DNA from: a virus
Lineage: Duplodnaviria; Caudoviricetes
Direction: 5' to 3' (one strand)
Length of the DNA stretch: 39,530 nucleotides
IMG/VR virus record: IMGVR_UViG_3300037478_000354
Span: 1-39,530 of that record
Below the pieces are notes generated by a model. It saw only the letters and a list, made by a program, of their open reading frames with translations. It searched no databases and was not told the origin of the DNA. This document shows, piece by piece, positions 1-39,530 of the stretch (its first letter is position 1; each line of letters opens with the position of its first letter). Made by a program: the position numbers and the translations under genes.

Positions 1-127
1 AGCCGCAGGATCGGGTTGTCAGATTTGGTCGCCTCGTCTAGCACGTCGAGCACTTTGGCCGCCTCCGCCTTGGTGAGCTCGTTCGCCGATGCGATGTTGC
101 GGCCGATGATGCGGGCGACGGTGTCGA
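1..127. repeat. 127-bp direct terminal repeat, copy 1 (circular-assembly overlap)
   Basis: Identical to 39404-39530; 127 matches a common assembler k-mer length. Confidence 0.95.
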
Positions 128-716
128 GGCGTTCGGCACGGTCTTCGATGCCGATTTGGCCGAAGCTGGCCATGAGTCGGGCCCGCTGGGCGGGGGTGTA
201 CGGCTGCGGCCCGTCGGATGGCAGCGGCGGGGCGGCGGCCCGTTGGGTGGTGCGCTTGGCCGGTGCCGCAGCGGGCTGCCGCCGGGCGGGAACACTAGCC
301 CGCTGTGCGGTGGCTCGGCCAGATGCCGCGTGGCCATCGTCATCTTCATCTTCGGCTGCGATACCGGTGATGGCCAGCAGCACATATCGGCGCGCGTAGG
401 TGATCGCCGAGCCCATCTGCATCGGATTTTCCGACAGTTTCAGCGGGTACTCGCCCGACTCGCAGGTGCCAGACGGAACGTGGGTGAGCGAGTAGGCGAG
501 CACGAACCTTGGCTCTTCCACACGCAGGGTCGGTTTGGTCTTGTAGATGACACCGAGCGCGTTGAGCCGCGGTAGGACGATGGCGTTGACTTGGACGAGG
601 TCGGCGTAGCGGGTTTTCTGGTTGCCGACCTGGCCGCTCTTGTTTTTGGTGAGCACTGGCGGGTCGGCTTGAAGGACGGCTAGTGCTTCGTCTAGCGTCT
701 GCGGGTTATCTGCCAT
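1..716 (-). CDS. ERF-family ssDNA annealing protein (5' part; continues across junction to stop at 39334)
   Basis: Hand translation MADNPQTLDEALAVLQADPPVLTKNKSGQVGNQKTRYADL...QMGSAITYARRYVLLAITGIAAEDEDDDG shows the ERF GSAITYARRY...DDDG motif; absent from ORF track because it runs off the edge. Confidence 0.88.
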   Translation of the reverse strand, partial: MADNPQTLDEALAVLQADPPVLTKNKSGQVGNQKTRYADLVQVNAIVLPRLNALGVIYKTKPTLRVEEPRFVLAYSLTHVPSGTCESGEYPLKLSENPMQMGSAITYARRYVLLAITGIAAEDEDDDGHAASGRATAQRASVPARRQPAAAPAKRTTQRAAAPPLPSDGPQPYTPAQRARLMASFGQIGIEDRAERLDTVARIIGRNIASANELTKAEAAKVLDVLDEATKSDNPILR

Positions 717-892
717 CAGTCCCACTCCGGTACGCCGGGCGAGCAGTCGGGGCACCAACCGCACGCCTCGTGGTTGCAGATCAGGCACTCTAAGTTGGGC
801 CGGTCGCATCCGCCTTTGTCGTCGTACTCGATGTCATCTCGCGCTAGCTCGACAGCTGGGTTCTCGCTCATGTGTCCTGGGTTATTAGCCAT
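716..892 (-). CDS. Small Cys-rich hypothetical protein
   Basis: MANNPGH...CLICNHEACGWCPDC; TGATG overlaps at both ends. Confidence 0.6.
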   Translation of the reverse strand: MANNPGHMSENPAVELARDDIEYDDKGGCDRPNLECLICNHEACGWCPDCSPGVPEWD

Positions 893-1779
893 CACAACTC
901 CATCGGGTCTTCGTCGGCCTTCGCAAGCACGTATGCGGACGCGGTGGGCGGCTCGATCGGATCGCCCACCAGGTCCCGCGCGCCCTTGTCGAAGATCCCC
1001 ACCTCTCGCGCGTACAGCAGATCCCGGTGCTGCCGTTCGTCGGCGACCACCGGCACCAGCGAGTAGCCGTTGGGACGGATCCAGATCGCGCCGACCCACG
1101 CCACCTCTGGCATCTCGAATGCGGTGTCCGGATCACGTGGATCGGGTTGTATGAACTCGCAGAACCGGTATCCGGCCAATTGCAGCGCGGTTTCACCGAA
1201 GATGCCGGAACGATTGGTCTTCGCGTCGATGAGGCAGTCGCGAATGAACCCATCGTTATCTCGCGGCAGGTGCTCGTACTCGGGCATATCCGGCAGTAGG
1301 ATGTCGCCGAAGATGTCGAGGGTCCCGACGTAACGGTGGGTTTCGGAGTACACCAGGGCTTCGATGAAGCGCGCCCGTAGCTGGAACTCATCCATAAACC
1401 GGACATAGCTGTCGACGTACGGTTTAATAAGGTCGGGTACCACCACCTGCTCACCGGCGATGAGTCGCTCGCCAAGTTTGTGCACCTGCGTGCCGCGGTT
1501 GGCGGCGGCATCTTTCGTCTCGTAGCGCCCGCCCTGTAGCTTCTTGAGCCGCGCGGATGGCGCCATTTCGGACAGCTCGTCCCAGTGGTCTATGGCGTAT
1601 TCGGCGGTGGCGTTGCCGGCCCAGTTGATGAGCGCCTTCTTGGGTAGACCTCCGTCGAGAATGGAGGTGACGCCGGTTATGCGTTCGTCGGTGTCGAGGT
1701 CGACGTACCAGTGGTTGCGGCCGCTGTCTCGGCGTTCGATCCTCACCGGTGCCACCCCCGGTCTGAGAGTGCGAGCCAC
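892..1779 (-). CDS. PD-(D/E)XK exonuclease (RecE/Cas4-like); start may be GTG 1746
   Basis: GVTSIL, AANRGTQVH, YVGTLD, LIDAKT, LQLAGY motifs; upstream of ERF gene. Confidence 0.85.
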   Translation of the reverse strand: MARTLRPGVAPVRIERRDSGRNHWYVDLDTDERITGVTSILDGGLPKKALINWAGNATAEYAIDHWDELSEMAPSARLKKLQGGRYETKDAAANRGTQVHKLGERLIAGEQVVVPDLIKPYVDSYVRFMDEFQLRARFIEALVYSETHRYVGTLDIFGDILLPDMPEYEHLPRDNDGFIRDCLIDAKTNRSGIFGETALQLAGYRFCEFIQPDPRDPDTAFEMPEVAWVGAIWIRPNGYSLVPVVADERQHRDLLYAREVGIFDKGARDLVGDPIEPPTASAYVLAKADEDPMEL

Positions 1780-1934
1780 ACTTCGCGTTGCCGGCTAGCC
1801 CACGTGGCGTGCAGGCGGATGCCGCGCCAGCAACTCGGCGGCGGCCGATCCCACGCACGTCGTGGGCAGCCGGGGCATTGCTCGGCGTGCCGGTCGTAGG
1901 ATTCGGCGGCGGTGGCCAGCAGCAGGCAGGTCAC
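1743..1934 (-). CDS. Hypothetical protein (H..C..C...C)
   Basis: GTGA coupling to upstream gene. Confidence 0.5.
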   Translation of the reverse strand: MTCLLLATAAESYDRHAEQCPGCPRRAWDRPPPSCWRGIRLHATWASRQREVWLALSDRGWHR

Positions 1935-2224
1935 TGGTCGCCCCCCATACGCTCGAGCAGGGTGCGGCCGGCGTCGGTGAGTTGCAGCCGGCTGCGCGGT
2001 GGCCATCCGGGCTCCCGCTGGTCGGCAGGCTTCACCAGTCGCAGCTTGGTCAGTGACCGGGTGGTTACGGTGACGGGCTTCCCGTTGAGCGTCCAGTCGT
2101 AGGACGTGTACGGGTAGGACTGCTCTTCGGTTACGTTGCCGGCGGCGACGGCGGCTAGCACTTGGCGCTGGGCGATGGACAGCTTTCGTCCACGGTCGGC
2201 GATCAGCTTGTCAGCGGTGCTCAT
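1931..2224 (-). CDS. Hypothetical protein, possible winged helix
   Basis: LSIAQRQVL...SLTKLRLV...LQLTDAGRTLL pattern. Confidence 0.6.
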   Translation of the reverse strand: MSTADKLIADRGRKLSIAQRQVLAAVAAGNVTEEQSYPYTSYDWTLNGKPVTVTTRSLTKLRLVKPADQREPGWPPRSRLQLTDAGRTLLERMGGDQ

Positions 2225-2390
2225 CGGTGGCCTCCTGCAGGGTTCGCGCGGCCCACTGGCCGAGCAGGTCGTGATCGGGTGGGATGGGTGTCGGTGTGCC
2301 GGCCACGATGCGTGCCAGCGCCTGGTCGCTGATGTCGGGTGCGGGGTTGTGGCCGTGGCTGCGCACCATGGCGTCGTAGATCGGGGTCAT
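2211..2390 (-). CDS. Hypothetical protein
   Basis: ATGA coupling; GGAGG RBS. Confidence 0.55.
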   Translation of the reverse strand: MTPIYDAMVRSHGHNPAPDISDQALARIVAGTPTPIPPDHDLLGQWAARTLQEATDEHR

Positions 2391-2755
2391 GGCAGCCTCC
2401 GCAGTGGTCCTCCGGCGAAGTGGAATCCGGCGGCGCGTAGCCGCTGCCGGCGCAGGTATTCCCTGTGTGGGTTGCGGCGCCGGTCGCGGCGGGACCGGGC
2501 TGCGAGCAGGTCGGTTTTGAGGTCGCGCCAGTAGCCGGGGGGCAGGTCGGCGCCATTTCGCCATGCCGCCCGCTGGACGCGACGCGCCTGCCACGCTGCG
2601 GCGGTCCACCGGCAGGCGCGTACCGGCATGGCGGGCAGCTCACGCAGGATCCAGGTGGTGGGGTCGGCTCGCCACAGGGCGATGGTGCAGCCGGCGGCGA
2701 CGATGATGCCGACTGTGATGCCGGCGATGTCGACCCACGCAGGGTGTGCGGTCAT
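2387..2755 (-). CDS. Membrane protein
   Basis: N-terminal hydrophobic segment IAGITVGIIVAAGCTIALW; ATGA coupling. Confidence 0.6.
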   Translation of the reverse strand: MTAHPAWVDIAGITVGIIVAAGCTIALWRADPTTWILRELPAMPVRACRWTAAAWQARRVQRAAWRNGADLPPGYWRDLKTDLLAARSRRDRRRNPHREYLRRQRLRAAGFHFAGGPLRRLP

Positions 2756-2973
2756 CGCGGGCTCACCTCCAGATCGCTGTGCGTGTCGCGGAATGCCTCG
2801 GTGACCGCGGCCCACGCCTCGTCTCCGCCGTCGAAATCGGCGACGGTCAAAAGGTTGGGCGGTGTCTCGTGGTCGGCCAGCCGCCGGTGCAGCCGCCACA
2901 CCACCCACGTCAGGACCACCAAGGCCACCCACATCGAGACCAGCGCGGCCATCATGAACACTTCGGGGGTCAT
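2752..2973 (-). CDS. Small membrane protein
   Basis: One TM segment; ATGA coupling. Confidence 0.65.
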   Translation of the reverse strand: MTPEVFMMAALVSMWVALVVLTWVVWRLHRRLADHETPPNLLTVADFDGGDEAWAAVTEAFRDTHSDLEVSPR

Positions 2974-3182
2974 TTGCTGCTCCTCTCAAAGACGGCGAGG
3001 TCGTCCTGCGGCCGGCGGCTGCGCATCGTCCGCAGCCCACCTTCGACGGCACGCATCCACCGTCCGCGGCACCAACCGCAGTGGTCGCCGCGACGTGTCC
3101 GGTTGCGGCATTGGCCGGGTCGGTGTAGGCAGCCGGAGTGGCCGGTGCAGTGGCATCCGGCAGTGGCGATGACGGTTTTCAC
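2970..3182 (-). CDS. Small Cys/His-rich hypothetical protein
   Basis: GTGA overlap with WhiB stop; CHCTGHSGCLH...C...CGWC. Confidence 0.55.
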   Translation of the reverse strand: MKTVIATAGCHCTGHSGCLHRPGQCRNRTRRGDHCGWCRGRWMRAVEGGLRTMRSRRPQDDLAVFERSSK

Positions 3183-3952
3183 GCGGGCTCCTTTCGCGTA
3201 GGGCGGCGGCGGCGGTGGCGCCATTCGGCGTTTCTGCACAGCTCGCAGCGGCATCCCCAGTTGCGATAGGTGCTCGGTTCGGCGTGCGGTGCGAGGGTGG
3301 GGTCAGCGGCCAGCCGCCGCCGCCGGTCCGCTGCTTGTACTGCCTGCCGAGGCCGGTTGCGCTGGTGGTTCGCGTCCCGTTCGCACGTGCTGCGGCAGTA
3401 CTTCTGGTGCGGGTAGGCGACGAAGGCGATGTTGCAGTTTGTGCACCTGCGCTCCCGTGACTTGGTTGGCTTTGGTGGGCTGGGTTGCCGTTTGAGGCCG
3501 AGCCGCCGCCGCCGTTTCTGGATACCGTTGATGCCGCGGTTAAGGACGGTGGCCATCCGCTGGTCGGTGTGACCGATCTGGAACATGGCGCTTAGCCGAC
3601 GGTCTTCCTCGACGCTCCACGGCATGCCTTCGCGGGCGGTGGTGGGCTGGGGGACGTAGATGCCGTCCAGCCGCCGACCGGGGTGGCGTTCGGGGCTGGT
3701 TCTTCCACCCCAGATTCCATGCGCTTGCCCGGTTTCGGTTGCCCACTCGTAGCACTGTGCGACGACTTCGCAGGTGGCGCACACGGCTTTCGCGGCTGCG
3801 ATCTGAGCACGGATGGCGTCGCCGCGGGCGATTTCGTTCGGTGGGAAGAACAGCTCGGGGTCGTGGTATTGGCAGGCGGCGTCCAGCCGCCAGTTGCGCG
3901 CCGGCTCAGAGGTGGACTGGTGCTCGCCGGTGTGCACTCCGATGGCGGTCAT
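3179..3952 (-). CDS. whiB: WhiB-family regulator with C-terminal HTH and Zn-binding extensions
   Basis: WRLDAAC...DPELFFP...AKAVCATCEVVAQC...GIWGG WhiB signature. Confidence 0.9.
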   Translation of the reverse strand: MTAIGVHTGEHQSTSEPARNWRLDAACQYHDPELFFPPNEIARGDAIRAQIAAAKAVCATCEVVAQCYEWATETGQAHGIWGGRTSPERHPGRRLDGIYVPQPTTAREGMPWSVEEDRRLSAMFQIGHTDQRMATVLNRGINGIQKRRRRLGLKRQPSPPKPTKSRERRCTNCNIAFVAYPHQKYCRSTCERDANHQRNRPRQAVQAADRRRRLAADPTLAPHAEPSTYRNWGCRCELCRNAEWRHRRRRPTRKEPA

Positions 3953-4209
3953 GATGTGACCTCCTGGTGGTGGCCCGGCCGGGAGTCTGCGGTGCGGTTG
4001 ATATAGATGTGGCCACGGTCGGCCGGGTAGGCGGCGGTGCCGGACAGCCATCCGACCAGATGGTTGGCGATGGCCCGCCGGTCTGCGGGCTCGAGCAGGT
4101 ATCGGCCGCGCCACAGGTCGAGCAGCGTGTCCACTTGGGCGCGAGTGGTCGGGTCGAACTCGTGGAGGGCGGAGACGGCGGTCTCCTGGACGCGGGTGAG
4201 CGGGGTCAT
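3949..4209 (-). CDS. Hypothetical protein
   Basis: ATGA coupling both ends. Confidence 0.6.
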   Translation of the reverse strand: MTPLTRVQETAVSALHEFDPTTRAQVDTLLDLWRGRYLLEPADRRAIANHLVGWLSGTAAYPADRGHIYINRTADSRPGHHQEVTS

Positions 4210-5441
4210 GACGGCACCCCCAGCGCAGCGGCCAGTTGCTCGCCGATGTAGCGGGTGTACGCGGGTGGGATAGCCTGTGAGAGTTCGTCGCCTGTCATCC
4301 AGTCGATACCCATGCACAGCGGGCCCGCGTGAACGCCGATGTTGCCGGTGACCGATAGGTTGTAACCGTTGGCTAGGGCGCTGATCCGGTTCTTGGTGCT
4401 GGTCGGCCGGCGGTGGCGCGGGTGGGGTGGCTGTGCCAGTAGTGCGGTGATTCGCGGGTCGATGGTGAAGCGGCGGTGGCGGACCGTGCGCAGTCCGAAC
4501 ATTTCACCGCACAGCAGGATGTCCGCACGGTTATGTGCGGCGCCCACGTTTTCAACCACCCACACCGCAGGTTGCTCGCCGAGCAGATCGAGGGTGGCGT
4601 TGAGCATCCAGCCGGTGCCGTGCTTGCCGGCGCGCGCGCGTAGCGGGCTGTGGTCCTGGCACGGTGGGCTCGCGTGGATGGCGTCGTACTCGTGGCCGTG
4701 CGCGGCCAGGTACTCCAGCGCATCGCCCTGGACGAACTCGAACGGATATCGCGGCTGCGGCTCGATGTCCACGCCGACCACGTCGAATCCGGCACGGTGG
4801 TATCCCATGGCCGCACCGCCAGCTCCACAAAACAGGTCGAGCAGACGACGGCGGTGCTGCGCGCGGCATCCGCCTGGACTTAGAAAACCTTGGGCCGCCC
4901 CCTTGACGGGTGCATCTACACCGGGATACGGTGTAGATACACCAACAGAGGAGATGCCATGAGAACTGTCACCGCTATCTACGCCCCCCGCATCGCCCGC
5001 GCCATCGACACCAACGACTCCGCCACCATCGCGCTGGTCGAGGACCTGATGCGTGACGGGCGCAGCGGACTCGACGGGCTGAGCACCACGGCGTTCGCCC
5101 GCGTCGCCCGCGAGGCCATGGCCACCGCCTTGGTCATCGCGCTGGCAGGCGAGCTGGTCGACTACTGCGAGGCGGTCGGGCTGGCCGTCCCAACCCTGCG
5201 GATCTGAGATGCCTGACCAGCCCAAGACTCCGCTGCGGTCGCTGCGCATCGATGACGCGTTGTGGTCGGCGGCGTTGGACAAGGCCCGTTCGCAGGGCCG
5301 AACGCTGTCCGAGGTGATCCGGGAGTGGCTGCGGGAGTACGTCCGTTGAGCCACCCCGTTCTGACCGCGCACCACGTCAAGGTGCGCGGTCCGACGGTGG
5401 CCCGCCCCGGTGGCGTAAACGTTGGCCCGGTTGACGGTCAT
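4206..5441 (-). CDS. DNA cytosine-C5 methyltransferase-like protein with long N-terminal extension (MTase domain ~4206-4850)
   Basis: LLDLFCGAGG (motif I), HASPPCQ (motif IV), VVENV (motif VI), R.R motif; only coupled start is ATG 5441. Confidence 0.85.
   Translation of the reverse strand: MTVNRANVYATGAGHRRTAHLDVVRGQNGVAQRTYSRSHSRITSDSVRPCERALSNAADHNASSMRSDRSGVLGWSGISDPQGWDGQPDRLAVVDQLACQRDDQGGGHGLAGDAGERRGAQPVESAAPVTHQVLDQRDGGGVVGVDGAGDAGGVDSGDSSHGISSVGVSTPYPGVDAPVKGAAQGFLSPGGCRAQHRRRLLDLFCGAGGAAMGYHRAGFDVVGVDIEPQPRYPFEFVQGDALEYLAAHGHEYDAIHASPPCQDHSPLRARAGKHGTGWMLNATLDLLGEQPAVWVVENVGAAHNRADILLCGEMFGLRTVRHRRFTIDPRITALLAQPPHPRHRRPTSTKNRISALANGYNLSVTGNIGVHAGPLCMGIDWMTGDELSQAIPPAYTRYIGEQLAAALGVPS
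4903..4942 (+). promoter_or_regulatory. Promoter TTGACG-N18-TACGGT overlapped by 14-bp inverted-repeat operator
   Basis: GTGCATCTACACCG-ggata-CGGTGTAGATACAC (1 mismatch) at 4910-4942. Confidence 0.7.
4959..5207 (+). CDS. Hypothetical protein (antisense-nested in MTase ORF)
   Basis: GAGGAG RBS, GC3-rich codons, MRTVTAIYAPRIARAIDT... Confidence 0.75.
   Translation: MRTVTAIYAPRIARAIDTNDSATIALVEDLMRDGRSGLDGLSTTAFARVAREAMATALVIALAGELVDYCEAVGLAVPTLRI
5209..5349 (+). CDS. Ribbon-helix-helix DNA-binding protein (46 aa)
   Basis: MPDQPKTPLRSLRIDDALWSAALDKARSQGRTLSEVIREWLREYVR is a typical RHH pattern; below ORF-track cutoff. Confidence 0.85.
   Translation: MPDQPKTPLRSLRIDDALWSAALDKARSQGRTLSEVIREWLREYVR
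5363..5391 (+). terminator. GC-rich hairpin after RHH gene, putative terminator
   Basis: GACCGCGCACC-acgtcaa-GGTGCGCGGTC perfect 11-bp stem. Confidence 0.55.
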
Positions 5442-5725
5442 GACGGCTCACCGCCGCTTGCGGCTACCGCGATCAGGTCCCGCAGCAATGCGGGCACATC
5501 ACGGCTGAGTCGGTGATCCCTGATCCACCCGTGGTCGAACCGCCACTGACCTTTAGCATCGATGCGCCAGACAGCGCCCATACGGTGGGTGTGACCTCGG
5601 CGGTACTGCCACGGGCCACGCTCGAGGTATATGTCGATCTCGGGGGGATAGTCGCGGTCAATGCGTACTTGCCATCCACCAGCGGTTACGGCGGTGCGGA
5701 TGAGTCGCCACGCTGCCGGGGTCAC
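5438..5725 (-). CDS. Hypothetical protein
   Basis: Trp-rich ORF coupled at both ends. Confidence 0.65.
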   Translation of the reverse strand: MTPAAWRLIRTAVTAGGWQVRIDRDYPPEIDIYLERGPWQYRRGHTHRMGAVWRIDAKGQWRFDHGWIRDHRLSRDVPALLRDLIAVAASGGEPS

Positions 5726-5883
5726 CGGGCACCTCCTACGGCGGCGCGTCCCGGCAGGAATCGCGTGTCCTCACGTACAGCGGGCACCTGTCGGGACGGC
5801 CGCAGGTGGTGCGCGCCCCGCGCTCGGCCCGTGGGCCCCCGTCGGTCACGCGGGCCGAGCAGCGAGCCGAACAGGGCGATCAC
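5722..5883 (-). CDS. Small hypothetical protein
   Basis: GTGA coupling both ends. Confidence 0.5.
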   Translation of the reverse strand: MIALFGSLLGPRDRRGPTGRARGAHHLRPSRQVPAVREDTRFLPGRAAVGGAR

Positions 5884-6473
5884 CGGGCACCCCCGATCAG
5901 CGATGCCATCAGCTGGCATGCCCCATCGGCCGGTGGGTCGAACCGCGGCTCGCCCTTGCCGCCGCGGCAGGTGGCGAACGACTCGGCCCAGTCCTCACCG
6001 GCCGCGCCGCGCCAGGTAGCCGTGTCCACGGCCCCGCCGCTGTAGCCGTACGACCAGGGCGCGTCAGCCGAAAACCCGCGGTACATGCGCCACAGCGCCC
6101 GGCCGTGATCGTCGAGGTAGGCCGCGTCCCAGGAGTGGCCGATCTCGTGTAGCACCGTCCACCTGACCTGGTCGTGGGTGTTGTGTGCGGCCGGCCAGAT
6201 GGTGATGGCCTGCCGGCGTCGGTTGGCCGATCCGATGAGGTCTGTTGAGGGACCGCAGTCGAAGTTGATCTGCCAGCCGTCGGGTAGTGCCGGTGCGTCG
6301 GCGACGTATTGGCTGCCATCGCAGGTGGGCGTGTCAGCGGTTGCTGTAGCAGTCCAGAGCATGGCGGCGCCAGCTGCTGTGGCTGCGATGGCGAGCAGGG
6401 TGATGCTGGCGCGGGCTGCGGGGCGGGTCTGCGGGTGGGTGGCCCACACGGTCAGGTGGTGGCGCCACATCAC
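5880..6473 (-). CDS. Secreted/anchored zincin-like metallopeptidase
   Basis: Hydrophobic signal ending ATATA-D; VLHEIGH (HEXXH) and EDWAESF. Confidence 0.7.
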   Translation of the reverse strand: MMWRHHLTVWATHPQTRPAARASITLLAIAATAAGAAMLWTATATADTPTCDGSQYVADAPALPDGWQINFDCGPSTDLIGSANRRRQAITIWPAAHNTHDQVRWTVLHEIGHSWDAAYLDDHGRALWRMYRGFSADAPWSYGYSGGAVDTATWRGAAGEDWAESFATCRGGKGEPRFDPPADGACQLMASLIGGAR

Positions 6474-6811
6474 GACTCACCGCCGAAGCGCTCGTTGATG
6501 TAGTTGAGGGCACGACGTTGCTCATCGGGGGACAAGTCACCGAGGACGTCGACAATGGTCGCGATGGCGGCAACCTCGGCGGTAGTCGAGACAGTCCGTC
6601 TTGCCCTTTCTACAGCGGCAGTGACGACGCCCTGTTCCTTCTCGTATGCGTCTAGGGCGTCGCTGATGACTTTGAGCGTGTGCCGAGTGGCTGGGCGACC
6701 AACCTCGATGTTGCGGATGGTGCCGCGATGGACACCCGAAAGCTCGGCGAGGCGTTGCTGTGACAGCTTGAGAGCTGTACGCCGGTCCAGGACAATAGCG
6801 CTGTCAATCAC
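6470..6811 (-). CDS. XRE-family HTH protein
   Basis: RRTALKLSQQRLAELSGVHRGTIRNIEVG; GTG start overlapping upstream stop. Confidence 0.85.
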   Translation of the reverse strand: MIDSAIVLDRRTALKLSQQRLAELSGVHRGTIRNIEVGRPATRHTLKVISDALDAYEKEQGVVTAAVERARRTVSTTAEVAAIATIVDVLGDLSPDEQRRALNYINERFGGES

Positions 6812-6990
6812 CTCGTCCACCTCCCGGCGGTGTACGCGACGACGGCCAGCAGCAGCAGGCCGGCCACGGCCAGCAGCGCCCAGGGCCAGGTGCGCCGCTG
6901 GTGGGGCAGGGGGGCGGTGTCCATTCGGGCGGCGTCGGCGGCGGCGGTGATGTGCCGGATCCCACCGAGGTCGGCCTCGGGGCGAGTCAT
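6808..6990 (-). CDS. Small membrane protein
   Basis: C-terminal TM segment; GGAG RBS. Confidence 0.65.
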   Translation of the reverse strand: MTRPEADLGGIRHITAAADAARMDTAPLPHQRRTWPWALLAVAGLLLLAVVAYTAGRWTR

Positions 6991-6999
6991 GATGTGCTC

Positions 7000-7224
7000 C
7001 TAGCGGGTGAGCAGGGTGTAGGCGACGATGGCGGCGGCGGTGGCGGCGGCGGTGAGCAGGAAGACGACGATGAACGCGCAGCCTGGGCCGACCCGGCGGC
7101 CGCCGTTGCCGTTGCCGTTGCCTCCGGCGGGGCTGGTGATGCGCTGGGCCGCCGGGTCGGGGATGCGTGTGCCCCGGTGGCCGGGGAACGGCACCCCGTT
7201 GATGAGGCGGTTGTTCTTGTTCAC
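7000..7224 (-). CDS. Small membrane protein
   Basis: C-terminal TM segment. Confidence 0.55.
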   Translation of the reverse strand: MNKNNRLINGVPFPGHRGTRIPDPAAQRITSPAGGNGNGNGGRRVGPGCAFIVVFLLTAAATAAAIVAYTLLTR

Positions 7225-7274
7225 GTGGGCGTCCGGGCCTTGAACCCGGAAGGCTGCCAGCCGCCCGTAGCAGA

Positions 7275-7838
7275 TCAGGACTGAGCTCCGGCATCACTCA
7301 GCAACGCCACCTCTTCTTGCGCGCGCTTGATGTGCAGGTGGTAGATCCGAGCCTTCTTGCCCTCGTTGGTCCGTCCGTCGAGGGAGTTGACGGCCACCTC
7401 CAGAACGTGAGCGATCGTCTGAACGCGACGTTCGGTGTCCTGCAGCCTGTTGATGACCCAACGGGACTGTTCGGCATCGACGGAGGCGCCGGTTGCCTTG
7501 GCGACGGCCTTCACGGCGTCCTGCCGCTCGGCGCCCATGTTCGCCAGCTCGATGTGATCGGTTACCGACTGCGGCTCACCGGGGGTGGGGGGGACGTCCC
7601 CCCCACCCGCCGTGATGTATGCGGCGTAGCCGTTGGCCATCGCGCCGACCGATTTCTTGTGGACGCCGACCTGGCGGGCGTACTCGCGGAACGACACCCG
7701 GTCCGGGTTCGACTCGTCCAGAGTCCAGTGCCAACGCAACTGGGCCAGATCGTCTGCGGCCTTCTGCAGGGTGCGATCCTGCTGGACCACCTCAGTGGGC
7801 AGATTGGTCATGACTTTCCTTTCGGGTTGGTCGTTCAC
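7275..7838 (-). CDS. Putative DNA-binding/antirepressor-like protein (start 7838 or 7811)
   Basis: SFREYARQVGVHKKSV HTH-like segment; immediately downstream of cro. Confidence 0.6.
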   Translation of the reverse strand: MNDQPERKVMTNLPTEVVQQDRTLQKAADDLAQLRWHWTLDESNPDRVSFREYARQVGVHKKSVGAMANGYAAYITAGGGDVPPTPGEPQSVTDHIELANMGAERQDAVKAVAKATGASVDAEQSRWVINRLQDTERRVQTIAHVLEVAVNSLDGRTNEGKKARIYHLHIKRAQEEVALLSDAGAQS

Positions 7839-8068
7839 GAGGTCACCTCGGCGGAGTCGGTGGGGATCAGCGCGGACAGCGGCACGCCGAGCTCGACAGC
7901 GATCTGCTCCAGCTCCACCACCGTCAGCGGCGCCTGGCCAGCCAATCGGCGGTGCAGCTGCATCCGGCCCCAGCCGAGGCGGCGGGCCAGCTCTGACTTG
8001 CTGATTCCCTGGTCCGCGACGATGCGCTGGAGCTTCAGGACTACTGGGTGCGTGCGGCTTGTGCTCAC
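7835..8068 (-). CDS. cro: Cro-like XRE HTH regulator
   Basis: ISKSELARRLGWGRMQLHRRLAG; divergent from repressor. Confidence 0.85.
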   Translation of the reverse strand: MSTSRTHPVVLKLQRIVADQGISKSELARRLGWGRMQLHRRLAGQAPLTVVELEQIAVELGVPLSALIPTDSAEVTS

Positions 8069-8074
8069 GCAAGT

Positions 8075-8195
8075 AGTGTTGCACTAGCTCCGTGCAGAAT
8101 CAACGCGCTGGGGGAAGTCGGCCCAAAGTTCACCTGAACGGGGGATGTGCAATCAACCCATAGGACTTGCTTTATGAACGGTATCCGTGCACCCT
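8075..8195. promoter_or_regulatory. Genetic switch: three operators TGMAC-N7-GTGCA with divergent promoters
   Basis: 8080-8096 TGCACtagctccGTGCA, 8135-8151 TGAACgggggatGTGCA, 8175-8191 TGAACggtatccGTGCA; TTGCTT-N17-CACCCT (+) and TTGATT-N17-AACACT (-). Confidence 0.75.
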
Positions 8196-8202
8196 AGTCG
8201 GT

Positions 8203-8592
8203 ATGCGAGCAGAGCAGACGCTAAGCACCGAGGTCGCCAGCGCGATTAAGCGCGAGCTCGGAGGTCAAGACCTAAACAAGTCAGAGCTGGCCCGCCGCCT
8301 TGGGGTCTCCCACACCTGGGTAACCAACCGACTCGCCGGCCATCTGGAGATCGGACTCAACGAGCTGCAGCGGATCGCCACCGCACTGCAAGTCCCGATC
8401 ACAGACCTACTACCACGGGAGGTTGCAGGGCAACTTAATAGACGCTTACCACTGGCAGCCGATCAGCTAACTCCCGCCCCCGGATATGCGACCCCCACCC
8501 TGGCCAACCCGCCACCCATGTACCAGTTGGCCGAACACGCAACCCGCAGACCTACCCGACTCACCAACCGGTCTGCCGATAGCACACGATGA
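8203..8592 (+). CDS. Immunity repressor (XRE HTH) with disordered C-terminal tail
   Basis: LNKSELARRLGVSHTWVTNRLAG; paralogous to Cro; coupled to integrase by ATGA. Confidence 0.85.
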   Translation: MRAEQTLSTEVASAIKRELGGQDLNKSELARRLGVSHTWVTNRLAGHLEIGLNELQRIATALQVPITDLLPREVAGQLNRRLPLAADQLTPAPGYATPTLANPPPMYQLAEHATRRPTRLTNRSADSTR

Positions 8593-9419
8593 CCGGCCGC
8601 GCACACCATCACCGCATGCCCCCGCACGGTGACCTGATCCACAGCTTCCTCGCCTACATGCGGGCCCAGCGCCGCACCCCAGCCACCATCCGCACCTACA
8701 CGAGCATCCTCTGGCACGCCCACCGTGACCTGCCCCAAGGGCTGCCGCTGGCCAACGAACGCGAGCTCGTGCTGTGGCTTGCCGGTGACTGGTCAGCCCG
8801 CACCCAGCACCTGTACACGTGCGCCGTCGCCGCGTTCTTCGACTGGTGCACCACCCACGGCGTCATCGACTTCAACCCGGCCGTCAACCTACCCCGACCC
8901 AGGCTGCCCAGACTGATACCCCGCCCGGCCACACCGGAGCAGGTCGCCACCATCCTCACCCAGGCACCCCAGCCGGTCCTATTGTGGTCGGCCATCGCCT
9001 GCTACTCCGGCGCCAGGGCGATAGAGATCGCTGGCATCGACCGGGAGCGGGACATCGCCGACCAGTCGCTGCGGCTGCGCGGCAAGGGCGGCAAAGAGCG
9101 GGTTGTGCCGCTGCACCCGCGGCTGCGGGCGATCCTCGGCGCGTGGCGGGGCCCGGTGGCCGAGGTGGGCGAGCGCAGGCTGTCCAACCAGGCGTGGAAG
9201 TCCTACCGCAGGATCGGGGTGGAGACGTCGATCCACCGGCTGCGCGCCTTTTTCGCCACCGAGCTGCTCAAGGTGGGGGTGGACTCGCGGATCGTGCAGG
9301 AGCTGCTGGGTCACGCGTCGCTGGCTACCACGCAGATCTACACGCTGGTCAGCCCGGGCCAGATGTCCGCGGCCGTGGCGCGACTGCCGGGCTTTGACGG
9401 CGGGGCCGGCGCTCCATGA
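8589..9419 (+). CDS. int: Tyrosine integrase/recombinase (Xer-sized, no arm-binding domain)
   Basis: GARAIE (R), GKGGKER (K), HRLR (HxxR), LLGH, TQIY (Y). Confidence 0.93.
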   Translation: MTGRAHHHRMPPHGDLIHSFLAYMRAQRRTPATIRTYTSILWHAHRDLPQGLPLANERELVLWLAGDWSARTQHLYTCAVAAFFDWCTTHGVIDFNPAVNLPRPRLPRLIPRPATPEQVATILTQAPQPVLLWSAIACYSGARAIEIAGIDRERDIADQSLRLRGKGGKERVVPLHPRLRAILGAWRGPVAEVGERRLSNQAWKSYRRIGVETSIHRLRAFFATELLKVGVDSRIVQELLGHASLATTQIYTLVSPGQMSAAVARLPGFDGGAGAP

Positions 9420-9657
9420 TCGGAGGGTTGTCGGGCCATTCGTCGGCGATCTCCCACCTCGGCTGGCGCCGCGGGTCGAGGTCACCGCGGGTACCGACCA
9501 CCAGCACCTGCGCCCAGCCGCCGCGGGTGACCTGGATCGCCTGCTCCCACGTGGTGGCTATCGAGTCCACCGTGAGATGCCGCCGGCGGCAGTGCGCCAA
9601 TGCCAATTGCAGCACCGACTCGTCCCCGTTCGGATAGAAGATCACGGCCCGTTCCAT
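9349..9657 (-). CDS. Hypothetical protein resembling degenerate resolvase N-terminal fold
   Basis: RAVIFY...HCRRRHLTV...VLVV; TACCGT -10 six nt upstream of ATG. Confidence 0.6.
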   Translation of the reverse strand: MERAVIFYPNGDESVLQLALAHCRRRHLTVDSIATTWEQAIQVTRGGWAQVLVVGTRGDLDPRRQPRWEIADEWPDNPPIMERRPRRQSPAVAPRPRTSGPG

Positions 9658-9774
9658 GCCGGGACGGTAACGGCACCCGGCAGCAGCTGGCATCATCTGC
9701 CGGTACCCCATCCGCGTGATGTGGCCCGGACGGCCGAGGCGCGGGTCAACCGGACCGTTCCTTCCGGCATCCCC

Positions 9775-10014
9775 CTAGCTTCGCCACCTCGGGGTCGGCG
9801 GGTGAGGCTCGACAGCGTATGTCGTCTCCGCGTCCGCTCGCTGGTAGACGATCTCGGCGTTGTCCGTCTGTGGGGTGGTGGTCTTCAGTAGGTCTGTGGT
9901 GGCGCTGGTGGTCACGGTAGATGGCATTGATTCATCCTCCTCACCGGTCAGGATCATCGGTTGCTGGCCGGTTTCACGTTCCCATTGTGACAGGTGCTTT
10001 TCAAGAGCCTTCAT
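9775..10014 (-). CDS. Hypothetical protein
   Basis: 79-aa ORF overlapping upstream gene end. Confidence 0.5.
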   Translation of the reverse strand: MKALEKHLSQWERETGQQPMILTGEEDESMPSTVTTSATTDLLKTTTPQTDNAEIVYQRADAETTYAVEPHPPTPRWRS

Positions 10015-10615
10015 GATCTCGAAAACCAGGCAGGCACAGCTCCACTCCGATGATCAGCTCAACCTCGACGCACGGCGACGGTGTGGGCGACGGTGATGGT
10101 TCGGGTGTCGGTGTCGGTGACGGTGTCGGTGAGGGTGTCGAGCTCGGCCGTGGTGTCGGCCCGGCCGTGGGTGGCATAGCCGACGGCGCCGGGCCGCGCG
10201 GGACCGGTGCTGGCGCGGGCTGTGTGGACGGTGCCACCCCCAGCCCACCCACCGGCGGCGGCACCGGATCGTAAACCAGCGCTGGTACCATCGCCAGGCT
10301 TCCCGCAGCCGCCACCGCAACACCACCGCGGCGGACCCACCACCACAGGCTGAGCCCACCGGCGACCACCAGCGCTGAGGACGCCGAGCCGGTACCGCCC
10401 GCCACTACCGCCGGTGGCACCAGCGGACGCAGGTGCGCATCCCGGGCCACCACCACCCGCCCGACCGTGCCCTCGTCGACCAGACGCAGGGCATGCTCGG
10501 GATCCGTGGTGGTTCCGGCGACACCCCAGCCGGCGCGGCGGCAGTGCACAGCGCAGCGGGCACGATGCCGACGTGGCGCACGGCTAGCGGCGGGTACGTA
10601 GATGACTGCCCACAT
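10001..10615 (-). CDS. Membrane protein: resolvase-like N-terminus, TM region, Pro/Thr/Ser-rich stalk
   Basis: WAVIY...HCRRAGWGV...VVVARDAHL; PTPSPTPTPEPSPSPTPSP repeats. Confidence 0.65.
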   Translation of the reverse strand: MWAVIYVPAASRAPRRHRARCAVHCRRAGWGVAGTTTDPEHALRLVDEGTVGRVVVARDAHLRPLVPPAVVAGGTGSASSALVVAGGLSLWWWVRRGGVAVAAAGSLAMVPALVYDPVPPPVGGLGVAPSTQPAPAPVPRGPAPSAMPPTAGPTPRPSSTPSPTPSPTPTPEPSPSPTPSPCVEVELIIGVELCLPGFRDHEGS

Positions 10616-10639
10616 GGGCGTGACGGTAGCCGGACGGTG

Positions 10640-10837
10640 CTACTGCGGCCGCCACTCGGGCCGGTAGTCCTCTCTGAACATGCCGCCGCACGGATTTCCG
10701 TCCGGCTGGGTCATCCGGTCCTCACGGCCCGCTTCCGTCGCAGCCCATGTCTGCCGCCCGCAGCGGTTGCACACCGCCAGGGGTGGGGCGTCCATCCACC
10801 GCTGTAGCGCATCACCGGATAGCCTCGACACAATCAC
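10640..10837 (-). CDS. Small Cys-containing hypothetical protein
   Basis: CNRCGR...CGG; GTGA coupling. Confidence 0.6.
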   Translation of the reverse strand: MIVSRLSGDALQRWMDAPPLAVCNRCGRQTWAATEAGREDRMTQPDGNPCGGMFREDYRPEWRPQ

Positions 10838-11181
10838 TCACTGCTCCGTGCGTCCGTGTAGAAGATGTACGAGTCACCGGCGACCGCTCGGCCCAGTTCG
10901 TCTGTGGCGAACTGCCACACATACACGAACGGTCGACCAACGTACGGCGCCGGACCCCACGCCATACATCTGATCAGCGTCATCGGCACCAGGTCCGGCT
11001 CCGATTCATCCGACATAGCAGCCCGCAGTAGGCGCCTCGTGCTCGGCAGTACTGGCACCCGTAGCACCGAGTGGTTGGCGTATGGCCCGCGCCCGTTCAG
11101 CCAGTCCAGTAACCACGTCTTGTCGCGGTACCACGGGTGCCATTCCAGCGGCGACGGCGCGGTGTTGGTCTCGCGGATCAC
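10834..11181 (-). CDS. Hypothetical protein
   Basis: Coupled to GntR gene. Confidence 0.6.
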   Translation of the reverse strand: MIRETNTAPSPLEWHPWYRDKTWLLDWLNGRGPYANHSVLRVPVLPSTRRLLRAAMSDESEPDLVPMTLIRCMAWGPAPYVGRPFVYVWQFATDELGRAVAGDSYIFYTDARSSE

Positions 11182-11420
11182 TGCTCCCCTCTCACGAACG
11201 TGCCGACACCCTGCACGTACTCGACCACGCCCAGCGTCAGCAAGCGGGCCATGGCCAGCTTGATACGCGAGCGTGGGCAGCCGTATTCATCGGCGAGCTG
11301 CTGGTAGTGCAGCTGGGTGCCCGGCGGCAGGCGGCCGTCGCGGATACGAGCGGCGAGATCATCGGCGATGTCGGCATACGACATGTGTGGCATGGTCACT
11401 CCCGGCTTGGCTTCTGCCAT
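11178..11420 (-). CDS. GntR-family winged-helix regulator (HTH only)
   Basis: YADIADDLAARIRDGRLPPGTQL...LADEYG...QGVGTFV. Confidence 0.9.
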   Translation of the reverse strand: MAEAKPGVTMPHMSYADIADDLAARIRDGRLPPGTQLHYQQLADEYGCPRSRIKLAMARLLTLGVVEYVQGVGTFVRGEQ

Positions 11421-11458
11421 GATCTACCGCCTCCCCCCAGAATCGCAAGTCTGCTCGG

Positions 11459-11488
11459 TTGACTTAGTTGGCTAGGCGTGCCTACCAT
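11459..11488 (+). promoter_or_regulatory. Sigma70-type promoter TTGACT-N18-TACCAT
   Basis: Near-consensus hexamers divergent from gntR. Confidence 0.6.
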
Positions 11489-11685
11489 AGCACCATCGCC
11501 CCCGGCTTGGCAGCAGGGAGCGATCCGGCCCGGTCGGGAGCTCCGTCATCCGGTCGGGCCGGCCCGGGGACACCGCCCCGGCCGTCCGAGACCCGGCTCC
11601 GGGCGGAACCGGGTGCCACCCCAACCCCGGGCGGCCACTGAGAGGGCGACCGCCCGGGGCACCCAACCCACAACACGGAGAGATC

Positions 11686-11916
11686 ATGACAAACGAGCTA
11701 GCGCGTGACCGGGTAGCAGAGTCCTACGACAGCGGCTGGTCCGAGGCGCTCACCCAGGCCGTGGCCGTAGTCGAGCAGGCCGGGTCGCTGGCCGACGCGC
11801 ACCGGCTGCTGCTGCGCCTGGCGGACAAGGAACCGCCGGACGTGCCGCGGGGAGTGCACTGCGAAAGCTGCGGCGGCCTCGTCCGAGACGAAACCGACAT
11901 AAACATCAACTACTAG
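11686..11916 (+). CDS. Hypothetical protein
   Basis: GGAGAG RBS; CESCGG motif. Confidence 0.7.
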   Translation: MTNELARDRVAESYDSGWSEALTQAVAVVEQAGSLADAHRLLLRLADKEPPDVPRGVHCESCGGLVRDETDININY

Positions 11917-11930
11917 GGAAAGGAACCCTA

Positions 11931-12191
11931 ATGACCCAGCAGTACACCAACGCGCCCGTGCAGATCGTGGCGCCAAAGACAGTCGGTACCGCCTACATCC
12001 TGTGGGCATTTTTCAGTATCCTCGGCGTCCACCAGTTTTACATGGGCAAGACCGGTAGGGGCCTGTCGATGCTGTTCACTCTGGGGTGGCTTGGTGTTGG
12101 TGCGATCGTGGATTTGTTCACGATGGAGACTCAGGTTGCGGCAGTGAACCGGCGAAACGGGATCACCATGCAGTACCTGCAGTCCCGCTGA
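11931..12191 (+). CDS. TM2-domain membrane protein
   Basis: KTVGTAYILWAFFSILGVHQFYMGKTGRG...VDLF. Confidence 0.85.
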   Translation: MTQQYTNAPVQIVAPKTVGTAYILWAFFSILGVHQFYMGKTGRGLSMLFTLGWLGVGAIVDLFTMETQVAAVNRRNGITMQYLQSR

Positions 12192-12200
12192 TACGGCAAG

Positions 12201-12232
12201 GAACGGCCCCGGTCATGTGTCCGGGGCCGTTC
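12201..12232 (+). terminator. Hairpin terminator
   Basis: GAACGGCCCCGG-tcatgtgt-CCGGGGCCGTTC perfect 12-bp stem 10 nt after stop. Confidence 0.75.
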
Positions 12233-12269
12233 GCTGCTCCAGTCCACCCGATCGGGTGATGGTTCTGTC

Positions 12270-12309
12270 TTGACATAACCCCTCCAGCGCAGTATCGTAT
12301 AGACATAAC
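12270..12309 (+). promoter_or_regulatory. Promoter TTGACA with GACATAAC direct repeats
   Basis: TTGACA 12270, TATCGT 12293; GACATAAC at 12272 and 12302. Confidence 0.65.
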
Positions 12310-12339
12310 ATGCAGCCTAAGGAAGAGGGAGGTCACCCG

Positions 12340-12534
12340 ATGAACGAACCCACACCCGCCCAGCTCGCTACGGCTGTCGGTGAGGCGGCACTCCAGCTCA
12401 CGGGCACCACCGCAGACCTGGTCATGGTCCGGGCATCCGACCCGGACGGGTACCGGCAGCTGGCGCAGCAACTGCGCGACCAGTGGCAGGAGTTCTACCA
12501 CCGGCTCGGGGCACTGGAGAGGAGGGCCCGGTGA
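12340..12534 (+). CDS. Hypothetical protein
   Basis: GGGAGG RBS. Confidence 0.7.
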   Translation: MNEPTPAQLATAVGEAALQLTGTTADLVMVRASDPDGYRQLAQQLRDQWQEFYHRLGALERRAR

Positions 12535-12743
12535 ACGCGATCACCGTCCGAGACCTGCAGGTCGCCATCGTTGACGCGGCGGTCCACTACGGCCGCGCCG
12601 CCGCCGCTCACGCCCGCGCTCTGGCGCACGGCGACTCTGATGCCGCCGCCCGGGCCGGACACAGGATGGAACAGCAGATGAAGGCGATCCACCAACTGCC
12701 CGAGGATTTGGCCCAGGCGGTCAGGCAGGAGGCCGTCCGGTGA
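12531..12743 (+). CDS. Hypothetical protein
   Basis: GGAGG RBS, GTGA coupling. Confidence 0.65.
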   Translation: MNAITVRDLQVAIVDAAVHYGRAAAAHARALAHGDSDAAARAGHRMEQQMKAIHQLPEDLAQAVRQEAVR

Positions 12744-13123
12744 CTACCACGACCATGGACCGCGACGCGTTCGTCCGCCAGCACTATGCCGAGGGTGTGG
12801 CCGAGTACCTACTCGGTGGCGACGGATTCTCGCCCGATCGCAGCGGCCCTCTCGGGGTCGCGTGGGACGGCATCTTCGCCGAGCTCGTGGGTGCAGGCTA
12901 CATGCGCCGCTCACAGACCGGCCGCTACTGGTGGAGCGGCACCGACCGCGGAGGTCGGCCTGCCGTCGGCCCGATGGTGTCCCACCGGATGCCCCAAGAC
13001 CTGATTGACCGGCTCGACGCTCACGCCGCAGCCACCGGCACGACTCGTTCCGACCTGCTCCGCCGAGGGGCCGAGCTCCTACTCACACAGGAGGCGGCGC
13101 TGGTCGAGCAGCACGCCCGTTGA
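12740..13123 (+). CDS. Protein with C-terminal ribbon-helix-helix (CopG-like) domain
   Basis: GRPAVGPMVSHRMPQDLIDRLDAHAAATGTTRSDLLRRG. Confidence 0.8.
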   Translation: MTTTTMDRDAFVRQHYAEGVAEYLLGGDGFSPDRSGPLGVAWDGIFAELVGAGYMRRSQTGRYWWSGTDRGGRPAVGPMVSHRMPQDLIDRLDAHAAATGTTRSDLLRRGAELLLTQEAALVEQHAR

Positions 13124-13280
13124 CAACACCATAGTGGGGTCCCGGCAAGCGGTGACCTGATGCAGCCACGCGGCGGTGGCCGGTCTGGAAGGTTCGCCCT
13201 TCGTCTCGACTGCCGCTCCTACCACCGGGACAGATCCCGGGACGTGGGGTCGGAAGGCACCGAACTACCAGGACCACAAC

Positions 13281-13329
13281 GAGAACGGCCCCCGGGGGAG
13301 CTTCCGCTCAACACCCCGGGGGCCGTCTC
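13281..13329. terminator. Hairpin between convergent units
   Basis: ACGGCCCCCGGGG...CCCCGGGGGCCGT 13-bp stem. Confidence 0.65.
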
Positions 13330-13393
13330 CACCCCTACCTACGCTGCGGCACCGCTACCGCAGCCCCCCGCATCCCTCGCAGAGTGCAGTCTA

Positions 13394-13618
13394 TCAGTGG
13401 CGGAAGTCGCCCTTGTCCTTGTTCTTGTTCTTCGGCTGCTCCGACTCGTTTTCGTTGCCGCCTTTGTTGACGCACACCCAACCGCCGTCGCTGGGGTTCT
13501 TCGCCGTTTCCTGTCCAGGCGGGCAGGTGATCGGGTCCGCCTGCGCGGGCACCGCCACACCCAACACCCCAATCACACCGACCACACCGGCCGCCGCGGC
13601 TACTACGATCCTCTTCAC
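13394..13618 (-). CDS. Small secreted protein with a Cys pair
   Basis: Signal peptide ending PAQA-D; AGGA RBS. Confidence 0.75.
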   Translation of the reverse strand: MKRIVVAAAAGVVGVIGVLGVAVPAQADPITCPPGQETAKNPSDGGWVCVNKGGNENESEQPKNKNKDKGDFRH

Positions 13619-13649
13619 GGTTTCCTCCTAGATGATCTGCCCACGCCTC

Positions 13650-13961
13650 CTACAGGCGCGGGTCGAGTTGAATCCCTCCGTAGGCCACCACCGGCGGATC
13701 CGTACCACCTGCAGCAGCCTGCCAGTCGTGGTGACCGCGACCCAGCGCCTGCGAGTCGAGGCGGGTCACATCCACCACCAGCACCGCGGTGCCGTCTTCG
13801 TCGTCGACGGTGATCCCATCGCCCAGTGTCTTGGTGAGGCTGCCGGCTCGGAACGTGGCCGCGGTGACCTGCGCCTGGGTGAGCCCTTGCACGGTGATGC
13901 GCAGCTGGAACGGGTCGCCTACGAACCGGTGCACTATCGGAGTCTTGGGGATGTGGGACAT
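13650..13961 (-). CDS. Virion protein, BppU N-terminal-like
   Basis: GDPFQLRITV...GITVDDEDGTAVLVV...HDWQ...GGIQL beta pattern. Confidence 0.55.
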   Translation of the reverse strand: MSHIPKTPIVHRFVGDPFQLRITVQGLTQAQVTAATFRAGSLTKTLGDGITVDDEDGTAVLVVDVTRLDSQALGRGHHDWQAAAGGTDPPVVAYGGIQLDPRL

Positions 13962-15097
13962 CAGGGGGCGCTCCCTTCGGCGAGGATGATTGTGGCGTGC
14001 CGGCCGGCGGCCGCGGCGACCGGGTTGTACACGCCGAGGGCTGTCACTACCGGAATGGACGCGGCGCCCGACTGTTGCCCAGACCATGCCGCGGCGGCCG
14101 CTGCGGCGACCGTGTACCCGCCGATGGCCGACCGTTGCCCGGACCATTCGAGGGTGGTTGCGTCGCCGAGGGTGAACCCTGCGGCCGCGGCCCGCTGCCC
14201 GGTCCAGCCGGCCGTCGTTATGTCGCCGATGGTGTATCCGCCGCCGGCGCCGGGAGGTGTCGGCGCCAGCCCGGACCAGGTGACCGTGACCTCGTCACCA
14301 ACCGGGTAGACACCGGCCGCGGCGGCGCTACCAGTCCAGCCCACCGTCGCCGCATCGCCAACGGGGAACGCGGCGGATGCGGCAGCCGAACCCGTCCACT
14401 CGACGTCAGCCTGATCGGTCACATCGAAGCCGCCGGTGGCACCGCCCACGGATGGTGCCTGCCCGGTCCAGCCCACCGTGGCCGTGTCGCCGACTGTGAA
14501 CGAGGCCGCGGTGGCACGTTCGGCTGTCCACCCGACGTCGACCACATCAGCGGTAGGAAACCCGGCGGCGGCGGCCGCGGTGCCGGTCCAGCCGACCGTG
14601 GTCACGTCGCCGGCCGGGAAGTTGCCGGAGCCTGGCGGGTCGGCCGCCTCGGTGGTGTCCGCGGTCCAGGAGATCCGGGCGACCTGCGCCGCGTTACGCA
14701 CGGACGGGCTGCCGCCCGCCCCGGTCATCACGATCTCAATCTCCACGTCAGCACCGGACGTCACGTCTGCGGTGTTGAACGTGAACGCGATGTCGGCGCC
14801 GGTCTGCGAGTTGACCGAGGAGTTGCCGATGGCCTGCACCAACGTGCCCGATTCGTACAGGCTGACGGTGATGCTGGGGATGCCGCTGTTGCTGCCACGG
14901 CGGGCGTGCACCCGGATGGTTTGGGTGGCGGCGACGGTCAGCGGGTCTACCGGGTCGGTCATGGACCAGCGTGAGGTGGCGGTGGAGTTGGTGTTCAGGT
15001 CCGGCCCGGCCCAAGTGCCGGTATTATCGCCCAGCGCATCATCCGGGTTGGGGAAGTCACCGGCCAGGTGGGCGTCGGCGAACAGCAGCTCGGTCAC
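13961..15097 (-). CDS. Virion fibre-like protein with 9 tandem ~20-aa repeats
   Basis: (F/Y)xVGDxxTVxW(T/S)G repeats. Confidence 0.7.
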   Translation of the reverse strand: MTELLFADAHLAGDFPNPDDALGDNTGTWAGPDLNTNSTATSRWSMTDPVDPLTVAATQTIRVHARRGSNSGIPSITVSLYESGTLVQAIGNSSVNSQTGADIAFTFNTADVTSGADVEIEIVMTGAGGSPSVRNAAQVARISWTADTTEAADPPGSGNFPAGDVTTVGWTGTAAAAAGFPTADVVDVGWTAERATAASFTVGDTATVGWTGQAPSVGGATGGFDVTDQADVEWTGSAAASAAFPVGDAATVGWTGSAAAAGVYPVGDEVTVTWSGLAPTPPGAGGGYTIGDITTAGWTGQRAAAAGFTLGDATTLEWSGQRSAIGGYTVAAAAAAAWSGQQSGAASIPVVTALGVYNPVAAAAGRHATIILAEGSAP

Positions 15098-15103
15098 AGC
15101 GGC

Positions 15104-15445
15104 TCACGATGCGGTGATTGGTGCTGTGGCCACGGTGTATTCGCCGGCCGCGTTCGCGGCTGCGTCGCCGGAGGTGCGGGCGAACCCGCCGAGGAACGTT
15201 GCAGTTGCCCAAAGTCCGATGTGTGACACGGTTTGGTCGGCCGGTGTTGCGAAGTCCAGCCCGGCGTTCAGGTCTGCGACGCCGCCGGTGGCCGAGTCGT
15301 AGGTGGGTGCCAGGCGGGTGTATCCGCCGCCGGTGACTTCGTCGGTGCCGGTGGTACCCGGGTCGGCGGAGTGCAGCGATACGTTGGTGACCAGTGCGGC
15401 GGTGGCGTCTGCCCGCTGGTTGAGCCCTGCCGGTGACCATGCCAT
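15104..15445 (-). CDS. Small tail-fibre-associated virion protein
   Basis: SLHSADPGTTGTDEVTGGGYTR...VSHIGLW pattern common in phage minor virion proteins. Confidence 0.65.
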   Translation of the reverse strand: MAWSPAGLNQRADATAALVTNVSLHSADPGTTGTDEVTGGGYTRLAPTYDSATGGVADLNAGLDFATPADQTVSHIGLWATATFLGGFARTSGDAAANAAGEYTVATAPITAS

Positions 15446-15455
15446 GTCTTTCTCC

Positions 15456-15722
15456 TCATTCCCATGGCCAGATGAATGGCCAATGTGTCATGTGTGGGAT
15501 CAGCCAAATGGTTAACCCGGTCAACCCTGCCACGAATACTAGGATGGCCCACTTGCGGCGGGGTTGGGGCGGGTGCACACCAAGATGCCTTTTGGTCCAT
15601 TCGGTTAGCGCCCCGCCTCGTCCCGGATGCACTAGGGCGACGGTTTCGGCCAGGACGAACCCGCCCACCAGCAGGATCAGCCAGGCGGACCAGAACCAGC
15701 CGAGCCAGCCCGGGTCGCTCAT
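15456..15722 (-). CDS. Two-TM membrane protein (holin-like)
   Basis: Two hydrophobic helices; near lysis genes. Confidence 0.6.
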   Translation of the reverse strand: MSDPGWLGWFWSAWLILLVGGFVLAETVALVHPGRGGALTEWTKRHLGVHPPQPRRKWAILVFVAGLTGLTIWLIPHMTHWPFIWPWE

Positions 15723-16087
15723 ACCGGCCTCGCCAGCATCCGGCAGCCGATCACGCGGCCAGCCATGTCACGCACCTCAAGGTACGGCACCAACAGCGCC
15801 GGGTGCTGGTTCGCCAGCGCGAACGCCAGCGACACGACATACCAGGTGTCGATGTAGTCGGCATTGGCCGGCCGGGGCGGCATCCCGTTGGCGTGGCGAA
15901 ACTCCACGTACTCAACCGGCACCGAACAGCCACGTTCGTACTGAGTTCCGAGGTCAATCTGACCGATGCGCGCGACCTCGCCGGAGGGTTCGAAGACCTG
16001 CTCCGGCTCGACCGAGCCCGGCTCTATCTGGTCGGGCGTGTCCCGTGGATACACATTGATCGGGTGTGGTGTCAGGTTGACGATCAC
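15719..16087 (-). CDS. Conserved hypothetical phage protein (NLTPH...RD..G.VIGC)
   Basis: GTGA coupling; motif pattern recognised from other viral proteins. Confidence 0.65.
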   Translation of the reverse strand: MIVNLTPHPINVYPRDTPDQIEPGSVEPEQVFEPSGEVARIGQIDLGTQYERGCSVPVEYVEFRHANGMPPRPANADYIDTWYVVSLAFALANQHPALLVPYLEVRDMAGRVIGCRMLARPV

Positions 16088-16323
16088 CGCGCCTCCCGCT
16101 GCTCGGCCTTGCGCGCCAGCTCCAGCAGCTCGTCCGCGCTCAGCGCCGGCAGGCTGGCCAGCGACGGCCGGTTCGGCACCGAGTACACCAGTACGGCACC
16201 GGCCGCGGCGGCTATCATCAGCGCCCACTGCGGCGCGTCCTGCCACACCGCCACCACCTCGACCACCGCTGTCGCCACCGCGAATACGGCCTTGCGCCGC
16301 TCATGCCACCACTGAACGTTCAT
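16084..16323 (-). CDS. Holin
   Basis: RKAVFAV... two TMs ...VLVYSVPN. Confidence 0.7.
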   Translation of the reverse strand: MNVQWWHERRKAVFAVATAVVEVVAVWQDAPQWALMIAAAAGAVLVYSVPNRPSLASLPALSADELLELARKAEQREAR

Positions 16324-16603
16324 CTCGATGCCTCCTCTCCTCACGAATGGCCCGATCCTGCAACCACAACCAACCGACGCCCGCCGCTAGCAGCGCGCCG
16401 AACACGACCACGTACGCCGGCAGCGGCAGTGTGTGCCCGGTGCCCAGCGCAATCAGCGACAATGCCTCCGCCTCAATGAACAGGGCCATGCCAAACAGCA
16501 ACCGGCTCGCCCACGTGCGCAACCCGCGCAGCGCCTGCCGGATAGCGAACACCTGCCAGCATGCGGCCACCAGCACGAGCTCTACGAGCGCCACCGTGAG
16601 CAT
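16301..16603 (-). CDS. Three-TM lysis-cassette membrane protein
   Basis: Three hydrophobic segments. Confidence 0.65.
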   Translation of the reverse strand: MLTVALVELVLVAACWQVFAIRQALRGLRTWASRLLFGMALFIEAEALSLIALGTGHTLPLPAYVVVFGALLAAGVGWLWLQDRAIREERRHRDERSVVA

Positions 16604-16776
16604 CAGCTACGCCCGCCCCTCAACGCCTGCTCAACCCATTCGCCGAGCACGTCACGGGCCCGGTGCACCTCCGGCCACTGCTTACGCGCCTCGACCAACT
16701 TGCGTTCCTGCTCCCGCCGGGACTTAGCCGCAGCTCCCCCGTTGTCCACCTTGCGTCGCCTCCATAGCCATCTCAT
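16603..16776 (-). CDS. Small basic lysis-cassette protein
   Basis: MRWLWRRRK...; coupled both ends. Confidence 0.65.
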   Translation of the reverse strand: MRWLWRRRKVDNGGAAAKSRREQERKLVEARKQWPEVHRARDVLGEWVEQALRGGRS

Positions 16777-16991
16777 GAGACCGCCTTGTCCTTCACCACA
16801 CCGAGCACCGCCCACAGCTGCCGGTCCCGCTCATCGGCCCGGTCAGTGGCAGTCTGAGCGGCGATACGCCAATCGTCGGCGCGTTCCCGGTGCGCCCGCA
16901 CCGCGCTGCGGTGCAGCACCACCAACGCCCAGATGACCGCGCCGGTGATCCCGGCCTGCGTGGCCAGCGGCACCAGCAGCTCAGTGAACAT
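16773..16991 (-). CDS. Membrane-anchored coiled-coil lysis-cassette protein
   Basis: N-terminal TM then ERADDWR coiled segment. Confidence 0.7.
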   Translation of the reverse strand: MFTELLVPLATQAGITGAVIWALVVLHRSAVRAHRERADDWRIAAQTATDRADERDRQLWAVLGVVKDKAVS

Positions 16992-16992
16992 G

Positions 16993-17823
16993 TCAGTCGG
17001 TCTCCGCGGTCAGCGCCCGGCCAGCCGCCTCCAACCGATCCAACACCTCGGTACACGCAGCTTCCCCGGCCTCCCGCACCGGAACCCCATCGGCGATCTG
17101 GTCGGCCAACGCCTGCACCTGCGCCCGGGCCGCGGCCAGGTCCGCGCGGATAGCGGCCAGCTCATCGGTGTGGATGCGGTCATACCCGTACCCGGACCGC
17201 CAGTACGCGGCCGCCGTGTACCCCTCCTCGGGGATCCCCGGGTAGCGTTCGGCTACCCCGGAGGTGACCGGGATCCGCTTGTTGGTGATCTCCTCACGGA
17301 TGATCGCCCTAAGTGTTGCCTCGTCCACGTCCAGCTCATCTCCTTCGAAGTAGCCCCGGAAGTAGCGGATCTTGTCACTGTTCTCGGAGTCGCGGTAGTA
17401 CGACTCGTGCGTGTGCGTCTCGTGCGAGTCACCGGCAGTGCGCAGCTGCGCCTTCCACCCGTTCTCGTGCGCCCACCGGTAGGCGCGGCCGTCCCCACCC
17501 GGGCCGATGACCTCCCGGGTGTCCAAGCGGCGGCCGGCCCGCGCCTCGGCCACCATCCACTTCGTAAGCCCAACCAGCGACAGGCCACCCTTGGCGAACC
17601 AGCCGACGTCAAACGCCGATGCGGCCTCGGTCTTCAGCTGGACGTCACGCGGATGCTGCCGGGAGTACGCCGTCGTCTTCAGCGACGACCAGCCGATGTG
17701 ATAGCTGGTGCCGGTCGCGTGGTGGCCGGCCGAGCCGACGATGCCCAGCGACACCCACGACAGACCTGTGAACGGCTGCACGTAGCCGCGCAGGTCCAGC
17801 AGACGCCTCGGAGCGTAGGTCAT
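16993..17823 (-). CDS. Endolysin, probable M15-like Zn peptidase
   Basis: GIVGSAGH..SYH...ASAFD...SHETHTHES; position before holins; GGAGG RBS. Confidence 0.7.
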   Translation of the reverse strand: MTYAPRRLLDLRGYVQPFTGLSWVSLGIVGSAGHHATGTSYHIGWSSLKTTAYSRQHPRDVQLKTEAASAFDVGWFAKGGLSLVGLTKWMVAEARAGRRLDTREVIGPGGDGRAYRWAHENGWKAQLRTAGDSHETHTHESYYRDSENSDKIRYFRGYFEGDELDVDEATLRAIIREEITNKRIPVTSGVAERYPGIPEEGYTAAAYWRSGYGYDRIHTDELAAIRADLAAARAQVQALADQIADGVPVREAGEAACTEVLDRLEAAGRALTAETD

Positions 17824-17840
17824 GCAGGGCCTCCTATAGG

Positions 17841-18638
17841 TCAGAGCGCGGTCACGGAAAGGTTCTGCCCGACAATGTTGATGAAAGGGCTTGAGTCGCT
17901 CGTTGTCACACGGTAGCGAGTCTCGAAGGTGTACACCCCGGGGTCCAGGATGCGACCACGCGTCCTGGTGGAGCCGACTGAGCCGGTGCTGCCACCCGAG
18001 AAGTTGAACACCAACCAGTTGCCGATAGACGGCTCTATCACTGCCGAGTCCGGGCCGGCGGGGCCAGTGATCCTGACACCAACCTCCCCGGACGCTGGCC
18101 CACCAGAGGCCAGGACGATGATGATGTGAGCTGATATGGAGATCAGAGCCTTGTTTATGATCTCTATGCCGCTGATCACCACCGGGTCGCCGGTCGGATG
18201 CGCGGCGAATCCCCCCGGCGGTGAAGTGGCCGCGGTGAACGAAGCATCGTTGAAGATGGACCCGGCGTCGGTGATCCGGTCGGCGAACACCTCGGCGGAG
18301 ATTTCTTTGGCGAGGTTCGTCTGCATGAACTGGACCGACTTGCTCGCGGCCCCCGACCCGGGAACGATCACCCGCCCGCCGGCGCCGATGCGCAGCGTTG
18401 TCGCCCCGCCGCCGGTGGGCTGCCACCTCGACAGCATGACCAAATCGCCAGCCTGGTATGTCAGCGCCTCCACCCCGGAGGCGACCGGGATGTCCGGGTG
18501 CTCACCACCCCGATAGACGATCACGTTCTCAAACGTGTCCGGGTTCCACGATTTGATGATCCCCTGGCCCCAGCCCGCGAACTCGGCGTTGGGTTGGATG
18601 AGAACCGAGGCGAGGTCGTCGCTGGCCCAGGCGCTCAC
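17841..18638 (-). CDS. Minor tail protein
   Basis: N-terminal OB-like QGIIKSWNPDTFENVI, beta-rich C-terminus. Confidence 0.7.
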   Translation of the reverse strand: MSAWASDDLASVLIQPNAEFAGWGQGIIKSWNPDTFENVIVYRGGEHPDIPVASGVEALTYQAGDLVMLSRWQPTGGGATTLRIGAGGRVIVPGSGAASKSVQFMQTNLAKEISAEVFADRITDAGSIFNDASFTAATSPPGGFAAHPTGDPVVISGIEIINKALISISAHIIIVLASGGPASGEVGVRITGPAGPDSAVIEPSIGNWLVFNFSGGSTGSVGSTRTRGRILDPGVYTFETRYRVTTSDSSPFINIVGQNLSVTAL

Positions 18639-20845
18639 GATGTCACCCTCCCGATCAGTACCTGTGTACGTTCGCGGGTGGTGCCGGACATGGTGCCGTC
18701 GGCGTTCAACGGTATGGTCACCGACTGCACGACGTGAATCTCCCGGTTACCGTCGCGCTGCGTGACCCGGATCGGATGCCACGGCCGCAGCGCCGGGTTG
18801 GCCACAGTTCCGAAGTCGGCCGAGTGGGGTGCGCCGAGCCGCCGGCGGAGCATGGCCCGGGCGGTGGACAGCGCCTGCGCCTCGGTTTTGATGAACGGGC
18901 TGGCGTAAAACCTGGGCACCTTCCCGAACCGGCCACCCCACCGGGTGGGCGAGTTCGGGCCGATGTCCACAGCCGCGGCGAACACCGGATCCTGCTGGTC
19001 GCCCCCCTCACCGCGGGCCACCACCCCGTTGAACACACCCTCGCGGTTGACCCGCCGGCCGGCGGACACAAGCACACCGTCCGTGCCGGCCTTCACCTCC
19101 CACAGCGGCACCGACTCGTCCGGGGCCGATTCGATCCGCAGGACGCCTTCCCCATCCCAGTACATGATCTTCCCGAAGGCTTGGGCCAGCTCGGCCAACG
19201 GCGCGTACCGGTCTTCTTCGAACATGACCCGCCGGTCGATGTCCGCGAAGCCGGTGTCATCGTCGAAAACGATCGTCGCCTGCGGGTACACCTCACCTAC
19301 CATGACTGCGAACACCGAGGCTACCGAGGTGTTCGGGGCGAATGATCGGGTAGTGACCAGCCGGGCGTCGATCAAACCGGCCATGCGGTCCTGCCCCGAG
19401 AGGGACAGTTCGCCGTAGGGTGCGTCGGCCTGCTCGGCCGAGTCGATGCGGAAGTAACCCAGCGGCGACCACAGCACAGCGTCACCGACGTCGACACCCC
19501 GGCGGGCCCAGATTTCGTTGCCGTATGGGGCGAGCAGGTCGGTGACGAGCCTGGGGAACCGAGACTCGCCGGTCTCGTCCTCGTCTACGCCGGCGGTGAT
19601 CAGCTGCAACGAGGCGAACACGGCGGCGGTCGCGTCAAACTGGACGTCCCCACCGAGGACGGGAATGGTAGCGCCGACCGGGTCGGCCCCGTCCTGGAAC
19701 GACGTGAGCACCCTGGCCTCAAACGTCGGCTGGTGCGAACCGTGCACCACCTCGGCGAACTCGACCACATCGGCCACGACAGCAGGCGCACTCAAACCGA
19801 ACAGTCGGACACCAGTAGCTACCAGCACCTCAGACAGCGGATCGAACAGGTAGGGGATGAGCGGCTGCGCCGCCTGCGCCATACTAACAACCGAACCCTG
19901 CACCACCAGCCCGAAAGCCTGCAGGTGAAAGTTCGGCAGAACGCCGGTTATCCGGTAGCCGAGCGGCGGCGGATCCAACACGTTGCCGCCACGGATATCG
20001 AACGGCGCCACACCCGCCGCACCTTCGGCGATCTTGTCTGCGATCGCACCATCTATGTCTGTTTCAATGGTAGCCACGTTGGTAATCGTGAAATCCAGGA
20101 TCTCTTCGATGGCCTGGTAGTGCATCGTGGTCCGGTCGGCCTCGCTGGGGGTTCCGGTGCGGTTCGTTTCGATGATGATCGACACGATGTGCCGCAGACT
20201 GGAATTGATGTCCAACACGATCAGGTCACCCCGATCGTCGGGACCCCAATGGTCGTTAGACCATCCTTCGGTGGTCATCCGGCCGAGGATCTGATCCCGA
20301 AGCGCCGACCCGTGCGCCACGATGTCATCGTGGATCTGCGGGTTGCCACCCCGGTTGCATTCAAGGTCGTTGCGATCCACAGTGCCAACGTATTCGTGGT
20401 GGTCGACCAGAATCATCGGTTTCAGCTGGCCTACGGTCAGCGACACCACGCGTGTCTCCGGCTGGGTCAACACAACCCAGTCCCGGTTCAGGTCCTCCCC
20501 GTTGGCGTTCTCCCGTGTCACCGCCTCGAACCCGTCCGGGTTCACCGATGGGATCAGGTGCACCCCGTGGGAAGCCAGAAACGCCAGCTCGCCCGAATCC
20601 ACGGTGGTGGACAGATAGTCGGCGAAGTCGAGGATCGCCTCCCGGCCCGCAGGCTCCAGGCCGTGCTGCATGCCCACCAGCAGCACCGCCGGGCGGGCAC
20701 CCACAGCCGGCGGCGGGTCACCCATGCGCAGCAGCCGGATCGGCCGGCCCTCAACAGATTCGCCGATGACATCGACCGCGCACCGGCCGGTGGACACCAG
20801 CGTGTCTATCAGGTCCGCCTCTTGCTGCAGGGTCCGGAAAGCCAT
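18635..20845 (-). CDS. M14 zinc carboxypeptidase fused to tail-tip hub (DUF5047-like) domain
   Basis: IGESVEGRPI, QHGLE, NPDG, RENANGEDLNRD, DHHE; C-terminal SPLGYFRI..GQDRM..FNGVVARGE..GRFGKVPRFYASP. Confidence 0.85.
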   Translation of the reverse strand: MAFRTLQQEADLIDTLVSTGRCAVDVIGESVEGRPIRLLRMGDPPPAVGARPAVLLVGMQHGLEPAGREAILDFADYLSTTVDSGELAFLASHGVHLIPSVNPDGFEAVTRENANGEDLNRDWVVLTQPETRVVSLTVGQLKPMILVDHHEYVGTVDRNDLECNRGGNPQIHDDIVAHGSALRDQILGRMTTEGWSNDHWGPDDRGDLIVLDINSSLRHIVSIIIETNRTGTPSEADRTTMHYQAIEEILDFTITNVATIETDIDGAIADKIAEGAAGVAPFDIRGGNVLDPPPLGYRITGVLPNFHLQAFGLVVQGSVVSMAQAAQPLIPYLFDPLSEVLVATGVRLFGLSAPAVVADVVEFAEVVHGSHQPTFEARVLTSFQDGADPVGATIPVLGGDVQFDATAAVFASLQLITAGVDEDETGESRFPRLVTDLLAPYGNEIWARRGVDVGDAVLWSPLGYFRIDSAEQADAPYGELSLSGQDRMAGLIDARLVTTRSFAPNTSVASVFAVMVGEVYPQATIVFDDDTGFADIDRRVMFEEDRYAPLAELAQAFGKIMYWDGEGVLRIESAPDESVPLWEVKAGTDGVLVSAGRRVNREGVFNGVVARGEGGDQQDPVFAAAVDIGPNSPTRWGGRFGKVPRFYASPFIKTEAQALSTARAMLRRRLGAPHSADFGTVANPALRPWHPIRVTQRDGNREIHVVQSVTIPLNADGTMSGTTRERTQVLIGRVTS

Positions 20846-21522
20846 CAGGAATCCCGATACCCCTCAAGCCAGTACCGGGTTCCCACGAACGTCACACCGC
20901 CCAAGATGTTCCCTACGCGCAGACTCGACACCTGCCGGTTCTCGTTGAGCCGCCCCCAGGTTTCGGTTTTGAAGTGGGACGTCCCAACGCCAGACTGGAA
21001 CTCCGATTCGCCGCGGAACGACACGAACGAAGCGATGTCGGTTTCAAACAGGCCGACCGTGGCCGTGTTGCCGATCAGCACCCCAGACCAGTAGCCGATC
21101 CGCCAGGTGGTTGAGTCGCCGAACCCGGAGTCACTTACCGTGCCGTCGCTGGCGCGGCGGCGGATCCACCCGCGGCGGTGGCTATCCGAGGTGAGCGAGT
21201 CGTTGACGTTCAGGGTGATGTACTCGGATGCGGACAGCCGGCCGCGCATGTGCAGCCGCATCATCGAAAAGGTGCCCGCCGGATACTTGCCTGCCGCGGT
21301 GGCATCGATCACCCAGTTTGCGACGGCGTCGACCGTGCCGGAGGCTATCGGTACCCAGCCGAGCGCCGCCTCTGCAATGGCATCGGCTTGTGACGCAATG
21401 TCCTGGTCGACCAACACGACCTTGTCGTTGACGTCCTCGGCCAGGTTGCGCATGTCTACCGGCACGTCCGGGACTGCGGTCGCCTGCGGGAACCGGAACC
21501 CGTACGGAGTCGTCGCACCCAT
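20845..21522 (-). CDS. Minor tail/fibre protein
   Basis: MGATTPYGFRFP...DMRNLAEDV N-terminus typical of actinophage fibres. Confidence 0.7.
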   Translation of the reverse strand: MGATTPYGFRFPQATAVPDVPVDMRNLAEDVNDKVVLVDQDIASQADAIAEAALGWVPIASGTVDAVANWVIDATAAGKYPAGTFSMMRLHMRGRLSASEYITLNVNDSLTSDSHRRGWIRRRASDGTVSDSGFGDSTTWRIGYWSGVLIGNTATVGLFETDIASFVSFRGESEFQSGVGTSHFKTETWGRLNENRQVSSLRVGNILGGVTFVGTRYWLEGYRDS

Positions 21523-22944
21523 CTACACCACCACCTGATCCTCAGGGCTGCCCATCAGGTCGAGCAGGTCCGCATACGCCGGGTTGGCGGCCAGCACGTT
21601 GTCGTAGCCGCCGTACAGGTTCAGCAGCCCTGCATACGTCATCGTCGAGCCGACCACCCGCGCCGGCGGTGGGGCCACGAGCCGGCAGGGCAGCCGCCAG
21701 TACCGCCGCGGCGACCGGGCCGACGGCTGCGGACGGGTTGGTCCCACGTCACCGACCCGCACATGTCCGCCCGGCACCGGACAGTTCGCGGGCACGTGCA
21801 GGAACAGGTGCGGGTTGGCGGCCAACGTCAGTTGCATGTCCCTGGCCTGCACGGTGGTGTCGGTGCGAAGCTCCACCTCAAACGTCGCCGAGGCACGCTG
21901 ATCGGGTGTTGATACCGGCACCGACCGGCCGGACACCTCTGACATGCCGCCCCGGTCTCCCAGCTGCGGGTCGGTGAAGTCGACGACGGTCACCTCGCGG
22001 TTCAGGAACGCGAACGGCACCGACTTGAGGATGATCTTCCCCTGGTGGGTGGGGGTGATGCTCGAAGATTCGGAGTTGAAGATCTGCGCGTCGCCGTTGA
22101 CCGACCACAGCCGGCCGGCAGCGTCGGTGAACCCGGTCGTACCGAAAGGCTGCGCGGCGAAGTCCGGGTTGGCCCGGGCCACCGCCGATCCGCCGATACC
22201 CTCGTACACCTCGATGGCAGTCACCGAGCCGGCCCAGCTGCCGCTGCCGCCGTCGTTGGTGCCGCCGACCTCCAGCACGGCGGTGCCGGAGTGGATGGAT
22301 GTGGTGCCGGACCCGGACAAGGTAGACCCAAGCTGGGTCCACGGGCCGCCGCGGTTCGGCGCGGTGAACAGCTTCACGGTGTGATCACCGTCGACGCTGA
22401 CGTCCAGCTCGGCCTTGACCGCGACCCGCCCGCCCGCGTCCGGCTGCGGCGAGACCGTGGCTGTGTGCGTATCGAACGCGGTGCCATCGGTGGAGAACAC
22501 GAACTGCAGCCCGCCGCCGCCGCCGAGGCGCAGCGCATACGAACGCTGGTCAACGTCCGAACCCCATTTGGCCAGCAGGTAGCGGGTGCTGCCGGACACG
22601 TCCCACGGTGCGCCCACCACCTCGGCCACCAGTGTCAGGTCACCGGTGATGTCCAGAGCCGCGTTGTCGGGGGTGGACGCGGTATCACCGTCCACCCCTG
22701 TCAGCAGCAGCCCCGCCGGCGGGTCAACCGGCACCACCCGGTAATGGTTTTCGACACCTTCCTGGTACTCCCAGTCATCCAACGTGGCCACACCGGCGGA
22801 CACCTCGAGCTCGGCCCCGCCGCGTACGGTCTGCCAGAACACTTGGTTGACGGAGCGTTCAACCCGGTAGATACCGTCGGGCAGGTCCGACAGGGCGACC
22901 CTGATCCGCCAGGTGTCATCGTGAAAGCTCAGGCCGACGGTCAT
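21523..22944 (-). CDS. Distal tail protein with inserted LamG/ConA-like domain
   Basis: Directly after TMP; internal STPDNAALDITGDL...LEVGG LamG-like segment. Confidence 0.7.
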   Translation of the reverse strand: MTVGLSFHDDTWRIRVALSDLPDGIYRVERSVNQVFWQTVRGGAELEVSAGVATLDDWEYQEGVENHYRVVPVDPPAGLLLTGVDGDTASTPDNAALDITGDLTLVAEVVGAPWDVSGSTRYLLAKWGSDVDQRSYALRLGGGGGLQFVFSTDGTAFDTHTATVSPQPDAGGRVAVKAELDVSVDGDHTVKLFTAPNRGGPWTQLGSTLSGSGTTSIHSGTAVLEVGGTNDGGSGSWAGSVTAIEVYEGIGGSAVARANPDFAAQPFGTTGFTDAAGRLWSVNGDAQIFNSESSSITPTHQGKIILKSVPFAFLNREVTVVDFTDPQLGDRGGMSEVSGRSVPVSTPDQRASATFEVELRTDTTVQARDMQLTLAANPHLFLHVPANCPVPGGHVRVGDVGPTRPQPSARSPRRYWRLPCRLVAPPPARVVGSTMTYAGLLNLYGGYDNVLAANPAYADLLDLMGSPEDQVVV

Positions 22945-24773
22945 GCAAACGCACCCACCTTCTGCCTGGTACGCCGCTTCAAATCCTGCCGGTCAGCCGA
23001 GATCACACCACGCACTTTGCCCAGGAACTCACCCGAGTCGAGCACCAGCGTGCCCTCGAGCATCATCGGCCCGTTCTGCGTCGGCAACACAGTCTCACCG
23101 GCCTGCGCCAGGATCGGTACCTCAGCCCCAGCAGGCCCGGGCACAATCCCGCCGGTGTGCAGCCGGGGGATACGCGGCACGCTCAGCGTGACCGCCGGAA
23201 TCCGATGTTTCCCCAGCGGGCCGAGGTCCAGCTGGTTACCGCCGATGGTGAACCGGATGCTGTTCCACTTGTCGATCAACCAGTTCACGGCCGACCTGAA
23301 CGCATCTTTGATGCCGTCCCACATGCCACGCGCCGCGGAGCCGATCTTCCCAGGCAGGCCCTTCACGAAGTTGACCAGGGCGCCGAACTTATCCCGGACC
23401 CACTGCACAGCCGAGGTGATCGGGTTGACAACGAAGCCTCTGATAGCCTGCCACGCCGCCTTCGTCCACTGCTTGATCTTGTCCCAGCCCTTGGAGACAA
23501 CCTCCTTGATCTTCTCCCAGTTGAGGATGATCAAAGTGACCATCCCGACCACAGCGGCGATGACCAGCCCGATCGGGCCCATCGCGATCAGCCACGCCGC
23601 GGCAACCTTCGCCGCATGCAGCAGCGACTGGACGCCCAGGAACACCCACTTGGCGACCATGAAAGCTGTCTGCGCCGCATGGACCACACCAGCGCCGATC
23701 GCAGCTGCTGACTGCATCGCCCAGGCAACCGCCACTTTGATGCCCTGAACAGTGGACACCACACCCAGCCGGATCAGGTGGGGAATGAAGAACGCGGTAA
23801 TCAACCCGCCGATGATTAAGATCGGCTTGCGGTTCTTCACGATCCACGTGCCGAACGCCACCAACGCGGGGATCACCCTGTCTTTGATGAACCCTGCCAC
23901 CGCTTTGAGCGCCGGCAAGATGTTCTTACCGAACCAGGCCGCGAACCGTTGCGCAGCCGGAATGCCCTTGTCGGTGATCCAGTCGGCAAGCTTGCCGATG
24001 AACTGGGTAACCTTCCGGATGGTCGGTGCCAGACTCTTGGCGATCTTCTCGCGCAGCTCCTGCACCGAGACCCGCCAGGCGTTCTGCTGCTCGGCGGCCT
24101 TCCTACCACCGGCCGCCCACGCATCCTGCGCGTCGGTGGACTTCTCCAGGATCAGCTCCTGGGTGGCCACCGCCCGGGCCTGCTCCAACTGGGCCCCGGT
24201 CAGGTTCTCGAGCCCTTTCTCCGCCAGGCGACGTTTCACGTCCGCCTCGGAGATGGAGATGCCCAGCTCCTTGAGACCCTCACGCTCACCCAGCATCGCC
24301 TTGCCGAGGATCTTCGATACGTCCGCCGCGGTGCGGCTACCACCGGACCACTTGGCCAACGCACCTGACAGGCCGACCACGTCGGTGGACATGTCCGCAG
24401 CCTGATCGGCGGTGAACCCCATCGGCTTCAGCAAATCGGCAAAGTTCGCGGCCAGACCGGTGGCCTCCCGCCTGGTGACACCCAAGCTCTTACTGTTCTC
24501 GCTGGCCCACTTCTGCACCGCCGGCAGGCTGCCCTCAAAAACCGTCTTGGCCTTGGCGTCCAGGTCTTCGATGCGGCGGCCGAGGGCGGTCATGTCCTTA
24601 CCGAACTGGACCAGGCCGGTCACGGCGAACGCGCCACCGGCCAGCAACGCCAGCTTCTTCAAGCGGCGGGCCCACTTGTCGGTGCGCGACTCCGAGTCAC
24701 CCAGCGCCTTCTTCAACCCCTTGGTGTCCCCAAGGAACTTCATCAAGATCGTCTTGGTGGCGGTGGCGGCCAT
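22941..24773 (-). CDS. Tape measure protein
   Basis: Ala-rich helical, GEREGLKELGISI, periodic W/F repeats, LHTGG end motif. Confidence 0.88.
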   Translation of the reverse strand: MAATATKTILMKFLGDTKGLKKALGDSESRTDKWARRLKKLALLAGGAFAVTGLVQFGKDMTALGRRIEDLDAKAKTVFEGSLPAVQKWASENSKSLGVTRREATGLAANFADLLKPMGFTADQAADMSTDVVGLSGALAKWSGGSRTAADVSKILGKAMLGEREGLKELGISISEADVKRRLAEKGLENLTGAQLEQARAVATQELILEKSTDAQDAWAAGGRKAAEQQNAWRVSVQELREKIAKSLAPTIRKVTQFIGKLADWITDKGIPAAQRFAAWFGKNILPALKAVAGFIKDRVIPALVAFGTWIVKNRKPILIIGGLITAFFIPHLIRLGVVSTVQGIKVAVAWAMQSAAAIGAGVVHAAQTAFMVAKWVFLGVQSLLHAAKVAAAWLIAMGPIGLVIAAVVGMVTLIILNWEKIKEVVSKGWDKIKQWTKAAWQAIRGFVVNPITSAVQWVRDKFGALVNFVKGLPGKIGSAARGMWDGIKDAFRSAVNWLIDKWNSIRFTIGGNQLDLGPLGKHRIPAVTLSVPRIPRLHTGGIVPGPAGAEVPILAQAGETVLPTQNGPMMLEGTLVLDSGEFLGKVRGVISADRQDLKRRTRQKVGAFA

Positions 24774-25234
24774 CAGCGACCACCCCTGACAAACCAGCGG
24801 ATGATCCGGTCAGCGGCCTTGAACCATTCCTGGGCCACCGCCTCCTGCTGCTGCTCGGCCTGCGGGAAGAACCAGTGCCCCTTCCGGCCGGCATGCGGAC
24901 GGCCGAACTGCCTATAGGCATCAGAGCCGAACTCTGATCCGAACAGCACGAGGTACGCCGGAACCCGACGGCGGCCCACCCGCCTGCTACCACCGGCAGC
25001 CACCGCCGCCACCCGGTCCCGGCGCGGCCGGACCGTCGCGGTCAACAACCGGGTTTGCGGCGCCGCATCGGCGGCAGCCGCCGAACGGACATGCCCAGCG
25101 ACCATCTCAGAGATACCGAACGACGCCTTCCGAACCTCCTGGTTGGCCTCCTTCGGCAGGCGGTTGAGAGCTCGCAGCACCTCCCGCACACCATCAATAC
25201 GCACATCGGTGCGAAGAACGGATGACCTGGCCAT
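24773..25234 (-). CDS. HK97 gp10-like tail completion protein
   Basis: VRIDGVREVLRALNRLP...EFG...HWFFP. Confidence 0.65.
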   Translation of the reverse strand: MARSSVLRTDVRIDGVREVLRALNRLPKEANQEVRKASFGISEMVAGHVRSAAAADAAPQTRLLTATVRPRRDRVAAVAAGGSRRVGRRRVPAYLVLFGSEFGSDAYRQFGRPHAGRKGHWFFPQAEQQQEAVAQEWFKAADRIIRWFVRGGR

Positions 25235-25241
25235 GTGCTGC

Positions 25242-25409
25242 TCACCCCCCTCGCTTTGCCGATGTTCCCTTCCGACTAGCCTGTTTGATCAGTTCGAACG
25301 CGGTGACTATGGCCTGTTCGCCTTCTTCCGCCCAGACGCTCGGGGCGATACCGGTTTCAAGGGCGAGCCAGATGAGGGTTCGGCCGAGGGAGCCGGCCGG
25401 GTAGGGTCC
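25242..25409 (-). CDS. Tail assembly chaperone -1 frameshift extension
   Basis: -1 frame after GAC CCT ACC reads PYPAGSLGRTLIWLALETGIAPSVWAEEGEQAIVTAFELIKQASRKGTSAKRGG* with no own start. Confidence 0.7.
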   Translation of the reverse strand, partial: GPYPAGSLGRTLIWLALETGIAPSVWAEEGEQAIVTAFELIKQASRKGTSAKRGG

Positions 25410-25666
25410 ACCTCTTGTTCGTCCTCTTCGTCGTCGACCATCTGCAAGTCAACGCTGGCCTCAAACTCCTGGATCGTGCCCTCCCACAGCCCTTGCCGCC
25501 GTGAGGCCGCGTACGCCAGCCCGTACAACCCGGCCATCGTCGGGTTGGTGGCCAGGTCGTTGAACGACCTGCCCTTAAGTGCTTTCTCCCAGGCGAGCAC
25601 ATCCCGGCTCTCGGCGACCACCTGCCAGGGATCGCCACCGTCCGGTGACACCTTGAACGTCATCAT
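25307..25666 (-). CDS. Tail assembly chaperone (short form)
   Basis: Position between major tail and TMP; acidic stretch then VDPT. Confidence 0.75.
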   Translation of the reverse strand: MMTFKVSPDGGDPWQVVAESRDVLAWEKALKGRSFNDLATNPTMAGLYGLAYAASRRQGLWEGTIQEFEASVDLQMVDDEEDEQEVDPTRPAPSAEPSSGSPLKPVSPRASGRKKANRP

Positions 25667-25679
25667 GGCGGCGTGCCTC

Positions 25680-26039
25680 TTACAGCCGGACCACGCCGGC
25701 GGTCACCGAGGTGGTCGCCGAATAGTCCACGTACACCCGGCCGGCGTCGTCGCTGCCGGACTCGTTGGCGCCGGTCGGCTGCCCGAACGTGCGCAGCGGG
25801 AACGGGCCGATCAGCGCCGTATCCCCATCATCAACCGCCACCACCAGGTCCTCCACGTCCAGCCCGTCCTGTGACGCGGTGGCCAGCACCGTAACGTTAA
25901 TCGGCGACGCACCACCGTTGGCGACCATCAGCGCCACCTGACCGGCGTCGATCACATCACCGTCGACGGTAACCGCGATCAGCGTGGGCACCAGCCCGGC
26001 GCGGGTGACCTGCTGCGTGGCCTGTGTCTGCCTTGCCAT
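25680..26039 (-). CDS. Putative virion accessory protein
   Basis: Beta-rich, GDV..LMVANGGASPINVTV...IGPFP; GGAG RBS. Confidence 0.65.
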   Translation of the reverse strand: MARQTQATQQVTRAGLVPTLIAVTVDGDVIDAGQVALMVANGGASPINVTVLATASQDGLDVEDLVVAVDDGDTALIGPFPLRTFGQPTGANESGSDDAGRVYVDYSATTSVTAGVVRL

Positions 26040-26050
26040 TGCGGCTGCTC

Positions 26051-26464
26051 CTATCGCACGTAGTCGAGTTCGGTCACCACGAAGGTGACTTCCTGCTCTT
26101 CGGTGGTGCGCGCCTCACCGCCGACCGGTGGCGCCTTGAGCCGGACCATGCCGGTGAACTGCACTTCCTCACCGACCAGCCCCGCGTGGTGGGTGATGGA
26201 CACCGTGGCGACCTGCCCCCGGTTGGTCCACAGGAAATCGCTGATGCCGTCCTCGCGCCAGTCCGCGAAGAACGTCACCGCAAGCGTCGGTTCGGCGTCG
26301 GTCTCCTCTTCGAAATCCACGCCGTCAGGGCCGCAGAACGTCCAACGACGATCGCCGTCCGTCTCACCAGCGTCCAACGTCCACGTGGAAATCTGGCATT
26401 CGAAGTTCGTCGAGTTCAGCGCGAACAAGATGTGCTTATGGCGCCGGTGATGCGGCTGCGTCAT
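26051..26464 (-). CDS. Major tail protein
   Basis: NFECQISTWTL...TFCG...FLW...PPVGG; position. Confidence 0.75.
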   Translation of the reverse strand: MTQPHHRRHKHILFALNSTNFECQISTWTLDAGETDGDRRWTFCGPDGVDFEEETDAEPTLAVTFFADWREDGISDFLWTNRGQVATVSITHHAGLVGEEVQFTGMVRLKAPPVGGEARTTEEQEVTFVVTELDYVR

Positions 26465-26476
26465 CGTCCCACTCCT

Positions 26477-26851
26477 CTACAGCTCGTAGTCAACCTGGAT
26501 CTGGTACCCGGGCAGCTGTGTACCCTGCCCGGTGGTGAACTGCGTCGGTGTGGCCTGCTCTTCCACCGGCGCCAGCACCGCGTCGCTCACCATCTCCACC
26601 GCGGCGGCCACCGCGGCGGCCAGCTCCCACAGGTGCTCGTTCGCCCGTTCGTTGGAGCGGACTATCACGTCGATGCGGAACCTGGCGTGGTTCGGTTGCG
26701 ATCCGCAGTAGCCGCGCCAACCCAGCGCAGGCAGCCCTACGATGGCCGCTGGCGGATCCACGGCGGCACCAGGGTCCCGGTACACACGCAGACCCTCAAC
26801 GGCCCTCAGAGCAGCTTCCAGGGTTTGCGCGGCCTCGGCTACGGTGCCCAT
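26477..26851 (-). CDS. Tail terminator-like protein
   Basis: GLRVY...DPPAAIVGLP...LPGYQIQV. Confidence 0.7.
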   Translation of the reverse strand: MGTVAEAAQTLEAALRAVEGLRVYRDPGAAVDPPAAIVGLPALGWRGYCGSQPNHARFRIDVIVRSNERANEHLWELAAAVAAAVEMVSDAVLAPVEEQATPTQFTTGQGTQLPGYQIQVDYEL

Positions 26852-27105
26852 CAGCCCACCACCCGCTCGCACACAAGCACTCGGCACGGTCCACTGCTAT
26901 CAACGGTCAGCCCGGCGAATCGCACAGGACGGTACCGGTATTGAGAATCACCGGCGAGCAGGATGCAGCCGTCATCGTCGACCAGGAGCAGGTTGCCGGC
27001 GGTGGCCAGCAACTCCAACGACACGCCGATCACTGGGTCAGCCCGATCCACAGTCAGACGCCCATCGTCATGGCGGGTAACCACCGCATCGCCATAGTCG
27101 TCCAT
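26851..27105 (-). CDS. Hypothetical protein
   Basis: TGATG coupling both ends. Confidence 0.6.
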   Translation of the reverse strand: MDDYGDAVVTRHDDGRLTVDRADPVIGVSLELLATAGNLLLVDDDGCILLAGDSQYRYRPVRFAGLTVDSSGPCRVLVCERVVG

Positions 27106-27470
27106 CAGCCCACCACCGGGATCGACTGCCGACCGATTCTCAAGAGTTTCTCTATGTCAGCGTCGAAGCTAGGCACCCGGCTCGAACCCAACTCCCCCAT
27201 GTCGATCATCCCGTCAGGAGAGCGCTTACGGGTGTGCCACCGGGCAGCCAACATCACCGTGCCCAGCTCAATACCCGCATCCGGATCCGGCCGGGTCGAG
27301 CCAAGGTCACCGTCGAAGTTGTACCGGCCCCGGTGCACCCGCTGCACGAAAGCCACCACAGCATCCAGCACCACCTGCAGCTGAACGTCGTCCTCGTTCA
27401 GCACATCACCAGGTTCACCCCGGCTACGCAGGTGCTCTTTGAGCGCAGGAAGCTGCGGCGGCCAGGACAC
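27105..27470 (-). CDS. Head-to-tail adaptor
   Basis: LGTVMLAARWHTRKRSPDG...DADIEKLLRIG. Confidence 0.8.
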   Translation of the reverse strand: MSWPPQLPALKEHLRSRGEPGDVLNEDDVQLQVVLDAVVAFVQRVHRGRYNFDGDLGSTRPDPDAGIELGTVMLAARWHTRKRSPDGMIDMGELGSSRVPSFDADIEKLLRIGRQSIPVVG

Positions 27471-27471
27471 G

Positions 27472-27708
27472 TCACACCTCGCAGTTGTGGCGACGTAACG
27501 ACCCGTCCTTGTTCACGGCCACGTCCTTACCGCAGTCGGGACACGTGCCCCGGTTCGACTCGGCCACGTCCTCCACCTCGAGGGCGGCGGCCTGCTCAGG
27601 CACCGGCTCCGGCTCGATGGCAGGGGCCGGCCCCGCGGCGGGCAGGGTGGCCTCAGCAACCCACCTGCCGCCGCGGAGCACATGCCCACCAGCGCGGATC
27701 ATCGTCAC
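27472..27708 (-). CDS. Small protein with C-terminal Zn-finger-like motif
   Basis: GTCPDCGKDVAVNKDGSLRRHNC. Confidence 0.65.
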   Translation of the reverse strand: MTMIRAGGHVLRGGRWVAEATLPAAGPAPAIEPEPVPEQAAALEVEDVAESNRGTCPDCGKDVAVNKDGSLRRHNCEV

Positions 27709-29033
27709 ACCCCAGCGGTCGTACGGACCACGCTCAGCCCAACCGGGCGAAGCAGATGCGTGGCGAAGTAGCCGAACAGCGCCAGGTCGATGAACGTCGG
27801 GCCGGAACGCTCCTCATAGCGGAACGTCAAAGTCGGCGACTCCCACGCCCACGCGTCCATCGAATTGAGGGTGAACACATCGCCCTCACCGGCACCCACC
27901 TCGGTGATCGCCCACGCCGGAACGTGAGCCAGACCATCGACGAACCAGCCCTGGGTCACAGCATTACCCAGCCCGGACGTGTTCTGCGCTCCCACGCTGG
28001 GAAGCAGCGGCCGGCCCACGTCATCCACCGCGGTGGCGAAGAACGTAGTCGCCCGCTGTGACATCAGCGCCTGGTTCGGCGCGGCGAACCGGCGGAACGG
28101 ATACAGCGCCAGCTGCGACCGGACGGCGGTCAGCAGTTCCGCACCGTCCGCAGTGGTCACATCAGACACCTGCGCACCGGAGGTAGCGAACCCGCTAGTG
28201 ATGGTCCCCGACTGCGCGGTGTTCAGCAGGGTGTACACCTTCGCCTCAGTCTGCTGCGCGTACGACTCGCGCATCGCCGCAAGCGCGATCTGGTCGATCG
28301 CCGGGTTTGAGCTGTCGACAATCTCACGGGTCAGCTTCAGCAAGCCGCTGACAGCGCCAGGGGTGACCGTGGTCGTGTCGAACGACAACGTGCCATCGCT
28401 CGGGCCAGTACCCTCCACGTGATCAGCCGTAGCCCCCGAAGCCGACGCGAAGATCGGCACCACAAAAGGTGTCGCGTTGGCGATCGTGCCCCTCGACAGT
28501 GCGTTGACGAACGGCCGCTGCTGCACGAGTTGCGGCACGAACAGGTCCGGCCGGTAACCCGGCGGGATGATCTCGGCCGCGGTTGTAGTGTCCGACGGCG
28601 TGAACTGCAGCGCCGAGCTCGACGCGAACTGCAGCCGAGACTGCGCCACCTTGGCCATCTCTTCCGTCTGGAAGTGGAACTTCTTCAGCCGCTCGTACGC
28701 GTCCGTGTCACCGTGGAACCTGGCGTTCCACGCGTCCCGCACCAGGCACGGCCCGCCGCCGTTCAGCGAATACACCGGCGCCTCACGGCCGACGGTGTAC
28801 CGGGCCGCGCGCACCGGCTGAGGGCCGTCGCGCTGCGGGTCGTAGATGTTCTCCAGCGCTGCCTTGATTCCACCGCTGACGCTCTCACCGAACGTCGAAG
28901 CCAGATCCTGAGTCAGCTTCGTGTGCGCCTCGACCAGCTGCTTACCAAGATTGTCAGTGAACGCGTCGAGATCGAACTCGAACTCTTCGACCTCGTCCTT
29001 GCCTTCGTTCTCCTTGCCCTTGGGGGCCATCAT
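27705..29033 (-). CDS. Major capsid protein (HK97 fold)
   Basis: IIPPGYRP...RPFVNAL...HVEG...TREIVDSSNP; GGAGG RBS. Confidence 0.88.
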   Translation of the reverse strand: MMAPKGKENEGKDEVEEFEFDLDAFTDNLGKQLVEAHTKLTQDLASTFGESVSGGIKAALENIYDPQRDGPQPVRAARYTVGREAPVYSLNGGGPCLVRDAWNARFHGDTDAYERLKKFHFQTEEMAKVAQSRLQFASSSALQFTPSDTTTAAEIIPPGYRPDLFVPQLVQQRPFVNALSRGTIANATPFVVPIFASASGATADHVEGTGPSDGTLSFDTTTVTPGAVSGLLKLTREIVDSSNPAIDQIALAAMRESYAQQTEAKVYTLLNTAQSGTITSGFATSGAQVSDVTTADGAELLTAVRSQLALYPFRRFAAPNQALMSQRATTFFATAVDDVGRPLLPSVGAQNTSGLGNAVTQGWFVDGLAHVPAWAITEVGAGEGDVFTLNSMDAWAWESPTLTFRYEERSGPTFIDLALFGYFATHLLRPVGLSVVRTTAGV

Positions 29034-30852
29034 CTACCTCCGATTGGTCGGTACTCGCGGCGACGGCTGCGACCCTGGCGTCGTCGAATGCAGGCGTCGG
29101 CGTTAGCGCCACATGCTTCAACTTGGCCTGTCTGACCAATCGCGTGTTTCTATCGCTGGGATCCGTGTGCCAGTCGTCGCCGAACTCGTCCTCAAAGTCG
29201 ATCTCGACTGACAGTCCGTCCCAGGCCTTGCCGGCGGCCAGAGCTAACGCCCGGTCGCCCTCCGGAATCTCGGCGACCTTGAACGTGATGTCCAAGCCCT
29301 TCGATGTGTTCCGGATACCAGCGGCGTATCCCACCGACTGGTGCCGGTCGTGCCTCAGGTTCAACTTGATACGGCTCGCGTCGCCCCACCGCAGCGAATT
29401 CTCACTGAACCGCCAACGGGCGCCACGCGAAACAGCAACCTTCCCCCACGGCACCACCATCCCGGAGATCGTCCGCTTGTCCTCGTTCACGCGGAACGTG
29501 GCGTACGCCTCCGGATCGTCGAAACTCAAAGTCGTGTTCTGATCGGCGCTGAACGACGCTGCGGACACATCCGCCTCCATCTCACGCGCTGGATCCGGCT
29601 CGGCTGCCGGCTCGGTTGGCTGCGGCGCCGGCCGGGAAGCGGCCTTCTGCGCCGGCGTCAGCTCCGGCAGGTCCTCACGCGCCCGGATCTCATCCGGCGC
29701 GTACGCACCCACCTCGAGCGCCGTCTTGTACGTGGTCATCCGGGTCGGGGTGTCCGCACGCTGGAAGTCGTCGAAACGGACCTTCGCCCGGTAGCCGCGC
29801 GGCAGGACGTCCCGCATGCTCAACCGGTCCCGCACCGCCGCCACCCACGACGCGAACGTCAAGTTGATCAGCGCCTGCCAGCGTTGCTCCTGGTTCGCGT
29901 ACGTCCTGGAAGTCGTTGACACACCCAGGTCCTCCGGGTCGATACCGCTGGCCCGGGCAATCTCCAACACCGCATGCTGCCGCTGATCGGCCAACTGCAA
30001 CTGCTCCGGGTTCCACTGCAAGGTCTTGGCGGTCACCGCCTGCAAATACGCCCACGCCCGTTTCGACCGGGCAATCTCCCAGTCATCCAGCAACGCGTCA
30101 ACCTCGGAACGCTCCGACCCGTCACCAGCTGATCCGGGCTCGGCCGACAGCGGCTCGGCACCCTCCCTCGGCTCCAACGCACCCAACGGCACCGGATTGT
30201 CCGCGTACAGGGCCGCGATCCGATCCAGCTTCAACGCGGTGCGGATCGCCCGAGCCGCATGCCGCAGCAATGGCGGGTTCGGCGAGTCGAACCGGATCAC
30301 CTCGTCGTCGCGGACGGGGATGCCATCGATGAACACCTGACCGTCGACCGGGAACAGCTGATCCGGAGAGATCTGTGACTGTGATGGCAGGGTTCCGATA
30401 CCGGCCACGTGAACCGACTCCACTGGCACATGCCGGGCCTCGACCGGGAACCCGTGCCAGCCACGGGCGGTCACCCGCCACCAGGCGATGCCCTCAAACA
30501 GCAGATCCTCGTACGTCTGCGCCAGCAGCACCGAGTTGGGAATGTCCGGGTCGATGTTGCCACCCAGCAGGTAGGTGGTGGGCACCTCCCGCCGCTGCGG
30601 GTCGATTACGACATGCGGCAGCGTCGACAGGGTGCCTGCGATCAGGTTTCGGGCGCGCATGACCGCTGGTACCTGCAGCGCCTCATTACGGGAGATCCGC
30701 CGGTCCAACATCCCGCCGGCGGTCATCGCCTCCAGCATCTCCGGGGGAACATCCACCGAGAAACTGGCCGTCGGCTTCGCGGCCTCCATCGCGACAGACG
30801 GGCGCGACGAGTCGCCACCGAACATCTTCTGCCAAAACGACGCCACGGACAT
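28954..30852 (-). CDS. Portal protein fused to prohead protease
   Basis: ALQVPAVMRARNLIAGT portal N-terminus; C-terminal RTISGMVVPWG...H..GLSVE...LKHVALTPTPAFDDARV protease. Confidence 0.88.
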   Translation of the reverse strand: MSVASFWQKMFGGDSSRPSVAMEAAKPTASFSVDVPPEMLEAMTAGGMLDRRISRNEALQVPAVMRARNLIAGTLSTLPHVVIDPQRREVPTTYLLGGNIDPDIPNSVLLAQTYEDLLFEGIAWWRVTARGWHGFPVEARHVPVESVHVAGIGTLPSQSQISPDQLFPVDGQVFIDGIPVRDDEVIRFDSPNPPLLRHAARAIRTALKLDRIAALYADNPVPLGALEPREGAEPLSAEPGSAGDGSERSEVDALLDDWEIARSKRAWAYLQAVTAKTLQWNPEQLQLADQRQHAVLEIARASGIDPEDLGVSTTSRTYANQEQRWQALINLTFASWVAAVRDRLSMRDVLPRGYRAKVRFDDFQRADTPTRMTTYKTALEVGAYAPDEIRAREDLPELTPAQKAASRPAPQPTEPAAEPDPAREMEADVSAASFSADQNTTLSFDDPEAYATFRVNEDKRTISGMVVPWGKVAVSRGARWRFSENSLRWGDASRIKLNLRHDRHQSVGYAAGIRNTSKGLDITFKVAEIPEGDRALALAAGKAWDGLSVEIDFEDEFGDDWHTDPSDRNTRLVRQAKLKHVALTPTPAFDDARVAAVAASTDQSEVDDGPQGQGERRQGRGRRVRVRSRRVH

Positions 30853-31244
30853 CACCAGCCCAGCACTGCTATGCGCGCCATGGCGCACCGATTGCACCGA
30901 CAGAACCAACCGCTGGAATGCCCGCCAGCGGGGGCGGGGCGCACCCCAAGCTCAGCCAGCGCGGTCGCCACCTGCTGCGGAGCGGTCGCAGGATCGAGGT
31001 TGAACCACTCGCGGCCTGGCCCTGTCAAGCGGAAGCGCTTGAACCTCCGGTGCACCTTACTCTCGATCTTCCCGTCACCATCCGATTCGTAGAGCACTCG
31101 AAGCCTGCGGCCAGTCACTCCGGTGGGAAGAGGACCGCTCTTGATGTCTCGCAGGCGGCAGTCGGCGGTCTGGGCGGTGAAGCCGATCTTCACCGGGCCA
31201 GGGTGCGGCGCCGGCTCGCCCAGAACATATACGGTCACGGCCAT
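30852..31244 (-). CDS. GIY-YIG superfamily (T5orf172-like) protein
   Basis: VYVLG...VKIGFT...RL...ESKVHRRF...REWF. Confidence 0.8.
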   Translation of the reverse strand: MAVTVYVLGEPAPHPGPVKIGFTAQTADCRLRDIKSGPLPTGVTGRRLRVLYESDGDGKIESKVHRRFKRFRLTGPGREWFNLDPATAPQQVATALAELGVRPAPAGGHSSGWFCRCNRCAMARIAVLGW

Positions 31245-31312
31245 AGCATACAGTAAGATTTTCGGCAAGAGCGGCACACCGCCGCAAACCTTGCGGATCT
31301 AGGAGGTGGCCG

Positions 31313-31606
31313 GTGAAGGTCCTACGCGACTCCAACGACCTGCTGCTGCCGCAGGTCCAACACACCATCAGCCAGCTGCAGCTACGGCCCGAGGACTCCG
31401 CCACCGCCACGCTGGCCGAGCGGTATGCCGCCGCCATCGACGCAGACCCTGACCAGCTCAAGGAGCTCGGCCCGCGGCTGCTCGCCTGCCTGGTCGAGCT
31501 CGGCGCCACCCCACGGGCCCGGGCCACCACCGGCAAGGGAGGTGCGGCCGGTGGCACCACCAAACTCGCCCAGCTCCGAGAAGCTCGCGCAGCCTCCGGC
31601 CGCTGA
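31313..31606 (+). CDS. terS: Terminase small subunit
   Basis: LAERYAAAID...LGPRLLACLVELGATPRAR...LAQLR; AGGAGG RBS. Confidence 0.8.
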   Translation: MKVLRDSNDLLLPQVQHTISQLQLRPEDSATATLAERYAAAIDADPDQLKELGPRLLACLVELGATPRARATTGKGGAAGGTTKLAQLREARAASGR

Positions 31607-33095
31607 GGTCGTCGGCCGCACCGAACCCAGGCTAGGAACCCCGCCGCTACGACCGCTGAACCGCGACACCACCCGCGGATACGAGGCTAACGAGTTCGCC
31701 GAACTCGTGGGTGAGCCGAACCTGCCTTGGCAGCAATGGCTCAACATCCACGCCCTAGAACTCAACCCCGATGGCACCTACCGATTCCGAATTGTCCTGG
31801 TCATCGTCGGACGGCAAAACGGCAAATCCACGGTCAAACGCAAGGTCAGCCTGTGGCGCCTATACCTCGACGGGGCCCGGGTCGTCCTCGGCACCGCGCA
31901 AGACGTTGCGCTGGCACGCGAACAGATGAACCTATGCAAAGCCACAATCCACGCAAGCATCGACCTGCGAACCGAATGGGGTGGCGAACGCAGCGTCAAC
32001 GGCGACGAACAGTTCTGGCTACAAGGCGACGCCCCACCCGGAACACCCCGGGAAGCCCTACCCCGATATGTCATCCGAGCCACCAACCGCAAAGCCGGCC
32101 GCGGCCTGGCAATCGACGAACTGAACATCGACGAACTGAGAGAACAACGCGACTGGAAAGCATGGGCCGCCCTATCGAAAACGCTCATGGCCCGGCCCAA
32201 CGGCCAAATCTGGGTCATGAGCAACATGGGCGACGACGAATCCGTCGTACTCAACCAGTTGCGTGCCGCCGCCGGAGTAACCACCGGACCCGACGGTGTG
32301 TCAATCCTCGGCGAAGCTCGCGACCCATCCATCGGGATCTTCGAATGGTCAGGGCCGGAAGGATGCGACCTCGACGACTGGAACGCGATCGCCCAGGCCA
32401 ACCCCGGACTCAACTGCGGCGGCCCCACCTCCGCTGCCATCCGCACCGCCCTAGCAACCGACCCGCCCGAGGTATACCGCACCGAGGTTCTCTGCCAGAA
32501 AGTTGATGCCCTAGACGCCGCGATCAACCTGATCGGCTGGAAAGACTGCCGAGACCCGCTCGGCAACCTCAACGGACTCCGCGACCGGATCGTCGCCTGC
32601 ATCGACGTCGCACCCGACGGCGAACACGTGACCCTGGCCATCGGCGCCCAACTCGACGACGGACGGGTACGCGGCGAGATAGCCGCAGCGTGGAAGTCCA
32701 CTAGGGAAGCACGCGCCCAGCTCGGCGACCTGCTCGACCAGATCCAGCCCAGGGTAACCGCCTGGTACCCGTCCGGACCAGCCGCAGCCCTCGCGACCAT
32801 CCTGCGGCCAAGGACAGGCAGCCACGAGCTGAAAGGCCAACAGGTCAACGAAACGTGCATGGGCCTAGCCGACCTGGTAGACGCCCGACGGATCCTGCAC
32901 CCAGGCGACCCCCTGCTGGACGCACACATCGCTGGCGCCACCAAGTACTACATCGGCGACGGCTGGCGGCTCGTCCGCCGCGGCGCCGGCCACGTCGACG
33001 CAGCCTACGCCTACGCCGGAGCCGCCCACGCTGCCCTCACCGTGCCCATCGCGGCGAAGATCAGGCCGCTGGTCGTAGCAGGCGGCCGGCGGTAA
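31551..33095 (+). CDS. terL: Terminase large subunit
   Basis: GRTEPRL.TPPLR, PWQ, Walker A GRQNGKS, Walker B LNIDELRE, QANPGL, IDVAPD; GGAGG before GTG 31551. Confidence 0.93.
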   Translation: MAPPNSPSSEKLAQPPAAEVVGRTEPRLGTPPLRPLNRDTTRGYEANEFAELVGEPNLPWQQWLNIHALELNPDGTYRFRIVLVIVGRQNGKSTVKRKVSLWRLYLDGARVVLGTAQDVALAREQMNLCKATIHASIDLRTEWGGERSVNGDEQFWLQGDAPPGTPREALPRYVIRATNRKAGRGLAIDELNIDELREQRDWKAWAALSKTLMARPNGQIWVMSNMGDDESVVLNQLRAAAGVTTGPDGVSILGEARDPSIGIFEWSGPEGCDLDDWNAIAQANPGLNCGGPTSAAIRTALATDPPEVYRTEVLCQKVDALDAAINLIGWKDCRDPLGNLNGLRDRIVACIDVAPDGEHVTLAIGAQLDDGRVRGEIAAAWKSTREARAQLGDLLDQIQPRVTAWYPSGPAAALATILRPRTGSHELKGQQVNETCMGLADLVDARRILHPGDPLLDAHIAGATKYYIGDGWRLVRRGAGHVDAAYAYAGAAHAALTVPIAAKIRPLVVAGGRR

Positions 33096-33277
33096 TGATG
33101 CCACCCCATTGCCGGGGGGAGAAAAGGACAGGGACGGCGATCCTCAAGATCACGTTGCATGGGGAAAAGCAACGCTGTGACCTGCACAAACGTAGATCCG
33201 CTGTCTGTCGCTTGTGTTGCTGCTCCACAGCCCGTTCTGACGCTGAAGTGGCTGTGAGCTGCTGGAGCGTGCAGCCA

Positions 33278-33532
33278 TCAGGCATTGTCTGTTCCCTCGA
33301 ATAGCAGCGACACGTCGTAAGGGTGGTACAGCTTGCCATCGATCTGGTAGCCAAGCACGGCATCGAGGTTGCGCCAGCGGTTGCAGACGTGGCAGCTGAC
33401 ACCTCGTGACGCTCGGTCGAGTCGTGACCCGTGCCTCGGTGGGCGGTGTAGCCGGCAGGCGGGGTCAGTTCTGACGTGCATCCGGCGGCTGTGGTACATC
33501 AACCACAGGGTGTACCAATCTCGTATCATCAT
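33278..33532 (-). CDS. Small Cys/His hypothetical protein
   Basis: ATGA coupling with HNH-like gene. Confidence 0.55.
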   Translation of the reverse strand: MMIRDWYTLWLMYHSRRMHVRTDPACRLHRPPRHGSRLDRASRGVSCHVCNRWRNLDAVLGYQIDGKLYHPYDVSLLFEGTDNA

Positions 33533-33783
33533 CTACCCCAATCGGTCCTCGGTCTGGGCTGCGGGTCTGCCGCTCCGCGCTCGTTGCTGGTGTCACGATT
33601 ACAGCGGATGTGTTGCGGCCCGGCGTACTCGTAGGCACTGCCTTCGACGTGCCCGAGGTCCCAGGCCTGGCCGCGCAGGATGGGCTGATGGCAGCGGGAG
33701 CAGGTGGCGCCACCGGCGGCTACGACCGGCGCCCACCTGGCGCGGAGCTGCTGGTGGCGGCGGCGGTACTTAGGTAGGGCCAT
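33529..33783 (-). CDS. HNH-like endonuclease (packaging-associated type)
   Basis: HQQLRA...CSRCHQPI...WDLGH...PQHIRCN. Confidence 0.8.
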   Translation of the reverse strand: MALPKYRRRHQQLRARWAPVVAAGGATCSRCHQPILRGQAWDLGHVEGSAYEYAGPQHIRCNRDTSNERGAADPQPRPRTDWGR

Positions 33784-34156
33784 CTGTGTTGCCGCCCGGG
33801 GTGTCCGGCTGGTCGGCCCACGGGGTCAGCGTGCCGGCCTCGATCTGGTCGGCGACGGTAGACGGGTGTGGTGACCGGCCCGCCGACTCTGCCCACCACC
33901 GCAGCGCGGCGGCCCACACGCGGCGGCACAGTCCGTCCTCCAGCACCGCCACGTCGGCGGGCTCGGCGCAGCCGGCGGTCAGCGCGTCTAGCACGGCGCG
34001 GGCGGCACGGTAGTACCTGCGAGCCGCTGTCGGATACCGGCGGGCATAGTCGGACCACGGTGTCAACGGCTCACCGATCGGCCGCGTCTGGTCGGTGAGG
34101 TAGAGCTGCTCGGCCACCGTCTCTACGGCGTCGGTGTACTGGTCATCGCTTGTCAT
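33770..34156 (-). CDS. Hypothetical protein
   Basis: GGAGG RBS; in operon chain. Confidence 0.6.
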   Translation of the reverse strand: MTSDDQYTDAVETVAEQLYLTDQTRPIGEPLTPWSDYARRYPTAARRYYRAARAVLDALTAGCAEPADVAVLEDGLCRRVWAAALRWWAESAGRSPHPSTVADQIEAGTLTPWADQPDTPGGNTDGPT

Positions 34157-34601
34157 CAGACACCTCCAGCTCGCCGCGCAGCCGCTCCAGCTCGGCCTCG
34201 GCGGACACCTGCGCCTCCCGTCGTGCCTGCTCGATGCGGGTGAGCCGGTCCCGGTCGGCGAGCAGCTGGTCTCGTTCGGCCTCTAGGTCACCAATGACCT
34301 TGGCGCGGAACCTGTCGGCGTTGGTGTCACGCTGCCGGTCGCGGCGCATGGCTGCGTTCTCTCGGGCCAGCCGGTCCCGGTCGGCGAGCAGCCCACGTAT
34401 CTGCGCCGCCCACTGCTCCCAGCCCAGCCGCATGTCCACCGCAGGATCGTCCAGGTGCGCCAGAATGTGGTCGATGGTGTCCCGGTCCCAGCCTGCCCCG
34501 TCCGACGTCTCCACGTTCCGCTCAGCAGGCGGGGTGGACGGTCCCAGCACGTGTCGGGCACCGCCCGGGATCGGGTCAATGCCGCGGGTGTACTCACTCA
34601 T
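34143..34601 (-). CDS. Coiled-coil hypothetical protein
   Basis: Duplicated LLADRDRL. Confidence 0.6.
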   Translation of the reverse strand: MSEYTRGIDPIPGGARHVLGPSTPPAERNVETSDGAGWDRDTIDHILAHLDDPAVDMRLGWEQWAAQIRGLLADRDRLARENAAMRRDRQRDTNADRFRAKVIGDLEAERDQLLADRDRLTRIEQARREAQVSAEAELERLRGELEVSDDKR

Positions 34602-34679
34602 GGTCGCCTCCGGTGGTCAGGGTGCGGCGGATGCGGGCAGCCAGACAGCCGGCGTCGCCGGTGATCGGGCACGGCGCGG

Positions 34680-34871
34680 TCACGGTTCGGTCCTCTCGGT
34701 GTCAAAAGGGCGGCGCAGCGCGTCGATAGCCGCGGTGATTTCGGCGATGCCCGGCAACTGGGTGCCCTCGTCCCACGTAACGTCGATCGACTCGACTCCG
34801 GGGCCCAGCTCGCGGTAGGTGGCTGAGACGCGTATGGCTGGCGGCAGTGGTCGGTGGTCGGGGTCAGTCAT
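34680..34871 (-). CDS. Hypothetical protein
   Basis: ATGA coupling to replication gene. Confidence 0.55.
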   Translation of the reverse strand: MTDPDHRPLPPAIRVSATYRELGPGVESIDVTWDEGTQLPGIAEITAAIDALRRPFDTERTEP

Positions 34872-35572
34872 GGTGTGTCCTTCGCTGCTAGCCGCTCTGA
34901 GCGGCAGGGTCCGCAATGGTCGCGCGGTTGTTCGGTGTGCTGGTCGCAGCGTGGTGACGCGGCGATGCGTGCGTCTTTGGCTGCGCGCCACTGGTCGTGT
35001 GCGAGCCGTGCGTCTTTGCACGGTCCGCACGGTGCGGTGGTGCCGGTGGGGTGCCGCGGGCAGTACCGCGGCACGGGTTTGGTGTGGTTTTCCACAGGGG
35101 GGGGTCGGGTTGTGGACAGCCGGGTAGTTGTACCCGTATCCCCCTCCTTAACCCCTTCTAACTCTCCCTCTACCTCTGTCGGCGTGACGTCACGTGATGG
35201 ATTCCCGTTGTCACGTGACATGGTGGATTCCCGCTGGTCACGGGCCCGCTCTCGCCAGCGACGTTGCCGATCGCGGTCCGTCGCACGCCTCCTCGCCAGC
35301 TCGTCGAGCGCGTCGTTCCAGCGGGGCCAGTTGACGATCTGGTATCCACCGTCAACCCGCTTCCACAGGCCTTTCGCGACCAACTCGCGGGCCGGGGCTG
35401 CGTACCGGCGGCGCCGGGTCAGCTTCGGCAGGCTTGAGTCGGGGATGAAGCCGCCGCGCTCCAGTTCTCCGGCGCGCGCTAACCCGCGTGTCCACATGAC
35501 CTCGGCGGAGTCGTCGAGTTGTTCGACGGCCTGGTCGTCGTAGTAGCGGGTTGACAGCTTCACCCAGTCCAC
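34868..35572 (-). CDS. Replication initiator/replisome organizer-like protein
   Basis: WVKLS..YYDD...L...GLW...GYQIVNW..WN...RQRRWRER, internal SRD repeats, EVEGELEG, C-terminal CPRHP..CGPC. Confidence 0.75.
   Translation of the reverse strand: MDWVKLSTRYYDDQAVEQLDDSAEVMWTRGLARAGELERGGFIPDSSLPKLTRRRRYAAPARELVAKGLWKRVDGGYQIVNWPRWNDALDELARRRATDRDRQRRWRERARDQRESTMSRDNGNPSRDVTPTEVEGELEGVKEGDTGTTTRLSTTRPPPVENHTKPVPRYCPRHPTGTTAPCGPCKDARLAHDQWRAAKDARIAASPRCDQHTEQPRDHCGPCRSERLAAKDTP
35183..35243. repeat. Iteron-like repeats within replication gene (putative origin)
   Basis: GTCACGTGA palindromes alternating with TGGATTCCCGYTG. Confidence 0.6.
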
Positions 35573-35585
35573 CAAGGTCCTCTCA

Positions 35586-36305
35586 CTACCTAAGGTCATT
35601 CCAGATCTGGTCAAACAGTGGTCGGTGTCGCTCGCTGTAGACGGCCACAGACCGAACGGCTCCATCCACGAACCGATCTACCACGGTCGGCGCATGCCCG
35701 TACTCACTGACGTATGCCGCTTTGAGACGCTTGCCGAACTTGGGTGACATCTTTCGGAGCATGACGCCGCCGATGCCGCGTTCTTCTAGGTATTCACCGA
35801 CGGTCAGCGGTCGCCGGTCCGGGTCGATCTCGGGTTCTTCGCCGAGCGCCCGGGCGGCTACGTGTCGGGCTTTGGCTTCTAGCCAATCTCGGTCGACGAT
35901 GCCGGATAGGTTGCGTAGGACGCGGGTCTGTACTTCAGCTCGTGCGGCTAGCAGAGTGAGCTGGTCGGCAGTGGCCGCGGGTGAGATGTACCCGCCTTCG
36001 CGCCGGATAGCCGGGAGCACTTCGTGGGTGACCCACCGCGTGAACACCTTCGCCTCGGGCTTGCGGGAGCGGAGGATCAGCGAGAACAACCCGGGCTCGT
36101 TCACGGTGACCATTTCCTGCTGGCCAGAGGGGGTGTCTACTAGACACACCCCCCTCTCGTCGTCGTCCAGGTACCGGGTCGAGTCCTGTTGGCGACCCAA
36201 CCCGAGCACCGCCGCGATGTCAGCAGCGACAAACCACGGTTCGCCGTTGACCAGCACCGTGCGCACCTGCCGGCCTTCGTAGCTGAACGGCATCAGGTCA
36301 GTCAT
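35586..36305 (-). CDS. BRO-N domain antirepressor
   Basis: FSYEGRQVRTVLVNGEPWFVAADI...VNEPGLFSLILRSRKPEAKVFTRWVTHEVLPAIRREGGY. Confidence 0.92.
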   Translation of the reverse strand: MTDLMPFSYEGRQVRTVLVNGEPWFVAADIAAVLGLGRQQDSTRYLDDDERGVCLVDTPSGQQEMVTVNEPGLFSLILRSRKPEAKVFTRWVTHEVLPAIRREGGYISPAATADQLTLLAARAEVQTRVLRNLSGIVDRDWLEAKARHVAARALGEEPEIDPDRRPLTVGEYLEERGIGGVMLRKMSPKFGKRLKAAYVSEYGHAPTVVDRFVDGAVRSVAVYSERHRPLFDQIWNDLR

Positions 36306-36828
36306 TGGCCTCTCCTGTCTGGGCGCCGTACAGGAGCCGAAGCGCCTCGGTTTCTTTGATCGTCAGGCGCGCGTTCAGTGAGTTGGCAGTGCGGGTTACT
36401 GCGGCGCGGAGAGTGCGCTCGGCATAAGCCCGGTTCAGGTGGTCTGCCGCAGCTTGACTGGCGTGATCGACGTGGTCGGGATTGCCGTTGTAGCGGCGAA
36501 TCTCCCGGAGGACGAAAAGTCGTCCCGATCCATCACGGGAGACGTTGCCGTCTCGTCGCAGCTGACCGAGCGTGTCCCTCAGCACATAGCGTCGCGACCT
36601 CTCCAAGATTAGCGGTGATGAGCCTCTGTCACCGCTAATCTTGTAATGGTTGATATAACGCCGCCTGGCCCAGCCAGGCGGGATCTCATGCTCAACCTTC
36701 GCGAAGATCTCCTCCCGGGTGATACCCGGGTTGGCGTTGATCGTCTTCCAGATCAGCATGGTGGTGTCGGTGGCGCCGGAGCGGTTAACTCCGGCGCCCC
36801 GACGGCCCCGCTCGGCCTGACTAGACAT
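36298..36828 (-). CDS. Hypothetical protein, possible winged helix
   Basis: IWKTINANPGITREEI pattern; overlaps ParB-like stop. Confidence 0.6.
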   Translation of the reverse strand: MSSQAERGRRGAGVNRSGATDTTMLIWKTINANPGITREEIFAKVEHEIPPGWARRRYINHYKISGDRGSSPLILERSRRYVLRDTLGQLRRDGNVSRDGSGRLFVLREIRRYNGNPDHVDHASQAAADHLNRAYAERTLRAAVTRTANSLNARLTIKETEALRLLYGAQTGEAND

Positions 36829-37804
36829 CACGCCGGTAAAGGTCAAGCACCCTGTCGGCCAGATCCCGGGTCTGGATCCAGCGCGACATTGCCGCCTCCC
36901 GCGCCTCCGGACTAACCACGTCCAGCAGTGCCGCAGGCTTGTCCGCGTACTTCAACAGCCCGCCCAGGAACATGCGGGCCTGCTGAACCTCCTTCGGGAT
37001 GACCACACGGATCGGCGGCGGGCCAGCCGGTGCCAACTCCGCGCGGATCGTCCGGATCGCCTGCACGGCCTCCGAATCGGTCCGGGCCTCCGTGGCAGCC
37101 TTTACCAACTGGCTGACGATGGCGTCCCGCGGCCTGATTTCCGAGACCACCTTGACCGCCTCGACGAACGCCGGGTCATGCTTGATCTGCGCCAGCTTCA
37201 CCTGCTGGGTTTGCTTGACGTCCGGGGCCACCTTCGAGATCTCCGGCAGCATGGCTGAGCGCTCGGAGAACTCCTTGCGACGCCGCATCTGCCGGACGGC
37301 CTCGACGCTGCGCCCGATCTCGCGGGCCACCGCCTCGTCTGCCATCCCGCGCCGCATCATGGTCAGCGCCGCGTCGTACGCCTCTGAGGGTGTCAGCCGG
37401 CGGCCGCCCTGCTGGTTGATCGCCGCCGCGAACGTCTTCGCCAGGTCCACGGAGTTGAAACGGGCAACGAAGGCAGGGAACGACTTGCGCCGCAACCCCT
37501 TCGCCGCACGCAGCCGGTGGTTCCCGTCCACCAGAACATCGGGCTCCATCAGCACCATCGGTGGGTAGATGGCGCCCTGGGACATCTGGGTGCGGAACTC
37601 CGCCAAGGTCTCCTTGTCCTCGAGGTGGGCCTCGATGCGGACCTGGGTCCAGTCCACGCTCTTGACGTCGGCGACCGGGTACTCAGCGACGAACTCGTAC
37701 GGAATGTTCCACTCTCGCAGTTTGGCCTCGGCCTGGATTCCTAGGAGCCGCGGCTGGACATCGATCGGGGTTTCCCCTGTTGGCTGTTCTATGATTGCCG
37801 TCAT
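36821..37804 (-). CDS. ParB/Srx N-terminal domain protein with HTH
   Basis: PPMVL...LVDGNHRLRAAKGL; DEAVAREIGRSVEAVRQ. Confidence 0.8.
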   Translation of the reverse strand: MTAIIEQPTGETPIDVQPRLLGIQAEAKLREWNIPYEFVAEYPVADVKSVDWTQVRIEAHLEDKETLAEFRTQMSQGAIYPPMVLMEPDVLVDGNHRLRAAKGLRRKSFPAFVARFNSVDLAKTFAAAINQQGGRRLTPSEAYDAALTMMRRGMADEAVAREIGRSVEAVRQMRRRKEFSERSAMLPEISKVAPDVKQTQQVKLAQIKHDPAFVEAVKVVSEIRPRDAIVSQLVKAATEARTDSEAVQAIRTIRAELAPAGPPPIRVVIPKEVQQARMFLGGLLKYADKPAALLDVVSPEAREAAMSRWIQTRDLADRVLDLYRRDV

Positions 37805-37857
37805 GGCGACTGTTTCCTTACTGGATAGTTGAGTTGGTTGCCTATCAATCCCGGTTG

Positions 37858-38049
37858 TCAGCTTGGATGGCAACCGGGATTTCTTGCTGTATCCACTTTA
37901 TACTCATGCCTCCCTCCTGTCCAACCAGCCCTGCCCAGCCTTGAAACTGGCACCCGATGGATCTCGTTGTCGGCCGGCAGCGGGCACACCGTGCAGCCGC
38001 CGCCAGTCGTCGGCTGGTAGTCGTGCCGGTAGACGCTCACCATGCTCAT
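37858..38049 (-). CDS. Small hypothetical protein
   Basis: HDY...CTVCPLP...IH; ATGA coupling. Confidence 0.5.
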   Translation of the reverse strand: MSMVSVYRHDYQPTTGGGCTVCPLPADNEIHRVPVSRLGRAGWTGGRHEYKVDTARNPGCHPS

Positions 38050-38303
38050 GCCTGCCTCGCCTCTGTCTCCGCCGCCCGCCTCGCGCAGCACAACACCGGC
38101 ATCTGCTCCACGTCCGTGCGTCCCCGGCACGGGCACCGCCGGCCGCATTCCCGCGACCCGTTACACCGGCACGGATACGTCTCCGTCAGCGCGCTGCCGG
38201 CGACCAGCCACACACCGATCGGGCGTTGATGCGTCCAACACCACGGCTGCCGGCCGGTGCGCAGGCTGGTGCAGCGCTCGCGTGCGCATTCGAGCACGTT
38301 CAC
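38046..38303 (-). CDS. Cys-rich hypothetical protein
   Basis: Multiple CxC motifs; GTGA coupling. Confidence 0.55.
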   Translation of the reverse strand: MNVLECARERCTSLRTGRQPWCWTHQRPIGVWLVAGSALTETYPCRCNGSRECGRRCPCRGRTDVEQMPVLCCARRAAETEARQA

Positions 38304-38482
38304 GCCGCCCTCCTTTCGCTGGTCAAATGCCATCCGCTACACCAGTCACAGGAGTAGTAGTAGGCCCATTCGCCGCGCTGCCACACCTGCAGGACGGCGG
38401 TGCGGGCGTCGAGCCACGTGTCGTAGCGCCGTTTCCGGTCGCACGCCCGGTGCTGCTGCCAAGCGCTGTAGCTGACGGTCAC
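38300..38482 (-). CDS. Small Zn-finger protein
   Basis: C.RKRRY...A...YYSCDWCSGWHLTS. Confidence 0.75.
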   Translation of the reverse strand: MTVSYSAWQQHRACDRKRRYDTWLDARTAVLQVWQRGEWAYYYSCDWCSGWHLTSERRAA

Positions 38483-38991
38483 GGCACCTCCCCGTTTCGA
38501 CTGACACCAGCGTTTCCCGGCAGGTCGGGCCATGCCAGCGGGCCTGTGGACAACCTGTGGCCGTACCTGCGGATAACGTCGTCGGTGGTTGTGGGCCGGC
38601 CTGTGTACGGGCTGTGGTTTTTGGCGATGATCCGCGCAACGTCGCTGGTCAGCGCGTCCACAGGCTGTTGGGGAAAAGTTCCCTGGGGTTTTTCGCTATC
38701 CACAGGGCCGAACCGTTCGGCGGTCAGGTCCCGCGGGTCGCCGTACTGCTCCCGATCCATCTCACTGGCGATGACCCGCAGCTTGTCCGCCGGCCGGTCG
38801 TCGAGCTCCCGGGCCCGGTCCGGGTCGACCACGTCCCCTTCGCCGATCAGGGTCGCGGCGTCCCGCTGCTCAACATGGCACTGGCACTGGCAGTGCGCGC
38901 CGAAACACCACGCGGGAGCTCCGGGGGCGCAGTGGTACAGGCACGCCTCCGTTATGGTCCCTCCGTTGTCGTCCTCCACGTAGGTGGTCAC
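38479..38991 (-). CDS. Hypothetical protein (N-terminal CQCQCH; 3' half carries DnaA boxes)
   Basis: GTGA coupling both ends. Confidence 0.55.
   Translation of the reverse strand: MTTYVEDDNGGTITEACLYHCAPGAPAWCFGAHCQCQCHVEQRDAATLIGEGDVVDPDRARELDDRPADKLRVIASEMDREQYGDPRDLTAERFGPVDSEKPQGTFPQQPVDALTSDVARIIAKNHSPYTGRPTTTDDVIRRYGHRLSTGPLAWPDLPGNAGVSRNGEVP
38545..38704. promoter_or_regulatory. Cluster of DnaA-box-like 9-mers
   Basis: TGTGGACAA 38545 (=TTGTCCACA), TGCGGATAA 38568, GCGTCCACA 38654, CTATCCACA 38696, plus weaker TGTGG repeats. Confidence 0.6.
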
Positions 38992-39332
38992 CGGGTCACC
39001 TCCGCCACGGCCAGCAGGCGCAACGCGGCCAAAATCGTCCCGTCGGATAGTTCGGCCGGTGTCCACACGCCGACGTCTGCGCCGCCCTCGGCGAGCACGT
39101 ACTGCCACATGCGCTGATCTTGTGACAGCCGGCCACGGTCGGACTTGAGCTCGCGGAGCAGCACACCACCGGGGCCGGCGATGACCAGGTCGGGGAACCC
39201 CGCGCCGTCGGCTTCTACCGGTGTGCGCCAGCCGTAGGCAGTACGCGCGGGGCGGAAGTGGGCCACGCGCAGCCCGTACACGGCGCACATGTCCAGCACG
39301 GTGCGCTGCAGGTCCCGCTCGGTGATTCGCAT
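38988..39332 (-). CDS. VRR-NUC domain nuclease
   Basis: ERDLQ...GFPDLVI...RELKSDRGRLSQDQRMW...VWTP. Confidence 0.88.
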   Translation of the reverse strand: MRITERDLQRTVLDMCAVYGLRVAHFRPARTAYGWRTPVEADGAGFPDLVIAGPGGVLLRELKSDRGRLSQDQRMWQYVLAEGGADVGVWTPAELSDGTILAALRLLAVAEVTR

Positions 39333-39333
39333 G

Positions 39334-39403
39334 TCATGCCTCCGCCGGGTCTGTGGGCGGGTCGCCGGCCGGGTCGAGGTCACCTGGTGGTGCCAGCTCG
39401 GCC
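39334..39403 (-). CDS. ERF-family protein, 3' end (joined to 1-716)
   Basis: Frame continues ...RLAELAPPGDLDPAGDPPTDPAEA*; total 786 nt. Confidence 0.85.
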
Positions 39404-39530
39404 AGCCGCAGGATCGGGTTGTCAGATTTGGTCGCCTCGTCTAGCACGTCGAGCACTTTGGCCGCCTCCGCCTTGGTGAGCTCGTTCGCCGATGCGATGT
39501 TGCGGCCGATGATGCGGGCGACGGTGTCGA
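39404..39530. repeat. 127-bp direct terminal repeat, copy 2
   Basis: Identical to 1-127. Confidence 0.95.

Follow-up and report, generated by a model that had tools for sequence, protein, structure and literature searches.

An open frame crossing a reverse-oriented ribbon-helix-helix cassette in a phage operon: a candidate ribosome bridge

Noncontiguous operons, such as Staphylococcus aureus menEC and the cI/tha-1/ith-1 locus of phage 80alpha, carry one or more antisense genes, driven by a promoter of their own and embedded between operon genes of shared orientation (PMC11087260, PMC11034616). In the available text of these papers, the stretch opposite the antisense gene is described as untranslated. 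Transcription must cross this long stretch, which is explained by runaway transcription as in B. subtilis (PMC11034616), and reciprocal antisense control has been shown for phage 80alpha (PMC11087260). The available text of a study of a mycobacterium describes Rho-dominated termination and proposes that it is suppressed where stop codons overlap start codons (bioRxiv 2022.06.01.494293). In the Mycobacterium tuberculosis uORFs treated there, coupled translation shields the mRNA from premature termination, as we propose here; those uORFs are short leaders on the same strand, whereas the frames described below span about 100–290 codons and are fully antisense to real genes.

We analysed a whole virus record of 39,530 bp (the window). 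One locus within it has the gene layout of a noncontiguous operon, with antisense genes behind a predicted promoter of their own lying between co-oriented operon genes. It appears to differ from the described cases in the stretch opposite the antisense genes, which, as read from the sequence, is an open frame, coupled at both ends in relatives or fused to the next gene. We call it the bridge frame, after its proposed role. The architecture is thus known, and the bridge frame appears to be new.

The same ribbon-helix-helix (RHH) family, promoter and box type as in the window are found in Seagreen, Babsiella, Phegasus, Aggie, abscessus prophages and Gordonia phage GMA1. There, cassettes with variable cargo lie antisense in the right-arm operon, often beside a DNA methylase. 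They are annotated gene by gene; the bridge is mostly left unannotated and usually stops at the next start. Phage morons are likewise inserted units, with their own promoter and terminator; we know of none described with a coupled reverse frame such as that of the window cassette. Engineered non-polar cassettes keep downstream translation intact, and are artificial and on the sense strand; in-frame Rickettsia palindromic elements keep the reading frame and carry no antisense genes. No published description of such a bridge was found in a literature made up mostly of main texts outside subscription, and the available part of PMC2884959 lists Tweety's methylases without mention of one.

A reverse-oriented cassette in a coupled operon

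The window encodes WhiB, ERF and an integrase–repressor pair (Pfam scan; the pair at 8167-9419) and has 68% G+C around the locus, features that point to a temperate actinobacterial phage, with the host read from the same evidence. The leftward early genes from 4209 to 1743 form a chain of overlapping stops and starts. Upstream of the locus, the 95-aa gene has no Pfam or PHROG match. A Logan contig from run X1, possibly the source sample, spans 3689-6500 at a depth of 45 with 0 differences and 0 gaps. This speaks against an assembly indel, which the sequence-only reading had raised together with a start at ATG 4869. No joint skipping the cassette was seen in the DNA contigs of three runs, which show presence and not absence. 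Near-identical phages occur in runs X2 and X3, and none of the runs listed for the region is an RNA data set. Scans of viral contigs with the cargo gave one weak match, and those with the upstream gene and with the exact operator pattern gave 0; no sibling phage lacking the cassette emerged from them.

Table 1. Features of the cassette and its surroundings in the window
Feature	Position	Strand	Details
SigA-type promoter motif (predicted)	4903..4932	+	TTGACG 4903-4908, 18 nt, TACGGT 4927-4932
Two 10-bp quasi-palindromic boxes	4911-4920, 4932-4941	+	covering spacer and -10/+1; putative operator of the RHH protein
Cargo gene	4959..5207	+	82 aa, four-helix, unnamed family; GAGGAG RBS
Arc-like RHH protein	5209..5349	+	46 aa; phrog_6506 E 8e-15
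G+C-rich hairpin	5363..5391		stem of 11 bp, loop of 7 nt; lacks a U-tract; can fold on either strand
12-bp direct repeat, copy 1	5436..5447		upstream stop / bridge start
12-bp direct repeat, copy 2	4204..4215		methyltransferase stop / next start
Upstream operon gene	5438..5725	-	95 aa; TGA overlaps ATG 5441 (ATGA)
Bridge frame	4845..5441	-	199 stop-free codons, in register with cargo; fused to methyltransferase
C5 DNA methyltransferase domain	4206..4844	-	no start of its own; stop overlaps next gene at 4209
Out-of-frame ATG 4869	4867..4869	-	105-aa ORF 4552-4869, one base off methyltransferase frame

The plus-strand promoter, 82-aa gene, 46-aa RHH gene in another register and hairpin listed by the sequence-only reading are all present (Table 1). 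The promoter motif is one of three SigA-type matches in the window, against 0.38 by chance, and is kept in the closest relative (L077) and other cassettes; a scan for E. coli-type promoters and terminators found nothing. The operator had been described as a 14-bp inverted repeat. A repeat is indeed there, with 15-nt arms (4909-4923/4929-4943), but a pair of 10-bp boxes describes the sequence better; boxes of this kind (TGTAnnTACA) lie over the promoters of most related RHH cassettes. The RHH protein likely autorepresses the cassette by binding its two boxes. The earlier picture of a self-regulating cassette likely holds; its companion claim, that the open frame is an extension of the methyltransferase, does not. 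In L094, a 12-bp tandem duplication within the operator creates a third box and preserves the bridge frame. Five RHH-only loci (L308, L312, L319, L322 and L324) carry three to four TGTAGCTACA boxes between divergent genes, without a bridge; here, the RHH likely controls a divergent operon.

The phrog_6506 match of the RHH protein, together with 53 homologues of the cargo and its confident predicted fold (pLDDT 93), marks both as real gene families. Pfam RHH_1 matches the 46-aa ORF at E 0.002, below the cut-off, and the register of this ORF is offset by +1 from the cargo frame. The cargo has no Pfam match above the cut-off and no PHROG or PADLOC name, and fold and atlas searches gave no clear match (best Z 5.4, rmsd 2.9 over 59 residues, which is background). 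The hairpin is a candidate terminator of the cassette; a comparable hairpin (12-bp stem, 7-nt loop) follows the RHH gene in L077.

The 12-bp direct repeat, the longest such pair among 28 loci, brackets a 1232-bp module and suggests that cassette and methyltransferase arrived together at a gene junction. Junction repeats are mostly 5–8 bp; the exceptions, of 10–12 bp, are L119, L331 and the window module. In L119, an 11-bp duplication of the downstream gene's start lies on both sides of the cassette. The hallmarks of MPME or IS-like elements are terminal inverted repeats, a target duplication and a transposase. A mobile element of this type was rejected, as the cassette has no terminal inverted repeat, the Pfam scan gave no transposase match and junction repeats are mostly short.

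The methyltransferase and its missing start

The minus-strand ORF 4206-5441 encodes 411 aa. Pfam C5 DNA methylase (PF00145) matches residues 199-301 and phrog_363 residues 196-405, and motif I (FCGAGG), SPPC, ENV and the C-terminal motif are all intact. The last in-frame ATG, GTG or TTG before motif I (L200, CTG 4844) is TTG 5225, 127 codons upstream and without an RBS, which leaves ATG 5441 as the sole coupled start. In this, the sequence-only reading was right: it had noted the lack of an in-frame start for about 130 codons, the ATGA overlap as the only coupled start, and a stop-free N-terminal extension of about 190 codons, which measures 199.

Its view of the extension as part of the enzyme fared otherwise. 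We compared 240 loci of homologues, 80 from each of three scans (viral, genome and metagenome). In 204 of them, the start lies 2–12 codons before motif I; 13 start farther away or have no start, and 23 were missed by the motif pattern. The window enzyme, with 127 codons, departs from this subfamily trait. The best 120 of 7,992 protein matches cover at most 54% of the 411 residues. Together, these observations place the extension outside the enzyme family. Similar frames cross RHH cassettes between many unrelated gene pairs and mostly end in a stop overlapping the next start, the fusion in the window being a variant of this pattern. The cassette had been described as nested inside an intact methyltransferase ORF; the 411-codon frame does span it, but the cassette lies upstream of the conserved domain. 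The methyltransferase has a dN/dS of 0.08-0.30 against eight homologues, a pairwise measure that spans long branches and is blind to recent loss or current production of the enzyme. The single-sequence fold of the 411-aa protein is uninformative (pLDDT 32). The out-of-frame ATG 4869 is possibly a relic of the original coupled start.

The frame recurs and is phase-locked to both junctions in relatives

L077 shares 72% DNA identity with the window over 5350-4658, from the RHH gene through cargo and promoter into the methyltransferase. Upstream of its cassette lies an unrelated gene (DUF1643) whose stop overlaps the bridge start as ATGA, and the L077 methyltransferase has its own GGAGG and GTG. 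A homologue translated from such a nearby start had been named as evidence against the extension. L077 is one, but its frame across the cassette is stop-free and ends on that very start, the bridge TGA overlapping the GTG.

Annotated genomes show the same anatomy. In L082, L084, L085 and L087, the bridge begins with a GTG at the stop of an upstream methylase, stays open through RHH, cargo and promoter, and stops on the GenBank-annotated start of the next gene; in L085, the bridge itself is annotated in GenBank as a 200-aa gene. In Seagreen-type cassettes, the bridge stop lies 8 bases before a predicted ATG, which is the annotated start in Babsiella. Where one cassette is joined to different downstream genes, the span changes only by multiples of 3 (595, 601, 607 and 616). 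In five of the 24 bridged loci (the window, L297, L331, L350 and L366), the bridge is fused in frame to the downstream gene, and only in the window does that gene lack any start.

Openness alone is weak evidence, as the in-register antisense frame of G+C-rich genes contains only 0.8% stops per codon. The probability of an open frame in the window is 0.08 under synonymous recoding with shuffling of non-coding parts, and 0.46 when recoding is confined to the coding parts; over 13 cassettes, the mean under recoding is 0.086. Phase was therefore tested at both junctions. One of nine junction phases gives a bridge in the window, which combined with openness amounts to about a 1% chance. Odds of this size are nothing unusual when a whole genome is scanned, and it is the recurrence in relatives that carries the case.

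In the phase test, 0–2 bases were added at each junction and survival of the bridge was scored in the nine combinations, of which typically two retain it. Bridge ends were tolerated from -10 to +5 nt, and an RBS start within 20 nt. Most junctions came from a custom gene finder with a bonus for stop-overlapping starts; those of the window and L309 were set by hand. The discovery set was hand-chosen from 82 distinct RHH loci, with loci and tolerance picked post hoc, and a bridge is present in 18 of its 24 cargo-plus-RHH loci, including the window, versus 4.0 expected. Excluded from the set were near-duplicates of the abscessus cassettes and of those of the cluster-F type, loci flanked on one side at most, and L323, for which no junction was set. 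With one locus per cargo, 12 of 18 are bridged (2.6 expected), and strict overlap at both ends, with the window excluded, gives 8 of 18 (1.0 expected).

Because the discovery thresholds were post hoc, a held-out set was scored with rules fixed beforehand and without edits. It comprised 68 new loci with 37 new RHH proteins, of which 16 were flanked on both sides within 1100 bp; the other 21 were not and went unscored. Six of the 16 are bridged versus 1.9 expected (P 0.0017), and four show strict overlap versus 0.78 expected (P 0.003). In six of the seven loci with any usable open phase, that phase is the bridging one. L403 was counted as a miss, and a manual reading puts its frame end on a plausible GTGA start. 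We conclude that the bridge is a real, recurrent and probably selected feature, in line with the proposal that the open frame is kept non-randomly. Our initial reading, a frame open by chance, was dropped after the L077 comparison and the phase test.

Six of the 24 loci in the discovery set lack a bridge, as do 10 of the 16 in the held-out set. In L278, a strong hairpin lies between the upstream gene and the cassette, and some other non-bridged loci adjoin integrase or tail-like genes. Loci with an RHH gene only are bridged in 0 of 16 discovery and 3 of 8 held-out cases and thus do not form a clean negative control. Across the 24 bridged loci, the upstream neighbours form 17 clusters and the downstream neighbours 20; one upstream junction is common to eight of the loci. 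Non-RHH antisense islands are bridged in 4 of 19 cases (1.1 expected), seemingly including L145, L177 and L364, which are possibly gene-finder mis-calls. These islands were not counted as support, because a mis-called real gene would mimic a bridge.

A DNA methylase family match flanks the cassette in 11 of 26 scanned loci, or 8 of 23 after removal of loci found through the methyltransferase. This adjacency may reflect no more than the position of the variable operon region; in L346, a bridge is present beside an amidase. An apparent nesting of the RHH gene within methylases (37 of the 40 matches listed overlap) proved to be a tail-to-tail overlap of about 25–30 bp. Several methylase genes show features of their own. 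In L082, L083 and L085, a second long open frame lies in another register inside the upstream C5 methylase gene, and Babsiella gp55 is annotated inside gp54, a frame within a C5 methylase. Such nested frames resemble two-polypeptide C5 methylases encoded in alternative frames. In L309, the start of the bridge looks like the N terminus of an N4/N6 methylase, and the downstream gene is an N4/N6 methylase whose TTG start overlaps the stop of the bridge; the cassette was apparently inserted into the 5' end of a methylase. In L087 (Phegasus), the cassette lies behind a DpdA-like tRNA-guanine transglycosylase, another DNA-modification gene.

A proposed ribosome bridge and alternative explanations

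The promoter–cargo–RHH cassette lies in reverse orientation within a coupled operon, and the open frame crossing it probably acts as a bridge for ribosomes. After reinitiating at the stop of the upstream gene, they would go on translating across the antisense cassette and so bring translation to the downstream genes; the product itself would be irrelevant. This translation would likely prevent premature termination on the operon mRNA, and the trailing ribosome would also mask the hairpin, which can fold on both strands. Selection may act through polarity, by Rho and/or the hairpin, and through lost coupling to WhiB, the exonuclease and ERF. The C>G bias expected at Rho sites is not seen in the bridged stretches (C/G 0.74-1.19), so we regard Rho as one candidate and plain loss of translational coupling as another. 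The downstream genes of relatives often have their own RBS.

Such bridges would be easy to evolve, because G+C-rich codon usage gives a nearly stop-free in-register antisense frame; selection would then settle the phase at the two junctions. A reverse-oriented insert of 300–870 bases would be polar in actinobacterial hosts unless it were translated, so that in-phase open inserts would be retained. In the window, the usual stop/start at the end of the bridge may have been lost, the methyltransferase then being made as a 411-aa fusion from ATG 5441. The fusion could have arisen from a coupled state like that of L077, with ATG 4869 as the old start, by stop loss and a one-base shift, or else by an insertion at a 6-bp repeat behind codon 17; the comparison with L077 speaks slightly for the former. 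We lean towards the wider proposition that bridges of 100–290 codons in actinobacterial phages are selected for phase and not for protein, and that the window bridge has become obligatory through its fusion to the methyltransferase.

If this is true, a backwards gene insertion is made non-polar in hosts where Rho polices untranslated RNA, each methyltransferase molecule includes a stretch encoded antisense to two genes and a promoter, and methylation is directly exposed to the RHH-controlled counter-transcription of the cassette. The bridge would offer a candidate answer to how transcription in noncontiguous operons survives the untranslated stretch opposite an antisense gene. It would also account for a class of long antisense ORFs in G+C-rich phages, kept by selection for being translated and not for their protein, predict a phase rule for mosaic gene insertion, and warn against annotating bridge frames as genes or N-terminal extensions. 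The arrangement is present in culturable M. smegmatis and Gordonia phages and is directly testable there.

The main purpose of the arrangement could instead be an antisense or collision switch, in which the cassette damps the operon in the lysogen and the operon silences the cassette during lytic growth. The convergent nested architecture fits, as shown for the noncontiguous operons of staphylococcal phages (PMC11087260), and the integrase and repressor suggest a temperate phage. A switch leaves the phase-locked frame unexplained, however, and boxes over the promoter predict a low, autorepressed output; in the available text of PMC11087260, the effect of antisense transcription is minor beside that of the protein. 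We therefore hold the switch to be a tentative and rather unlikely main purpose. It is compatible with a ribosome bridge and may be layered on top of it.

It is doubtful that the bridge is real in the family and the window methyltransferase nevertheless no fusion, being a recent pseudogene, started at the near-cognate CTG 4844 or made by slippage from ATG 4869. The homologues start close to motif I, ATG 4869 stands at the expected site of the coupled start one base out of frame, and none of the best 120 homologues has the extension. Against this, CTG 4844 has no RBS, the motifs are intact with a low dN/dS, in-frame downstream fusions occur in four other loci, and it would take a coincidence for the lost bridge stop to open into the methyltransferase frame.

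Cargo and RHH were also proposed to form a toxin–antitoxin-like unit. Two small coupled genes, an RHH regulator and a predicted operator over the promoter would suit a type II system, but the dedicated pairing of cognates that defines such systems is lacking: a single RHH family is found with 22 cargo ORFs that fall into 19 unrelated clusters, and it also occurs alone. The 46-aa RHH protein has little beyond a DNA-binding fold and PADLOC matches 0 of 33 cargo homologues, which makes this proposal quite improbable.

A functionless shadow of codon usage, with a coincidental fusion in the window, could account for an open frame in register with the cargo, given the scarcity of antisense stops and the higher of the two estimates of openness. 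Openness cannot fix the phase of both junctions, as found in the discovery and held-out sets alike, and we judge a shadow very improbable.

That the bridge encodes a functional overlapping protein or a methyltransferase domain is highly improbable. The frame is open and coupled, G+C reaches 0.87 at the third positions of its first 30 codons, and one record annotates it as a gene. Its identity between the window and L077 (51% over the cargo, 65% over the RHH gene) is nevertheless not above that of the sense proteins (57% and 66%); the bridge ends are unrelated between loci, and the register relative to the RHH gene follows the cargo. On these comparisons, the bridge is a conserved property and not a conserved protein, its sequence being no better kept than the opposite-strand proteins force.

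Barely credible is excision or splicing of the 546 bp between CGACGG repeats (4846-4851 and 5392-5397) to restore a short methyltransferase: this length is divisible by 3 and the right-hand repeat adjoins the hairpin, but six-base repeats are at background level, the cassette has no recombinase and L077 needs no such event. A self-splicing intron or intein was rejected, with 0 Rfam matches at E<=1 over 4000-6000 and no intein family in the Pfam scan.

Two further SigA-type promoter motifs lie elsewhere in the window. These motifs, at 11459-11488 and 12270-12298 on the plus strand, precede small rightward genes, among which a TM2-domain protein is encoded at 11931-12191, and a GTACCTAC box lies at 12805. 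On the minus strand, 18635-20845 encodes a 736-aa tail-region protein whose first half looks, by eye, like a zinc carboxypeptidase.
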